Assembly: GCA_965248355.1 (NCBI GenBank)
Contig: OZ252098.1
Coordinates: forward strand, 4,352,001-4,416,000
Source of the DNA: Candidatus Latescibacterota bacterium
Lineage (GTDB): Bacteria; Latescibacterota; UBA2968; UBA8231
Length of the DNA stretch: 64,000 nucleotides
Direction of reading: 5' to 3'
How positions within the stretch are numbered: the stretch's first letter is position 1; every line of letters begins with the position of its first letter. The notes beneath the pieces were generated by a model. That model did not search any database. It saw only the letters and a program-made list of their open reading frames with translations, and was not told the origin of the DNA. Shown one piece after another: positions 1 to 64,000 of the stretch. A program made the position numbers and the translations under genes.

Positions 1-1221
1 CTCGAGGACCACGATGGAGCTGTCCACGAGCATGCCCACGCCCAGGGCCAGCCCGCCGAGGGACATGATGTTGAGGCTCACGTCGGTGGCGTACATCAGG
101 AAGAAGGTGGCCGCCACCGAGATGGGGATCGACAGGCTGATGATCGCCGTGCTCTTGAGATGGCGCAGGAACAGGAAGAGGATGACGATGGCCAGCAGGC
201 CGCCGATGACGGCCGTCTTCAGGACCTCGTCCACCGACTGGGAGATGAACCGGGCCTGGTCGACGACGATCTCGACCTCGGCGTCACCGAGCAGGTCCCC
301 GAAGCGGGACTGGAACTCCTCCAGGCGTTCGCGCACCGCCGCCGAGACGCTCACCGTGTTCGCGTCGCCCTCCTTGAAGACGGCGATCTCCACGCCCTCC
401 CGGCCGTCGATGCGGGTCACCACGTCGCGCTCCTCGTGGCCGCGCACGACGCGCCCCACGTCGGACAGCTTCACCGGCGCCCCCTCGACCTGGGCGATGA
501 CGATCTGCTCGATGTCGGCGGGTCCCGTGAGCTCGTTCAGGGTGCGCACCAGGAACTCCGCCTCGCCGTCCTTCAGCAGGCCCCCCGTGAGGTTCACGTT
601 CTCCGCGGCCAGGCGCTGGGTCACCGCGCTGATGGGGATACCGAGGCTCGCCAGGCGCCGGGTCTCGATCTCGACCTGGAGCTCCTCCTCCAGGCCGCCC
701 TCGACGCGCACCGCCGCCACGCCCTCGAGGCTCTCCAGGTCCAGCCGCACGCGGTCCTCGGCGACCCGGCGCAGCTCCATGAGGCTGCCGCCGCCGTAGA
801 GGGCGATGCGCATGATCGGGTCGAGGGAGGGATCGAAGCGCAGCAGAATCGGGCTGCCGGCCTCCAGGGGCAGGTTGACGAGGTCGAGCTTCTCGCGCAG
901 GTCGAGGGAGGCGAAGTCCATGTCGGTGCCCCACTCGAATTCGACGATGACGTCGGACAGCCCCGGCCGGGAGACCGAACTGACGCGCACGACGCGGCTG
1001 ACCACGCCCACCAGCCCTTCGATCGGCTCCGAGATCAGCCGTTCGATTTCGGCCGGGGCCGTGCCCGGGTACTCGGTGCGGATGGTGATCGTCGGATAGG
1101 TGATGTCGGGCAGAAGGTTCACCGACAGCCGCGAGAACCCCACCAGGCCGAAGGCGGCCACGGCGACCATGATCATGGCCACCGTCACGCGCCGGGAGGT
1201 CGAGAATTCGACGAGCCTCAC
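1..1221 (-). CDS. RND efflux permease (AcrB/AcrD/AcrF family), 5' part; runs off the window edge
   Basis: Translated by hand (not in the ORF track): MRLVEFSTSRRVTVAMIMVAVAAFGLVGFSRLSVNLLPDITYPTITIRTEYPG...SLNIMSLGGLALGVGMLVDSSIVVLE, matching the AcrB TM1/PN1 and TM4 GMLVD motifs. The GTG start overlaps the TGA of the MFP gene (GTGA). Confidence 0.95.
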   Translation of the reverse strand, partial: MRLVEFSTSRRVTVAMIMVAVAAFGLVGFSRLSVNLLPDITYPTITIRTEYPGTAPAEIERLISEPIEGLVGVVSRVVRVSSVSRPGLSDVIVEFEWGTDMDFASLDLREKLDLVNLPLEAGSPILLRFDPSLDPIMRIALYGGGSLMELRRVAEDRVRLDLESLEGVAAVRVEGGLEEELQVEIETRRLASLGIPISAVTQRLAAENVNLTGGLLKDGEAEFLVRTLNELTGPADIEQIVIAQVEGAPVKLSDVGRVVRGHEERDVVTRIDGREGVEIAVFKEGDANTVSVSAAVRERLEEFQSRFGDLLGDAEVEIVVDQARFISQSVDEVLKTAVIGGLLAIVILFLFLRHLKSTAIISLSIPISVAATFFLMYATDVSLNIMSLGGLALGVGMLVDSSIVVLE

Positions 1222-2525
1222 CGGCTGCCCCCGCGGGCCCCGCTGCCCTCTCCACGGTCGGCCTGGCGGCTCTCGTCTCCGACGCCCCGGCCCTCGGCGA
1301 GACTCGACTTCACCTGCGTGTAGCGCTGCACCGCCGCCGCCTCGGTCATCCCTCGGCTCATGGCGCGGGTCACGAAGGTGGCCGAATCGGGCGGCGCTCT
1401 GCCGGCCTGGGGCCCCGCCGCCGCCTCCGGGACCGGAGGACCGCCCGTCTCGGCCGCCTCGCTCACTTCACCGACCTCGCCCACGACGCGCACGAGGGCG
1501 CCGTCCTTGAGGCCCTCGTGGCCCACGGTGATCACCTGGTCGGCGCCGGTCAGGCCCGACAGGACCTCGATGCGGTCGCCGTCGGCGTATCCGAGCTCCA
1601 CGCGCAGCCGATTGGCCCGGCCGTCGCGCACGACGAACACGTCATCCTGATCCGTCTCCAGGACCAGCGCCTTCTTGGGAATGATCAGGGCCTGGTCGTG
1701 CACCTCGGTGATGATGCGCACGGTGGTGAACATCCCGGGGCGCAGGGCGCTGGCGGGGGGTATGTCGAGGGTCACCTTGATCGTGCCGCTCGCCGGGTCG
1801 ACACCGGGGCTGATGCGGCGCACGATGGCGGGGAAGACCCGCCCCGGAAGGGCGTCGATCATCACCCGCGCGTGCTGGCCCGTGTGGATCTGGCCCATGC
1901 GCTTCTCGGGCACGCGGATCCGGGCCTGCAGGGGATCGACGTCGGCCATGGAGAACAGGACCTCGCTGGCGCGCACCAGGTCCCCCTGCTCCACCTGCCT
2001 CAGCATCACGATGCCGTCGATGGGGGCGCGGACATCGGTGTATTCCAGCGTCAGCTGCGCCTCCCGCAGGGCCACCTCCGCGCTCTCGAGCTGGTTGCCG
2101 GCGCTCTCGAACTCCTCCTGGCTCACCAGCTGCTGTCCGTGAAGGGCCCCGGTGCGCTCCAGGGCCGACCGGGCCTGGGCCAGGGCCACCTCCGCCTGCC
2201 TCACCCGGAGGCTGGCCTCCTCCTTCTCCAGGTGCAGGAGGATCTGCCCCTCCTTGACGCGGTCGCCTTCCTCGGCGCGCAGGTCCTCGGCGAGCCCCTG
2301 GGCCCGCGACACCACCTCCACCCAGCGCTCGGCCTCCAGGCGGGCATGGGTCTCCACGTAGCTGGTGATCTCGCCTCGCTCGACGGCCTCGGTGCGCACG
2401 GGCAGGGCCGCCTCCCCGCCCGGGGGGCCCCCTCCCCGGCCCGGCCAGGCCCCGGCCTCTTCCTCGCTGTCGCCGCAGCCGCCGAGCAAAGCCGCGGCGG
2501 CGATTCCGGTGATCCATCTTCTCAC
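1218..2525 (-). CDS. RND efflux periplasmic adaptor (membrane fusion) lipoprotein
   Basis: Lipobox LLGGC; AEEGDRVKEGQILL, VRAPIDG and ISPGVDPASGT MFP motifs. Start placed at GTG 2525, overlapping the TetR stop. Confidence 0.93.
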   Translation of the reverse strand: MRRWITGIAAAALLGGCGDSEEEAGAWPGRGGGPPGGEAALPVRTEAVERGEITSYVETHARLEAERWVEVVSRAQGLAEDLRAEEGDRVKEGQILLHLEKEEASLRVRQAEVALAQARSALERTGALHGQQLVSQEEFESAGNQLESAEVALREAQLTLEYTDVRAPIDGIVMLRQVEQGDLVRASEVLFSMADVDPLQARIRVPEKRMGQIHTGQHARVMIDALPGRVFPAIVRRISPGVDPASGTIKVTLDIPPASALRPGMFTTVRIITEVHDQALIIPKKALVLETDQDDVFVVRDGRANRLRVELGYADGDRIEVLSGLTGADQVITVGHEGLKDGALVRVVGEVGEVSEAAETGGPPVPEAAAGPQAGRAPPDSATFVTRAMSRGMTEAAAVQRYTQVKSSLAEGRGVGDESRQADRGEGSGARGGSR

Positions 2526-3175
2526 GGGCCATCTCCTCGAGACGGGTCTGTGTGCACATCGGGCCGGCGCACGCCGTGGAGGAACACGCGCACGACCTCG
2601 GAAACGAACTGGTCGGGCCCCAGGCCCCGCTCGTTGGACCGAATGCAGGACCGGATCATTCCAAGCAGGATCTGGGCGTCGGTATGCAGGTGGGGCACGG
2701 CGAAGGCGTCCCGCTCCTCGCCGTAGCGCAGGATCTGGGCGACGGCGTCGACCAGATCCGACCGCTGACCCTTCCAATGTTGCCGGTGCACGCGCCGGCG
2801 GGCGCTCTCGCCCTCGTCCCGCCCCATGAGCCGGAAGAGGTAGCGGTTGCGGCTCATGTACAGCACCACGGCGCGCACTGCGTGCTCCAGGCGGTCCACC
2901 GGATCGGGGCTCGTCACCTCGCAGCGGAGCTGGCGCTGCAACTCCTCGAAGCCCTCGGTGAGGACGGTGAGATAGAGGGATTCCTTGTCCGCGAAGTAGC
3001 GGTAGATCGTCCCCTTGGCCACGCCCGCCCTGTCGGCCACGTCGTCCATCAGGACCTCGTCGAAGCGGCCCTCCGCGAAGAGCCGCTCGGCGGCCTCCAG
3101 GATCGCTTTGCGCCGTCTCTGCTGGACCGGGCTCAGGCTGGAGGTGGGATCCGGATTCCGCAAAGGGCTGTCCAA
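2522..3175 (-). CDS. TetR/AcrR family transcriptional regulator
   Basis: ILEAAERLFAEGRF...DDVADRAGVAKGTIYRYFADKESL HTH; first gene of the efflux operon. Confidence 0.95.
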   Translation of the reverse strand: MDSPLRNPDPTSSLSPVQQRRRKAILEAAERLFAEGRFDEVLMDDVADRAGVAKGTIYRYFADKESLYLTVLTEGFEELQRQLRCEVTSPDPVDRLEHAVRAVVLYMSRNRYLFRLMGRDEGESARRRVHRQHWKGQRSDLVDAVAQILRYGEERDAFAVPHLHTDAQILLGMIRSCIRSNERGLGPDQFVSEVVRVFLHGVRRPDVHTDPSRGDGP

Positions 3176-3188
3176 TACGGGATAGATG

Positions 3189-3202
3189 ACTGACCGGTCA
3201 GT
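3189..3202. promoter_or_regulatory. Putative TetR operator palindrome ACTGACCGGTCAGT
   Basis: Perfect 14-bp palindrome just upstream of the TetR start and downstream of a minus-strand TTGACA (3240-3245). This is the usual autoregulatory position. Confidence 0.7.
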
Positions 3203-3275
3203 TCAATTCCCGGAAGAATGTGCGGGGGAGATCCTCTGTTGTCAACGGCGGAAGCGCCGCGACCGCGGGTCGGTC

Positions 3276-4046
3276 TCAGGCGACGCGGAAGCTGGAGGGC
3301 GTGTAGCTCAGGGTCTGGCCCACCTCGAGGGCGGCCACCCTGGTACCCGCGGCGAGAAACTCGACTCCCTTGCGCAGCTCCTCGATATCGGCGGGCTGCC
3401 CCATCATCTCGCCGTAGTGACAGGGGATCACGACATCGGGACGGATCAGGCTGGCGGCGCGGGCGGCCTCGCGGACCCCCATGGTGAACTTCCCGCCCAC
3501 GGGCAGGATCGCCACCTGGGGTCCGTACATCTGTCCGATGAGCTGCATGTCGGAGAACAGGCAGGTGTCGGCCGAGTCGTAGATGGTGACGCCGTCGTCG
3601 AAGGAGAGGACGAAGCCGGCCACGGCCCCGTCGGGCCGGAAGTACTCGTCCCCGGAGGGCGCCCCCTTGGCCAGGTTCGGAGACATGGACAGGGAGTGAT
3701 GGGCCTGGGTCATGGTGAGGGTCACGTCCCCGATCTTCGTCGAGCCCCCCGGGTTCAGGGGGACGGCCGTGTCGCCGAGCTCCAGGCCGTGGGCCTCGGC
3801 TACCAGGCACATCTCGTAGCAGCCGACGAACCTGGCCTGGGTGCGGCGGCAGATCTCGAAGGAGTCGCCCACGTGATCCTGGTGTCCGTGGGAGGCGATG
3901 ACGATGTCCGCCTTGCGGACCTGGGAGAGCCGCAGGCGGGCGGTGGGGTTCTCGTCGAGCCAGGCGTCGAAATAGATCACCGTCCCCTCTCCGGACTCGA
4001 AACGGAAGGAGGCGTGACCGAGGAAGGTGATGGCCGTCTTGGCCAT
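3276..4046 (-). CDS. Metal-dependent hydrolase, metallo-beta-lactamase fold (UPF0173-like)
   Basis: FLGHASF, SHGHQDHVGD (HxHxDH), ILPVGGKFTMG, IPCHYG. Confidence 0.9.
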   Translation of the reverse strand: MAKTAITFLGHASFRFESGEGTVIYFDAWLDENPTARLRLSQVRKADIVIASHGHQDHVGDSFEICRRTQARFVGCYEMCLVAEAHGLELGDTAVPLNPGGSTKIGDVTLTMTQAHHSLSMSPNLAKGAPSGDEYFRPDGAVAGFVLSFDDGVTIYDSADTCLFSDMQLIGQMYGPQVAILPVGGKFTMGVREAARAASLIRPDVVIPCHYGEMMGQPADIEELRKGVEFLAAGTRVAALEVGQTLSYTPSSFRVA

Positions 4047-4061
4047 GGCGAGTTCTCCGGG

Positions 4062-6455
4062 TTAGCTGGTGAGTTCGGTGTCCTCGCGGCTGCGCACGGG
4101 CGAGGCGCTGAGCCGGTCCGTGCGGATCACCTCGCCCGTCCCGCGGTCGACCTGCCCGAATTCCAGGACCCCGGTGGGGCAGGACTCGACGCAGGCCGAA
4201 CAGCGGACGCACTCGGGATCGGCCATGGGCAGTCCCTTGTTGGCGAAGTTCATCACGTCGATCCCCTGGTGGCAGACGGAGGTGCACACGTTGCAGGAGA
4301 TGCACTTCTTCTTGTCGGCGAGGATCCGGAAGCGGCTGAAGCGCGCGTAGATGTGCATCAGCGCCGCCAGCGGGCAGGCGAAGCGGCACCAGACGCGGCC
4401 GCTGAACCAGAAGTAGGCGCCGTAGCCGACGATGCCCGCCAGCAGCAGGTCGACCGCCCACTTGTAGTTCAACTGTATGCCGAGGGGCTTCCAGCCGTAG
4501 AGCAGGCCGGCGTAGAAGGCGGCGAGGCCGCTGCCCAGACTGGTGTCGGGCCAGATCCAGCTGACGACGCGCGTTGCCAGCAGGAGGAAGCAGATCAGCA
4601 GGATCACCTGGCCCAGCATGTTCGTCCTGTTCCAGGCGGCCCCGTGGGGCATCTTGTGGCGGTGGGTGTCCCCCAGGGTCTCGGCCATGGCGCCGCAGGA
4701 GCAGATCCAGCCGCAGTACGCCCCCTTGCCCCAGAAGTAGATGATCAGCGGGATGATGACGAAGGTCTGCACGAGGCTGATGCCCAGCCACCACCAGAGG
4801 GGCTGCGAGGTGAAGACGTTCCAGATGAACAGGGGCCAGGCGAGAACGAGACCGAAGGCGCGCCAGTACTCGCGGCCGTGGCCGTAGTCGACGGCCGGGA
4901 ACAGGGCGTCGGCGAAGCTCTTCCCGGAGCCGCTGTCGAACCAGCCGTTGTACCCGAGCCAGGGCAGCAGGAGGTAGGGCAGCAGGAACAGGGGCACCAC
5001 CTGCACCGCGGCCAGGGTCCAGGTCTGCACCTTGACGTACGGGGTGCGCCGGCGGCGGATGCGTTTTACTCCGAACAGGACGACGAGGGCGGAGTAGAGC
5101 AGGCTGTAGTAGAAGCCGGGTTCGCCGAGATTGAGGTTGAGGGTTCCGAGGAGGGTCGCCGGGTCCGAGGCCATGGCGCCGAGGGCTCCGCCGGTCTGGC
5201 TCAGAAGGGAGGGAACGTTGAAAGGAAACCAGGTGCTTCCCTGGAACCAGCGGGTCAGGGAGCCGCCGGCCTTCCAGTTGTAGACGAAGGCGCACAGGGC
5301 CATGAAGAGGCCGAGGCCGGTCCACTCCCGCCGCCCCATCTCGCCCCGGATGCGCACCCCCGAGCGCCGGAAGAACTCCAGCGGCGCCTCCCGGCCGATC
5401 ATGGTGAAGACCGCGTTGTTGGGCAGCCGCACCTCTTCGCCCCCGGCATCGGAGAGCATCACCCCGCGCGGCTCGATGCCGAGCACCTTGGAGGACATCA
5501 TGCGGCTGATCGATCCGGGCCGGCGCTCGTCCTCGAGGAAGGGCCCGCTCGAGGTGGTCACGCGCTCCGAGGACGGGGTGTCGACGGAGACGTCCGCCAT
5601 GGGGTCGGCGGCCAGGGCCTCGAGGCGCTCCACGTTCTCCGGCTTCGGCCGCGAGAACTCGGGCCGGCGGTAGGACAGGGTCACCCGTCCGCCGGCGGTG
5701 GCCACGGCGATGGCCGTCTCCATGGCGCTGTCGCCGCCGCCGACGACGAGCACGTCCTGGCCGGCGTAGTCCTTGGGGTCGTGCAGGCGGTTGGAGACCT
5801 TGTCGAGGTCCTCGCCGGCCACGCCGAGCTGGCGGAAGTTCCCGGAGCGGCCGATGCCGACGACGACGCGGAGCGCCCGCAGGTCCTCGCCCTCCGGGAT
5901 GACCACGGTGAAGTGGCCGCCGGACCGCTCCACGCGCTCCACCCGCGTCATGCGGGGCTGGATGCCGCGCTCGAGGGTCTGCTCCCGGAGCTCGGCCACC
6001 AGCGGCTCCTTGACCTCGGCCGTGAGCTGCAGGTCTCCGGCTGGCGTCATCTCCCGGGGGTAGGTGTAGATCGGCTTGCCCTTGGGAAAGTTGACGACCG
6101 TGGAGAAGGGCTCCGTGGCCTCGAGGACCTCGAACTCCAGGCCGGCCTCGCGCGCGGCCAGGGCCGCCGCCATGCCGGAGACGCCGGCGCCGACGATGAC
6201 CACGTCCAGCACCCCCTCGGGACCTCCGGCCGAACGCTGCCGCTGGAAGTCCTCGTCAGCGAGGATGTCGGCGATGGCCAGGGCGCCGCTGTTGGAGGAG
6301 AACTTCAGCAGCGGGATGCCGGTCAGGTCCCCCACGATGTAGAGGCCGGGGACATTGCTGCGGTAGCGGCCGTCCACCTCCGGCAGCTTCTCCACCGTGC
6401 CGGCGGGCCACCGCCCGTGCAGCCAGCGCCCGTACCGATGAATCATGGATGCCAT
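4062..6455 (-). CDS. FAD/NAD(P)H oxidoreductase (TrxB/YpdA-like) fused to a NapH/FixG-like polytopic membrane 4Fe-4S domain
   Basis: VGAGVSG and VGGGDSA Rossmann motifs; several TM helices; CGWICSCG and CRFACP motifs; CISCNVCTSVC and CVRCSACVESCP ferredoxin motifs. Confidence 0.85.
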   Translation of the reverse strand: MASMIHRYGRWLHGRWPAGTVEKLPEVDGRYRSNVPGLYIVGDLTGIPLLKFSSNSGALAIADILADEDFQRQRSAGGPEGVLDVVIVGAGVSGMAAALAAREAGLEFEVLEATEPFSTVVNFPKGKPIYTYPREMTPAGDLQLTAEVKEPLVAELREQTLERGIQPRMTRVERVERSGGHFTVVIPEGEDLRALRVVVGIGRSGNFRQLGVAGEDLDKVSNRLHDPKDYAGQDVLVVGGGDSAMETAIAVATAGGRVTLSYRRPEFSRPKPENVERLEALAADPMADVSVDTPSSERVTTSSGPFLEDERRPGSISRMMSSKVLGIEPRGVMLSDAGGEEVRLPNNAVFTMIGREAPLEFFRRSGVRIRGEMGRREWTGLGLFMALCAFVYNWKAGGSLTRWFQGSTWFPFNVPSLLSQTGGALGAMASDPATLLGTLNLNLGEPGFYYSLLYSALVVLFGVKRIRRRRTPYVKVQTWTLAAVQVVPLFLLPYLLLPWLGYNGWFDSGSGKSFADALFPAVDYGHGREYWRAFGLVLAWPLFIWNVFTSQPLWWWLGISLVQTFVIIPLIIYFWGKGAYCGWICSCGAMAETLGDTHRHKMPHGAAWNRTNMLGQVILLICFLLLATRVVSWIWPDTSLGSGLAAFYAGLLYGWKPLGIQLNYKWAVDLLLAGIVGYGAYFWFSGRVWCRFACPLAALMHIYARFSRFRILADKKKCISCNVCTSVCHQGIDVMNFANKGLPMADPECVRCSACVESCPTGVLEFGQVDRGTGEVIRTDRLSASPVRSREDTELTS

Positions 6456-6468
6456 GCGGGGTTCCCCC

Positions 6469-7917
6469 TCAGCGGGCCAAGGTCATCGTTCGCTGCTCGG
6501 ACAGGCCCCGGGCGGGCATCTCCAGGCGGTAGTGGTAGATGCCGCTGGCCACGGCGCGGCCGGACTCGTCGGCGCCGTCCCAGTCGACCACGTAGCGGCC
6601 GGGGCGGTGACGGCCATCGGCCAGGGTGCGTACCCGCTGGCCAACGGCGTTGTAGACCGTGAGGGAGGCCTCGCCGTGGGCCGGCAGCGCGAACTGGATG
6701 CGCGTCCTCGGGTTGAAGGGGTTCGGGTAGTTCGGGTCCAACTCGAAGCTTTGCGGGACGGACTCGCCTTCGGGATCGAGCACGGCGGTGTCCGGCGGCT
6801 CGTCGATGATCCCGTCCCCGGCCCGCCACACCGTGCTCTGCGGCCAGTAGGTGCTCCAGGCGAACCACATGGAGTTGTAGGCCGGCAGCTGCGCGAGCTG
6901 CTCCCCCTCGAGCGTCCCCTCCACGGCCCGGCCGAGCAGGTCCCAGGTGGTGCCGGTCTCCACGTCGCGGAACTCGGGGAGCTGGCCGGAGGGATCGACC
7001 TGGTAGAAGGTGAGGGTCCGTCCGTCGACGCGGCGGCTGTAGGGCAGGGCGGTCTGCGAGTCTTCGTGGAAGACGACCAGGAGGGGCTCGCCGCCGAGCT
7101 CGTCGTTGATCACCGCCTCGGGGGACATGTCACGGAATGCGTACGCCCGCAGCTCATCTCCCAGGCAGATGCCCAGGACCAGCTCCTTGGCCAGGTAGAC
7201 GGAGAGGTCCGGGGTGCCCGTAGTCCACAGGAAGATGAAGAAGTCGTGGTCGGTGCGGTAGTTGCCGTACGGATAGTCGCGGAAGTAGATCGGCTTGGAG
7301 TAGCGGCTCTGCTGCCCTTGGGGATAGCGGTCGAGCCCGGTCCCGGAGAGGGCCACCTCGCTGTCGGGGTACATCCGCTTCCACATCTCGAAGGTCGTCA
7401 CGATCGCCGGCAGCAGCTCCAGCTGCTCGCCCATGTAGGCGCCGTTGATGCCGGTGTAGATCATCTGCGGGTACAGGGTCGTGTCGTCCCGGCGGTCGTA
7501 CATCACCAGGTTGGAGTTGATCAGCAGCCCCGAGACGCCGAACTCGATCTGGCGGCCGTCCTCGGCGGTGGCGTCGAAGACCTGGGGCGTCCCCGTGAGC
7601 GGGCACAGGGTCACGGAGATGAACCCGTCGCCGATCCGGTCGTTGATGATCTCGTGCCACCAGCCCAGGTTCTCGGGATAGGCCTTCACCTCGCCGCCGC
7701 GCGCGACGCCGATGACAAGGTCCGTCTCGGCGACGTAGTCGATCTCCGACGCCGGCCCGAAGTCCGGGTTGGTGACGGCCGGGATGCCGTCGACGGGCGG
7801 GCCCCCCGACCGCAGGTGCCCGGTCAGTGCGTCCAGATCCTCAAAGGGGAAGGGGCCGCCGGGCCAGGCGGGCGCGGCGAGCCAGCAGAGGATTGCGCAA
7901 CGGGAGAGGGTCTTCAT
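6469..7917 (-). CDS. Secreted DUF3179-family protein with C-terminal FlgD-Ig/T9SS-like domain
   Basis: GPPVDGIPA, WHEIIND, CPLTG, FGVSGLLINSNLVMYDR and FAWSTYWP motifs; C-terminal NYPNPFNP...WDG...SGIY; signal peptide. Confidence 0.85.
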   Translation of the reverse strand: MKTLSRCAILCWLAAPAWPGGPFPFEDLDALTGHLRSGGPPVDGIPAVTNPDFGPASEIDYVAETDLVIGVARGGEVKAYPENLGWWHEIINDRIGDGFISVTLCPLTGTPQVFDATAEDGRQIEFGVSGLLINSNLVMYDRRDDTTLYPQMIYTGINGAYMGEQLELLPAIVTTFEMWKRMYPDSEVALSGTGLDRYPQGQQSRYSKPIYFRDYPYGNYRTDHDFFIFLWTTGTPDLSVYLAKELVLGICLGDELRAYAFRDMSPEAVINDELGGEPLLVVFHEDSQTALPYSRRVDGRTLTFYQVDPSGQLPEFRDVETGTTWDLLGRAVEGTLEGEQLAQLPAYNSMWFAWSTYWPQSTVWRAGDGIIDEPPDTAVLDPEGESVPQSFELDPNYPNPFNPRTRIQFALPAHGEASLTVYNAVGQRVRTLADGRHRPGRYVVDWDGADESGRAVASGIYHYRLEMPARGLSEQRTMTLAR

Positions 7918-7975
7918 GCGGCCATCCGTTCAACGGGTTCGGTAAGGTAGGCAGAAGTCCGGCCGGCCGCAGCCC

Positions 7976-7999
7976 GCGATACCGGGATCCCGGTATCGC
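7976..7999. repeat. Perfect 24-bp palindrome GCGATACCGGGATCCCGGTATCGC, possible terminator or stabilising hairpin
   Basis: Lies directly after the DUF255 gene stop. The half-site GATACCGGGATC recurs at 8013-8024. No U-tract. Confidence 0.55.
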
Positions 8000-10351
8000 C
8001 TAGTCGCCTATGGATACCGGGATCGTGCCGACCACTTCCACCGGCAGCAGGCAGAGCTCGTCGTCGCAGGCCTGGTAGCGGACGGCGGCGCGCAGGACAC
8101 CCTGCGCCGGCGGCGCGTCCTCCTCGGCCGCAAGCCTCGACACCACATCCACCTTCCCACCCCAGACCGCCAGGGTCTCGGCCAGCGAGGGAAAGGGCAA
8201 CGGACGGGAGGCCGGGTACTCGACCTCGATCTGACGCAGGGTCACCCCGGCGGGGTTCACCGTGACCGTGGTCGGCACGAGACCGGCCGCGGCCGGATTG
8301 GCGTTTACGTGCCAGCCCTCGGCGATCTCCAGACTCACCGTGAGACGGGCCGGTTCCCCGGGGGCCAGCCTCGGCGGATCCAGGGCGAAGGCGACCTTCA
8401 CGACGGAATCGCCCGACGCCGGCATCTCCTGGAGCCGCCGCGGCGGCGGCACGGCGGCCACCCCCGCGGCGGGCGCGCTGCCGGCCGTTGAGCGCAGCCA
8501 GGCCCGCATGGCCGCGATCATGTGCGCGTAGGCGCCCGGCGCCGAGGCGATGCTGCCGCCGAAGGCCCGCATGCACTCCACGGCCGCCTCCGTGTAGCGG
8601 GCCTCCCCGGCCGCTTCGCCCAGCTCCAGCAGCACCTGCGCGGCCACCGCGTTGGCCGACGGCAGGGCGCCGTCGTAGGCCACCTTGCTGCGCGCGATCA
8701 GGTCCTGGCCCCCCGAGGTGAAGAAGAAACCCCCGCCGCCGTCGACGTCGCGGAAACGGTCGATCATGGCGTCGGCCACGGACCGCGCCTCTTCGAGCCA
8801 GCGCGGCCTCCCGCTGGCCCGGTGCAAGGCCAGCAGACCGTCGGCGAGGTGGGCGTAGTCCTCCAGGTATCCTTCGTAGCGGGAGGCACCGGCGCGATGG
8901 ACGCGGTACAGCCCGCCGCCGGCGCGCAGGTGCTCCAGCACGAACCGCGCCGCCGCCTCGGCCTCGGCGATGGCGGCGGTGTCGCCGAGGGCCGCTCCCG
9001 CCTCGGCGGCGGCGGCGATCATCATGCCGTTCCAGGCGGTGATCACCTTGTCGTCCAGCAGCGGATAGGTGCGCGACCGACGGGCTTGATGGAGGCGCCG
9101 GAACGAGGCCTCAAGCGAGCCCCGCAGGGCGCCTTGGCCGACGCCGAGCCGGTCCGCCGCCGAATCGATGCCGGTGCGCTGGAACAGGGCGCCGCCCTCT
9201 CCTTCGGGCACCGGGGCCAGCCCGTAGGCGGCCAAGAGGGTATCCGCCGCTCCCCCGCCCAGGATCTCGCGTATCCGCGCCTCCGTCCAGGTGTAGTACT
9301 TGCCTTCCACGTGCTCGGACTCCGCGTCGAGGGCCGAGTAGTAGGCGCCCTCGGCGGAGGTCATCTCCCGGCGGACGTAGCGCAGGATCCCCTCGGCGAC
9401 CCGGCGCCAGCGATCGTCCCCCGTGGATGCGTAGGCGCGCGCGTACAGCCGCAGCATCTGGGCCTGGTTGTAGAGCATCTTCTCGAAGTGGGGCACGCGC
9501 CAGCGGGCGTCGGTGGCGTAGCGGTGGAACCCGCCGCCCACGTGGTCCTGGAGACCGCCGCGGGCCATCGCCTCCAGCGAGCGCCGGAGGATTCGCCCCG
9601 CCTCCGCGTCCCCCTCCTCGGCGTCGATCTGCCGGAGCAGCTCGAGGCGCATGGTGGGCGGGAACTTCGGGGCTCCGCCGAAGCCCCCGTTCTCGCTGTC
9701 GTAAAGGGCCTTGATCCGCTCCACCGCCGCCGCGACCACGTCGATCGCAGGCTCGCGCGGCTCATCCGTCAGCGCCTGGGCCCGCCGCACTCGCTCGGCC
9801 ATTCCCGAGGCCACCCGATCCACCTCTGGCCGGCGTTCGGTCCAGGCCGCGCGCATCGCCTCCAGCACGCGTGGGAACCCGGGCCGCCCCGGAAGGTCGC
9901 CGGGCGGGAAGTAGGTGCCGGCGTAGAACGGCTCCAGCGAGGGCGTGAGGAACACGGAGTTGGGCCAGCCGCCGTGGCCGGAGAGGATCTGCGTCGCCGT
10001 CATGTAGATGGCGTCCACGTCGGGCCGCTCCTCGCGGTCGACCTTGATGTTGACGAACCCGGCGTTCATCAGGGCCGCGATCTCCGGGTCGGAGAACACC
10101 TCGCGCTCCATGACGTGGCACCAGTAGCAGGTGGAGTAGCCCACGGAGAGGAAGATCGGGCGGTCCTCGCTGCGGGCGAGGGCCAGCGCCTCCGGCCCCC
10201 AGGGGTACCAGTCGACCGGGTTGCCGGCGTGGAGCAGCAGGTAGGGGCTGGTTTCGGCGGCCAGCCGGTTGGCGGGGGCGGCGGCGGGCTCGGAAGGGCC
10301 GGCGCAGGCGGCGGCGAGTGCGGCCGCGAGGAGCCCCGCCAGGGCGGTCAC
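8000..10351 (-). CDS. Thioredoxin domain-containing DUF255/YyaL (SSP411-like) lipoprotein with C-terminal DsbD/DsbC-like Ig domain
   Basis: [54 protein letters not shown]-terminal GWHVNANP...[13 protein letters not shown] start at 10351 overlaps the upstream stop. Confidence 0.9.
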
Positions 10352-11403
10352 CGGACGGCGACAGCCTCGCTGTGCAGCATCTCGCGGGTCGTGTCGAGCA
10401 CGTAGTCCACGTCGTCGGGGGTGACGTGGCGGTTGGTCACCAGCCGCACCCGGGTGGGGGGGCGCGGATTGCACTTGATGCCGCGCGCCTTCCACTGGTC
10501 GATGAGGCCGGCCGTCGACCAGCCCAGCCCGCCCACGTCGACCATGAGGATGTTCGTCGGCCGCGGGGCCCGCACCGCGGCGACCCCTTCGATGGCGGCC
10601 AGGCCCTCGGCCAGGCACCGCGCCGTCTCGTGGTCCTCGGCGAGGCGGTCGACCATGGTCTCGAGGGCGACGATGCCGGCGGCGGCCATGATGCCGGCCT
10701 GGCGCATGGCGCCCCCGAGGCGCTTGCGGGCCCGGTAGGCATCGTCGATGAAGGCGCGGGAGCCGCACAGGACCGAGCCGACGGGCGCGCTCAGGCCCTT
10801 GGAGACGCAGAACGTCACCGAGTCGACGTGGGCGGTGAGCTCCTTCGCATCGACTCGGAGGGCGACGGCGGCGTTGAACAGGCGCGCGCCATCGAGATGG
10901 ATCCTCAGGCCCCGGTCGCGGGCGGCCAGGGCCACGGCGGCCGTCTCCTCCGGGCTCCATACGGCGCCGGCGGCGTTGTTGTGCGTGTTCTCCAGACACA
11001 GCAGGCCGGTCTTGGGAAAGTGCGGATTCGGCGGCCGCAGGACGGCCTCGAACTGTTCGGCGGTGAAGATGCCCTGGTCGCCGCGCACCGGGCGCGTCGC
11101 CAGGCCCGCGATGTTGGAGTAGGCGCCCGCCTCCCAGCAGTAGAGGTGGGCCAGCTCTTCCACCACCATCTCCTCGCCGTACCGGGTGTGGGCCAGCAGG
11201 GCGGCGGTGTTGGCCATGGTGCCCGAGGGCAGGAACAGCCCCGCCTCCTTCCCCATGCGCTCGGCGGCCAGTTCCTGCAGGCGCTGCACCGTGGGATCCT
11301 CGCCGTACACGTCGTCCCCGACGTCGGCGTGGTGCATGGCTTCCCACATCGCTTCGGTGGGGCGGGTGATCGTGTCGCTGCGCAGGTCGACGGTGCGGTC
11401 CAT
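10348..11403 (-). CDS. ltaE: Low-specificity L-threonine aldolase (PLP-dependent)
   Basis: [54 protein letters not shown]. Confidence 0.93.
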
Positions 11404-11478
11404 GTCCGATGCTGGCTCCCTCGGTCGGTCTTTTCTTATCCTGTCCCGAAACCTAACCGAGCCGGAGAAGATTGTCGA

Positions 11479-13113
11479 ATGGCCTTTCCCTCCCGAGGAC
11501 TCACCCACCGATCCACCGTAACCGGGCGCCGCGGTCTCGTGGCCGCGGCCCATCCCCTGGCCTCCCTGGCGGGAGTCCGCATCCTGCTGGAAGGGGGCAA
11601 CGCCATCGACGCGGCCGTGGCCACCGCCGCCGCTCTCAACGTCGTCGAGCCGTACATGTCCGGCATCGGCGGCGTCGGCTACATGCACATCTATTCGGCC
11701 CGCGACGGCGAGCACAAGGTCTGCGACTACGTGGGCCTGACGCCGGCCGCCGCCGACCTGTCCCTGTACACCGAGCCGGCCCAACAGGCGCGGGGGCCCC
11801 TCTCTCCCCTCGTTCCCGGCGCCTGCGCCGGCTGGCTCGAAGCCCTGCGGCGCTACGGCTCCATGGACGCCGCCGCCGTCTTCGCCCCGGCCATCGAGCT
11901 GGCCGAGGGCGGCTTTCCCCTCACCGTCAAGAACGCCTGGTTCTTCAATGCGGCCGCCGAGGCCCTGCGGGAGTTCCCTTCGTCGGCCGGCACCTACCTC
12001 GTCGACGGCCGCAGCCCGGAGGCGGGCGAGGTGCTCGTTCAGCAGGACCTGGCCGAGACCTTCCGCACCCTGGCCGCCGATGGGCCCGACGCCTTCTACG
12101 GCGGCGCCATGGGAGACGCCATCGCCGCCTTCATGGCCGACAGCGGCGGCCTGCTCACCAAACAGGACCTGGTGGCCAACCGGCCGGTCTGGCTGGATCC
12201 CGTGGGCATGGGCTACCGGGACTGGACCGTCTTCGCGCCCGCGCCGCCCTGCCAGGCCGTGCAGTACCTGGAGACCCTGAAGATCCTCGAGGGCTTCGAC
12301 ATCGGCGCCATGGGCCACAACACCGCGGAGACGCTGCACACCTTCATCGAGGCGGTGAAGCTGGCCTGCATCGACCGCATCCACTATACCGCCATCGAGG
12401 ATCCGCCCACCGCCGGCCTGCTGTCGGAGGGCTACGCCGCCGAGCGGCGGCGCCTGATCGGACCGCAGGCCGCCGTCCACATGGGCAACACCTTCCGCCG
12501 CCAGCGGCAGGAGGGCGAGGTCGGCCCCGGCGATCCGAGAGCCTGGATCAAGACGGAGTGCACCACCCACTTCGACACCATCGACGCCGACGGCAACGCC
12601 GTGGCCTGCACCCAGAGCCTGGGCTCGGGCTTCGGGTCGGCCATGGTCGTGCCGGGCACCGGGGTGGCGCTGAACAACTTCATGAACTGGTTCGATGACG
12701 TCGAAGGCAGCCCCAACGCCATCGGACCGTCGAAGAAGAACGAGATGTGCGTCTCCCCGGCGCAGGTGTGGGATGAGGATGGATTGCGCCTGCTCATCGG
12801 CACGCCGGGTTCGCACGGCATCCTGCAGACCACCCCGCAGATGATCATGAACGTCCTCGACCACGGCATGAACGTGCAGGCCGCCATCGAGGCGCCTCGC
12901 CTCACGGTGGCAGGGACGCGGCGGGTCGATGTGGAGTCGCGGGTGTCCTCGGAGGTGCTCGCCGAGCTCGAGGGGCGCGGACACGTGTTCCACCACCTCG
13001 GGGACTGGTCCCCCGGCGTCGGCGGCGGCCAGGGCATCCACGTCGATCCGGCCTCCGGCGCTTTCATGGGCGGCGCCGATCCGCGCCGGGACGGCTACGC
13101 TCTCGGTTGCTGA
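11479..13113 (+). CDS. ggt: Gamma-glutamyltransferase family protein
   Basis: GGNAIDAAVA, VVEPYMSGIGG, nucleophile region CTTHFDTID, SLGSGFGS, GGADPRRDG. Confidence 0.92.
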   Translation: MAFPSRGLTHRSTVTGRRGLVAAAHPLASLAGVRILLEGGNAIDAAVATAAALNVVEPYMSGIGGVGYMHIYSARDGEHKVCDYVGLTPAAADLSLYTEPAQQARGPLSPLVPGACAGWLEALRRYGSMDAAAVFAPAIELAEGGFPLTVKNAWFFNAAAEALREFPSSAGTYLVDGRSPEAGEVLVQQDLAETFRTLAADGPDAFYGGAMGDAIAAFMADSGGLLTKQDLVANRPVWLDPVGMGYRDWTVFAPAPPCQAVQYLETLKILEGFDIGAMGHNTAETLHTFIEAVKLACIDRIHYTAIEDPPTAGLLSEGYAAERRRLIGPQAAVHMGNTFRRQRQEGEVGPGDPRAWIKTECTTHFDTIDADGNAVACTQSLGSGFGSAMVVPGTGVALNNFMNWFDDVEGSPNAIGPSKKNEMCVSPAQVWDEDGLRLLIGTPGSHGILQTTPQMIMNVLDHGMNVQAAIEAPRLTVAGTRRVDVESRVSSEVLAELEGRGHVFHHLGDWSPGVGGGQGIHVDPASGAFMGGADPRRDGYALGC

Positions 13114-13991
13114 TGGGGGGGTTCCACATCGAGGCCGGCGGCCGCGCCGTCGACGTCTGGTGTGAGGACTGCGTGGTGAACATGGGCCAACGCCTCGGCG
13201 CCGGCAGCGTCGACGTGGTCGTCACCTCCCCGCCGTACAACCTGGGCACGCGCTACGGGGCCTACGACGACTCCGGCTCCCGCCGGGAGTACGTGCGCTG
13301 GATGGGGGAGTGGGGCGCGGCGGTGCGCGAGGTCCTGTGCGATTCGGGCTCCCTCTTCCTCAACATCGGCGGCAAGCCCTCCGACCCCTGGGGCCCCTTC
13401 GAGGTCCTCCTCGAGCTGCGCCGGCACTTCGAGCTGCAGAACGTCTTCCACTGGGTCAAGTCGATCGCCATCGAGAAGGAGGACGTGGGCCGCTACCCCG
13501 GAGTCGAAGGCAACGTCTCCGTGGGCCACTACAAGCCGATCCAGAGCCGCCGCTACGTCAACGACTGCCACGAGTACATCTTCCACCTCACCAAGAAGGG
13601 GGACGTACCTCTCGACAGGCTGGCCGTCGGCGTCGAGTACCAGGACAAGTCGAACGTGGCGCGCTGGAACGGCGTCGACGAGGACAGGCGCTGCCGCGGC
13701 AACACCTGGTTCGTTCCCTACCGCACGATCCGCAGCCGCCGTGAGCAGCGGCCGCACCCGGCCACCTTCCCGGTGAAGATCCCGCGCATGTGCGTGCGCC
13801 TCCACGGGCTGGAGCGGACCCGCCGGGTCATGGACCCCTTCCTCGGCATCGGCGCCTCGGCCGTGGCCTGCGTCGAGCTGGGCGTCGACTTCGCCGGCTT
13901 CGAGACCGATGCCGAGTACTGCCGCGAGGCGCGCCGGTCCGTGGAGGAAACCGCCGCCGCCGTTACGAGCCGTCGGCCCGTACCGGGATGA
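13113..13991 (+). CDS. Site-specific DNA methyltransferase, beta class (N4-cytosine/N6-adenine)
   Basis: Motif IV VTSPPYN near the N-terminus, HPATFP, and motif I MDPFLGIG near the C-terminus. ATG overlaps the ggt stop (TGATG). Confidence 0.9.
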   Translation: MGGFHIEAGGRAVDVWCEDCVVNMGQRLGAGSVDVVVTSPPYNLGTRYGAYDDSGSRREYVRWMGEWGAAVREVLCDSGSLFLNIGGKPSDPWGPFEVLLELRRHFELQNVFHWVKSIAIEKEDVGRYPGVEGNVSVGHYKPIQSRRYVNDCHEYIFHLTKKGDVPLDRLAVGVEYQDKSNVARWNGVDEDRRCRGNTWFVPYRTIRSRREQRPHPATFPVKIPRMCVRLHGLERTRRVMDPFLGIGASAVACVELGVDFAGFETDAEYCREARRSVEETAAAVTSRRPVPG

Positions 13992-15115
13992 GCGCCTCGG
14001 GCCGGGTGCTGCTCGTGGGGGGCTTCGCCCCCGGGCAGTCCCTGTGGAGCATCCACCAGGGATTCGAGGCCGCCGGCCTGCAGGTGGTGTACGCCCCCAG
14101 CCGGGGCTGCATCGAGGCCCACCGGGAGAGGGACGTCCTGCTGGCCTCGGAAGAGGCGGATCGCATCCCGGCGCCGGAGCGGTGGGACCTGCGCTACGCC
14201 GACGCCGACGCCTTCGAGGAGGGGCTGGCCGGTCTCGTGCAGGAGCACCGGCCGGAGCTGCTGCTGTGGTGGTTCAGCAAGGACGACTGTCCGCCGGGGC
14301 TCATCGCCTCGCTGCGGCGGCGGTTCCCCTGGCTGAAGACGGTCACCCACACCCAGGACGATCCCTGGGACGCGCTCCGCCATCCCGGGTATTCCCGGGA
14401 GTTCGAATACGTCGTCACCTGCTGCAAGGAGAGCGTCGAGGTCTACCGCGAGAGGGGGATCCGGGCCATCGTCCTCTACCCGCCGCCGGCCCGCCAGCTG
14501 CACGGGGCCGCCGAGGCCAACCCCCACGAGGAGTGCGACTTCTCGGTCACGATTCTATCCATCTACGCTCGCGGCGACAGCGACGGGCAGGCCTATCTGA
14601 CCTCCCCCGATCCGATCGAGCGCATCACCCATCCCATCGGTTTTCCCGACCAGCGGGTGCTGCGCCAGCAGGTCGTGGAGACCGTGGCCGCCCTGGGCCG
14701 CACCCACGTCTACGGCGGACTCGGCTTCGGCACCTTTGCCGGCATCCCCCGTTCCTGCTACCGCGGGTTCCGCACCTACCGGGAGCTGCCCGGGGTCTAC
14801 CGGGCGGCGAAGATCAACGTCAACCAGCACAACTCGCCCCGCTCCCACGGCTACCTGAACCAGCGCGACACGGCGATCACCGGCTCCGGCGGATTCATGC
14901 TGACCGATTACGTGGAGGGCATGGAGGAGGAGTTCGACATCGGCGCCGAGATCGACACGTGGGAGACGGCGGAGGAGCTGGGGGACAAGGCCGCCTGGTG
15001 GCTGCGGCACGACGACGAGCGCGAGGCGGCGGGCCGGGCCGCCCAGCGCCGGGTCCTCGGCAGCTACGGCAACGACGCCTACGTGGGCCGGCTGCTGGAG
15101 TTCGTCCGGAGTTGA
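13988..15115 (+). CDS. CgeB-like GT-B glycosyltransferase (Glyco_trans_1_2)
   Basis: TQDDPW, YRAAKINVN, LNQR...GSGGFMLTD and ELGDKAAWWLRHDDEREA C-terminal signature. ATGA overlap with the MTase. Confidence 0.8.
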   Translation: MSASGRVLLVGGFAPGQSLWSIHQGFEAAGLQVVYAPSRGCIEAHRERDVLLASEEADRIPAPERWDLRYADADAFEEGLAGLVQEHRPELLLWWFSKDDCPPGLIASLRRRFPWLKTVTHTQDDPWDALRHPGYSREFEYVVTCCKESVEVYRERGIRAIVLYPPPARQLHGAAEANPHEECDFSVTILSIYARGDSDGQAYLTSPDPIERITHPIGFPDQRVLRQQVVETVAALGRTHVYGGLGFGTFAGIPRSCYRGFRTYRELPGVYRAAKINVNQHNSPRSHGYLNQRDTAITGSGGFMLTDYVEGMEEEFDIGAEIDTWETAEELGDKAAWWLRHDDEREAAGRAAQRRVLGSYGNDAYVGRLLEFVRS

Positions 15116-15158
15116 GCGGCCCATGCCGGACGGCGCAGGTATCAGCCGAGGCCGGGGA

Positions 15159-16208
15159 TCACCAGGTGTCGATGACGGTGAAGCCGACCGTGCCGAAGCC
15201 GGTCATCTCCGCCAGCACGCCGCCGGCGGCATCGACGCTCACCGTGGCGCTCACGAGCCGCCGCGGTTGGAGCCGGCCGGAGGCGACCAGGGCCAGCAGG
15301 CCGGGGTAGCTGGTGGTCGGACACCCGAGGCTGGTGATGAAGCTGATCTCGTTGCGGATCATGTCGTCCACGGGCAGGGCCATGTGGCCCTCCTCCGCCT
15401 CCTCCTCCGGCGTCGACATGCCGATCTGCAGGTGGCGGGCGCCCTTGCCCAGGCTGGCCAGTGCGGGGAGGGCGGTCCGCGTCGAGCCCAGGGCGTCGAG
15501 GCTGAGATCGGCGCCTCCGCCGCAGAGATCACGTATCGCTTCGGCGGCGTCGCAGGTGCGGGCGTCGACGCCGACGACGGCTCCTTCCTCCCGGGCCCGG
15601 GTGAGCTTGGCGTCGTCGATGTCCACGGCGATCACACGGGCCCCCAGGGCCGAGGCGATCTGCACCGCGGAGAGCCCGATGCCGCCGGCTCCGAAGACCG
15701 CCAGCCACTCGCCGGGAGCCAGGCGGGCCCGGTCGACCAGGCCGTGCCAGGCGGTCATGTAGCGGCAGCCGAGGGCCGCGGCGCCCAGGAAGTCCACCTC
15801 CTCGGGCAGGCGCACGAGGTTGACGTCGGCCGCCGGCACGCGCACGTAGCGGCCGTAACCGCCGTCGAAGGTGATGCCCATGACCCCGTTGGCCTTGCAG
15901 ATGTTGGAACGGCCGCGGTAGCAGTGATCGCAGTGGCCGCAGGCCATGTGGAAGGGCGCGGTGACGCGGTCGCCGGCCTGGAAGGAGCGGACCCCGGCGC
16001 CGACCTCCTCCACGACCCCGCCGAGCTCGTGGCCCAGCACCCTGGGCGGCTGCACCAGGGGCCAGTCGCCGCGCCAGGCGTGCCAGTCGCTGCGGCAGAT
16101 CCCGCAGCCTTCCACGCGCACCACGGCGTCCCCGGACGTAGCCTCGGGCTCCGGCAGCACCCGCACCTGAAGGGGGGCGCCGAATTCGGTCAGTACGGCA
16201 GCTCTCAT
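15159..16208 (-). CDS. Zinc-dependent alcohol dehydrogenase (MDR family)
   Basis: GICRSDWH, LGHELGG, CGHCDHC...C structural Zn site, GAGGIG. Confidence 0.93.
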   Translation of the reverse strand: MRAAVLTEFGAPLQVRVLPEPEATSGDAVVRVEGCGICRSDWHAWRGDWPLVQPPRVLGHELGGVVEEVGAGVRSFQAGDRVTAPFHMACGHCDHCYRGRSNICKANGVMGITFDGGYGRYVRVPAADVNLVRLPEEVDFLGAAALGCRYMTAWHGLVDRARLAPGEWLAVFGAGGIGLSAVQIASALGARVIAVDIDDAKLTRAREEGAVVGVDARTCDAAEAIRDLCGGGADLSLDALGSTRTALPALASLGKGARHLQIGMSTPEEEAEEGHMALPVDDMIRNEISFITSLGCPTTSYPGLLALVASGRLQPRRLVSATVSVDAAGGVLAEMTGFGTVGFTVIDTW

Positions 16209-16218
16209 GACGGGCTAA

Positions 16219-16307
16219 GGCCTTGCCACGAATTAACTGAATCACTGGGTGGCGGTATCCAGTCTATGATGCCCCACTTGATAGCTCATTTGTTTCGGAA
16301 CAAAGCC
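16219..16307. mobile_element. Miniature IS5-family-like element (MITE or IS remnant), 89 bp
   Basis: Imperfect terminal inverted repeats GGCCTTGCCACGAATTAACTGA / TCATTTGTTTCGGAACAAAGCC, flanked by TAA on both sides (16216-18, 16308-10). GC is 44/89 against about 70% around it. Confidence 0.6.
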
Positions 16308-16431
16308 TAAGGGTACCCGCCCTCGACGGCGGGGACAACATCCCCGGCCCGAGAGGGGAGGGGCCGTGGAGGCGGGGCGGGACCATCGCCGTCGGGCGAC
16401 CGAGGGCGTTCGAGCCCGGGAAGGAAGCCCC

Positions 16432-18138
16432 ATGACCTCTCTCGACTGGGCTGTCGTCGGCGTCCTCAACGGCGGCATCGTTCTCTACAGCCTGATCGCC
16501 TTCCGCCACAAGGGCGAGAGCTTCGACTGGTACCTGGCCGCCAAGTCGATGCCCTGGTGGGTGATCGGCCTGTCCGCCTTCGGCACCGCCGTCGACAGCG
16601 GCGACTACGTCGGCATCGTCGGCGGGTCCTACACCCTCGGGATGTCGCAGCTGTCGCAGTGGTGGCTGGGCATCGCCGTGGGCTGGATGGTGCTGGGCTT
16701 CTTCGTCATCGTGCCCATGTACCGCTCCGGCGTGTTCACCAACGCCGAGTGGCTGGAGTACCGCTTCGGACCGGCGGCGCGGGTCATGGCGGTGCTGATC
16801 AACGTGCAGTCCCGCACCAACGTCCTGGGGAACATCTACTACTCCATGTTCCTCGTGCTCAACGTCGTCGCCGGCCTCGCCCCGGAGAGCTGCTGGATCG
16901 TGGTCGCCGGCGTGGCCGCCACCTCCGCCCTCTACCTGGTCCGCGGCGGCCTGCGCGCCGGCGTCCTCACCGACGCCCTGCAGAGCCTGACCATGATCGT
17001 CGCCTCCTTCGTCCTGTGGGGGTTCGTCTACTCCGCCATGGGGGGCTGGGACGGGGTCGCCCTGCGGCTGGAGACGGTGGAGAGCGGCCTCTCCGATCAG
17101 CTGCTGCACGTGGGCGGCTACGGTCCCGAAGGCGTGCCGTCGATCCTGGTGGTCTTCGGCTTCCTGGTCGTGCTCACCACGTACGTCCTCATCAACCAGT
17201 ACGAGGCCATCCGCTTCCTCGGAGCCCGCTCGGAGTGGGACTTCAAGATGGCCGTCGTCGTCGCCAGCCTGGCCACCGCCGTCTGCCTGTTCTTCAACGT
17301 CACCCTGGGGCCGATGGCCCGGGCGGAGTTTCCGGACCTGGCCGTCGTCGACGAGGCCTATCCGCGCATGATCGTCGAGTACCTGCCCGCCGGTCTCGTG
17401 GGCCTCGTCGTGGCCGGACTGGTGGCCGCCGCCTACTCGACCTTCGACTCCATCGGCATCGGCATCTCCTCCCTCTTCGTGCGCGACATCTACGCCCGCT
17501 TCCTGGTGCGCCGGGGCAGCGACGCCCACTACACGAAGGTGGGGCGCATCTCGGTGCCCTTCATCCTCGTCCTCGGCTTCGCCTACGTGCCCTTTCTCGA
17601 GGGGGGCATGCTCCTGTTCTACCTGCGTCTGGCCGGCGCCATCGCCGTGCCGCTGATGACGGTGATCCTCATGGGCGTGTTCACGAGGGTCCACCGGGAG
17701 ACGGGGATCGTCGGCCTGGGGGTCGGTCTGCTGTACGGCGCCTCGGCGATCCTCGGCGAGGCCCGCGGCTGGCCGCTGCCGGTCTGGTACACCGACCTGT
17801 GGTGGGCCTACCTGTGGAACCTGGTCCTGCCCGCGGCCGCCATGTGGGTCGTGTCGAAGGGGATCGATGCCCGCCGGGGCCGACTGTCGAGGGAGGAGCT
17901 GCGCGGGCTGATCTGGTCGCGGGACGACGATCCGGCCGAGCTGAGACGGTCGATGGCCGGGCGCCTCTCCCGGCTGGAGGGGACCTGGCTGCACCGGACC
18001 CTCACCCAGGCGCCGGTGCGGCCCCGGTACCCCTTCCCCGCCGGGCCCGGCGGCCCGGTGTGGTACCGGCGGCCCGGCCTTTGGGCGGGAGCCTATCTCG
18101 CCGTCGCCGCCTACCTGCTGTTCTTCGTCCTCTGGTAG
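16432..18138 (+). CDS. Sodium:solute symporter (SSS) family transporter
   Basis: [53 protein letters not shown]; many TM helices. Confidence 0.93.
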   Translation: MTSLDWAVVGVLNGGIVLYSLIAFRHKGESFDWYLAAKSMPWWVIGLSAFGTAVDSGDYVGIVGGSYTLGMSQLSQWWLGIAVGWMVLGFFVIVPMYRSGVFTNAEWLEYRFGPAARVMAVLINVQSRTNVLGNIYYSMFLVLNVVAGLAPESCWIVVAGVAATSALYLVRGGLRAGVLTDALQSLTMIVASFVLWGFVYSAMGGWDGVALRLETVESGLSDQLLHVGGYGPEGVPSILVVFGFLVVLTTYVLINQYEAIRFLGARSEWDFKMAVVVASLATAVCLFFNVTLGPMARAEFPDLAVVDEAYPRMIVEYLPAGLVGLVVAGLVAAAYSTFDSIGIGISSLFVRDIYARFLVRRGSDAHYTKVGRISVPFILVLGFAYVPFLEGGMLLFYLRLAGAIAVPLMTVILMGVFTRVHRETGIVGLGVGLLYGASAILGEARGWPLPVWYTDLWWAYLWNLVLPAAAMWVVSKGIDARRGRLSREELRGLIWSRDDDPAELRRSMAGRLSRLEGTWLHRTLTQAPVRPRYPFPAGPGGPVWYRRPGLWAGAYLAVAAYLLFFVLW

Positions 18139-18158
18139 GAAAGGGCTGCGGGGGGCCG

Positions 18159-21100
18159 TCACCCGAAGGAATGGGCGGCCATGCGGCCGTCGTCGAGCAC
18201 GCAGACCAGGTGCCGGCCGGCGGCCGCCAGCCGCCGGACTTCTCCGCCCGTCCACGACTCGCCCACCACCTCGCCGGCCGCGGTTACCCTCAGCAGGCGG
18301 CCTCCCTCGGCGGCGAGCACGAGGTCGTCCTCCAGGCGGGTCGACGCGCGGACCCACTCGCACGGATGCCAGTGGCGGCGCAGGGTCCCGTCCCGGTCCA
18401 GGCAGTAGAGATCGCCGAAGCCGTTGGCCGCCACCACGCCGCCCGGCAGGACTTCCAGGGCCGCCACCTCTCCGACGACGTTCAACTGCCACAGCTCCTC
18501 TCCGGCCCGCGGCTCGACGGCGAAGAGCCAGCCGTCCTCGGTGCCGTACACGATCTCGCGGACCCCGTCGCCGTTCAGGTCCGAGAGTCGCATCCGCGTC
18601 AGGTGGATCCCCCGACGGGGCGTGGTGGCGTTGCCCTCGGAACCGACTTGCTCGAGGGTGGACCAGCGGAAGGCGCCGTCGAAGTCGTGCACGGTCAGCG
18701 GCGTCGAGTAGGTGGTGCCCACGATCACCTCGGCGCGGCCGTCGCCGTCGGCATCGGCGGCCTCGAGGGCGGTGATGACGTGATAGCGCATCCAGCGGGC
18801 CCATTTGGGCGCGCCGTCGGGAGTGAAGACGTTGACGAACCAGCCCGCCGTGCCCCCGAGGAGGCTCACCTCGCCCCTGCCTTCCAGATCCGCAACGGCC
18901 AGGGCCGTCACCGGCGACACGGCGCCGTAGAGGTTCTTCATCGGCCGCCGCCAGCGCTCGCGGCCACTGCCGCCGTCGAGGACGATCAGCTCCGACGCGG
19001 CCGAGCCGACCAGAGCCTCCGGGACCCCGTCGTCGTCGATGTCCGCCCACAGCAGGGCCGAGGCCAGGGAATCCAGCTGCACGCGCCAAACCTCGGCGCC
19101 GCTTCCGGCATCCAGCTTCACCACGTCGCCGCTCTCCCCGCCGGCGAGCAGGTGGACGCTGTCACCCGTCCCGGCAGCGGCCACGGGACCGGCGGGGCCG
19201 ACCTCGAAGCGGCGCTCCCACAGCGGCGGATAGGTGGCGAACCGCCGGGCGGAAGCCGGCGCCGCGGGGGGAGAGGACGGAGTCAGGCCGGCCGGCCCCC
19301 GGGTCGAAGGTGCGGGGCCGGCGATCCTCCTCGTCTCCACCTCTGGCCGGCCGTCCTCGAAAGCCACCGTGGCCTGCTCGGCGCCGTCGCGGACGCGCAG
19401 CCCTCCGGCGTCCAGAGGCTCCACCTCGACCGGCCCGCAAGGCGTGAACACGTGGGCGAAGAGGATCGATTCCCCGGCCCCGAGCCGGCGGGCGATCTTC
19501 CGGTGCACCACGTGGAGAGGCCCGCGGTGATGGGCATAGCCACCCCAGGGGCCGCCGGGGTCCTCCACGATCTCCGCGGCGGAGTCGTCGGCGCAGAGGA
19601 GGAACAGCTCCGCGTCCCCCTGGCGAAGGCGCAGGCGGTCCTGGCCGCCGGACACGTCGCCAACCACGCGCCAGAGGCAGCGGCAGCGGTAGTCTCCCGG
19701 CTCCCGGCAGATCAGCTCGTCCACCACGGCGAGGTAGCGCCCCTTGCGCCAGACCAGGTTGCGCCGCCAGTCGAGGCCGTTGTACCCGGCCGCCTCGCTC
19801 TGCACGATCCCCCAGTCCTGCTCGTCGCGCTCCACGGTGAGGCGCGCCAGGGGCGGGATGACGACGCCGTCGCCGGGCGGATCCAGGACGCCGGCGCCGT
19901 CCCGCAACACGGTGACGCTGTTGTGGAACCGCGGCGCCGCCCGGATGTAGTCGCCGTCGGCGAGCCAGGCCCGGTTCCGCCAGGTCAGGCGCAGGATGGC
20001 GTTCGTGTCCTCGTGGCCGTGGCAGAAGGTGCCCACGCCTTCCAGCAGCACGTACTCGTCGTCGGGAGCGAAGCCCGGGCGGAGGCAGAGCTTGTCGAAC
20101 CAGCGTCCGCCGGGTGCCGGACCGTATCCATCGGGCACAGCGGCCTCCACCCAGCGCCGGGCGGCCTCGGGCAGGTCCAGCGCCGTGACGCCCAGCAGCT
20201 CCTCCGGCAGCTCGGGCTCGACCCCTTCGAGGGTGAAACCATCCTCGGCGGGCTCGACGCCGGCGTGCCAGCTCTCCAGCCCATGGTTCAGTCCGGGGCG
20301 TTTGCCCTCCCCGAGCCAGTTGAGCAGCCACAGATGGCGGGGATCCCGGGTGCGCCAGAGGGAGGCCAGCAGCGGCCACAGATGCTCGCGCCAGCCGCCG
20401 CTCTCGAAGGCGGAGAAACCGCTGCTGTCGCCGTACCCGACCTCGCTGCGCAGGTTGTCGGTGGTGACCGCCGCGAGCCGGCAGAGATCGTCCACGGGAC
20501 CCCCGTCCACGAATCGGTAGTCGCCGCGGGCCAGCAGATAGTCGTTGGTGTGGCGCGGCGTCAGCCAGACGTAGCCGACGCCGGCGTCGTCGTTGGGCTT
20601 GTACCCGGAGGCCTGGCCCTCGAAGATGCGCTCCACCCGCCGGGCCGCGGCGGCGAACTCGGTGATGCCGTACCGGCGGGAGAGGTAGTCGTGTCCGGCC
20701 GCCAGGTTGAGGCCGATGAAGGTCACGTGGTTCTGCCGCGGCAGGCCGTCCGGATTGACATCCTCCCTCAGGTAGAACAGGCCGGCCAGGTGCCGCAGCA
20801 ACTCGACGAGCATCTCCACCACCGCCTGCCGCTGGGCCGGCCCGTAGACCGGGTCGTCCTCCACCAACTCCCACAAGTGGATGAACTGGTCGAGGTGGAA
20901 GAAGTCGTGATACTCCTCGGGATGACGGAGGCGCTGCTCGCGCCAGGGCTGCAGGGAACCGGCGAAGATGGCCGCTACCAGTTGGCCCCAGGCCTCGTGG
21001 CCGCCCAGGTAGAGATTCCACAGGTAGGCTTTCAGCCGACCGCCACGGAAGGGGGAGGCCACCCAACCGCCCTGCCACAGGCTCAGATCGCGGCGTATCA

Positions 21101-21584
21101 GCTCGTCCAGCTGCGAAGGAGCCGGTGGCTCGGGGAGCGCCGGCAGGCGGTGCGCGTGCACGCGGCCGAGCACGCCGTGGCCGGCTTCGACGATGCGGAT
21201 CAGTTCCGCCACGGCGTCGTGCAGCCCGGCCTCGCTGCTGGCGCCTGCGACCACGGCGTTGCGGCCGTGGCCGAGGGGATCGCGGATCGAGCCCACGAGA
21301 TAGTGGTCGCCGCCCGGAAACAGAGTGTCGGCAAAGCAGCGCCGGGCGTTGTAGAGCCGGGTCACCGCGGCGTTGTTCGCCAGGTGCCCGCAGGCGATGA
21401 CGTGGTGGCCGAAAAAGAGGGCGGTGTCGAACCCGCTGCTGAGGAGGATCGGCGCGCCACAGGCGCCGGCCAGCCGCTGCGCCGCCGGCTCGTCCGCCCA
21501 GGCGTCGGGCACGACGACGACGGTGGGGTCGCTCAGGTCGGTGTCGGGGAAGGAGCGGTCGCGGGGCAGGGAGAGCTCGGGCAT
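18159..21584 (-). CDS. Large protein with heparinase II/III-like (polysaccharide lyase-type) middle domain and C-terminal FG-GAP/PQQ-type beta-propeller
   Basis: CHGHEDTNAI and FHNSVTV resemble heparinase II/III motifs. C-terminal ADIDDDG/ADADGDG/DLNGDG repeats and G-x-E-x-W blade motifs. Alternative TTG start at 21599. Confidence 0.65.
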   Translation of the reverse strand: MPELSLPRDRSFPDTDLSDPTVVVVPDAWADEPAAQRLAGACGAPILLSSGFDTALFFGHHVIACGHLANNAAVTRLYNARRCFADTLFPGGDHYLVGSIRDPLGHGRNAVVAGASSEAGLHDAVAELIRIVEAGHGVLGRVHAHRLPALPEPPAPSQLDELIRRDLSLWQGGWVASPFRGGRLKAYLWNLYLGGHEAWGQLVAAIFAGSLQPWREQRLRHPEEYHDFFHLDQFIHLWELVEDDPVYGPAQRQAVVEMLVELLRHLAGLFYLREDVNPDGLPRQNHVTFIGLNLAAGHDYLSRRYGITEFAAAARRVERIFEGQASGYKPNDDAGVGYVWLTPRHTNDYLLARGDYRFVDGGPVDDLCRLAAVTTDNLRSEVGYGDSSGFSAFESGGWREHLWPLLASLWRTRDPRHLWLLNWLGEGKRPGLNHGLESWHAGVEPAEDGFTLEGVEPELPEELLGVTALDLPEAARRWVEAAVPDGYGPAPGGRWFDKLCLRPGFAPDDEYVLLEGVGTFCHGHEDTNAILRLTWRNRAWLADGDYIRAAPRFHNSVTVLRDGAGVLDPPGDGVVIPPLARLTVERDEQDWGIVQSEAAGYNGLDWRRNLVWRKGRYLAVVDELICREPGDYRCRCLWRVVGDVSGGQDRLRLRQGDAELFLLCADDSAAEIVEDPGGPWGGYAHHRGPLHVVHRKIARRLGAGESILFAHVFTPCGPVEVEPLDAGGLRVRDGAEQATVAFEDGRPEVETRRIAGPAPSTRGPAGLTPSSPPAAPASARRFATYPPLWERRFEVGPAGPVAAAGTGDSVHLLAGGESGDVVKLDAGSGAEVWRVQLDSLASALLWADIDDDGVPEALVGSAASELIVLDGGSGRERWRRPMKNLYGAVSPVTALAVADLEGRGEVSLLGGTAGWFVNVFTPDGAPKWARWMRYHVITALEAADADGDGRAEVIVGTTYSTPLTVHDFDGAFRWSTLEQVGSEGNATTPRRGIHLTRMRLSDLNGDGVREIVYGTEDGWLFAVEPRAGEELWQLNVVGEVAALEVLPGGVVAANGFGDLYCLDRDGTLRRHWHPCEWVRASTRLEDDLVLAAEGGRLLRVTAAGEVVGESWTGGEVRRLAAAGRHLVCVLDDGRMAAHSFG

Positions 21585-21705
21585 GAGCGATTCCGTCAAC
21601 TCAGCGAGGCGGAACGACTTGGCGCCGCGCTCCGTGAGGCGGGTGGGGCGGCAGTCTACGGTGCGGGTCGCTCACTGGCAACCAAGCCTGACGCGGCAGA
21701 AAGCC

Positions 21706-21735
21706 TTGACTGTCGCGACCAGTCTACCCTATCAT
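21706..21735 (+). promoter_or_regulatory. Putative sigma70 promoter for the island operon
   Basis: TTGACT-N18-TATCAT, about 85 nt upstream of ATG 21821. Confidence 0.5.
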
Positions 21736-21820
21736 GCGCACCTCTCGCACGTCGCTGCGGCGAATCCGGTCTGCAGCCCCATGGGGAGGCGTCACTTCAA
21801 TCCCCGACGGAGATCGAGAC

Positions 21821-22474
21821 ATGGCAGGAAGACAGTGTTTCATCTCGCTGCTTTGGATCCTGTGGTTGACGGTGCCCTCGAGAGCAGAGGACGAGCCCAC
21901 AGTCACGGTAGTGCCGGGGCACAACCTCGTTCCGGTCATTGCGACCGACCTGCGATTCCACAGAGACTCCCTGTCGGTGTCGATCGACGATGCCTTCCAG
22001 CCTGTTGGCGCCGTGTCAGTCGAGATCGTTCGCCTTCGAGGACCGGGGGCTTCCGTAGAGACCAAGCTCGTCGTCGACATTCCGAGTGACCCCTTCATCA
22101 CTTCCTTCGAGCTACCCTTGAGAGTCGTCAGTAGCCGCGGAAGCAGCTGGCCGGTCACCTTGCACGTAGAGATCGTGGACGGCGCGCCCAGATCGAGCGA
22201 ATTGCTCGGCGTCTATCCCAATCCCTTCAATCCGGAGACCGAGATCCGGTATTTCATCGGCGGGCAGGACCCAATTGAGGCCAGGCTGTCCATCTACAAC
22301 ATGGTCGGGCAGAGAGTGCGGACCCTGTTGGAGCAGAGCGGCACACCGGGGGTGCACTCCGTCGTCTGGGACGGGACGGACGACCACGGCGGGCGCCTGG
22401 GCGCAGGTGTCTATGAGTGCCAATTGGTGGCTGGGCCGCATGTGACCACGCGCCCGATGTTGCTGCTGAAGTAG
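21821..22474 (+). CDS. Small secreted protein with C-terminal FlgD-Ig/T9SS-like domain
   Basis: Signal peptide MAGRQCFISLLWILWLTVPSRA; VYPNPFNPET...IYNMVGQRVRTL...WDGTDDHG...GVY...RPMLLLK. Confidence 0.8.
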   Translation: MAGRQCFISLLWILWLTVPSRAEDEPTVTVVPGHNLVPVIATDLRFHRDSLSVSIDDAFQPVGAVSVEIVRLRGPGASVETKLVVDIPSDPFITSFELPLRVVSSRGSSWPVTLHVEIVDGAPRSSELLGVYPNPFNPETEIRYFIGGQDPIEARLSIYNMVGQRVRTLLEQSGTPGVHSVVWDGTDDHGGRLGAGVYECQLVAGPHVTTRPMLLLK

Positions 22475-22484
22475 AGATGCCAAG

Positions 22485-23111
22485 ATGGGTGGAGCCCTGC
22501 ACAGACTTGCTGGATGCAGCGTACCCTCGATTCTGCTGACGGTCAGCGTTGTCTGTGGACAAGACGTGACCGTGCAGACGTCAAGCGACGGCGTGGTGCT
22601 CATCGAGATACGTGACCCGGAGCCGTTGTCGGACGAGGACCGGCTTGCCCTTGTGGACGAGCTGTGGGATCAAGGGGAAGCAGAGCGGGCAAGGGGCCTG
22701 CTGTCTGAGCTTCGCGCAGAGGAGGGCGCCCAGATCAGGGGGCAGGTCCTGTACAGGACCGGGCTCTTCGAGCTACAGGCAGGGCGGCCGCATGGCGCCG
22801 AGAGCGCATGGCGAGAGGGTGCCGCCGCCGAGCAAGACGCGGAGGGGGCTGGCTGGTCAGCCTACGGCCTGGCCTGGTTTGAGGCGGGCCGGGGAAAGGC
22901 CCGGGAGGCCTTGGAGCTGTTGGACAGGATTGTGACGAGCGGTGTCAGCGATGTCGAGCTGTTGGCTTGGTCCTATTTTCAACTCGGCCGTGTGCATGAG
23001 CAGATGTTGCGAGATCCGACGAGTGCACAAGTCTACTTCGACAAGGTCATGCAGCTGTATCCGGAGTCGGTTCCCGGTCAGCGCGGCTGCTGGCAGAGAG
23101 TCGCCCCTTGA
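22485..23111 (+). CDS. TPR-like repeat protein, probably exported
   Basis: Helical repeats (VLYRTG, SAYGLA, SYFQLG...YFDKVMQLYPES) and a hydrophobic N-terminus. Confidence 0.7.
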   Translation: MGGALHRLAGCSVPSILLTVSVVCGQDVTVQTSSDGVVLIEIRDPEPLSDEDRLALVDELWDQGEAERARGLLSELRAEEGAQIRGQVLYRTGLFELQAGRPHGAESAWREGAAAEQDAEGAGWSAYGLAWFEAGRGKAREALELLDRIVTSGVSDVELLAWSYFQLGRVHEQMLRDPTSAQVYFDKVMQLYPESVPGQRGCWQRVAP

Positions 23112-24223
23112 CTGTTCTCTGCAGTACACTTGGGAGGCCGTCGATCAATCGTAGAGCAGTCCTGCTACTGGGTGTTGTCGCAACCGTGCTCTCCTGGCAG
23201 GCCGCCGTTGCCAATCCGCCCTACACGGTGTCAGTGGTGGAGATCAAGTTCAACCACAACACGGGCAGTGAGACGGCGGACGGCGTGACGATCAAGACGA
23301 GCGGGGGCAGCACGATCACCTCGCCGGAGTGGACATCCGGTGGCTCCAACAAGCCGGTGGTGTATACGAAGGGCAGTAGCAAGACGATCAAGGTCAAGTT
23401 CAGTTGTACCGAAGATGACGCGCAGGACGTGGCGATCTGGGCAACGAAGACGGGCGGTGACCGTCTTGGCAGTCTCGCAGAGCAGTCGGTTGACTTCACG
23501 GATGGTTACTCTGGACCCGTATCGTATACGATACCGTCGAGCAGCGTGCCCACGGCGGTGAAGAAGAAGGGCACGGTGGAGTGGACGTGGAAGTTCCGGT
23601 ATCCGATCAACCTGACGGCAGAGATCGGCACCACCGGTCCGCATACGATCTACACGACATACGGCGCACCGGTGTCTCCTGAACCGGATCCCCGAGTAAA
23701 CATCGTAGAGTATGCCACTGATTGGGCGGACGGGAAGAGCACGACAAGTACGATTGCGGTAGCGATGATCCAGGGTGTATCGCAGAACTACAAGTACGAC
23801 GGTATCAACTGCATGAGATTGGCTAGTGACTATGTGCGCCTAGTTGGGAGTACGGGAGTCAACAACTGGCTACATTGCTGGGCAGGTATTCCTGACTTGG
23901 ACAGGGAGGTCGGGGATATGTTCTGGCAGGAGACGAGAGTGGTAGATCCAATCGGGCCGGGGAGTGCCAAGAAGTTTGATTTCAGGTACCATGTCTGGGC
24001 CGAGGCCGGCAACAAACAGCGTGATCCGAGTTTCGGGCTATCTCGTGTCGGTTCATGGGGGGGGCACGAGGACTGGCTATTCACGCGGTACCAAAGGTGG
24101 GATGACTTGACATGGCTCGACAATCAGTCTGGACAGAGTTCGGGAGTGGAGGACTACCAGGCTGAGAAGTGCATATACAAGATGATCGCTAACCCCGCAG
24201 TCTGGTTCGGTCCAAATCTTTGA
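23108..24223 (+). CDS. Secreted protein with beta-rich N-terminus and transglutaminase/papain-like Cys-His-Asp domain
   Basis: Signal peptide (RRAVLLLGVVATVLSWQAAVA); NCMRLASDY ... FRYHVWAE ... RDPS triad pattern; TTGA overlap with the upstream gene. Confidence 0.6.
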   Translation: MTVLCSTLGRPSINRRAVLLLGVVATVLSWQAAVANPPYTVSVVEIKFNHNTGSETADGVTIKTSGGSTITSPEWTSGGSNKPVVYTKGSSKTIKVKFSCTEDDAQDVAIWATKTGGDRLGSLAEQSVDFTDGYSGPVSYTIPSSSVPTAVKKKGTVEWTWKFRYPINLTAEIGTTGPHTIYTTYGAPVSPEPDPRVNIVEYATDWADGKSTTSTIAVAMIQGVSQNYKYDGINCMRLASDYVRLVGSTGVNNWLHCWAGIPDLDREVGDMFWQETRVVDPIGPGSAKKFDFRYHVWAEAGNKQRDPSFGLSRVGSWGGHEDWLFTRYQRWDDLTWLDNQSGQSSGVEDYQAEKCIYKMIANPAVWFGPNL

Positions 24224-24242
24224 GAACTGAGGAGATGAGTTA

Positions 24243-25355
24243 TTGACAGATCTTGGTGTTAGATCGATCTTGCTGTTTGTTCCGTCCGTGTTGCTAGCTG
24301 ATGGTGCTGGCACAAGGTGGGACGTGGCCATGATCGAGCAGGCCGACACCTGGGGGCAACTAATACGGAACTATGGTAGTCGGACGCATCCGGATTACTG
24401 GCAAGAGCAGAGACCGATTCTGGAGCAGCTCGCAATGGAACCAGGATCCGAGTGGGCGGATGAGGCAATGATCTGCCTAGCATGCGGACTGGCAGACTTT
24501 GAAGGGGATCTGGATAGCGGCATTGAACTGCTGCGCAGCGGCATAGAGCGCTTCAACAACGAACAGACGGTGATAGAGTCCTGGAATTTCGGGAGGGGAT
24601 GTGAGTTCGATTATGTGTGGATGCTGCACGCAAGCCTGTTGGTTGCCTTTGATGGCGCGAAAATCGACACAAGCAAACCGCTGGACTGGAACGGCTTGGA
24701 GGATCAAGACCGTGAGATCCTGGCCTACCACGAGCATCTCGGGGCGTTTCCAATACTCGCGAGATTGAAGGCGCGACGGATCCTGGCACAGATGTATGCC
24801 CGAGCCGGTCAGACGGATGCGGCTGTTGCCGAGCTGGAGTCCATGATCGCGGAGAACGGACCAGCCGACATAGCCGCACTGGTGGCGAAAGACAAGGAAG
24901 CGGCTGCTGGGCCTCATGGCTACCTCATAAGGCACCTGCCAATCTTCGAATACTCGCCAATCTGGCGCGCCGAGTATGATCCTTACCTCGAACTGGCAAG
25001 GATGCACCAGAAGGCGGGGAGTACAGCGGCAGCGGCCGATGTGTTCAGCAGGCTGGTCTCCGCTATCAGTCCCGACGGTTGGTATTGGCATCAAAACAGG
25101 CGACTCGGAGATATGTACGCCGAATTGGAGAGGTGGCCACAGGCGTTGGCGCAGTACGAGATCGCTGTTGATGGGATTCTCTGGTCCATCCGGGACTGGT
25201 CGAGTCGACGCGAGGAGCTGGCTGTCCTGGGGGAAGTGTCACTGCCCGACGGGGCGGAGTCCTGGGAAGAGGTGGCGAGAGGGTCAGATGTCTATGGCAT
25301 AAGTCTCGAGAGGATGCAAGCCAGAGCCGCGGAGGCGCGATCCAAGGGCCCTTAG
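24243..25355 (+). CDS. TPR-like protein with hydrophobic N-terminus
   Basis: GAGGAG RBS 8 nt before TTG; TPR-like segments LAQMYARAGQTDAAVAELE, LARMHQKAG, LGDMYAELERWPQALAQYE. Confidence 0.7.
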   Translation: MTDLGVRSILLFVPSVLLADGAGTRWDVAMIEQADTWGQLIRNYGSRTHPDYWQEQRPILEQLAMEPGSEWADEAMICLACGLADFEGDLDSGIELLRSGIERFNNEQTVIESWNFGRGCEFDYVWMLHASLLVAFDGAKIDTSKPLDWNGLEDQDREILAYHEHLGAFPILARLKARRILAQMYARAGQTDAAVAELESMIAENGPADIAALVAKDKEAAAGPHGYLIRHLPIFEYSPIWRAEYDPYLELARMHQKAGSTAAAADVFSRLVSAISPDGWYWHQNRRLGDMYAELERWPQALAQYEIAVDGILWSIRDWSSRREELAVLGEVSLPDGAESWEEVARGSDVYGISLERMQARAAEARSKGP

Positions 25356-25394
25356 CTACCTCCGTAGCCTTCGTGGAGGGGAAGGCTACGGAGG
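25331..25394 (+). promoter_or_regulatory. Candidate -1 programmed ribosomal frameshift signal
   Basis: GGAGG (25331-35), 10 nt, G-GGC-CCT (25346-52) immediately before TAG, 6 nt, then a perfect 14-bp stem CCTCCGTAGCCTTC/GAAGGCTACGGAGG (25359-94). Confidence 0.4.
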
Positions 25395-25681
25395 CGGCAC
25401 CGCTGACCTTCCAGTTGAAGCAGAACCAACCCAATCCCTTCAACGGCACGACTTGGATCGACTACTACGTCCCTGCCGGGGGTGCGGTGCAGGTGGAGGT
25501 CTTCAACACGTTGGGCCAGCTGCAGGCACGGCTGGTGAATCAGCACCGCCAGGCGGGGTGGCACAGCGTCGCGTGGGCGGGGGAGAGCCATGGTGGACAC
25601 CCACTCGCCTCGGGCACCTATGTCTACGTCCTGACGGCTCCCGGTGTGCGCCTGGCCCGGCCGATGACGCTGGTGAAGTAG
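25352..25681 (+). CDS. Orphan FlgD-Ig/T9SS-like C-terminal domain in the -1 frame of the upstream TPR gene
   Basis: LATSVAFVEGKATEAAPLTFQLKQNQPNPFNGTT...VFNTLGQ...WAG...ASGTY...RPMTLVK; no signal peptide. The ORF-track GTG (25373) sits in the hairpin loop. Confidence 0.65.
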   Translation, partial: LATSVAFVEGKATEAAPLTFQLKQNQPNPFNGTTWIDYYVPAGGAVQVEVFNTLGQLQARLVNQHRQAGWHSVAWAGESHGGHPLASGTYVYVLTAPGVRLARPMTLVK

Positions 25682-25694
25682 CCCGAAGGAGTGC

Positions 25695-27056
25695 TCAGCA
25701 GCTCCCGGGGCGGTTCGGGCTCGACGCCGGCGAGCACGAAGCCGTCCTCCGTGGTCTCGACGCTGGCGTGCCAGCTCTCCTGACCCTGGTCGAGGGAGGG
25801 GCGCTTGCCCTCGGCGAGCCAGTTGAGCAGCCACAGGTGGCCGGGGGGTCGCGGCTGCGCCAGACCGAGGCCAGCAGCGGCCACAGGTGCTCGCGCCAGC
25901 CGCCGGACTCGAAGGCGGCAAAGCCGCTGCTGTCGCCGTACCCGACCTCGCTGCGCAGGTTGTCGGTGGTGATCGCCGCGAGCCGGCAGAGATCGGCCAC
26001 GGGACCTCCGTCCAGGAATCGGTAGTCGCCGCGGGCCAGCAGGTAGTCGTTGGTGTGGCGCGGCGTGAGCCAGACGTAGCCGACGCCGGCGTCATCGTTG
26101 GGCTTGTACCCGGAGGCCTGGCCTTCGAAGATGCGCTCCACGCGCCGGGCCGCGGCCTCGAACTCGGTGATGCCGTGGCGGCGGGAGAGGTAGTCGTGCC
26201 CCGCCGCCAGGTTGAGGCCGACGAAGGTCACGTGGTTCTGGCGCGGCAGGCCGTCGGGATTGACCTCTTCCCTCAGGTAGAACAAGCCGGCCAGCTGCCG
26301 CAGCAGCTCGACGAGCATCTCCACCACCGCCTCCCGGTGGGCGGGCTCGTAGACCGGGTCGTCCTCGACCAGCTCCCACAGGTGGATGAACTGGTCGAGG
26401 TGGAAGAAGTCGTGATACTCCTCGGGATCACGGAGGCGCTGCTCGCGCCAGGGCTGGATGGAGCCGGCGAAGATGGCCGCCACCAGCCGGCCCCAGGACT
26501 CGTGGCCGCTCAGGTAGTGATTCCAGAGATAGGACTTCAGCCGGCCGCCCCGGAAGGGGGAGGCCACCCAGCCGCCGTCCCAGAGGGCCAGGTCGCGGCG
26601 CACGAGCTCGTCGAGCTCGGAGTCGGCCGGCGGCTCGGGAAGGCCCGGCAGGCGGCGGGCGGAGACGCGGCGAGGAAGGCCGCCGGCGGCCTCGACGATG
26701 CGGATCAGCTCCGCCACCGCGGCGTCCAGTCCGGCCTCGCTGCTGGCCCCGGCCACGACGGCGCCGGGACCGTGTCCGAGAGGATCGCGGATCGAGGTCA
26801 GGAGATAGTGGTCGCCGCCCGGAAACAGGGTGTCGACGAAACAGCGCCGGGCGTTGTAGAGCCAGGCCACGGCGGCGTTGTTCGCCATGTTGCCGCAGGC
26901 GATGACGCGGTGGCCGCGGAAGAGGGCCTGGTCGAAGGCGTTGTGCGGAAGGAGCGGAGCGCCGCAGGCGTCGGCCAGCCGGCGCGCCAGCGGTGCCTCC
27001 TCCCAGCCGTCCGGCACGACGACGACGGTGGGGTCCGATGGAGCGGTGACGTTCAT
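25695..27056 (-). pseudogene. Truncated, frameshifted paralog of the 5' ~40% of the 18159-21584 gene
   Basis: Long near-identical peptide blocks (e.g. EEYHDFFHLDQFIHLWELVEDDPVY, GQASGYKPNDDAGVGYVWLTPRHTNDYLLARGDYRF). Frameshift at the G6 run 25843-25848. Homology ends at ...PPRELL near 25695. Confidence 0.85.
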
Positions 27057-27210
27057 TGAGCCGCTGAAGGTACAGACGCAAGGCGGGAGCGTCTTCGCCT
27101 ACACGATGGAGCCGGGCATTCTGCAATGGCGTGGGTACCAGACTGAACCCTCACTTCTAGTACCTTTCTCAGGGACCAGGTGCACCAGACGCCCGAAGGG
27201 AGGCCGCCCG

Positions 27211-27399
27211 ATGTCCGAGTACTGCCCCCACTGCCGCGCCGTCCGCAACGTCACCGTCGAAGTCGCGCGCCGGCGCGTGACCCTCCCGGACGGAAGCGTC
27301 CGCCCGGTACAGATCCGCAGTTCCCATTGCGGCTCCTGCCGTCAGTTCATCCGCAGCGAGGAGATCGAAGAGACCACAGGCCGGAAGGCGGCCCCGTGA
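27211..27399 (+). CDS. Small zinc-ribbon protein (CxxC...CxxC), 62 aa
   Basis: MSEYCPHCRAVRNVTVE...SHCGSCRQFIRSEEIEE; GGGAGG RBS before ATG 27211. Confidence 0.65.
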   Translation: MSEYCPHCRAVRNVTVEVARRRVTLPDGSVRPVQIRSSHCGSCRQFIRSEEIEETTGRKAAP

Positions 27400-28050
27400 G
27401 CGGCGCGGGCTCAGGCGATCAGCCCCTGCGCGGCAAGGCCGCCGTCGTCACCGGGGCCGGCCGCGGCATCGGCCGCGCCATCGCCCTCGCGTACGCCGAC
27501 GCCGGCGCCGCCGTCTGCTGCACGGCACGAACCCGCGAGCAGATCGAGGATACGGCCGGGTGTATCCGCGGCGCAGGCGGGACCGGGATCGCCGTGGCCG
27601 CCGACGTCACGGATCCCGAGGCCGTGGAGAGCATGCTCGCCGCGGCGGCGGAGGCCCTGGGCGGCGTCGACATCCTGGTGGCCAATGCCGGCGGCGTCCT
27701 CGAGTCGAAGCCGGTCCTGGAGGGCGATCCCGCCGTCTGGGAGGCCACGGTGGCCGTGAACCTCTTCGGCGCTACCACTGCATCCGAGCCGCCATCCCCC
27801 ACCTGAAGCGCCGCGGCGGCGGCAAGATCCTCACCATGGGCTCGGGCATGGGCACAACGGGCTGGCCGGCCACTCGGCCTGTTGCTGCGCCAAGGCCGCC
27901 CTGTGGATGCTGACCCGCGTCAGCGCCCACGAGCTGGTGCCGGGGCCGGTGCGCACGGACGCCACCCGGGACGGCGGCGCGGTCTCCGGCATGGAGAGCG
28001 AGTGGGTGAAGTCCCCGGAAGAGGGGTGCCCGAGTCACCGGGGCCCGATG
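27396..28050 (+). pseudogene. Short-chain dehydrogenase/reductase, disrupted
   Basis: VTGAGRGIG, VAADVTD, ILVANAG; frameshifts near 27772 and 27852. The YxxxK site reads CCCAK, and the segment usually found between AHEL and PGPV is missing. Confidence 0.8.
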
Positions 28051-28064
28051 CGGTGATCGCCGCA

Positions 28065-29465
28065 TCAGAGGGGCGGGCGCTCCTGGCTCCAGGGGGCGAG
28101 CTGCTCGAAGGCGCGGGCGGCGCGCAACACGGTGAGGTCCTGGCGCCAGCCGCCGATGATCTGCAAGCCCACGGGCAGGCCGTCGACGCGGCCGCAGGGC
28201 ACGGTGGCGGCGGGCAGGCCGGTGAGGTTCACCGGGTAGGTGAAGGCCGTCCAGCTCAGGTAGGTCGTCTCACGGCCGGCGATCGAGCCCGGGTGGTCGT
28301 CGCCGGCGGCAAAGGCGGTCACCGGAAGCGTCGGCGTCAGCAGCAGGTCGCGGCCCTCGAAGAACTCCCGCCACCGGTGGTAGCAGGCGTTGCGCTCCAG
28401 GTAAGCCGCGGCCACTTCGGTGCCCCGGAATCCGAACCCCTCCTCGACGACGGCGCGCAGGCCGGGATCGAGGCGGTGGGCGACCTCTTCGAACTCGTCG
28501 CCGAAGGCGGCGGCGAAAGCCGTGGACCACAAGGTATGGAGGAGCCGCCACGGGTCGTCGGTCTCCGGGTGCGCTTCCTCGATGGTGCATCCGAGGTCCG
28601 CGAAGCGGAGAGCGGCGGCCCGGGCGGTATCGGCGACCTGGGGATCGACGGCGGCGTATCCCAGGTCGGAGGTCCAGGCCACGCGCAGTCCCTCCACCCC
28701 AGCCTCGATCTCCTCCAGCGCCACCGGCTCGGCCGGCAGGGAGGTGCGGTCCCGCGCGTCGGGGCCGGCCATGGCCTCCAGCATGAGCACGGCGTCGCCC
28801 ACGGTGCGCGTGATCGGCCCGGCGTGGGACAGGGTCTCCACGACGCTGGCCGGGTGCTGGGGCACCCTTCCCCAGGACGGCTTGAAGCCGAAGGCGCCGC
28901 AGAAGGCGGCGGGGATGCGGATCGAGCCGGCGCCGTCCGTCCCCTGGGCGAGGGCACCCAGGCCGGCGGCCACCGCCGCCGCCGCGCCGCCGCTGGAGCC
29001 GCCCGGGGTGCGCCCGCGCCGCCAGGGGTTGTGGGTCGGTCCGCAGACGCGGTTGCCGGAGTCCCCCTTCCACCCCAGCTCCGGCGTGTTCGTCTTGCCG
29101 AGCAGGATCATGCCGGCGTCCCGCAGGCGCTCGGCGAGGGGGGCGTCGAAGTCGGGGATCCAGTCGGCGGTCAGCAGCGAGCCCCGGGTGGTGCGGATCC
29201 CGCGCGTCGCCGTGAGGTCCTTCAGCGAGCCGGGGATGCCGGCCAGAGGCGGCGGGTCCCCGGCCCCGGAATAGGCGGCCTCGGCGGCTCTGGCCTCCGC
29301 CATGGCCCGCTCGGGGGTGACCGTGACGAAGGCGTTGAGCCCGGCGTCGACGGCCTCGATCCGGCGCAGCACCGCTTCGGTGACCTCCACCGGGGACAGC
29401 TCGCGGCGTTCGTACCGCCGCCGCAGCTCGAGGCCGGAGAGCCAGCACAGATCGGTGTCGTTCAT
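28065..29465 (-). CDS. Amidase signature family protein
   Basis: SLKDL, GKTNTPE, GGSSGGAAAAVAAG, GTDGAGSIRIPA; ATGA-coupled to the upstream oxidoreductase. Confidence 0.93.
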   Translation of the reverse strand: MNDTDLCWLSGLELRRRYERRELSPVEVTEAVLRRIEAVDAGLNAFVTVTPERAMAEARAAEAAYSGAGDPPPLAGIPGSLKDLTATRGIRTTRGSLLTADWIPDFDAPLAERLRDAGMILLGKTNTPELGWKGDSGNRVCGPTHNPWRRGRTPGGSSGGAAAAVAAGLGALAQGTDGAGSIRIPAAFCGAFGFKPSWGRVPQHPASVVETLSHAGPITRTVGDAVLMLEAMAGPDARDRTSLPAEPVALEEIEAGVEGLRVAWTSDLGYAAVDPQVADTARAAALRFADLGCTIEEAHPETDDPWRLLHTLWSTAFAAAFGDEFEEVAHRLDPGLRAVVEEGFGFRGTEVAAAYLERNACYHRWREFFEGRDLLLTPTLPVTAFAAGDDHPGSIAGRETTYLSWTAFTYPVNLTGLPAATVPCGRVDGLPVGLQIIGGWRQDLTVLRAARAFEQLAPWSQERPPL

Positions 29466-30472
29466 GCCAGGACCACCTCCCGGCCGCTGCGGGAGGACTC
29501 CAGGCACGCCGTCATCACCTCCACGAGGTGGCGGGCGTACTCCGCGGTGACCGGCGGCTCGGTCCCCGCGTCGATGGCGTCGACGAAGGCCTGCAGCTGC
29601 CGCGTCGTCGCGTCGTGGTCCTCGGTGACCGTGACTTGCTCCCAGTTCCCCTCCTTGCCCACGAAGACGTCGTCCCGTCCGGACTCGATGCCCCTGCGCA
29701 ACTGGATCATCCCGTCCGTGCACACGAACTCGGTGCTGAAACGGGTGCCGCCCGTCCTCCACCACACGTGGATGAGGGTGGCGTGGACGCCGTTCTCGAA
29801 GTGCAGCAGGGCCATGGCCACGTCGTCGGCGGAGAACTCGAAGAAGCGGCTGTCGATCAGCGCCTTGACGGCGGCGACGCGGCTGCCCGTCCACCAGCAG
29901 GAGCGGTCGATCAGGTGGATGCCGTTCTGGTACCACAGCCCGCCGTGAGTGGCCTTGTCGAGATACCAGGCCGGCCTGGCGGGATTGAAGGGCCGGTAGG
30001 CCTCGTCGCAGAGACAGACCAGGTCGCCCAGGGCCCGCTCGTCCAACAGCTTCTTCACCGCCCGGTTCTGCGGCGAGAAGTGGTGCATGTGGCCCACGGT
30101 GAGCTGCCGGCCCGACCGGCGGGCGGCCTCGATCATGGTGTCGCACTGCTCGACGTCGACGGCCATCGGCTTTTCCACCAGCACATGCTTGCCCGCCTCC
30201 AGGGCGGCCACCGCCGCTTCGCAGTGCATGGCGTGGGGGAGGCAGACGATGGCCACGTCGACCTGGTCGTCGGCGAGCAGGTCGTGGTACGTGGAATAGC
30301 CCCGGCAGCCATGCTCCGCGCAGGCGCGGGCCAGTCGTTCCTCGTGGGTATCGGCGATCGCCCGCAACTCCGTAGATTGAAGGGCCGCCGCCGCCCGCAG
30401 ATGCGCCCCGGCGATGCTGCCGGCTCCGATGATCCCGATGCCGTGCGTCCGCATGCCTCGTATGCTAACCAT
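29462..30472 (-). CDS. Gfo/Idh/MocA family oxidoreductase
   Basis: IGIIGAGSIA, GKHVLVEKPMA, GIHLID. Alternative ATG at 30454. Confidence 0.93.
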   Translation of the reverse strand: MVSIRGMRTHGIGIIGAGSIAGAHLRAAAALQSTELRAIADTHEERLARACAEHGCRGYSTYHDLLADDQVDVAIVCLPHAMHCEAAVAALEAGKHVLVEKPMAVDVEQCDTMIEAARRSGRQLTVGHMHHFSPQNRAVKKLLDERALGDLVCLCDEAYRPFNPARPAWYLDKATHGGLWYQNGIHLIDRSCWWTGSRVAAVKALIDSRFFEFSADDVAMALLHFENGVHATLIHVWWRTGGTRFSTEFVCTDGMIQLRRGIESGRDDVFVGKEGNWEQVTVTEDHDATTRQLQAFVDAIDAGTEPPVTAEYARHLVEVMTACLESSRSGREVVLA

Positions 30473-30548
30473 GTTCCCGCCCGCGCCTCAAGCTCACCAC
30501 CCGGCGGCCGGCTCGATCCGGACCGTGCTGGCCTGGAGGACCTGACCC

Positions 30549-30755
30549 ATGCCCCGCCTTGACGCCGCGGCCCTGCAGCGGCTGATGATGCGCAGGAACT
30601 TCCTTTTCAAGTTTCAGGTGGCCAACCAGGTCGGCATCAGCTATGCCCGTCTGACCGCCATCCTCGTGGGCGGCGAGACCGAGGTGGAGGAGGAGCTCGT
30701 GGCCCGCCTCTGTGCCGGACTGGACTGCGAGGCTTCGGAGATCCTGGCGAAATGA
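30549..30755 (+). CDS. Small XRE/Cro-like helix-turn-helix protein
   Basis: GGAGGA RBS; QVANQVGISYARLTAILVG...VARLCAGLDCEASEIL pattern. Confidence 0.75.
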   Translation: MPRLDAAALQRLMMRRNFLFKFQVANQVGISYARLTAILVGGETEVEEELVARLCAGLDCEASEILAK

Positions 30756-30834
30756 GACGATTCCCGCCGGTGCGCCGCCGCGGGACGGCGCGGGCGAAGT
30801 CGACCGGCCTTGCAGCCCGTCGCCCGGAGACCCG

Positions 30835-32064
30835 ATGACCCCCGGGACGCCCGAAGCCGGCAGCGGCCGGCTGCGCGCCGCCTTCGGGGATCCCGTCGAC
30901 GAGGGCGCGGTCCGCCAGATCCACGCCTGCATGGCCGACGGCACCGGCGCCGTCGGCGGCGTCCTCATGGCCGATCATCACCTCGGGTACTCCATGCCGG
31001 TGGGGGGAGTGGTCACCTACGAAGGCCGGATCTCGCCCTCGGGGGTGGGCTACGACATCGCCTGCGGCAACAAGGCGGTGCGTGTCGATCTGACCGCCGG
31101 AGAGCTGCGGCCCCGGATGCCGGAGCTGATGGACGAGATCTGGGAGACCATCTCCTTCGGCATCGGCCGGAGGAACAAGGAGCCCGTGGAGGATCCCCTC
31201 TTCGACGACGATCCCGCCTGGAGCATCGAGGTGGCCGCCGGGCTCCGCGGCTTGGCGCGCGGACAGCTCGGCACCGTCGGCGCCGGCAACCACTACGTGG
31301 ACGTCTTCGCCGACGAGGTCGATCGCGTCTGGATCGGCGTGCACTTCGGCTCCCGCGGCCTCGGCCACCGGCTGGCCACTCACTTCATGCGCCTGGGCGG
31401 CGGCTCCGACGACTTCCACGCACCTCCCGTGCTGTTCGACGCCGACTCCCAGGTGGGACGGGAATACCGGGCCTGCATGGAGCTCGCCGGACGTTACGCC
31501 TACGCCGGCCGGGACTGGGTCTGCCGCCGCGTCTGCGAGATCCTCGGATCCCCGGTCCGGGAGCAGGTTCACAATCACCACAACTTCGCCTGGCTCGAGG
31601 AGCACGACGGCCGCCAGGTATGGGTCGTGCGCAAGGGGGCGACCCCCGCCTACCCCGGACAGCGGGGCTTCATCGGCGGCTCCATGGGGGACGTCTCCGT
31701 GATCGTCGAGGGGATCGACTCCGAGGAGGCGGCCCTGGGCTACCGCTCCACCGTGCACGGCGCCGGCCGCGTCATGTCGCGCACGGCCGCGGCCGGCCGC
31801 GTGCGCTGGCGGAGGGGCAAGGGCCGCCGGAGGAAGCCGGTGGTCGTGAAGGAGGGCCGGATCAGCCGCAGGATGATGGAGGACTGGATCCGCGACTGGG
31901 GCGTGGAGCTGCGCGGCGCCGGCACCGACGAGTCCCCCCACTGCTACAAGCGGCTGCCGGAGGTGCTGGAGCACCACGCCGGGTCGATCCGGGTGTTGCA
32001 CACGCTCAGGCCCCTGGGAGTGGCCATGGCGGGCCCCGAGACGCACGATCCCTACCGCGACTAG
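30835..32064 (+). CDS. rtcB: RtcB family RNA ligase
   Basis: MADHHLGY, GVGYDIACG, LGTVGAGNHY, HFGSRG, HNHHN, STVHGAGR, DESPHCYK. ATG 30835 follows GGAGA. Confidence 0.93.
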   Translation: MTPGTPEAGSGRLRAAFGDPVDEGAVRQIHACMADGTGAVGGVLMADHHLGYSMPVGGVVTYEGRISPSGVGYDIACGNKAVRVDLTAGELRPRMPELMDEIWETISFGIGRRNKEPVEDPLFDDDPAWSIEVAAGLRGLARGQLGTVGAGNHYVDVFADEVDRVWIGVHFGSRGLGHRLATHFMRLGGGSDDFHAPPVLFDADSQVGREYRACMELAGRYAYAGRDWVCRRVCEILGSPVREQVHNHHNFAWLEEHDGRQVWVVRKGATPAYPGQRGFIGGSMGDVSVIVEGIDSEEAALGYRSTVHGAGRVMSRTAAAGRVRWRRGKGRRRKPVVVKEGRISRRMMEDWIRDWGVELRGAGTDESPHCYKRLPEVLEHHAGSIRVLHTLRPLGVAMAGPETHDPYRD

Positions 32065-32071
32065 GGCGGTC

Positions 32072-33811
32072 ATGGAGCGACTCCTTCCCTTCCTCCGCTG
32101 GCTCCCCGAACTTCGCCGCCCCGGCGTGCTGCGCCGCGACCTGGTCGCCGGCGTCACGGTGGCCGCCGTCCTCGTGCCGCAGGCCATGGCCTACGCCGAA
32201 CTGGCCGGGCTGCCCTCGGTCTACGGCCTCTACGCCGCCTTCCTGCCGCCGGTGATCGCCGCCTTCTGGGGATCCTCCAGGCATCTGGCCACGGGACCCG
32301 TGGCCATGGCCTCCCTCATCAGCGCCGCCGCCGTCGGGTCGGTGGCCGGGGCGGGCACCGAGGCCTTCGTCTCCTGCTCGATCCTGCTGGCCCTGATGGT
32401 CGGGGTCCTGCGCCTGGCCCTCGGAGCGCTGAGGATGGGGATGCTCGTCAATCTGCTCTCCGTGCCGGTCATCGCCGGCTTCACCGCCGCCGCGGCCCTG
32501 ATCATCGCCAGCTCCCAACTGCATCACCTCCTCGGTGTGACCGCCGAGACCGGGGCGTTCCATCTGGAGACCGTGGGCCGGGTCCTGGTGGCGGCCGGCG
32601 CTGATCTTCGCTGGACGACGGTGGGCATGGGGGCCCTGGCCGCCGCGATCCTCTTCCTGCTCCGGCACCGGTTCGAGAAGGTCATCGCCGCCGTGATCGT
32701 CACCACGGCCGTTTCCTGGGCGGTGGGCTTCGACGGGGAGGTGGTAGGGCACATACCCCGGGGCCTGCCCGCCTTCGAGCTGCCGGCCGTCGACCTCGGC
32801 GCGGCCCTGAAGCTGCTGCCCGGGGCCGCGGTCCTGACCCTCATCGGCCTGATGGAGGCCATGTCGATCGCCAAGACGATCGCGGCGCGCAGCAGACAGC
32901 ACATCGACGTCGACCAGGAGCTCGTCGGACAGGGCCTGGCCAACGTCGTGGGCAGCCTCTTCGGCTCCTATGCCGTCTCCGGATCGTTCTCGCGGTCCAT
33001 GGTCAACTTCACCAACGGCGCGGTCACGGGCTTCGCCTCCGCCGTGACCTCCGCCGCGGTCCTGCTCACCCTCCTGGTGCTCACACCCCTCTTCCACCAC
33101 CTGCCCCGGGCCACCCTGGCGGTCATCATCGTCGCCGCCGTCCTCGGCCTGTTCCGCATCCAACCGGTCCGCCGGGCCTGGAAGGTATCGCGCGCCGACG
33201 GCCTCATCGCCGCCGTCACCTTCTTCACCACCCTCGCCCTGGCGCCCGAACTCCACTGGGGCATCCTGATCGGTGTGGCCCTGTCCCTGCTGCAGTACCT
33301 GCGGCGCACGATGCGCCCCCACGTGGCCTACCTCGCCCGCCACCCGGAGGGCCATCTCGTCGACGCCGACGCCCACGGTCTGGCCCTCGGCCAGCGCATC
33401 GCCATCCTCCGCTTCGACGGACGCCTCTACTTCGGGGCCGCCGGCTACTTCGAGGACAAGGTGCTCGAGGCGCTGTCGAGGCTGCCCCAGCTGCGCTGTC
33501 TGGTGCTCGACGCCGGCGGCATCAACCAGATCGACGCCACCGGCGCCGAGGCCCTGCGCCGCGTCGTCGAGGAGCTGCGGGGTGTCGGCGTCGAGGTCCA
33601 CGTGACGCGCGTCAAGTACGACGTCTACCGAATCCTCGAGAGCACGGGGCTGGCCGACGAGATCGGCGCCGCCCGTTTCCACGACTGGAACCAGCATGTC
33701 CTGGAAGAGCTGTGGGACCGGATGGAGCCTTCGTACCGGGACCGCTGTCCTCTGAACGTGTCCACCCGAGCCGGCCCGGGTGGATCAGGTACGCACTCCG
33801 GCACGGGGTGA
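32072..33811 (+). CDS. SulP family anion permease with STAS domain
   Basis: DLVAGVTVAAVLVPQAMAYAELAGLP, GSSRHLATGP, QELVGQGLAN; STAS RFDGRLYF...IDATG. Confidence 0.95.
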   Translation: MERLLPFLRWLPELRRPGVLRRDLVAGVTVAAVLVPQAMAYAELAGLPSVYGLYAAFLPPVIAAFWGSSRHLATGPVAMASLISAAAVGSVAGAGTEAFVSCSILLALMVGVLRLALGALRMGMLVNLLSVPVIAGFTAAAALIIASSQLHHLLGVTAETGAFHLETVGRVLVAAGADLRWTTVGMGALAAAILFLLRHRFEKVIAAVIVTTAVSWAVGFDGEVVGHIPRGLPAFELPAVDLGAALKLLPGAAVLTLIGLMEAMSIAKTIAARSRQHIDVDQELVGQGLANVVGSLFGSYAVSGSFSRSMVNFTNGAVTGFASAVTSAAVLLTLLVLTPLFHHLPRATLAVIIVAAVLGLFRIQPVRRAWKVSRADGLIAAVTFFTTLALAPELHWGILIGVALSLLQYLRRTMRPHVAYLARHPEGHLVDADAHGLALGQRIAILRFDGRLYFGAAGYFEDKVLEALSRLPQLRCLVLDAGGINQIDATGAEALRRVVEELRGVGVEVHVTRVKYDVYRILESTGLADEIGAARFHDWNQHVLEELWDRMEPSYRDRCPLNVSTRAGPGGSGTHSGTG

Positions 33812-33906
33812 CCGTGCCGGAGTGCGGAGGAGCCGGCCGGGGGACGGCTGTCGAGGGTGGCGCGGTTTGGGGACGCAGAGCGCTCCGGCAGGCGCCGGAG
33901 CGGGCC

Positions 33907-34641
33907 TCAGGAGGCGGACGCCGTGCTGGGGTGGCGGCGGCCTCCGGGATACAGCCGCCCGACTTCGCGGCCGAAGCGGTAGGAGATGTCGACCGTCTCG
34001 ACGGGCTCGTCCCGGTAGTCGAACCGGGTCACGGCGCCGTGGATGGTCAGCGTCAGGTTGGCCACGTCGGCATGCAGGCTGCGGAACACGAGGAAGCCCT
34101 CCAGCTCCTGGCCGCTGAAGATCATCTCCTTGGGGAACATCGTCCGGTTCAGCAGGTCCTGCCGCTCGCGGAAGCGGCCGTACTCGTTGCCGCGGTAGCC
34201 CTGGACGTAGGCCCGGAAGTAGGTGGTCAGCTGAAGGATGTCGAGAGCCCAGTACTCCCGCCCGTTGTCGGAGAACAGGGCGATCTTCTTCGGGTCGACG
34301 AGGACCTTGGGATACTCGTAGTTCTTGACGCTCAGCAGGAAGACGGTGAACCGGTCCTCCGATTCCTGCTCCGGCCGCTCGGCATTGCCGAAGGTGTAGG
34401 GATTGGTCGAATGGACGCCGGCCGTGGAGGCCGTCTGAAACCGCCGGTTGAGCTCGCCCTCGGTCATGGGCCGCACGCGGATCTCCAGGCGCCCCTGCGT
34501 GAAGTGGATGCCCCCGTCGTCCTGAACCTCCAGGGAGGAGGCCTGGGACTCGAGAGGCTGCAGGGGCTCGGCGTAGTAGGAGTATCCGCAGCCGAGGGTG
34601 GTGAGCAGGAAAAGCGGCAGGGAGGCTCCGAGGTGTCTCAT
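33907..34641 (-). CDS. Hypothetical lipoprotein
   Basis: Lipobox LLTTLGC; GGAGGA RBS upstream; plausible globular sequence. Confidence 0.75.
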   Translation of the reverse strand: MRHLGASLPLFLLTTLGCGYSYYAEPLQPLESQASSLEVQDDGGIHFTQGRLEIRVRPMTEGELNRRFQTASTAGVHSTNPYTFGNAERPEQESEDRFTVFLLSVKNYEYPKVLVDPKKIALFSDNGREYWALDILQLTTYFRAYVQGYRGNEYGRFRERQDLLNRTMFPKEMIFSGQELEGFLVFRSLHADVANLTLTIHGAVTRFDYRDEPVETVDISYRFGREVGRLYPGGRRHPSTASAS

Positions 34642-34747
34642 CTTCCGTCCTCCGGCGAGGGCGAGTACCTTGCTCAGATGGTTTCCAGTATACTCCGCCC
34701 CTCTCCGAGGGGCAAGCCTCTCGCCGAGCGCTGAACGGCCCGGTCCG

Positions 34748-37708
34748 GTGTCGATCCGTGCCGTCCTGCTCGCCGCGGCGGTCTGGCTGCCGGCCCCGGG
34801 CTGTCTGTCCGAGGGAGATCGGGACCCGGTTCGGCCCGGATCTCCGATCCGCTTCGTGGAACGGGCGGCCGAGGCCGGTCTCGACTTCGAGCACGTCTCC
34901 GGCAGTCCGGAACAGCGCTACATCCTCGAGTCCATGTCGGCGGGCGCCGTGTTCTTCGACACCGACGGCGATCGCGATCAGGACCTCTTCCTGGTCAACA
35001 GCTCGCGTGTGGCCGCCCATCCGGCGGGCGTGGGCAACCGCCTCTATCTCAACGTCCCCGGACGGGACGGGGGCCGGGCCTTCGAGGACGCGACCCTCGC
35101 TTCGGGCCTGGGACGGAGCGGCTGGGGCATGGGCGCCGCCGCCGGCGATACCGACAACGACGGCGACGTCGACCTCTACGTGACCTACTGGGGGGAGAAC
35201 GTCCTCTACGAGAGCGCCGGCGACGGCCGCTTCACCGACGTCACCGTTGCCGCCGGGGTCGGGGATCCCGGGTGGGGTACCAGCGCCGCCTTCGGCGACC
35301 TCGACAACGACGGCCTGCTCGATCTCTTCGTCGCCAACTACCTCGTATTCGACCTGGAGGACCCGCCGGGAGGAGGCCTGCCCTGCAGTGGCTGGCGGGG
35401 GCTGGACGTCTACTGCGGCCCCCAAGGCCTGGAGCCGCAGAGCAACATCCTCTACCGCAACGAAGGGGTCGGGCGGTTCTCCGACCGCAGCCGGGAGACC
35501 GGCGTCTCCGGCCACCGGCAGCCGAGTCTCGGGGTGGTTCTCGGCGACTACGACGACGACGGCGACCAGGATCTCTACGTGGCCAACGACGGCTACCCCA
35601 ACCTCCTCTACCGCAACGACGGCCCCTGGCGGCTGACCGAGGTCGCCGCCTGGGCGGGCACCGCCTACAGCGAGGACGGCAGGCTGCAGGCCGGCATGGG
35701 CGTGGCCTCGGCCGATTACGACCAGGACGGGGACCTGGACCTGTTCGTCACGAACTTCTCGGACGACGTCAACACCCTCTATCAGAACCAGGGAGGAGGG
35801 CGCTTCCGCGACCACACGGGGGCCGCCGGTCTGGCCGCCGGCGCCCGTCCCTTCCTCGGCTGGTCCACGGCCTTCTTCGACGCCGACGCCGACGGCTGGC
35901 TCGACCTCTTCGTGGCCAACGGCCACATCTACCCCCAAGTCGACATGCTGCCCTCCGGCACCCGCTACGCTCAGCGGAACCTCCTCTACCGCAATCTGGG
36001 TGGACGGTTTCAACTGGTTGACGGAGGTCCCGGGATGGCGCTGGTCCGGGTCAGCCGCGGAGCGGCGCTGGGGGACTACGACAACGACGGCGACGCCGAT
36101 CTGCTGGTGATCAACCTCAACGAGCCGCCGGACCTGCTGCACAACGCCGGCCAGCCGCGGCGCTGGCTCGGGGTGCGGCTGCGCGGACGGCGGGGCAACC
36201 GCGACGCCATCGGAGCCAGGGTCCGGCTGCACAGCGGAGGCCTCGTGCAGACGCGCGAGGTCCAGCGGGCCGTGGGCTACCTGTCGCAGAGCGATCCACG
36301 CTTGCGGTTCGGCTTGGGAGAGGGGGCCCTGGCGGACAGTCTGGTCGTGCGCTGGCCCGGCGGCCGGCGGCAGGTGCTGCGCGGCCTGACGCCGGGGAGC
36401 TATCACGTGGTCGAAGAGGGCGTGGCCGAGCCCGTGGCCTCCTACGCCGGTTCCGACACCCTGTCCTTCCCCGGTGCCCCGGATCTGGTCGCCGTGTCCG
36501 AACCTGCTCCCGCCGCCGTCTACGAGCCCGGGGCCGGCGGCACGGTGGAGGAGCACTACCGCCGCGGCCGGGAGCTGTATGACCAGGGCCGCTACGAGGA
36601 GGCTGTCGCCGCCTTCCGGTGGCTGGTGGAGCGGCATCCCGACTTCCTTCCGGGGCGCTACTCGCTGGCGGTGGGCCTCTACTCGGCCATGGGCCGCATC
36701 GACGAGGCCCGGGTGATTCTCGAAGAGATCGTGTCCCTGGACTCGACGCGGGCCGAAGCCTTCCGCCTCCTCGGCGTCGTCCACCTGAGCCAGGACCGGC
36801 CCCGGGAGGCGGTCGCCGCCCTGCGGCGGGCCGTGGGACTCGACTCGGCGGACTGGGACGGCCACACCCGGCTCGGGCTGGCCCTGGTGCGGCTGGACGA
36901 GGCGGAGCCGGCGGCCGCGGCCTTCCGGAAGGCCGCCCGGCTGGCCCCGTGGAAGCCGCAGCCCCATCTGCACCTGGCGGACCTCTACGAGCGGCAGGGG
37001 CGCCCCCGGGAGGCGCTGGAGCACCGCGAGACCTTCGACCGGCTGAGACCCGCGGAGGAGGCGGTGCGGCGCGCCCGGCGTCAGGTGCGCGAGTTCCCCG
37101 GGCAGGCCCGGCTCCACTACCGCCTCGGGCTGGCCTACCTGGCCCAGGCGCGCAACACGACCGCGGCCGGTGCCTTCGGCGCCGCCCTCGGCCTGGATTC
37201 GACCCTGGCCGCCGCCCACCACGGCCTGGGCGCGGCCCATCACATGCGCGGCGAGCTGGCCGAGGCGATCGGAGCCTACCGCCGGGCCGCGCGGTGGGAC
37301 CCGGGGAGGCTCTCCAGTCACGCGGACCTCGCCCAGGCATGCCTGGAAGCGCGCCGTTTCGAGGAGGCCGTATCCGCCCTGGACGCGGCCCTTCAACTCG
37401 ATCCGGAGCGCCTCGAGCTGCGCACCCGCCGCGGCCTGGCGGCGGCCATGGCCGGGCGCATCGACGACGGCCTGCGCGATCTGCGGGCGGTGCTGCGGGC
37501 GGACCCGGGCCGGGTCGACAACCGCGCGGCCCTGGCCGAGGTCTACATGGTGGGGGGCCGTCTGCCGCAGGCGGTGGAAGAGTGGGAGGCCGTGCTGCGG
37601 CTCGAGCCGGACCATCCGAGGGCCGGGCCTCGCCTGCGCCAGCTGCGGCTTCGAATGGCCGGGGCTGATACCGGGGCGCCGGCTGGGGTGCCTTCCGGGG
37701 CGCCTTAG
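34748..37708 (+). CDS. CRTAC1-like FG-GAP + ASPIC/UnbV protein with C-terminal TPR array, probable lipoprotein
   Basis: DxDxDGDxDL repeats, AGMGV, NRDAIGARV, YLSQSDPRLRFGLG; multiple TPRs; N-terminal ...APGC. Confidence 0.9.
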   Translation: MSIRAVLLAAAVWLPAPGCLSEGDRDPVRPGSPIRFVERAAEAGLDFEHVSGSPEQRYILESMSAGAVFFDTDGDRDQDLFLVNSSRVAAHPAGVGNRLYLNVPGRDGGRAFEDATLASGLGRSGWGMGAAAGDTDNDGDVDLYVTYWGENVLYESAGDGRFTDVTVAAGVGDPGWGTSAAFGDLDNDGLLDLFVANYLVFDLEDPPGGGLPCSGWRGLDVYCGPQGLEPQSNILYRNEGVGRFSDRSRETGVSGHRQPSLGVVLGDYDDDGDQDLYVANDGYPNLLYRNDGPWRLTEVAAWAGTAYSEDGRLQAGMGVASADYDQDGDLDLFVTNFSDDVNTLYQNQGGGRFRDHTGAAGLAAGARPFLGWSTAFFDADADGWLDLFVANGHIYPQVDMLPSGTRYAQRNLLYRNLGGRFQLVDGGPGMALVRVSRGAALGDYDNDGDADLLVINLNEPPDLLHNAGQPRRWLGVRLRGRRGNRDAIGARVRLHSGGLVQTREVQRAVGYLSQSDPRLRFGLGEGALADSLVVRWPGGRRQVLRGLTPGSYHVVEEGVAEPVASYAGSDTLSFPGAPDLVAVSEPAPAAVYEPGAGGTVEEHYRRGRELYDQGRYEEAVAAFRWLVERHPDFLPGRYSLAVGLYSAMGRIDEARVILEEIVSLDSTRAEAFRLLGVVHLSQDRPREAVAALRRAVGLDSADWDGHTRLGLALVRLDEAEPAAAAFRKAARLAPWKPQPHLHLADLYERQGRPREALEHRETFDRLRPAEEAVRRARRQVREFPGQARLHYRLGLAYLAQARNTTAAGAFGAALGLDSTLAAAHHGLGAAHHMRGELAEAIGAYRRAARWDPGRLSSHADLAQACLEARRFEEAVSALDAALQLDPERLELRTRRGLAAAMAGRIDDGLRDLRAVLRADPGRVDNRAALAEVYMVGGRLPQAVEEWEAVLRLEPDHPRAGPRLRQLRLRMAGADTGAPAGVPSGAP

Positions 37709-37774
37709 GAGGCGCCTTCCTTCTCGCGGTCTCGCGCCGGCCGCCGCCGGTTCCGGGGCCGTCCGCAGAACCCT

Positions 37775-40700
37775 TCAGGGGCTCTCCAAGGAGCCCAGCA
37801 CCTGCGCCGCCATGGACATCTCCACCCCCCTCGCCCGGGCCGCGGCCAGTTGCTGCCTCGCCTCCTCGCCGCGGCCGCCCGCGGCCAGGGCCACGACCAA
37901 GTTGTTGCAGGCCGCCCGGTTTCTCGGCGCCAGGCGCACCGCCTCCCGGAAGTGGCCGACGGCTTCTTCAAGCCGGCCCTCTCCGTCGAGGAGCACGCCG
38001 GCGGCGATGTGGGCCCGGACGTAATCGGGTCTCAGCCTCAGGGCCTCCACCTGCGCGGCCAGGGCCTCGGCCCTCCGGCCCTGGCCAGCCAGCAGGGTTC
38101 CCAGGCTGTAGTGCGCTTCCGCCAGACCCGGGTCGGCCTTCAGCGCCCGCCGGTAGTGGACGGCGGCGGCCTCCGGGTCGCCCTGCAGGCGCCGGATGTT
38201 TCCGAGGCCCAGGTGGGAGGCGGCCGAACCGGGGGTCAGCTCGAGGCCTCGCTCCAGGGCCCGTGCCGCCCCGGCCAGATCACCGGCCGCGGCCAGCACC
38301 AGGCCCAGGTCCTGGTGCGCCCGGGCTCCGTCGGGCCGCTGCAGGATGGCCCGCCGCAGCACCTGCGCGGCCCGGGGGTGAAGACCGGCCTTGGCCTGGC
38401 GATCGGCGAGTCCCAACAGCTCCCGGTAGGTGCGTCCCTCGAGGGCCGTCTCCTCGACCTGGGCCAGGCGGCCGGTGCGCTCCAGGAGGATGAGGAGCCC
38501 CGGGTGGTCCGGCCGCAGGCTCCGGGCCCGCTCGAGGTGGGCCTGCCACCCCGGTTGGCGCCGCTCCCGCCGCAGGGTCGCCTCCACCACCAACGCGCTC
38601 GCCTCCCGCGTGCGCTCGAGCGCTTCGAGGAGGTCACCGTCCCGCACCGGGTCCAGGCCTGTCAGGTAGGCCGCCACCGGCCGGCGCTGCCGGGAGAGCA
38701 GCTCATAGACCGCCAACTGGCTGTGCAGGCTGGGCTTGGAGGGCGCGAACTCGAGCACCGGGCGGTCCACGGTGTGCAGGGGCGCGCCGGCCAGCTCGCC
38801 GGCCAGGCCGCTCTCGTCGGTGAGGAAGCAGTCCAGCAGCAGCACGGGGTCGCCGAGGCGCACCTGGGCGAGTCCGGCGGCGGCCTGATCCGCGAAGCGG
38901 TCCAGGAAGCCCGCCGCATCGATGCGCAGCGGTTCCAGGGAGCCGACGAGCAGGGCGTGCTTGGTGTAGTGCGTGTTGGCCGCCCAGATCGTGAAGTGGG
39001 GGAAGACGGAGTGGAAGGTGCGCAGGATGGTGAGGAAGCTCTGCAACCGCATGTCCAGGGGCAGCCAGCTGGTCATCAGCCCCCCGGGCCGCAGCCGTTC
39101 CCTCCCGGCGGCGAAGTGCTCGCGCGTGTAGAGGCCGGAGTTGCCGGCGTAGTACGGCCAGATCGAGTCGTTGAGGATCAGGTCGTAGCTTCGCCGGGTG
39201 AGGCGCAGGAAGCTGGCGCCGTCGGTGACGAAGGGCGTGACCGACGGATGGCCCAGGACGCCGTGGTTGATGTCCCGAAAGAAACCGTCCGCCTCATCGA
39301 GGACCGACCGGCTGATCTCGGCCACGTCGAGGGAACAGCCCGGGTAGCCGGTGAGGATGCGGGCCGTCTCTCCCGATCCGAAGCCGATTTGCAGCACCTG
39401 ACGGGGCTCCCGGTGCAGCAGCGCCGGGATGTGGGCCTGCAGCATCTGGGTCGTGCGCAGGGTCAGGGTCGTGCCCGCCACGTTGATCGATCCGGTGGAG
39501 ATCACCCGGTCGCCGTTGGGCAGCTCGTGCACGGTGGTGATCCCGCCGGCGCCCTCCCGCGCGTGCAGGAGGCGCGTGCGGCTGTCGACCTCCCGTTCCC
39601 CCGCGTTGTACAACCGGAAGAGCAGGTCCGACGGCAGCACCAGGAGCCCCAACCCCGCCGCCGCCCAGGAGGCGACGATGGCGCGGCGCCAGGCCGTCGA
39701 GTGGCGCCGGACCCGCGCCGGGGCCGCCACCAGGACGGCAGCCGCCAGGGCGAGGTTGACACAGGCCAGCAGCGCCAGGCTGTGCTGGGTCCCGAGGAGG
39801 GGGGCCAGACAGAAGCCTCCCATGAGCGAGCCGAGCACGGCCCCCGCGGTATTGGCGGCGTAGACGCGCCCCACGGCCTCGCCGACGCCTCGTCCCGGGG
39901 CCGCCAGTCGAGCTACGAGGGGCAGGGACATCCCCATCATCAGGGTCGGGGGCAGCATGACCGCCGCCGAAAACCCCAGCTGGCGGAGGGTGCGCGCCCC
40001 CCACGATCCGTCGGCGGCCACCTGGACACTCTCGAGACCGCCGATGACGAAGATCGAGACCAGGGCCGACAGACCGATGCCGGCCTGCAGTCCGCTCAGC
40101 CGGCGCCAGGCGGAGGCGGGTCCTCGCTCCCGGAGGCCCCGCTCCCAGGCGCCGAGCAGCAGTCCTCCGAGTCCGAGGCCGGTGAGGAAGGTGGTCAGCA
40201 TCACCGAGAAGGCGTAGGTGGTGGTCTTGAGCTTGAAGACCAGCAGCCGGGTCCACAGGACCTCGTAACCGAGGGCGGAGAACCCGGAGGCGGCCGCGAC
40301 GCCGAGAAGCAGGAGCGTGGCGGGCCCGGGCGCTTCCGGCGCGGAAGGGGCGGCCTCCGGACCCGGAGCGGACCTGGGCCCACGCCGGCGGTGCACGCTG
40401 CGCAGCACCAGGAAAGCGGCCGCCAGCAGCAGGTTGAGGGCCGCGGCGGCGGCGATGCTGCCGCGCACGCCGAGATGCTCCACCAGGAAGAAGCCGGTGA
40501 TCAGGCAGCCCGCGGCGGCGCCCGCCGTGTTCAGTCCGTAGAGCATTCCCACGCCGCCGGCCAGGTCTCGCGGCTGCCGGATCAGGTAGCGGCTGAGCAC
40601 CGGCAGGGTGCCTCCCATCAGGAAGCTGGGCGCCATCAGCAGGAGGAAGGCCAGCAGCCCGCGGCAGACCGTCAGCAGCCAGAGGCTGTGCGGGGCGGCC

Positions 40701-40996
40701 CTGAACAGGAGGCCGTACAACCCGTCCATCCGGTCCAGGACCGGGATGACGGCCACCGCCGAGAGCGCGATTCCGACCTCGATGGCGGCGTAGAGTCCGA
40801 GCTCGTCACCCGGCCGCCGGTCTACGCGGCGTCCGAAGTACCAGTTGCCCAGGGCCAACCCGGCCATGAAGGCCGCGAGCACGGCGCTGACCGCGTAGGT
40901 CGTGTTGCCGAAGACGAAGGCGAAGGCCCGCGTCCAGGCGACCTCGTAGATCAGGCCGGTGACGCCGGACAGCAGGAAGAGGACGCGGAGAGCCAT
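37775..40996 (-). CDS. Fused MFS-like membrane / spermidine-synthase-like SAM domain protein with C-terminal TPRs
   Basis: SGVTGLIYEVAW, VLAAFMAGLALG, LYGLNTAGA (repeated half); QIGFGSG, DVAEIS, YDLILND, LYTREHF; TPR tail. Confidence 0.9.
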   Translation of the reverse strand: MALRVLFLLSGVTGLIYEVAWTRAFAFVFGNTTYAVSAVLAAFMAGLALGNWYFGRRVDRRPGDELGLYAAIEVGIALSAVAVIPVLDRMDGLYGLLFRAAPHSLWLLTVCRGLLAFLLLMAPSFLMGGTLPVLSRYLIRQPRDLAGGVGMLYGLNTAGAAAGCLITGFFLVEHLGVRGSIAAAAALNLLLAAAFLVLRSVHRRRGPRSAPGPEAAPSAPEAPGPATLLLLGVAAASGFSALGYEVLWTRLLVFKLKTTTYAFSVMLTTFLTGLGLGGLLLGAWERGLRERGPASAWRRLSGLQAGIGLSALVSIFVIGGLESVQVAADGSWGARTLRQLGFSAAVMLPPTLMMGMSLPLVARLAAPGRGVGEAVGRVYAANTAGAVLGSLMGGFCLAPLLGTQHSLALLACVNLALAAAVLVAAPARVRRHSTAWRRAIVASWAAAGLGLLVLPSDLLFRLYNAGEREVDSRTRLLHAREGAGGITTVHELPNGDRVISTGSINVAGTTLTLRTTQMLQAHIPALLHREPRQVLQIGFGSGETARILTGYPGCSLDVAEISRSVLDEADGFFRDINHGVLGHPSVTPFVTDGASFLRLTRRSYDLILNDSIWPYYAGNSGLYTREHFAAGRERLRPGGLMTSWLPLDMRLQSFLTILRTFHSVFPHFTIWAANTHYTKHALLVGSLEPLRIDAAGFLDRFADQAAAGLAQVRLGDPVLLLDCFLTDESGLAGELAGAPLHTVDRPVLEFAPSKPSLHSQLAVYELLSRQRRPVAAYLTGLDPVRDGDLLEALERTREASALVVEATLRRERRQPGWQAHLERARSLRPDHPGLLILLERTGRLAQVEETALEGRTYRELLGLADRQAKAGLHPRAAQVLRRAILQRPDGARAHQDLGLVLAAAGDLAGAARALERGLELTPGSAASHLGLGNIRRLQGDPEAAAVHYRRALKADPGLAEAHYSLGTLLAGQGRRAEALAAQVEALRLRPDYVRAHIAAGVLLDGEGRLEEAVGHFREAVRLAPRNRAACNNLVVALAAGGRGEEARQQLAAARARGVEMSMAAQVLGSLESP

Positions 40997-40997
40997 C

Positions 40998-42569
40998 TCA
41001 GGCACCCAGGCGCCGCAGGGCGGCGTCGAGGTCCGGCCGGCGCCGGGGAGGGACGAAGGAGACGGCCTTGCGGAGGAGAGCCAGTCCCCCCGCCCGGCGG
41101 AAGCGCTCCCGGTCGGCGGTAGTCAGCCGTCCGAAGAGGGTCAACTGCCGCTCGACCAGTTCCGCCACCCGTTCGCGCAGCAGCGGCGGCGGGGAGAGGT
41201 AGGGCATGTTGCGCAGGAAGAAGATCAGGTCGTTGTGGGCCAGGGCGTCCGCCAGCCCGGTGTAGCCGAGGCGGTCCCGGCAGGACTCGAAGCCGGCCGC
41301 CGGCCGCGGGGTTCCCCATCCGGAGGCCGGGTCGCGGGCGGCCATCTCCTCGATCAAGGTGCGGGCCAGCAGGTAGTGGCCGTAGATCGTGGGGTGCAGG
41401 TAGTCGGTCATCAGCCTGTTGCCGACGATGCCCGCGGGGGAGGCCGCGGCAAAGGCGGCCTCCACGTCGGAGACGATCACGTTGGCATGGCGCCGGCCGG
41501 TCTCCCGCAGGATCTCGTTGAACACCGCCGGGGCGCGAAAAGGCACGCGGTCCAGGTCGCGGGCCAGGCGGAAGGAGGCCAGGGCCTCGCGGCCTCTCCC
41601 CTCCATCTCCTGCAGCCGGCCCAGCTCGAAATGGGCGGCGGCGCACTGCGGCGATTTCCTCAGCGATTCTCCGGCCAGGACTCGCAACGGCTCCCTCCGT
41701 CCCTGACGGCGGAGGGCCCCCGCTTCGGCGGCCAGGTCCGCGCCGGTGCCGCCGCTGCACTCCGAGCGCAGGGGATAGAACCCGCCGAGGTTCGACACGA
41801 GGGTTCCCAGCAGGACCGGGACGCCTCTCTCGGCGGCGGCGTCCGCCAGGTCGTCGAGATTGGCCCGGTAGTTGTCCGCCGTACTCGCGTAGCTGCCATG
41901 GGTCCAGTCGATCTGCTCGGTCACCAGGTGCAGCCCGAAGCGCGGCGGCTCCCCAGCGGCCAGCGAGGACAGGCCGAAGACCAGCTCCCTGGCGGCGTGG
42001 TAGAGCCGGGATCTCTCCAGCTGCATGTGCGCCCGGATCAGCCACCGCGCGTTGCCCAGCCGCACGAAAGGCGTCGTCGGGCCGTAGGGGCCCACGAACT
42101 CGTTGTGGCCCATGTAGAGGACGATCAGGTCCGGATCGTAGTCGAGGATCTCGCGCGCGAAGTCGAGGACGCAGTGGCTGTTGACGGCCGTGATTCCGCA
42201 GTTGATGACCTCGAAGCGGCGGTCCGGGAAGGCGTCGGCGAGCATCAGCTGGAGAAAGCTCGGGAAGTCGAGACCGGGGGCGTTGGGGAAGCCCACGAGG
42301 GTGGAGCCCCCGAGAGCGAAGAGGCGCACCGTACCCGGCGCCTTGCGGGCGGCGAAGTCGCTGGCCACCGGCCGGCGGAGCAGGTGAGGGGGAAAGAAGC
42401 GGTGCGTGACCTCGGGATTGACGGTGTAGGTCCGCGAGGTCTCGTCGAGCAGGAACAGGTTGTTCGGCGGTCCGTAGCCGACCGCCCGGAGGCCGAGTTC
42501 CGCCAGCCCGAGAACCCCGAAGCCCCCCAGCAGGGCCAGAAGGTTGGCCCTGCTGGGCCGGGGCCTCAG
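40998..42569 (-). CDS. Membrane-anchored SGNH/GDSL hydrolase-fold protein with TPR insert
   Basis: LGGST (block I), NCGITA, YMGHNEF, TDYLHP. Start inferred at a CTG overlapping the upstream TGA. Confidence 0.8.
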   Translation of the reverse strand: MRPRPSRANLLALLGGFGVLGLAELGLRAVGYGPPNNLFLLDETSRTYTVNPEVTHRFFPPHLLRRPVASDFAARKAPGTVRLFALGGSTLVGFPNAPGLDFPSFLQLMLADAFPDRRFEVINCGITAVNSHCVLDFAREILDYDPDLIVLYMGHNEFVGPYGPTTPFVRLGNARWLIRAHMQLERSRLYHAARELVFGLSSLAAGEPPRFGLHLVTEQIDWTHGSYASTADNYRANLDDLADAAAERGVPVLLGTLVSNLGGFYPLRSECSGGTGADLAAEAGALRRQGRREPLRVLAGESLRKSPQCAAAHFELGRLQEMEGRGREALASFRLARDLDRVPFRAPAVFNEILRETGRRHANVIVSDVEAAFAAASPAGIVGNRLMTDYLHPTIYGHYLLARTLIEEMAARDPASGWGTPRPAAGFESCRDRLGYTGLADALAHNDLIFFLRNMPYLSPPPLLRERVAELVERQLTLFGRLTTADRERFRRAGGLALLRKAVSFVPPRRRPDLDAALRRLGA

Positions 42570-45500
42570 TAGGCGACGGCGATGAGGCGTTGGTCTGCCT
42601 TTCTCGACGCGCCGGCGTCGTCGACGTCGACCTCGACGCGGCACAGGTACAGCCCCGGGGAGACGAGATTGCCGGACCCGTCGGACCCGTCCCAGTGGAA
42701 GGTCTGGTCGCCGAAGGTGACGCGCTCCTCCCGCCACACGAGGCGGCCGCCGAGGTCGTAGATCCTCACCTCCACCGGCCGCGCCACGTTGACGTTGCCC
42801 ACCGAGAACCGGACCTCGGTGCGGTCGTTGATACCATCGCCGTTCGGCGTGAAGGTCCTCGGCTCGACCTCGATGGCGCGAACCACCCGCCGGCTGATGG
42901 GGACTGCGATGCTGAGACCGCTGCCTGGCCGTATGGTGGTGGCGTCGCCCGCATCGACCTGCTGCCAGGCGGGCCGCCCCTGGGAGTCGCGGATGGCCAC
43001 GTCGAGGGTCGTTCCGTTCAGCAGGACCTTGGCGCGGAAACCGATGCGGACCAGCTCGCCGGCGGCTTGCACGAGGCCTCGCTCGGACTGCGGCAGCTGG
43101 TTGTACGAGGCTTCGGTCAGCGACACGCCCTGGCGATCGTAGGGGAACTCTCCTCCCAAGCCGACGAGCTTGCGGAAGTAGCGGATCTCGCCCCTGACGG
43201 AGTCGGGCAGAGCGCGATAGTCGAACTCGCCCACCTCCTCCTGCTGCGGGTCCCCGTCGTCGGTGTGTCCGGTGACCTGGAAGTGCAGGATCCTCCCCTG
43301 CTGCTCGATGGGCAGGCCCAGGTAGGTCAGCTCACTCAGGATCCGGCCGTCCTCATCGACGGGCACCTCGTCATCTTCCTCGACGATCTTCCGGTGGAAG
43401 ACCCGGGTCTGACCACTCTCGGGCAGGGAAGCGACCCTGCGCGGCAGCCTCAGGATGATCCGGGAGGTCTCCTCCGATCCGGGGACGCCCGCCACACGAC
43501 CTTGCAGGACCTTCAGGGTGTCGCCCGAAGAGGGATCGAGGAGGGCCGCGAAGGGGCCGTCGTCGCCCTCGAACCAGTTCGTCGGCTCGCCGGTGACCGG
43601 GTCGGTCCGGGACGCCAACTCGGAGAACCGCTGGGCGGTGCCGTCGGCCATGGCTCCGTCGTCACCGACCGCCAGGTGCAGCAACTCGAACTCCTGGATC
43701 GGGTCGGCGTCGACCAGGAACTCGTCGAAACGGCTGCTCGGCTCGCCGTCGGGATCCAGTTCGATGAAGGTGGGCCGCACGAAGAGCTCGAATTCCTGCT
43801 GGCTGCGCGGATCGGCCTCCGACGGCCACACCTCGGCCAGGGAGTTGAGGGCCGTCGGGGGCAAGAGCTCCAACTCGATCGAGCGCAGGGTGGCGGCCAG
43901 GTCCGGCGTCTCGGACAGCAGCCGCGCCTGGATCTGCAGGTACCTGCGGGGGCTCGGCGAGGTCACCCGCTGGCCCGGCGCCAGGTAGCGCTGGCTCCAG
44001 GAGCTCCAGCCGCCGCCAGGGACCCGCCGGGGCACGATGGGCCCCTTGAAGCTGGTAGGCAGCTTGTTGTATTCGTCCTCCGTCTTGGGCTCGCCGCCGC
44101 TGCCGTAGAACTCGGTCACGTCCACCAGGCGGTCGCCGGTGCGCGTGCGGATCTCCACGTCCATCCTCTCCGGGTCCGGCACGTCCGCCTCCCAGGAGAC
44201 GGCGCCCAGGAAGGTGGCTCCCGGCAACTCGATGATGGGGGAGGTGAGGGTGACCTGGGAGGGGTAGCCCGACCCGAAGATCTGCAGCTCGCGGATGCGG
44301 TCGCCGGTGTTGTATCCGCCCGCACGGCCCGGCGAGTCGGAGAAGATCTGCGTGCGCACGTAGCGCACCGGCCGTGGCTCGGGGAGGGAGATCTCGATGT
44401 TGCTGCGTCCCTGCCCGCTCGGGTCGCGGTCGATCTCGCTGAAGCGCAGATTGCCGTTCGGGTCGAGACTGCCGTCCGAGACCCAGGTGACCATCTCGTC
44501 GACGCCGTTGACGGAGCCCACCATGCGGAAGAAGTCGAGCCAGAAGCGGGCCCCCAGATCGAGGGTCATGATGCCCCGGTTCGCGAACCGCGCGTCCGGC
44601 GACCACACGAGCTGCAGGTAGTTGCTCTCGTAGAGGCCGTCGAACCCCGGATCGCCGGCGAAGTTCCCGGTCAGGTCCACGTGGCCGCCGCCGTCGATCA
44701 CGCCGAGGGAGATGTTGTCCCCCTGGGTCCAGACCTCGACTTCGGCCAGGCGCGGGCGCTCGCGCTGGTAGTAGACGAGGGATCCCTTGCGATCGTCGCC
44801 GACCTTGTCGTAGACCTCCTTCGCCACCCGTGTCTCGGCGCCGGTGGCGTTGACGATGTGGTACTCGATGCTGCCGCGGTCCTCGAGGGGAAGGGCGAGG
44901 TACTCCTCCTCCGAGGCCAGTCGGCGGAACCGGTCGAAGCGGCTGTCGGTGACGGCGATGCGCAGGCGGTGGAGCTGTCTGTAGCCGCCCTCGATGTCGA
45001 ACTCGACGACCGGTTCGGAGCCCACGCTCTGGAGGGCCGGGTGCGAGCCGAGGTCGAAGCTCACCACCTGGTGCTCCACGTTCGGCGTGTTCGTGCTGGC
45101 GATCAGCTGGAGGGCCGCCTCGCGCAGGTGGGAGGCGGCGCCGAGGATGCGGAACTGGCGAAAGGGCTCACCCGCCCCTGGATCGGCGAACCGCAGCACG
45201 ATATGCCGGACCGGCACGACACGGCCGAGCTCGATGTCGACGTACCATTCGGACAGGTCGTGGCTGTGGAACTCGACCTGCCGGAGGGCGGTGGGCGCCG
45301 CGAGCCAGGCCAGTGAATCCACCCGGGCCAGATCGCCCACGTCGTCCGGGGCGAGGAAGATCTTCGGGCCGCGCCTGGCCTCCGGCAGGGCCAGCCACTC
45401 GCTCTCCGAGACCAGGGTCGTCGGCTCCCAGTAGGTGGAGGGGTCGCCGTCCAGAATGTTGGGCGCCGTCTCGGCATTGCGGGGTGTGTAGCGGATGCCG

Positions 45501-45946
45501 CCGTAATAATAGGACCACTCGATCGAGTCCCCGGCCTTGATGCCCTTCTTCTCGTTGTCCTTGAGGTGAACGATGGGGACGCCCGCCACGGAGGCCGCCT
45601 GGGAGCGGATGTTCAGGGGCATGACGCCCCCCTCCCGGTTGACGTCCTTGCCCAGCTTGTCGAGGGCCTTCTGGTTGCCGATCAGGATCGTGAACCGGTC
45701 CATGTCGGTGATGGCGTTGGTCTGCTTGCGCACCAGTTGCGGGCGCACGAAGCCGCCCTCCGGATCGACGTCGGTCGCGTGGCGGGGCCGCTGCCAGAGG
45801 GCCCAGTCCTCGGCCCGGTCGATGACGATCCGGTCGCCGGTGATCCGGAATCCGTCCTCGGCTCCCGCCGTCGTGGCGGACCCGAGGCCGGCTCCCGCGG
45901 TGATGACCCCCAACCACCCCCACCATCCGAAGGCTCGACGTTTCAT
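42566..45946 (-). CDS. Large secreted protein with FTPNGDGIND / FlgD-Ig CTD ending LIAVAY (paralog 1)
   Basis: GAGGA RBS, signal peptide; RTRTGD, WSSWS, SPSPRRYLQ, AEVWP core; CTD YDLGGRLV...WDGSD...PGLY. Confidence 0.85.
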   Translation of the reverse strand: MKRRAFGWWGWLGVITAGAGLGSATTAGAEDGFRITGDRIVIDRAEDWALWQRPRHATDVDPEGGFVRPQLVRKQTNAITDMDRFTILIGNQKALDKLGKDVNREGGVMPLNIRSQAASVAGVPIVHLKDNEKKGIKAGDSIEWSYYYGGIRYTPRNAETAPNILDGDPSTYWEPTTLVSESEWLALPEARRGPKIFLAPDDVGDLARVDSLAWLAAPTALRQVEFHSHDLSEWYVDIELGRVVPVRHIVLRFADPGAGEPFRQFRILGAASHLREAALQLIASTNTPNVEHQVVSFDLGSHPALQSVGSEPVVEFDIEGGYRQLHRLRIAVTDSRFDRFRRLASEEEYLALPLEDRGSIEYHIVNATGAETRVAKEVYDKVGDDRKGSLVYYQRERPRLAEVEVWTQGDNISLGVIDGGGHVDLTGNFAGDPGFDGLYESNYLQLVWSPDARFANRGIMTLDLGARFWLDFFRMVGSVNGVDEMVTWVSDGSLDPNGNLRFSEIDRDPSGQGRSNIEISLPEPRPVRYVRTQIFSDSPGRAGGYNTGDRIRELQIFGSGYPSQVTLTSPIIELPGATFLGAVSWEADVPDPERMDVEIRTRTGDRLVDVTEFYGSGGEPKTEDEYNKLPTSFKGPIVPRRVPGGGWSSWSQRYLAPGQRVTSPSPRRYLQIQARLLSETPDLAATLRSIELELLPPTALNSLAEVWPSEADPRSQQEFELFVRPTFIELDPDGEPSSRFDEFLVDADPIQEFELLHLAVGDDGAMADGTAQRFSELASRTDPVTGEPTNWFEGDDGPFAALLDPSSGDTLKVLQGRVAGVPGSEETSRIILRLPRRVASLPESGQTRVFHRKIVEEDDEVPVDEDGRILSELTYLGLPIEQQGRILHFQVTGHTDDGDPQQEEVGEFDYRALPDSVRGEIRYFRKLVGLGGEFPYDRQGVSLTEASYNQLPQSERGLVQAAGELVRIGFRAKVLLNGTTLDVAIRDSQGRPAWQQVDAGDATTIRPGSGLSIAVPISRRVVRAIEVEPRTFTPNGDGINDRTEVRFSVGNVNVARPVEVRIYDLGGRLVWREERVTFGDQTFHWDGSDGSGNLVSPGLYLCRVEVDVDDAGASRKADQRLIAVAY

Positions 45947-46056
45947 CGGCAACCATCCTCGCTGGCCGCGCCCTGGCACTCCGGCGCGGCGGTGGCCGCA
46001 TGGGCTGCGGCAGTGCCCGGAAGCGCTAACTATAGTAGCACACGCGAGTCCGCCGG

Positions 46057-47751
46057 TCACGTCCCGCCCTCGGGGGTGACGCCCGCCAGCAGCGCCTCCG
46101 GGAGGGCGGCCTCGAGGCGGTCCTCGAAGACCTGGACCTCCCCCTGGCGGCGCTGCCGCGTGGCCTCCAGCCAGTCCTCGAACAACCGCCGCTCGAAGCC
46201 GGCCACCAGGGAGGCCCTGGCGCGGGCCCGGGCCTCGTCGAACTCCTGGATCCTCTCCGGCTGCCTGCGGACGACCTTGATCAGCACCCACGCCTTGTCC
46301 TGCAGCGAAATCGGACCTGTCACCTCTCCGATCGGGGTCTCCTCCAGGGCCGTCCAGAGCTCGGGCAGCACCTGCCGGGACAGACTGTTGGCGCACAGCA
46401 GGCCGTTCGCCCGGCGCCGCCGGATGGTATTGCCTCGCAGGCGGGAGAGTTCGAGGAGCTGAACGTCGTCGTCGATCTGTCCCAGGACCTGGTCGGCCTC
46501 CTGGCGGGTCCGGAACAGGATCTCGTCGAAGCAGGCCTCCGCGGGCAGGCGGAAGCTCTCCAGGTGCTCCTCGTAGTAGGCACGGACCCGCTCTTCGGTG
46601 GCCATGGAATCGGCGCTGCTGACGATTTGCCCCCGCAGGCTGTGCAACATCATCTCCGGATGCACCTGGTCCCGCCACTGAACGATCTCCGGGTCCGCGG
46701 CAAGACCGCGGCGGCCGGCGTCGACCAGCAGCAGGGCGCGGCCCTGGAGGAGGCGCTGCCCCAGGGCCACGGAGAAGCCGCTGTCCGTCAAGGCCCGGCG
46801 GGTGCGCACCCTGTGCTCGCGGATCGCCTCCAGGTAATCCTCCACGGTCACGGACCCGCCTTCGAAGGTGAACAGCGGCTTCCGGGCCTCGGCCGTGGTC
46901 AGCGGCCGGACCCGGCGGCTGCCGGTGTCGAGACCGGCCAGGAACCCGAGGCCGCCGGCATCCGGAGCCCAGTTCAGCTCGCGGGCCAGCACCTCGACCC
47001 GCTGGTCCTCGATCTCCTGGCGGGCCTCACGGACCAGCCGTTGCCGCACGCGGTCTCGCAGGGAGGGGTCGGTGGAGGTGCGGTCGTCGAGGAACCGGAC
47101 CAGGTGCCAGTTGCGGCCCAGCGGCAGGGGCGGGGAGACCTCCCCGGCGGCCAGGGAGTCGAAGACCGCCGCGGGGATGCCGGCTCGCGGCGCCGTGAGA
47201 CGATTGAGATAGCCCACTGCACCGGCCCGTGAACCGCTCGCCCCGGCCAGCTCCTCGAACCGCTGCCCCCGCGCGAGGTCGGCGCGCAGCCGCAGCGCCT
47301 CCTCCTCCGACTCGACGAGGATCGCCTGAGCCAGGCGCTCCCGGGCCAGTCCCATGTCCTTTATGTAGGTTTCGACCTCGTCGGTGGTCACCTCGACGGG
47401 GGGGATCTCGCGCTGGCGGTGGAGGGACAGGACCCGGTCCTCCGACTTGCGCCGCAGCCGGCGCAGCAGTTCCGGATCCTCGGGCAGGCCTCGCGCTTCC
47501 GCCTCCAGCAGCATGAGCTCGCGATCGACCAGCGTCTGCAGGTAGTCGCGGCGCGCCTGCGGCCCCTTCTGCGAGGTCCGCAGCCCGGGGGGAAGGGTCA
47601 TGACGAATCGGCGCAGGGCCTCCTCGTCGATCGGCCGGCCCGCAACCCGGGCGACGACGACGGCGCCGTCCTCGCCACAGCCGCTGCAGGCCAACCCGAT
47701 CAGCATGGCGGTCATCCCCGAAAGAGGTCCGCTGGCTCTTTGCATGGTCAT
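46057..47751 (-). CDS. Parvulin/PpiC-type foldase lipoprotein (PrsA/SurA-like) with duplicated architecture
   Basis: Lipobox-like ACSGC; VVARVAGRPI; FEELA...GEVSPPL...WHLV and a second GEVTGPI...FDEAR unit. Confidence 0.8.
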   Translation of the reverse strand: MTMQRASGPLSGMTAMLIGLACSGCGEDGAVVVARVAGRPIDEEALRRFVMTLPPGLRTSQKGPQARRDYLQTLVDRELMLLEAEARGLPEDPELLRRLRRKSEDRVLSLHRQREIPPVEVTTDEVETYIKDMGLARERLAQAILVESEEEALRLRADLARGQRFEELAGASGSRAGAVGYLNRLTAPRAGIPAAVFDSLAAGEVSPPLPLGRNWHLVRFLDDRTSTDPSLRDRVRQRLVREARQEIEDQRVEVLARELNWAPDAGGLGFLAGLDTGSRRVRPLTTAEARKPLFTFEGGSVTVEDYLEAIREHRVRTRRALTDSGFSVALGQRLLQGRALLLVDAGRRGLAADPEIVQWRDQVHPEMMLHSLRGQIVSSADSMATEERVRAYYEEHLESFRLPAEACFDEILFRTRQEADQVLGQIDDDVQLLELSRLRGNTIRRRRANGLLCANSLSRQVLPELWTALEETPIGEVTGPISLQDKAWVLIKVVRRQPERIQEFDEARARARASLVAGFERRLFEDWLEATRQRRQGEVQVFEDRLEAALPEALLAGVTPEGGT

Positions 47752-47777
47752 TTTGCGAGTCTATCCTGAAACGGGGG

Positions 47778-49406
47778 ATGACGAATATACGGGGACTCCG
47801 AGGGCTCTCAACCATGCTGGCGCCGGCCGCCACCGTCGCCCTGACCTGGATCGTCTACGCCGGCAGCCTGGCGAACGGGTTCGTCTTCGACGACTCCGCC
47901 TACCTGGGCAGCCCGGCGGTCCGCGACTTCGACCTGCGCGCCCTCGTGCTGGCCAACTGGGCGGGTCTCGATCTCTACCGTCCCCTGGCGCTGATTTCCA
48001 TCGCCGCCGATCACGCCCTCTGGGGCGAGTTGGCCGCCGGCTTCCACCTGACCAACGTCGCCCTGCACGGTGCCGCGGCCTCGGTGGTCTGGTGGCTGGC
48101 CCGGCCCCTTGCGGGCCAGCGCGCGGCCTGGATCGCGGCCCTGGTCTTCGGACTGCATCCGTTGCAGTCCGGGGTCGTCTACTGGATCTCGGCACGCGCC
48201 GATCTGCTCTCGTCCGGTCTGGTGCTCCTCGGGCTGGGGGCCCACCTGCGAGCCGGCCCGGAGGGTGGTCGCGCCGGCGGCTGGCGGTGGCTGGCGACCG
48301 GCTGCTGCGCCCTGGCGCCGCTGGCCAAGGAGACCGGCGCCCTGTTGCCCGTCGCCGCCTGGTGGCTCGACCGCTGCCGTCCGGCGCCCGGCGTCCGGCG
48401 CCCGCTGGCGCGCCACGGCCTGGCCTGGGTGCGGCGCCATCCCGGCTATCTCGCCGCCCTGGCCGCGGCCCTCGCCCTGCGCACGGTCGTGGTCTCGGGC
48501 GGCGCCGAGCCACCCGAGAGCGCCAACTTCCTGGCCTCCGCGGGGCTGGCGGATCGCTGGGCGATGTCCGTTGCGATCCTGGGGCGCTACGCCTCGCTGG
48601 TGGTCTTCCCCCTCCACCTGTCGGCGGACTACTCCTTCGACTCGATCCCCCTGAGCGGGGCCAGCGACCCCTGGCTCTACGCCGGCCTCGCGGTCCTGAT
48701 CGGCCTGGCGCTGGCCGCCCGGCGACAAGAGGGGGTGGCCTCCTTTGCCGCCGGCGCCTTCCTCCTGGCCTGGCTGCCGGTCTCGAACCTCCTGGTACTG
48801 GCCCCGAGCGCCATGGCGGAGCGCTACGTGTACGCCGGGTTCCACGCCGTCGCTCTGGCTGCCGGATGGGCCGCCGGCCGGCTGCTCCAGGGCTCGAAGG
48901 GGAGGCGGCGGGCGGCCGCCGCGGGGCTGTCCCTGGTGGCCGGCCTGTGGATCCTGCGCGTCGAGGCCCGGGCCGGCGATTGGCGCGATGACGGCGCCTT
49001 GTTCACCGCCGTGAACCGCCGCCATCCCCGAAACGCCAGGGCGCTGGAGAACCTGGGCCACTGGAGGGCCCGCCAGGGAGACCTGAAGTCAGCCGTGGGC
49101 CTCTACCGCGAGGCCCTGGTCGTGCGGCCCGAAAACCTGCGGGCCCTGATCAATCTGGGCCTCCTCGAGTCGCGCAGAGGACAGCTGCCGGAGGCCGCCG
49201 TGGCTTTCGGTGGGGCCCTGAGCCTGAATCCCGAGCACTCCGGCGCCCTGCTGGGCCGGGCTCGGGCCCTGGAGGGGTTGGGACGACTGGAGGAAGCGGC
49301 CCACGACTACCGCAGGCTCCTCTCCCTGGCTCCCGGCCACGCCGGCGCGGCGGCCGGGCTCGCCCGCCTGCGGGCCGGCGGGGATCCGGACGGAGGTGGC
49401 CCCTGA
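47778..49406 (+). CDS. TMTC-like GT-C membrane protein (putative protein O-mannosyltransferase) with TPRs
   Basis: YAGSLANGFVFDD, YRPL, FHLTNVALH, FGLHPL..V.WISAR, LAKE, LSADYS, AERYVY, W-R-D-D then TPRs. Confidence 0.85.
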   Translation: MTNIRGLRGLSTMLAPAATVALTWIVYAGSLANGFVFDDSAYLGSPAVRDFDLRALVLANWAGLDLYRPLALISIAADHALWGELAAGFHLTNVALHGAAASVVWWLARPLAGQRAAWIAALVFGLHPLQSGVVYWISARADLLSSGLVLLGLGAHLRAGPEGGRAGGWRWLATGCCALAPLAKETGALLPVAAWWLDRCRPAPGVRRPLARHGLAWVRRHPGYLAALAAALALRTVVVSGGAEPPESANFLASAGLADRWAMSVAILGRYASLVVFPLHLSADYSFDSIPLSGASDPWLYAGLAVLIGLALAARRQEGVASFAAGAFLLAWLPVSNLLVLAPSAMAERYVYAGFHAVALAAGWAAGRLLQGSKGRRRAAAAGLSLVAGLWILRVEARAGDWRDDGALFTAVNRRHPRNARALENLGHWRARQGDLKSAVGLYREALVVRPENLRALINLGLLESRRGQLPEAAVAFGGALSLNPEHSGALLGRARALEGLGRLEEAAHDYRRLLSLAPGHAGAAAGLARLRAGGDPDGGGP

Positions 49407-51190
49407 CCGCCGGCGGGGAACGTGGGGCCGGTGGCCCGGGCCGCTGGCGGGGCCGGCTGCTGGCGCTGGCGGCCGGGGTTCTCCTGGTCGCCGGGATCGA
49501 GGCTCTTCTGCACCTGGTGCCCGGCTTTTCTCCGCCGCCCCTCGTGCTCACCCTCGCCGAGGAGGCCGGTTCGGGGCGCGCTCTGCGCCAGCTCAATCCC
49601 CTCTATCCGCGGCGCTTTTTCGCCGGTTCCATGGGCGGATTCGACCTGGGGGGCGTGCGGCTGGCCCCGCACCGCTTCGTCGATCCACCCCCGGACTCCG
49701 CCCTGCGGGTGGTCGCCATCGGCGCCTCCACGATCCAGGGCTATCCGCATCCCGCCCGTCTGGCGGCGCCGGCCCTCTTGGAGTCGCTGCTCGCCGGCGC
49801 CCTGGACCGCCCGGTGCAGGTCCTGAATCTGGGGATCACCTCGCTGGCCAGCTTCGCCGTCGCCCGGGTCGTCGACGACGCGCTGAGGAGCCTCGAGCCG
49901 GACCTGGTCGTCGTCTACACCGGCCACAACGAGTTCTACGGGGTCTACGGAGTCGCCGCCCTGCGCCAGGGCGGGCCCAGTCCCTGGACCCGGCACCTCC
50001 ACTATCGCCTGATGAGGCTCCGGCTGACCGGCCTCGTGCGCTGGCTCTCCGCGCAGGTCCGGCGGCGGCCGGCGCCGGACCAGAACCTGCTGGCGGCCAT
50101 GGGTTCGGCGGGTCCGGTGCCATCCGGCCATCCCGCGCGGGAGCGCGCCGTGCGCCAGCTGCGGTCCAGCCTCGAGGAGATCGCGGCCGCATGCCGGCGG
50201 GCCGGGAGCCGCCTCGTGCTGTGCGCGCCGGCCGCCAACGACGCCGGGTTCATGCCGGACACCACCGCCGCCGCCGGGCGGCGGGCGGCGGCGCAGATGG
50301 ACCGCGCCCGGGCCTTGGCCGCGGCCGGCCTTCCGGAGGAGGCGAGACGGGCCTTCGCCGCGGCCCGGGAGGCCGATCCGGCGCCCTGGCGGGCGCCTCC
50401 GGATCTGGTGCGTACGGTGCGCGAGATCGCCGCGGCCCACGGCGTATCCCTGGCCGACGCCGAGCGCCGGCTTGCCGATGCTGCGGCTGACGCCGCCACC
50501 GGATGGGACCTCATGGTAGACCACGTGCATCCCACGGCCCGGGGACACGCCCTGCTGGCGCGGTCCGTGGTGGCCGCCCTGGTCGGCACCCCGCCCCCCT
50601 GGGACGTGCCTGCGGACTGGGAGAACAAGGTCCCCGGGGACGCCGGTCTGCTCAGCGCTCACGGGCGCCTGCCGGTCGAGAACTTCGCCCTGGCCGAGGC
50701 GGCGGCCGGCCTGCTGTCCCGGCCTCCGATCCGGCAGCCCGGCCGTGCCGCCCGGCTGCGGCGGCAGGCCGGGGGGCTCTGGGCCGGGCTCGGGGAGAGC
50801 GAGCGCAGGGGCTACGAAGCCTGGGCCGGAATGGGCCGGCGTCCTCCCCTGGTCCTGCCCGTGGCCGACCAGCTGTTCGCCGCCCGGCGTTTCGCGGAGG
50901 CCGGCGAGCACTACCGGGCGGCGGTCCGGGAGGCCCCCTTCACCCCCTGGGGGGACCTGTGGCCGGCCCTGCGGCTGGGCCGGTGCCGCCTCTATCTGCA
51001 GGACGGCCGCCTCACCCCCGACCAACGCGCCGACGTGGAGGCGGCGGTCCGGCGAGCCGGCCTGGTGGCCCTGACCGCCGCCGTCGATCCGCACTTCGTG
51101 CGCACCTTCGACGACTATGCCAGGCGCCTCCTGGCCGCGCCGTCCGGAAAAGGGCGGCCGGCCGACCCTGGGGGGCACCTTTTTCCTTGA
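49403..51190 (+). CDS. Membrane-anchored SGNH/GDSL hydrolase-fold protein with TPR-like segments
   Basis: IGASTIQG, LNLGITS, YTGHNEFYG, MVDHVHP. The N-terminal anchor RLLALAAGVLLVAGIEALL requires the CTG start at 49403, which has GGAGGT 5 nt upstream. Confidence 0.8.
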   Translation: MTAGGERGAGGPGRWRGRLLALAAGVLLVAGIEALLHLVPGFSPPPLVLTLAEEAGSGRALRQLNPLYPRRFFAGSMGGFDLGGVRLAPHRFVDPPPDSALRVVAIGASTIQGYPHPARLAAPALLESLLAGALDRPVQVLNLGITSLASFAVARVVDDALRSLEPDLVVVYTGHNEFYGVYGVAALRQGGPSPWTRHLHYRLMRLRLTGLVRWLSAQVRRRPAPDQNLLAAMGSAGPVPSGHPARERAVRQLRSSLEEIAAACRRAGSRLVLCAPAANDAGFMPDTTAAAGRRAAAQMDRARALAAAGLPEEARRAFAAAREADPAPWRAPPDLVRTVREIAAAHGVSLADAERRLADAAADAATGWDLMVDHVHPTARGHALLARSVVAALVGTPPPWDVPADWENKVPGDAGLLSAHGRLPVENFALAEAAAGLLSRPPIRQPGRAARLRRQAGGLWAGLGESERRGYEAWAGMGRRPPLVLPVADQLFAARRFAEAGEHYRAAVREAPFTPWGDLWPALRLGRCRLYLQDGRLTPDQRADVEAAVRRAGLVALTAAVDPHFVRTFDDYARRLLAAPSGKGRPADPGGHLFP

Positions 51191-51213
51191 CCGGCACCGG
51201 GCGATTGTATATT
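51187..51213 (+). promoter_or_regulatory. Possible sigma70 promoter
   Basis: TTGACC-N15-TATATT in an AT-rich patch before gene 51301; the spacer is short. Confidence 0.35.
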
Positions 51214-51300
51214 TATTGCGCGCTAAAGATAGCGTCGGGCTGCCGCTCGATCCGGTCACCCCAGCCTCGAATCGCACCACACCCAGCCTGGAGAAGCACC

Positions 51301-52185
51301 ATGCGCAGACTTCGCACCATTTGCACCCTCGCCGCCTTCGTCGTCGCCGGGCCCGCAACGTCGGCCTGGGCGCACTTCCCGGCCGGCGAGTTCCTCTTCG
51401 CCGTGCAGTTCCCCGATGCCAACGTCCCGGACGTCGACGGCAACCTGGCCGACTGGGACGTCGTGCCTCAGGTGCCGTACGAGGTCGGAAACGACATGTA
51501 CTCAGATGCCGTCTACAGCAAGGTGCGGGGCGAGATCGACGTCTCCGACCTGAGCGTGCGGCAGATCGTCGGCTGGAACGACAACAACAACCGCCTCTAC
51601 CTGATGGCCGAGGTCTTCGACAACGTCCACAATGCGGACCGCGAGGATCCGGCCCAGTTCTGGGCCGACGACGCCTGGGAGATCTACATCGCCCCGACCC
51701 ACCCCGAAGCCGAGGGCGGGGGTGAGTACGACATCAAGCAGTCCTTCAACTTCGCCATGCCCCCGATAGGCGGCAACTGGGGTCAGAACCTGCCCGACTT
51801 CGAGTGGCGCGTCGATCCTTTCAACGAGGACACCTGGGAGTTGCAGTATTCCTTCACGGGCGAGGAGTTCGGCGAGAGCACCTACTACTACGAGATGTGG
51901 ATCCTGCCCCTCGACTTCATCCCCGCCGACGGCGACCGCGAGGCCGCGGAGGAGACCGATCTCGAGGAAGGACAGGTCATCGCCATGAGCTGGACCTTCG
52001 GCGACTTCGACGAGCCCGGCACGACCTACCAGGGCTTCTGGTCCACCTCGCCGAACGGTTGTTGTCGCGCCGACAACGACATGGTCATGAGCGAGGCCGA
52101 CGACAGCATCGACTGGGGTACGCAGATGACGGCTGTCGAGGCCGACTCCTGGGGCCGCATCAAGTCCCAGTTCGTCGACAAGTAG
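51301..52185 (+). CDS. Secreted acidic DOMON/CBM9-like protein with C-terminal TAVEADSWGRIK motif
   Basis: GGAGAA RBS, AWA signal cleavage; VDGNLADW, GWNDNNNRLY, WADDAWEIYI, YYYE. Confidence 0.75.
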   Translation: MRRLRTICTLAAFVVAGPATSAWAHFPAGEFLFAVQFPDANVPDVDGNLADWDVVPQVPYEVGNDMYSDAVYSKVRGEIDVSDLSVRQIVGWNDNNNRLYLMAEVFDNVHNADREDPAQFWADDAWEIYIAPTHPEAEGGGEYDIKQSFNFAMPPIGGNWGQNLPDFEWRVDPFNEDTWELQYSFTGEEFGESTYYYEMWILPLDFIPADGDREAAEETDLEEGQVIAMSWTFGDFDEPGTTYQGFWSTSPNGCCRADNDMVMSEADDSIDWGTQMTAVEADSWGRIKSQFVDK

Positions 52186-52260
52186 CAACAGCGGGGGCGG
52201 TCCTTTTCGCCGTCCGGCGAATGTCGGTGAGCGACCGGGATCCCACCGATCGATCCGGCT

Positions 52261-52302
52261 AAAGGGGGGCGATGGGAGCACGACCCATCGCCCCTTTTTT
52301 TT
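52261..52302 (+). terminator. Rho-independent terminator
   Basis: GGGGCGATGGG / CCCATCGCCCC 11-bp stem followed by T8. Confidence 0.85.
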
Positions 52303-52326
52303 GGCGCTTCGGGGAGGGCTTGGAGC

Positions 52327-55044
52327 ATGAACAGGTTTCTCGGTGTGGGGTTGCTCGCCGTCGTCGGGCTCACGGGGGTCCCCGTAGAGGCCATCGACTA
52401 CGGCTCGCGTCTCGGCGTCCAACGCGGGGGGGAGGTGGACTTCGCGCCTCGCGGGCCGGGGGTGCTGTTCGACGCCCTGGATCCGGCCCTCCGGAAGTGG
52501 TACGTCCCCCAGGAGCTCTACAACGACTACCGCTGGCGCCAGTGGGAGTACTCCAACTACGCCCGGCAGGAGTATCAGCGGTACGTGACCACCACCCTTG
52601 AGGGCGACTACTTCTACGACTTCTTCGGCAACTACGTCACCCGCGGCTGGCTGATCTACAACAACATCCAGCGCCAGCCCGAGCAGCGGGGCAGCCAGTT
52701 GTTCAAGGACGGGCGCTTCGGCGGCTGGTTCTCGGACGTGGTCGTTTCCTCCGACAGCAAGGGAGAGTACCACTACGCCATCACCATCGCCAACGGCCTG
52801 CGCACCACCCTCACCCCGCTGACGTTCTCCAAGCCAGACTTCGACGGCGTCCAGTTCGACCTGGCCACCGACAAGTACATGGCCACCGCCCTCTACTCCA
52901 GGGTGAGCCAGTCGGGCGGCAGCAGCACCTTTGCCGAGGGCATCAACCGCACCAACAACACCACCTTGATGGGAGGCCGCGGCACGGTGCAGGTGGGCGA
53001 CTTCACCACCCTGGGCGTCAACTTCGTCAACGCCCACCAGTCCAACACCCTCATCGACGGCTTCCAGGGCAACCCGCTGGCGGGGGAGCTGACCATCGAT
53101 CAGAAGGCCGAGCCGATCAGCTGGATCGAGGTCCTCCTCAGCGACGACTCCCCCGGGGATGGCGAGGGCGGGGCCGCCTTCTTCCCGGCCGGCTCAGACA
53201 TCGCCATCACCTACCTCGATGGCTCCGTCGACCGGGGCAAGAAGATCGGCTTCGCGCCGACCGTGGAGGGCGGGTTCCCCCAGGAGGGATTCGTATCGGC
53301 CGACGGGGAGGAGCAGATCACCCTGCGCTACGACTTCGAGAGTCCCGACTTCCTGCTCACCGCCTCCCAGGACAAGACGCAGATCCGCAAGGTCGAGTTC
53401 GAGCTCGTCCTCGGCAACGACTACAAGGTCCAGTACACCTCCAACCGCCAGGAGGGCAGCGCCAGCGACCCCGTCTTCCTGCTCGTGGCCCAGGCCCGGG
53501 GCAACGTCAAGGACAACACGAACCTGTCCATCGTCACCTTCGAGTACGGCCTGCCCACGGCTACCAGCATCTTCGGGTTCACGGTGGAGATCACCGACGT
53601 CAAGGGGGTGAACGTCTACGGCGAGTGGGACAACAGCCGCGTCTACCGCAAGTACCCCTACCCGAGCAACGACCAGGGCAACACCGACCACTCCCGATCG
53701 TCCGGGACCGACCAGCGTCCCTCGGCCAGCGCCTGGATGGTCCACGGCGACAAGAACGACTATCCGTTCTTCGCCTACGGCGAGGCCTTCGAGATCGATC
53801 CCGAGTATGCCACGAGCATCTGGGTCACCGAGCAGGACGGCACCATCGACTACACCTCCGGCTACTACCAGCGCGGCCAGCCCGGCCGCATCGAGCGCTT
53901 CACCTACGAGTTCGTCGAGGACAACGACGATCAGGACCGTACCCCCGACTGGGGCCGCAATGACGCCTTGGGCACCGACTACGCCGTGTTCCCCGGCTGG
54001 GACGAGAACAACGACTTCATCCCGGACTTCAACCAGAACGACAACGGACGCGTCATCAACCTGATCCCCGACTACGAGGAGCCCTTCCTCCGGCAGAACG
54101 TGGACCGGCCTGAGTTCCTCTACGGGATCGATGCCAACAACAACACCTGGGTGGACCGCTTCGAGAACGACAACGAGCCCGATCTGCCCTACAAGAGGAA
54201 CCGGCGGGGCTGGAACGCCTATGCCGGTATGTACCTGACACCCCAGGTGCGAGTAGCCGCCGGGCGGCTCGAGGAGGAGGAGATCACCTCCGACCGGGCG
54301 AACGAGACCTCCTACGCCCTGCTGAACGTCGACGCCGACCATCCCCTCTGGGGTCGGTTTCGCTTCTTCGAGATGGTCAAGAGCATGCGGGACGACCTGC
54401 CGGACAACATCCTCCAGTGGGACAACCGTAACACCCTGCGCAACGACCGCAACGTCGAAGTCATCGACCCCTTGCTCGGCCGCGACACCTTCTCCAACAC
54501 GGTCGCCCTGGCCCATTCCGTGTCGCCCCTGGGCGGCCTGCGCGTGAAGAACAGCTTCAAGTGGGACCTTTGGCACCAGCGGCTGAGCGCGGAGGAGCGC
54601 CGGCCCCTGGGCCTGGGATCCAGGGAGTTCTTCATCGGCCTGATCAACAAGGCGGAGTACCGCTTCGACTTGGGCCGCCTGGAGATCGAGCCCCGCTGGA
54701 AGAGCGAGTTCCGGCATCAGACCTACGACCTCTTCTCCAACCGCGAGCGGCGCGAGCTCACCGAGATCGTGGGGACCATCGTCGAGTTCCCCATGCTGAG
54801 CCATTCCGTCGTCTCCACCGGGTTGGAGTACGTGCGCTTCAGCGACCTGGACAGCGACGTGAACGACTTCCAGTCCTTCATCGTCGCCGGGCAGTTGACC
54901 AATGTCTCCGCGTACCAGGGATACCAGTTGACCACTCAGGTCGGCCTCAAGCACGACCTCCGGGACTTCGAGGATCCCTCGGTGAAGAGCAAGTCCGTAA
55001 CCGAGGGTTTCATCACCGTCTACGCGGGTCTGGGCACCCCCTGA
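52327..55044 (+). CDS. Large exported protein, probably outer-membrane beta-barrel-containing, with Asp/Asn-rich Ca-binding-like segments
   Basis: Signal peptide; amphipathic beta-strand-like C-terminal part ending GFITVYAGLGTP; DENNDFIPD, DANNNTWVD, DNDDQDRTPD motifs. Confidence 0.65.
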   Translation: MNRFLGVGLLAVVGLTGVPVEAIDYGSRLGVQRGGEVDFAPRGPGVLFDALDPALRKWYVPQELYNDYRWRQWEYSNYARQEYQRYVTTTLEGDYFYDFFGNYVTRGWLIYNNIQRQPEQRGSQLFKDGRFGGWFSDVVVSSDSKGEYHYAITIANGLRTTLTPLTFSKPDFDGVQFDLATDKYMATALYSRVSQSGGSSTFAEGINRTNNTTLMGGRGTVQVGDFTTLGVNFVNAHQSNTLIDGFQGNPLAGELTIDQKAEPISWIEVLLSDDSPGDGEGGAAFFPAGSDIAITYLDGSVDRGKKIGFAPTVEGGFPQEGFVSADGEEQITLRYDFESPDFLLTASQDKTQIRKVEFELVLGNDYKVQYTSNRQEGSASDPVFLLVAQARGNVKDNTNLSIVTFEYGLPTATSIFGFTVEITDVKGVNVYGEWDNSRVYRKYPYPSNDQGNTDHSRSSGTDQRPSASAWMVHGDKNDYPFFAYGEAFEIDPEYATSIWVTEQDGTIDYTSGYYQRGQPGRIERFTYEFVEDNDDQDRTPDWGRNDALGTDYAVFPGWDENNDFIPDFNQNDNGRVINLIPDYEEPFLRQNVDRPEFLYGIDANNNTWVDRFENDNEPDLPYKRNRRGWNAYAGMYLTPQVRVAAGRLEEEEITSDRANETSYALLNVDADHPLWGRFRFFEMVKSMRDDLPDNILQWDNRNTLRNDRNVEVIDPLLGRDTFSNTVALAHSVSPLGGLRVKNSFKWDLWHQRLSAEERRPLGLGSREFFIGLINKAEYRFDLGRLEIEPRWKSEFRHQTYDLFSNRERRELTEIVGTIVEFPMLSHSVVSTGLEYVRFSDLDSDVNDFQSFIVAGQLTNVSAYQGYQLTTQVGLKHDLRDFEDPSVKSKSVTEGFITVYAGLGTP

Positions 55045-55081
55045 GGCGCCTTCAACGACTCGGCGGCGGCGGCCAGGAGGC

Positions 55082-57388
55082 GTGCGGCCGGCCCTGAGCG
55101 GTATTCGGTCCCACTGGCGAGGCGGTTCCGGAGCGGCGGCGATCTTCGCCGTCGCCCTCGTCCTCCGTTTCGCCTATCTGAGCGAGATCGACAGCAGTCC
55201 CTTCTTCGACGCTCCCGTCGTCGACGCCCGCACCTACGCCGACGCGGCCCGAGAGTTGGCCGCCGGTGCTTGGCTCGGCCCGGGCGCGCCCTTCTGGCAG
55301 CCCCCCCTCTACCCCTATTTCCTCGGTGCGGTCTGGGCGGTCACCGGCGTCGGGTGGATCGCGCCGCGGGTCCTGCAGGCCCTCCTCGGGGCCCTGACCT
55401 GCGTTCTGCTCTGGCGGTTGGGGTGCCGCACTCTGTCGGGACCCGTGGGGCTGGCGGCAGCCCTCGCCGCGGCCCTTTGGGGGCCCCTGGTGCTGTTCGG
55501 AGGCGAGCTGCTGCCGGCCGCCCTTGCAGTGCCCCTCGACCTCGCGGCGCTGCTGCTCTTGTTGGGCGCCGCGGAGGCGTCGACTCGCGGCGCACGGGCC
55601 CGCGGGGCGCTCCTGGCCGGGGCGGGCATGGGAGTGGCGGCCCTGTGCGTGGCCAACGTGCTGGCCTTCGTGCCGGTGGCCGCCGCCTGGCTGGCGCGGC
55701 GGCGGTCCCCGGCGACCGGACCCGCCTGGCTGGCGCCGGGGATGGTGTTCGTCGGAGCGGCCCTGGCTATCGCCCCGGTCACGGCGCGCAACGTCCTGGT
55801 GGGCCACGACCTCGTGCTGATCTCCTCCAACGCCGGGGTCAACGCCTTCATCGGCAACAACCCCGACTTCGAGCGCACCCGGGCCATCGAGCCCGGACCG
55901 GAATGGGTGGAGCTGGTCTCCCGTCCGCGGCGGGAAGCCGGGGCCATCACCCCGTCGGGCCAGTCGCGGTGGTTCCTCGTCCGCGCCCTCGAGTTTGCGG
56001 TCACCGAACCGGCGGCCTGGTTGCGGCTCACCGCCCACAAGGCCCACCGCTTCGTCCACGGCGCCGAGACCGGCCGCAACCTGGACCTCTACCAGGCCCG
56101 GACCTGGTCCGGACTGCTGTCGGCCCTTCTCTGGAGCCGCGGCCTGGCCTTCCCCATGGGACTGGCCATGCCCCTGGCCCTGCTGGGGGTGCTCCTGGGA
56201 TGGCGGGAAGGCAGGTTCAGGTGCCCCCGGGCGCGTCTGTTGCTGTGGTTCCTGGCGGTCTACGGCGGGACCGTGATCGCCTTCTTACCGGCTTCCCGTT
56301 ACCGGCTTCCCGTGGTGCCCGTGCTGCTGCTGCTGGCCGCCCTCGGCGCCCGGGAGCTGGCGGTGTGGGCGCGCCGCGGCTGGCGGCAGGCCGCGCTTCC
56401 CGCCGGCGTCCTGCTCGCCTTCGGTGCTCTGTGCAACATCGACGCCCCGGTCATGGATCCGGAGGGAGGCGCCTCGACGCAGCACCGTCTGGGCTTCGTC
56501 TATCAGCAGAAGGGGATGGGGGCGAACGCCCTGCGCCACTACCGGCGCGCTCTGCAACTCGACCCGGAGATCCGCGGGGCCCGCTACAACCTGGGAGCCC
56601 TGTACGCGGAGCAAGGCCGGTTCGAGCGCGCCGTCCGGGAGTTCGAGGCCTTCGTGGCGCGCTTCCCGGACGACCCACAGGGCCTGCTGGCCCTGGGCGA
56701 TGCCCGCCTGCGCGCCGGGCGCCACGCCGCCGCCGTGAAAGCCTACCAGGACCTGCTGAGCCATCCCGGCCTGGCCGAGGCCCGGGCCCACGGCGCCGTG
56801 GCCGGGGGTCCGGTCGAGATCCATGGACGCCTGGCGGCGGCGCAGGCGCAGATCGGCCGGTTCGAGGAGGCCGCGTCCGCTTACCGGTCCCTGCTCGAGT
56901 TGGCGCCGGATTCACTGAACGCCCGCCTTCAACTGGGCATGGTGCTGGAGGAGCGCGGACGGCTCGCCGAATCAGAGTGGGAATACGCCGGGATTCTGGA
57001 ACTCGACCCCGGCCACGCGGACGCCCACGTGCGCCTGGCCGGACTGCTGTTCCGGGGAGACCGCCCGCAGGAGGCCAAGTCACATCTGGCGCGAGCCATC
57101 GAGCTTCGTCCGGAGAGCATGGAGGCGCGCTGGATGCTGGCGGCGCAGTTGATCGTCGAGCACCGCGGTCCCGAGGCCCTGGAGCAGGCCGAGGCGATCC
57201 TGGCGGTCGATCCCGATCATTTCGGGGCTACCTGGATCGCCGGCCATCTCCACCAGATCGTCGGGGACAGCCTCGTGGGCGCGGCCCACATCGAGCGCCT
57301 CAAGCGGCTCCACGTGAACCGGCGCCACGAAGGCTTTGCCGAGAGCCTCAAGCAGAGCCTGCGGGAGATGATGGAGGGGTTGCGCTGA
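55082..57388 (+). CDS. ArnT/GT39(PMT)-like GT-C glycosyltransferase with C-terminal TPRs
   Basis: PVVDARTY, FWQPPLYPYFLG, NAGVNAFIGNNP, SRYRLPVVP; TPR tail. Confidence 0.85.
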   Translation: MRPALSGIRSHWRGGSGAAAIFAVALVLRFAYLSEIDSSPFFDAPVVDARTYADAARELAAGAWLGPGAPFWQPPLYPYFLGAVWAVTGVGWIAPRVLQALLGALTCVLLWRLGCRTLSGPVGLAAALAAALWGPLVLFGGELLPAALAVPLDLAALLLLLGAAEASTRGARARGALLAGAGMGVAALCVANVLAFVPVAAAWLARRRSPATGPAWLAPGMVFVGAALAIAPVTARNVLVGHDLVLISSNAGVNAFIGNNPDFERTRAIEPGPEWVELVSRPRREAGAITPSGQSRWFLVRALEFAVTEPAAWLRLTAHKAHRFVHGAETGRNLDLYQARTWSGLLSALLWSRGLAFPMGLAMPLALLGVLLGWREGRFRCPRARLLLWFLAVYGGTVIAFLPASRYRLPVVPVLLLLAALGARELAVWARRGWRQAALPAGVLLAFGALCNIDAPVMDPEGGASTQHRLGFVYQQKGMGANALRHYRRALQLDPEIRGARYNLGALYAEQGRFERAVREFEAFVARFPDDPQGLLALGDARLRAGRHAAAVKAYQDLLSHPGLAEARAHGAVAGGPVEIHGRLAAAQAQIGRFEEAASAYRSLLELAPDSLNARLQLGMVLEERGRLAESEWEYAGILELDPGHADAHVRLAGLLFRGDRPQEAKSHLARAIELRPESMEARWMLAAQLIVEHRGPEALEQAEAILAVDPDHFGATWIAGHLHQIVGDSLVGAAHIERLKRLHVNRRHEGFAESLKQSLREMMEGLR

Positions 57389-57405
57389 GCGCCTGGAGCG
57401 GTCGG

Positions 57406-60111
57406 TCAGTAGGCCACGGCGACCGTCCGCACCTGCTCGCTGGTGCGGGCGTCTCCCGCGACGGAGGCCCGCAGGATGTAGATCCCGGGGGGCACGGGGT
57501 TGCCCCCGTCGTCGCGGCCGTCCCAACTCAGCCGGGGCTGCGAGATCGGATCGTAGTGTCCGCTCAGGTCGGTGCTCTGGTAGAGCTCGCGCACCCGGCG
57601 GCCGGACAGGTCGAAGATGTGGATCGTCACCTCCGCCGGGCGGGTGATGGCGGTGATGTCGTAGGCGACCTTGAGCTCGTCGTTGATGCCGTCGCCGTTG
57701 GGCGTGAACGGGTTCGGCTGCAGGCTGATCGCCCCCACCAGGCTGCTCCGCGTGATCGCGGGGCTGAGCACCGTGATCCCCGAGGCCGTGGGCAGGTCGC
57801 CCTCTCCGAGGAAGGAGGCGTTGCCCGGGGTGATGCGCTGCACCGTGCCCGCTTCGGCGGCGAAACGCGCGGCCCCTCGGAACACGGTGCTGTAGAGCAG
57901 GACCCGGCTGCGGAAGTCGATCTTGACGAGGCGCTGTCCGCCGGGGGACGGCCGCTCGACGGCCGGGAAGCGCACGGCAAAGCCCTGATCGGTGACCGCT
58001 TCGACCCCGAAGCTGTCGCCCGCGGCCGAAGCCACGTGATACGGGAGCGGATGCCGGCTGCCGTCGGCCAGCACGACCTCCGGAACGCCGCCGGCGGTGA
58101 TGTCGGCGTTGATCTCCGCCTCGGCGAGGACGTCTTCCTGTTGCGTGCCGTCGAGGACCTGGATGCGGTCGATCCCCAGGACCCGGGTGGGGGTGGAGAT
58201 CTCGAAGCGGTCGAAGCCCTTGACCCCCGGGATGTCCATCAGGGCGCGCACGGCATAGGTGAAGGGCACCGTCTCGAAGGCCTCCACCTCACGGGGGTAG
58301 ATCTCGGCGATCAGGTCGTCCGCGATCGGGGGCGACAGGTACTCGATCGACAGCTGCTCGATCAGCTTGGTGGCGTCGATGGCCTGGTTCCTGAACTCCA
58401 CCGAGAACTGGATGTACCGCCGCGGTCCGGGTGACAGGATCGGCTCGCCCCCGGGCAGGTGTCCGCTGCGATAGGGCGCCGACCAGGGGCTCCACCGGCC
58501 CAGGTCGTCGGTGATTCCTCCCTTGTCCCAGACCAGGGGCGGATTCGCCTCGAGGTTCGGGCTCAGGCCCAGGTACTCTTCCCGCCCCAGCTGTTGAGAA
58601 GGGTCGGCGAGGGACTCGGAGAGCTCTGGATCGCCGGTGCGCTCCACGTTGCGGCGCGAGTAGAGCAAGGGCGTGGGGTCGCTCCCGGTGCGTGTGCGCA
58701 AGACGATCTGGGACAGGTCCTGCCCCGGACCGAGCTGGGCCGGACGGGATGCGGCCCGGGCGGCGCGTTTGCCCACTCCTGCGGTCACCGTCTGTCCGCC
58801 GGTCTCGTCGCGGCAGACCGTCTGGAAGCAGTTCCAGACCGTGATGTATCCGACCCCCTGGCGGTACGGGGATGAGGTCTCGCACGCTCCCCAGGTCTCC
58901 GGGATCTCGTCCACGGTGGCGAATTCCTTCTCGAGGACCTCGCAGTTGTCGGCCACGGCGGCTCCGGCGGCGTCCCCGTCCTGGCGTCTGTCCAGGAAGC
59001 GCTCGATCCAGCTGATGTTGCTCCAGGTCGCCACGGACCCCAGGTCGTAGATCGGCGACAGGTACCGGGCTTCGGAGATGAACCCCTGGCCGAAGACCTC
59101 GAGCTCGTCGAGCTCATAGGGGAAGGAGGAGATCGACTTCAGCCGCACGAAGCGCACCAGGCGCGAGGGGGAGACGGGGACGGTGACCACGGACTCCTGG
59201 TTGTCCACCGTGCGCAGCAGCACGTCGTAGTCCTGCAACTGAGGCACGAGACGGCCGGTGCCGTCCAGCACTAGATTCTGGCCGTCGTGCAGCATCAACT
59301 CGAACTGGCGCAGAAAGTCGTTCTGGAAGGGATAGTTGGGAGCCGGCTGAATGGTGTTGCGCGGGTAGAAGCGGACCCGGTTGACGCCGATCGGGGCGCC
59401 GAGGTCGAGGACGACGAAGGTCCCCAGCGCCCCCCGCTGCCCCTTGCGCTGGAAGGCGTCCTCGGACCCCCCCGGTGTGATCAGCTCCAACAGGATGGGA
59501 TCGAGGACGGATCTGGAGACGTCCTTGATCGCCGGGGCCTTGATGCGTCCGCCCCACCCGAGGGCCAGGTGGGCCACGTTCTCCCCGAAGGCCACGTGGT
59601 CCGGCGCCAGGGCGACGGGCAGCACCACCGGGTTGACGCCCTCTTGCCGCACCGTGTCCAGGGCCGCGTCCACGACCTCGACCGCCGACAGCAGGTCGGT
59701 GCCCGGCGCCAGCCGGAGGATGACGGAGAGCAGGTTTCCGCTGGCCACGACCTCGGTCTCATCGACTTCGGGCACCTCCTCGACTGCCGATTGCAGCGCG
59801 GCGGACAACCGGTCCGTCAGCACGGCGACGTCTCGATCGGCGGCTTCGATGACTGCCTTGATGAGCAGGCGGGGGGCCGTGTCCTGGAGCTGGGCGAGGT
59901 CGATGAGGTTCCCCGGCGTGCTGCCGATCTCGCTGAACTGCCGCTCGACCTTGTACTCGGGCGGGATCGTCGAGACGCCTTCGAGGAAGGAATCCCCGGA
60001 CCAGGATACATTGCCGAACAGGCCCACGCGCAACGTGTCCAGCGACGCCGCGGGCGCCGCTGCGATCAGGACGCAGGTCAGTGCGGGAAGCCACGGTCTT
60101 CTCGGGGTCAT
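57406..60111 (-). CDS. Large secreted protein with FTPNGDGIND / FlgD-Ig CTD ending TVAVAY (paralog 2)
   Basis: GGAGGA RBS, signal peptide; VNRVRFYPR, RTRTGSD, WSPWS, SPGPRRYIQ, AEIYP; CTD. Confidence 0.85.
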   Translation of the reverse strand: MTPRRPWLPALTCVLIAAAPAASLDTLRVGLFGNVSWSGDSFLEGVSTIPPEYKVERQFSEIGSTPGNLIDLAQLQDTAPRLLIKAVIEAADRDVAVLTDRLSAALQSAVEEVPEVDETEVVASGNLLSVILRLAPGTDLLSAVEVVDAALDTVRQEGVNPVVLPVALAPDHVAFGENVAHLALGWGGRIKAPAIKDVSRSVLDPILLELITPGGSEDAFQRKGQRGALGTFVVLDLGAPIGVNRVRFYPRNTIQPAPNYPFQNDFLRQFELMLHDGQNLVLDGTGRLVPQLQDYDVLLRTVDNQESVVTVPVSPSRLVRFVRLKSISSFPYELDELEVFGQGFISEARYLSPIYDLGSVATWSNISWIERFLDRRQDGDAAGAAVADNCEVLEKEFATVDEIPETWGACETSSPYRQGVGYITVWNCFQTVCRDETGGQTVTAGVGKRAARAASRPAQLGPGQDLSQIVLRTRTGSDPTPLLYSRRNVERTGDPELSESLADPSQQLGREEYLGLSPNLEANPPLVWDKGGITDDLGRWSPWSAPYRSGHLPGGEPILSPGPRRYIQFSVEFRNQAIDATKLIEQLSIEYLSPPIADDLIAEIYPREVEAFETVPFTYAVRALMDIPGVKGFDRFEISTPTRVLGIDRIQVLDGTQQEDVLAEAEINADITAGGVPEVVLADGSRHPLPYHVASAAGDSFGVEAVTDQGFAVRFPAVERPSPGGQRLVKIDFRSRVLLYSTVFRGAARFAAEAGTVQRITPGNASFLGEGDLPTASGITVLSPAITRSSLVGAISLQPNPFTPNGDGINDELKVAYDITAITRPAEVTIHIFDLSGRRVRELYQSTDLSGHYDPISQPRLSWDGRDDGGNPVPPGIYILRASVAGDARTSEQVRTVAVAY

Positions 60112-60225
60112 GGTTTCCTCCGGTGGCATTCGGCCCGGACGCAAGATTGATTCCCCGGGCCGGCTGCATAGATTGTAGAAAAATCCTTCCTCGCTGACGA
60201 GCCCCGCTTGAGAGAGGGGGAGAGC

Positions 60226-62374
60226 ATGACCCGCCCGAGTCCGCTGTGCCGCATCCCGTCGGCCCTTCTCGGGGCCGCCTGCGTCCTCTGGCAGCCGGCC
60301 ACGACCGCGGCCTTCGATGTCTACAAGATCGGTGGCCCGGACGGCAACGCCTGGGGGGCGCCCATCTCCTTTGAGCCTGGAACCTCACGGATCTTCGACG
60401 TGGAGGGAGCGGTGGTCGGCACCCGGAGTCTGTCGACGATCCGGACCTTCGCCACCTGGGGCGATACCCTGACCGAGGTGGTGGACAGCCTCGGGGGCCT
60501 GTGGCTGCAGCCGTTCTACATCCCCGACACCCTGAACCTCGCCCAGGACGGCGTCCGCGAACGAATCGGGAGGGGCATCTCGAACAACATCATCACCAGC
60601 GGGACGTGCTACAACAACATCTCGCAGGTGACCAAGGCGCGGCCCATGTTCGACGGCGATCCGACGACGGCGGCCTTCTATACCGCCAGCGCCTCGGACG
60701 ATCCGTCGATCCGGCGGGGCTTCTACATCCAGAACACGATCGTCGACCTCGGTCTCAACTACCCGGTCAACCGCATCCGCTTCTTCCCGCGGATCGGAAG
60801 CGAGAACGTCAAGTTCGACGAGATCCTCGAATCGTTGGATGAGCCCAAGCTCGATCCCGAGGCTCTCCTGACGGAGGACTTCTCCGGCAATTTCCTGCCC
60901 TGGTTCGAGCTGGCCGGCGCCGAGGCGGTCCACAACTTCGCCGCCAACTGCTACTGGCGCACCAGCACCAGCCCCTTCTTCCGGCGTATCCAGTACATCA
61001 GCAACCCGGAGCCGGATTCGCGCTGGGACATCCTGGCTCACGAGACGGAGAGCCTCGACATCGTCGTCGACGTCCGCTTCCCGACGCAGTTGTTCCAGTG
61101 GATCACCTTCCGGCCGCTGAACCCGATCCGCAACTGGGAGGTCGCCGAGTTCCAGGTCTTCGGGGAGGGCTTCGTCCCCCGGGCGGTGTACACCACCTCC
61201 GTCCTCGACCTGGGAGAATCCATGGCCCTGGGCCGGATCCGCCTGCAAGGCGCCAGGGATCCGGAGGGGCGCTTGCTGCTGCGAACCCGCACCGGCAGCG
61301 ATCCCGATCCCAACCTCTACTGGGAGCCGAGCACCATACCCGGGGAGCCTCAGCTGATCAGCCGCGAGGAGTGGGAACGGGCCAACATCACCGAACGGCA
61401 GGTCACCCTCGATCAGGAGAACTGGAGCTTCTGGTCCTCGCCCTACGACTGGAATGAGGCGCAGGTCGATCCGGCCGCCGATCCGGCCGCCTGGACCGAC
61501 GGCACGCCGATCCGGTCCCCGGGGCCGGCGCGCTACCTGCAGGTGCAGATGGTCTTCCTCTCCAAGACCAACGACGCGGCCCGGCTGCGGGAGATCGAGA
61601 TCCAGTTCTCCAGGCCGGCGGCCAGCCTGGTCCTGGGAGAGGTGTGGCCCATCGACGCGAAACGCCTGGGGTCGACTCCGTTCACCTACAGCGTCCTGCC
61701 CGACTTCGGGACCGAGGAGCAGGGCTTCGACCGGCTGGAGATCTTCACCCTCACCCGGGCCGACACGGTCCGGGCGGTGCGCGTCGACGGCGGCGAGATC
61801 GACATCCTCGGCGAGTTCAGGCCCCAGATCGAAGAGGACAGGATCCTCCTCTCCCTGCCGGAACTGCGGGGCCCCGGGGACGCCTTCAAGCTCATCGAGG
61901 TCGAGTTCGACACGCGCGTCGTGCGCTACGGCACCGAGTTCACCGGCTGGGTCTTCGATTCCGGATCCAGCGGCGTCAGGCAGCAGATCGAGGCCGGCGA
62001 GGCCAACGTGGCCTTCCCCGGCAATGCCCTGGGCGTGCGCACGGGGGAGGTCGGGGCGGAGTTGATCACCGGGGTGGTGGCGGCGCCCAATCCATTCACG
62101 CCCAACGGAGACGGCGTGAACGACGAGGTCTTCTTCCGTTTCCAGGTGCACGAGCTCTCCGATCCCAGGGTGCTGGAGGTCTCCCTCCACGACCTGTCCG
62201 GCCGCTTGGTGCGCCGCCTGAGCGACGACGCCATCGTGCGGGGGATCTACGGCGAGGCGGGCGTCCTGGGCTGGAACGGCCGCGACGAGAACGAGGCCGG
62301 TGTTCCGGCGGGGATCTACCTCTACCGGATCCTTCTCGAGACCGACTCCGGCGAGGAACAGCGGCTGGGCACGA

Positions 62375-62391
<17 letters not shown>
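60226..62391 (+). CDS. Secreted protein with FTPNGDGVND / FlgD-Ig CTD ending TIAVAY (paralog 3)
   Basis: Signal peptide; VNRIRFFPR, RTRTGSD, WSFWS, SPGPARYLQ, GEVWP; CTD. Divergently transcribed from paralog 2. Confidence 0.85.
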
Positions 62392-63197
<806 letters not shown>

Positions 63198-63214
<17 letters not shown>

Positions 63215-64000
63215 GATCGCCGTCCCCGCGGGGCTCCTGCTCGCCGCCCTCTCGCCCGGGGCGGCCGAGGTGATCGATCTCGGCTTCGACCGCGTGAGCT
63301 GGCGCTTCGAGAGCCGCGGGCTCTACCTGGAGGTGGCCGACCCGCGCGGTCTGCGCCAGGTCTTCCACCCCTGGGCGCCGGCCGCGGCCGGCGACTACGG
63401 AGCCCTGACCACCCGCGTGCGGCTTCCCCGGGACTGGCGGGGTCCGGTGTGGCTCAATCTCTTCGCCGAGGACACCTACGTCGCCGAGGGATGGGACCAG
63501 GCCCGTGAGCGCTGGACCCACACCTACGCGTCGGCCCACCACTTCGCCGGCCACCGCTTCAAGCAGGTCCTCGTGGACGGGCGGATCGTCTGGGAGCGGG
63601 ACGTGGGAGACGCCGAGGGCGCCGGCAGCTACGTCCAGGTCGACCTCGGAGATTTGGCCCCGGGAGACGAGTTCGACCTGACCCTGCGCATCTTCGACCG
63701 GGTGGCCTCGGCGGAGCGGCTCCCCGGCGACGAGTTCTTCCTCGGCGTGTGGAGCTGGGACGGACTCGCCGATCCCGAGGAGGCCCGGAAGAGGTTCTAT
63801 ACCCGCCTCTTCCTCGGAGACGTGGCCCTGAGCCGGGAGCCGCTGCCGTGGGAGCGGAACCCGGCGCGGCGGCCGATCCCCTTCGCGCCGGTGACGCCGG
63901 AGCCGGCGGAACCGGCCCCCGAGGGGCGGCACACCTTCCGCCTCGATGCGCCGGGCGGCCTGCCGCCGGAGGGTTATCCGGCGACCTGGGGCGTGCCTTT
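63198..64000 (+). CDS. Secreted hypothetical protein, 5' part; runs off the window
   Basis: Translated by hand: MPLPSRIAVPAGLLLAALSPGAAEVIDLGFDRV...GHRFKQVLVDGRIVWERDV...GYPATWGVP, open to the window end. Confidence 0.7.

Follow-up and report, generated by a model that had tools for sequence, protein, structure and literature searches.

A candidate conserved -1 frameshift that would add a type IX secretion sorting domain to a TPR protein of Candidatus Latescibacterota

Introduction

How does an intact C-terminal sorting domain come to lie directly behind a gene for a TPR protein, one reading frame away from it and without a start of its own? This question is raised by a locus in a 64,000-nucleotide stretch of contig OZ252098.1 of a Candidatus Latescibacterota bacterium, which is referred to here as the window. 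The most probable answer is that ribosomes undergo a conserved, programmed -1 shift on the codon just before the TPR gene's stop, which would give rise to a 370-aa periplasmic form and a 479-aa form tagged with the C-terminal domain (CTD).

To our knowledge, programmed frameshifts are few in chromosomal genes of bacteria once phages and mobile elements are set aside; dnaX, prfB, copA and cdd are examples. In Escherichia coli dnaX, the slip site is preceded at about 10 nt by an SD-like element and followed at about 6 nt by a stable hairpin. Bacillus subtilis cdd shifts to the -1 frame at CGA_AAG with an upstream SD, but is not known to have a downstream hairpin, and its extension has no known function.

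Anatomy of the split gene

The features of the locus are collected in Table 1. The TPR gene ends AAG (25344-46) GGC CCT TAG, and its product matches TPR_14 with 35.8 bits in a profile search. Its N-terminus, MTDLGVRSILLFVPSVLLADG..., resembles a signal peptide when read by eye and aligned with homologs. The database start of this gene is too short (P0002, 341 aa), and the alignment places an RWD motif that is conserved in the family upstream of that shorter start.

Table 1. Features of the split TPR gene (positions in the window)
Feature	Position (strand)	Description
RBS GAGGAG	24230..24235 (+)	Read from the sequence; serves the TTG start of the TPR gene, 7 nt before TTG 24243
0-frame ORF	24243..25355 (+)	370-aa TPR protein; TTG start, signal-peptide-like N-terminus, ends ...ARSKGP then UAG
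SD-like GGAGG	25331..25335 (+)	Internal; 10 nt before the heptamer, 14 nt before CCU
Heptamer G_GGC_CCU	25346..25352 (+)	Putative slip site; conserved core is the tetramer C_CCU, 25349-25352
0-frame UAG	25353..25355 (+)	Directly 3' of the putative slip codon; overlaps the -1-frame Leu codon UUA (25352-54)
-1-frame extension	25349..25681 (+)	After Pro370, 109 codons (25352-25678) for linker and T9SS type A / FlgD-Ig CTD; stop 25679-81
Putative stimulatory hairpin	25359..25394 (+)	14 perfect bp (25359-25372 with 25381-25394), 8-nt loop; spacer of 6 nt after the heptamer; within -1-frame codons for TSVAFVEGKATE

Following ...AAEARSKGP*, the -1 frame of the window goes on as LATSVAFVEGKATEAAPLTF..PNPFN, and its translation reads GPLATSVAFVEGKATEAAPLTFQLKQNQPNPFN... 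up to its stop. The CTD is intact: it is recognised in the -1 product by the Pfam model FlgD_ig (29.2 bits against a threshold of 27) and by TIGR04183, the NCBIfam model for T9SS type A sorting domains (27.8 bits against 23). The product also shows PNPFN and the kind of linker found at the other CTD loci of the genome. The codon-position GC of the extension is 0.67/0.49/0.83. Because the junction Leu codon is UUA, it creates the 0-frame UAG.

Upstream of 25346 the -1 frame runs through 58 codons before a stop is met, all of them free of ATG, GTG and TTG, and the first possible start in this frame is GTG 25373, within the hairpin loop. Independent translation of the CTD was rejected, as it has neither a start nor a signal peptide. 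The CTD is currently annotated as a separate 102-aa protein (P0090).

These readings agree with an earlier note on this DNA, which had described the end of the TPR ORF, a GGAGG 10 nt upstream of G_GGC_CCU, a perfect 14-bp stem 6 nt downstream, a -1 frame that runs open into a complete FlgD-Ig CTD, and a CTD lacking a signal peptide or a good RBS of its own. Each of these is present in the sequence. The note had also raised the possibility that a C or G is missing from the run at the junction, in which case the gene would truly be an in-frame fusion and the split an error of sequencing or assembly. The break does lie within a GGGCCC run, and a single 5.5 Mb contig with 95.7% completeness and 4.2% contamination suggests a metagenome-derived assembly.

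The split is nevertheless real. Logan contigs from four runs of one sample, probably the source sample (4950-5060 nt each, covering 24300-25953, or up to 25843 in X4), were assembled separately and are identical across the site, with 0 differences, 0 gaps and word depths of 8.9-27.7. The identical 370-aa protein with the same stop is found in an ENA assembly (P0086), and the same stop recurs in a homologous locus from a different project, described below. Moreover, 79 of the 84 CTD loci found in the genome are preceded by an in-frame stretch of at least 100 open codons, which shows that indels are not widespread in the assembly. An error in the consensus is therefore very improbable.

The downstream hairpin

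The hairpin is exceptional both in the genome and for the peptide that it encodes. As a 45-nt element it folds at -29.4 kcal/mol (z -6.3), a stability equalled by 0 of 200 shuffles. Perfect stems of at least 14 bp with loops of 3-10 nt make up only 50 entries in the 5.5 Mb genome, nested duplicates counted, so that one placed 6 nt after a given site is an event of roughly 1e-5 to 1e-4. Its sequence is single-copy in the genome, so it is not the genome-wide REP-type repeat that the earlier note had listed as grounds for refutation.

Synonymous-codon shuffles that keep the peptide reached the native hairpin energy in only 3 of 2000 trials. For comparison, two in-frame CTD linkers from this genome that encode similar peptides gave 553 and 78 of 2000. 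When 78 of the 84 CTD loci found were scored, the linker in the window also ranked first in structural stability, even though none of the 15 most stable loci listed has a lower GC content. The signal resides in the hairpin itself, as the z-score for a 121-nt fold is only -1.1. Speculatively, the loop GGAGGG (25375-80) could pair with CCUUCC at 25407..25412 (+) to form a pseudoknot, a pairing spotted by eye.

Two other explanations of the stem were rejected. An intrinsic terminator does not fit, because the stem is not followed by a U tract; several of the perfect hairpins listed across the genome do run into T-rich stretches, two of them just downstream of CTD loci. Nor did a 14-nt template-switch insertion cause the shift, since the 0-frame TAGs at 25353 and 25365 remain when either arm is removed.

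A second locus split at the same codon

Supporting the frameshift, a metagenomic homolog, L009, shows the same arrangement at considerable evolutionary distance (35% identity over the TPR part; 34% amino-acid and 45% nucleotide identity in the codon alignment). Its TPR frame ends ...EEAESRRP UAG, its -1 frame goes on PLETSVAQAEGEATRGSQAF..PNPFN, and the CTD encoded there matches FlgD_ig with 34.3 bits (cut-off 27). The split falls at the same codon as in the window, with C_CCU_UAG in both, so both of the CTD-bearing homologous loci seen as DNA (2/2) are split there. The two loci have GCCCTTAG in common, with a 22-nt core of GCCCTTAGnnACCTCCGTnGCC.

The heptamer is not part of this conservation: L009 has A_CGC_CCU, which does not follow the X_XXY_YYZ pattern, in place of G_GGC_CCU. 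Judged from these two loci, conservation of the slip motif is confined to the tetramer C_CCU and the UAG beside it. The dnaX-like cassette of the earlier note is accordingly retained in its SD-like spacing and its stem-loop, but not in its heptamer, of which only C_CCU before UAG is conserved.

Several further features of the junction are shared. The junction Leu codon is UUA in both loci, although UUA accounts for 0 of 114 other Leu codons in the coding segments of the surrounding low-GC island and for 1 of 46 in L009. A hairpin occupies the same place in L009 (-27.1 kcal/mol, z -5.3), and synonymous shuffles reached its native energy in 1 of 2000 trials. Of the 11 homologous pairs in the two stems, 10 are identical and one is compensatory, A-U having become G-C at third codon positions on both sides. 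L009 also has a counterpart of the possible pseudoknot, with loop GAAGGC (1316-21) and GCCUUC (1343-48). When the window and L009 were compared, the junction held the top three of 449 12-codon segments by nucleotide conservation, tied with the WADDA..CLACG motif.

Other comparisons are less telling. Codon identity at conserved residues is 7/13 in the cassette, which is not clearly above the 53/143 in the rest of the gene. The 14-nt gap between GGAGG (1271-75) and CCT (1290-92) in L009 is identical to that in the window, and the 16S tail, ...CACCUCCUUUCU, carries a canonical anti-SD; yet the conservation of GGAGG is weak evidence, largely explained by its position in conserved Glu-Ala codons. 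That the window and L009 also share their upstream gene depends on a weak 15-residue match (E 0.005).

Relatives with and without the domain

An exhaustive HMMER search with the TPR protein returned 84 proteins at E<=1e-3, comprising 83 homologs and the window's own protein. Most family members are about 350-385 aa long, have no CTD and end near the same place; for instance, P0033 and P0087 end ...AP* at the aligned site. The family can thus do without the CTD, and a protein truncated by a frameshift mutation would look normal. Three homologs, P0013, P0015 and P0022, known as proteins only, are in-frame fusions of TPR and FlgD_ig, which makes the trans-frame product a natural protein. In P0013 (MFC1526666.1, 464 aa) the sequence runs ...QEAEANRP-LETSVAQVDGEATRGPQAF..PNPFN, which places its junction (RP|LETSVA) precisely where the shift is predicted. 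Its linker peptide is nearly the same as that of L009, though P0013 is in frame; if its DNA had the same hairpin, the hairpin would not be specific to frameshifting. The earlier note had asked whether homologs keep the split and its signals or are in-frame fusions: the three fusion proteins are in frame, and L009 is split and carries the same signals.

Close relatives were otherwise scarce. A word-index protein search with the TPR ORF gave only the self match, and among 40 relatives there were only weak TPR matches (E 0.001-0.007). Across all 168 genomes of the phylum set, matches came from 7, one of them G000; the rest were partial or distant, and one was an 89-aa fragment (G166). A conserved-block search with six sequences yielded 80 pattern matches but no relatives in genome contigs, 50 and none in viral contigs, and 143 in metagenome contigs with a single relative, L009. 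A search with the L009 protein found 3 proteins and no closer relatives. At the DNA level, the cassette pattern had 0 matches in genome contigs, and a 15-base core occurred only in G000 among the 168 phylum genomes (2 matches for the reversed-pattern control). The sole viral-contig match to the cassette pattern, L017, was dismissed as chance, as the real gene lies on the other strand of a phage contig with no TPR or CTD. A profile search with the CTD among short proteins gave 126 matches, all generic CTDs and none tied to the TPR family, the best non-self match having 43-45% identity.

These relatives bear on two evolutionary alternatives. The first is chance juxtaposition, in which insertion of a low-GC island set a foreign TPR gene beside a resident CTD remnant. 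Such an island does span about 21700-25680 (52-64% GC, against 70-77% in the flanks), its end is close to the junction, and GC3 is higher in the CTD (0.83) than in the TPR part (0.66). However, L009 and P0013 join the same linker and CTD to the TPR family at the same residue in other organisms, and even the nearest paralogs of the CTD within the genome share no more than 42-45% identity with it. The sequences of L009 and P0013 already contradict juxtaposition, which appears scarcely credible.

The second alternative is a real 1-nt deletion in the G/C run that recently severed the CTD, independently in both lineages, leaving only the 370-aa protein to be made and the CTD as an undecayed remnant. 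The run at the split is short, GGGCCC in the window and GCCC in L009, and short C runs are prone to indels. In-frame fusions with the same junction exist, and the truncated protein would be viable, given that most of the family ends nearby without a CTD, two members with ...AP* at the aligned site. Another CTD gene in the same genome (4227799) has been broken by frameshifts, and CTD-only ORFs are common in metagenomes. Yet the deletion would have to occur twice, recently and in the same nucleotide run of genes that are only 35% identical, with both caught before decay and both CTDs still above the Pfam cut-off. It would also leave unexplained why the rarest Leu codon, UUA, stands at both junctions, why both loci have a hairpin 6 nt downstream that is a shuffle outlier (3/2000 and 1/2000) when in-frame CTD linkers are not, and how the compensatory pair arose. 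Independent deletions are therefore considered unlikely, though less so than the other alternatives, and a conserved programmed frameshift is preferred.

A proposed mechanism

Under programmed frameshifting, most ribosomes would stop at UAG and release the 370-aa form with its putative Sec signal, presumably periplasmic like most family members. Some ribosomes would stall when the 14-bp hairpin reaches the mRNA entrance, and base-pairing of the 16S tail to GGAGG, 14 nt upstream, may assist. Since the heptamer is not conserved in L009, only a single-tRNA slip is available: tRNA-Pro would slip from CCU to CCC, where its anticodon GGG would swap a G:U wobble for a G:C pair. The slipped ribosome would then read UUA as Leu and continue through 109 codons of linker and T9SS type A / FlgD-Ig CTD. 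Both tRNA-Pro(GGG) and tRNA-Leu(UAA) are present in the genome. Transcriptional slippage was rejected, because the runs are only 3-4 nt long.

Slips of this kind have been measured in E. coli. Passages of PMC4066793 list C_CCU as one of six tetramers that shift with a stimulator, at frequencies for the shifting tetramers of 0.26-5.6% even with a strong pseudoknot and with C_CCU ranking low; the same source places G_GGC_CCA among the three worst heptamers. We infer the slippage, its efficiency, the ribosomal site that slips and the location of both products from sequence. With that qualification, the proposal in the earlier note of a short periplasmic form and a CTD-tagged form of about 480 aa is supported, at 370 aa and a predicted 479 aa. 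The trans-frame product is predicted to yield the junction tryptic peptide GPLATSVAFVEGK.

Type IX secretion in the genome

The 479-aa form could pass to a type IX secretion system (T9SS) for export or surface attachment. Judged by the SprA and PorV profiles, the machinery needed for such export is encoded in the genome: SprA (TIGR04189) is above cut-off with 605.8 bits summed over a 2067-aa open frame, and a PorV-like protein scores 157.8 bits (E 6.6e-46), below the 250-bit cut-off. Elsewhere in the genome, the CTD is in frame with its cargo in all loci checked, except for one decayed locus at genome position 4227799 that is split across frames. The CTD described here resembles that of ordinary T9SS type A cargo in its TIGR04183 and FlgD_ig matches and its PNPFN, but differs in being out of frame. 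Only if the frameshift occurs would it form the extreme C-terminus of a cargo protein with a signal-peptide-like N-terminus.

Comparison with known recoding systems

The locus shares features with several recoding systems. Like E. coli dnaX, it has an SD-like element, a slip site and a hairpin at the same distances, and two products, predicted here, from one chromosomal gene. It differs in that dnaX slips two tRNAs on A_AAA_AAG, while a single tRNA-Pro on C_CCU with an adjoining 0-frame stop is proposed here, and in that the shifted product is shorter in dnaX and longer in the window; the two have no sequence or protein homology. With B. subtilis cdd it shares a chromosomal setting, an upstream SD-like element as stimulator and, as proposed here, slippage on one codon close to where the gene ends, but the cdd slip codon is different and cdd is not known to have a downstream hairpin.

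Phages offer a parallel in architecture, with a shifted product that is again the longer one. In T3 gene 10, Lactobacillus phage A2 and Listeria phages A118, A500 and PSA, a late frameshift adds an Ig-like fold to a fraction of the protein. Passages of PMC5009743 describe in-frame and out-of-frame versions of capsid and tail Ig extensions coexisting among relatives, just as in-frame and split versions stand side by side in the TPR family. Some phage sites are also a Pro codon beside a stop, although with a +1 shift (CCC_UGA) rather than -1 at C_CCU_UAG. Unlike these extensions, the gene in the window is cellular, with no phage genes seen beside it, and the domain that would be added sorts proteins for secretion (TIGR04183) instead of decorating virions.

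A parallel in function comes from eukaryotes. In fungi and animals, stop-codon readthrough adds a peroxisomal targeting signal (PMC4207609). There a targeting signal at the C-terminus is exposed when the end of the ORF is recoded, which gives one gene two locations; the peroxisomal case, however, is in-frame and exposes a tripeptide, as opposed to a proposed frameshift and a folded domain in the window.

Implications

A literature search found no programmed frameshift that adds a secretion-sorting domain, and nothing that joins ribosomal frameshifting with type IX secretion; within that search, frameshifting and T9SS came together only in work on nematode killing. Annotation is also affected at such a locus, where the CTD was called separately (P0090) and the start of the TPR gene was called too short (P0002).

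If the frameshift is real, this uncultured, high-GC lineage would offer a compact, testable cassette, about 65 nt long, whose slip motif, C_CCU_UAG, is unlike the classic heptamers. A broader and rather doubtful extension is that frameshifting acts as a dosing valve for secretion, with a periplasmic and a T9SS-exported or surface copy made in a set ratio, and that this may not be a one-off: some CTD-only ORFs in metagenomes, in T9SS-bearing phyla, could be hidden -1 or +1 extensions. If such ORFs do extend the cargo genes that lie before them, T9SS sorting domains would be attached by recoding time and again. For the TPR gene itself, a true frameshift would do in a bacterium what targeting signals gained by readthrough do in eukaryotes, with one gene supplying two locations at a fixed ratio.

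Structure of the TPR-CTD junction

The window spans positions 4352001-4416000 of a one-contig genome (5.5 Mb) and contains a TPR gene that ends AAG GGC CCT TAG, followed in the -1 frame by a C-terminal sorting domain (CTD). Judged from the sequence, a programmed -1 frameshift is the probable explanation of this arrangement. The spacings proposed in an earlier note, 10 nt from GGAGG to the heptamer and 6 nt from the heptamer to the stem, are exact on direct reading. The -1 frame also runs stop-free into the CTD as described there, matching FlgD_ig (29.2 bits; cut-off 27) and TIGR04183, the T9SS type A sorting domain (27.8 bits; cut-off 23). Upstream of the junction, this frame has 58 open codons, none of them a start codon, and at about 25320-25355 the reading frame marked by third-position GC changes from that of the TPR protein to that of the CTD. 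The predicted slip at CCU would yield 370 + 109 = 479 aa.

Features of the TPR-CTD junction, its surroundings and related loci (window coordinates unless stated)
Feature	Position	Strand	Description
Low-GC island	21700-25680		about 4 kb; 52-64% GC, 70-77% around
Flanking paralogous genes	20190-20638; 25693-26143	-	
Upstream gene	23108-24223		371 aa; signal peptide
TPR ORF	24243..25355	+	TTG start after GAGGAG; 370 aa; TPR_14, 35.8 bits
SD-like GGAGG	25331-35	+	sequence
Heptamer G_GGC_CCU	25346-52	+	sequence
0-frame UAG	25353-55	+	sequence
Perfect 14-bp stem, 8-nt loop	25359-72 / 25381-94	+	sequence
-1-frame CTD	stop at 25679-81	+	reads GPLATSVAFVEGKATEAAPLTFQLKQNQPNPFN...; FlgD_ig and TIGR04183 matches
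Loop GGAGGG / CCUUCC	25375-25380 / 25407-25412		by eye
L009 loop GAAGGC / GCCUUC	1316-1321 / 1343-1348 (L009)		by eye
TPR-family fragment (L011)	1504-1752 (G166:C70)	-	89-aa open fragment
CTD locus, window contig	about 4226900-4228000 (contig)		parts in different frames
CTD locus, window contig	about 3075388-3076500 (contig)	-	in-frame upstream ORF, 48 codons
CTD locus, window contig	2504776-2505900 (contig)	-	in-frame upstream ORF, 83 codons

Four public runs of one sample contain the TPR-CTD stretch on independently built contigs (5060, 5060, 5060 and 4950 nt; word depths 8.9-27.7). These match the window over 24300-25953 (the shortest to 25843) without a differing letter or a gap, so the indel that the earlier note had feared was not found. 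The runs are probably from the source sample, which makes this a test of the assembly and not of the biology. The genome is also not riddled with indels, as at least 100 in-frame codons are open upstream of 79 of the 84 CTD loci that tblastn detected in it (E<=1e-3). The run contigs end at 25953 because a second contig, found in all four runs at comparable depth with 22 differences in 358 nt, overlaps 25943-26300; this contig stems either from a co-existing strain or from the upstream paralog, which is about 93% identical.

Homologs, fusions and a second split locus

A word-based protein search with the TPR ORF returned only the self match, and a search of 40 relatives gave no real TPR-family match. 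Exhaustive HMMER found 84 proteins at E<=1e-3, including the window's own, with the best homolog 39% identical. Most members have 350-385 aa, a signal peptide and a C-terminus that aligns close to the window ORF end. FlgD_ig was found in frame at the C-terminus of three of the 40 homologs scanned with Pfam, namely P0013 (464 aa), P0015 (484 aa) and P0022 (508 aa). The P0013 junction reads ...QEAEANRP-LETSVAQVDGEATRGPQAFTLEPNWPNPFN in frame, while the window reads ...AAEARSKGP-stop or, one base back, LATSVAFVEGKATEAAPLTFQLKQNQPNPFN. The predicted trans-frame protein thus has an architecture that occurs naturally in part of the family, with the frame change placed exactly between Pro and Leu.

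The homologs supply both outcomes that the earlier note had envisaged: these three are in-frame fusions, and a fourth is split at the same codon with shared signals. This second split locus, L009, is one metagenome contig of 1602 nt encoding P0006, which is about 35% identical to the window TPR protein (codon alignment: 34% amino acid, 45% nucleotide and 32% third-position identity). Its ORF ends ...GAG GAG GCA GAA TCG AGA CGC CCT TAG, and its -1 frame (ACG CCC TTA GAG ACC TCC GTG GCC ...) continues through FlgD_ig (34.3 bits) to the contig end. Both loci, the only split ones examined as DNA (n=2), have GCCCTTAGnnACCTCCGTnGCC in common, with 14 nt from GGAGG to CCU. The heptamer itself is not conserved: L009 has A_CGC_CCU where the window has G_GGC_CCU, leaving C_CCU then directly UAG as the common slip motif. 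An identical 370-aa protein, P0086, is present in an ENA assembly. The L009 split, P0086 and the four run contigs contradict an assembly error, which is highly improbable. Chance juxtaposition at the island border, contradicted by L009 and the P0013 junction, is likewise highly improbable.

The database version of the window protein, P0002 (341 aa), begins at Met30. The TTG start at 24243 adds a signal-peptide-like segment and a family-conserved RWD motif (24243-24330), which in homologs directly follows the signal peptide; from this comparison, the public version probably starts too late.

Tests for selection on the putative signals

The Leu codon that creates UAG is UUA at both loci, a codon otherwise used for 0 of 114 leucines in the island coding segments and 1 of 46 in L009. 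The hairpin has an energy of -29.4 kcal/mol (z -6.3) in the window and -27.1 (z -5.3) at the same position in L009. Of the 11 homologous pairs, 10 do not differ between the loci; the remaining one, A-U in the window but G-C in L009, is a compensatory change at the third positions of a Val and an Ala codon. When codons were resampled from each gene's own usage with the peptide fixed, native energy was reached in 3/2000 shuffles for the window and 1/2000 for L009, and in 553/2000 and 78/2000 for two control genes of this genome whose CTD is in frame and whose linker peptides are similar. The window linker forms the most stable 45-nt structure of 78 CTD loci scored (-34.1; next -31.6; median -19.9), with the lowest GC among the 15 most stable listed. 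The hairpin occurs once in the 5.5 Mb genome, so it is not the REP-type repeat considered earlier; perfect stems of at least 14 bp are rare, with 50 entries genome-wide, nested duplicates counted.

When nucleotide conservation between the two genes was scored in 449 windows of 12 codons, the top three fell on the junction (0.72), tied with the WADDA..CLACG motif. Codon identity at conserved residues is 7/13 in the cassette, not clearly above the 53/143 in the rest of the gene, and GGAGG falls within family-conserved Glu-Ala codons, which weakens the SD-like signal as evidence.

Recurrent, real frameshift mutation removing the CTD is the serious alternative, though an unlikely one. In its favour, most relatives lack the domain, P0033 and P0087 also end ...AP* at the aligned site, and a decayed, multiply frameshifted CTD gene lies at genome position 4227799. 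It would have to explain an identical split site in two genes only 35% identical, intact CTDs, a shared rare codon and synonymous-level selection for hairpins.

Genomic context and other CTD loci

The island carries four genes on one strand, encoding a 246-aa CTD protein, a 208-aa TPR protein, a 371-aa unknown protein and the TPR protein. Its flanking paralogs share, over their 3' parts, a direct repeat of 80-93% identity whose copies lie 5.5 kb from each other. Hardly any other member of the TPR family turns up in 168 phylum genomes, which suggests horizontal acquisition, the donor having about 60% GC; L009 has 61% GC. The L011 fragment, from a same-family genome, matches TPR-family residues 40-123 (E 5e-10 to P0006) and is likely a remnant of the gene family. 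The upstream gene had no match in Pfam or NCBIfam; protein-atlas features gave 'hypothetical' clusters (0.94-0.95) and a weak Transglut_core lead (0.80). By eye, it has Cys..His..Asp-like motifs, and it shares a WxDNQS motif with the end of the L009 upstream ORF (E 0.005).

At about 4226900-4228000, the PNPFN part, the remaining CTD and an upstream beta-propeller-like part each occupy a different frame, which looks like a decaying pseudogene. The CTD at 3075388-3076500 seems to continue a signal-peptide ORF of another frame, and at 2504776-2505900 one in-frame stop interrupts a TPR-like protein that is unbroken apart from it. Many metagenomic CTD-only ORFs (P0091-P0209; 80-130 aa) were seen, some on long contigs (e.g. 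12-658 kb), and a few are annotated as complete proteins. A cargo-less CTD makes no sense by itself, and some of these ORFs may extend upstream genes in a different frame.

Predicted mechanism and products

If CCU occupies the A site, about 11-12 nt would separate the stem base from the first base of the P site, the distance at which the ribosome must begin unwinding a stem. tRNA-Pro would re-pair from CCU to CCC, a better match for the GGG anticodon, either during translocation or in the P site while slowly read UAG awaits; UUA would then be decoded. The genome has tRNA-Pro(GGG), (CGG) and (UGG), tRNA-Leu(UAA) and a canonical 16S tail. At both loci, six apical-loop bases are complementary to a downstream CCUUC-containing stretch, and the stimulator could be an H-type pseudoknot.

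For E. coli, passages of PMC4066793 rank tetramers A_AAG >> U_UUC > U_UUU > C_CCU = C_CCC > A_AAA and give 0.26-5.6% for the six best with a strong pseudoknot, so low efficiency is the default expectation. The layout resembles dnaX, but the logic is closer to phage cases: PMC5009743 describes Ig-like domains added by frameshifts close to the end of an ORF, and relatives with the domain in frame alongside others with it out of frame. A literature search found no report of frameshifting attaching a T9SS sorting domain; a similar case is readthrough in eukaryotes, by which a targeting signal is exposed (PMC4207609). Of the T9SS machinery, the genome encodes SprA, which scores above its cut-off, and has a PorV-like gene. 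A periplasmic location, as in most of the TPR family, would be expected for the short product, and the long one would serve as a substrate of the T9SS.
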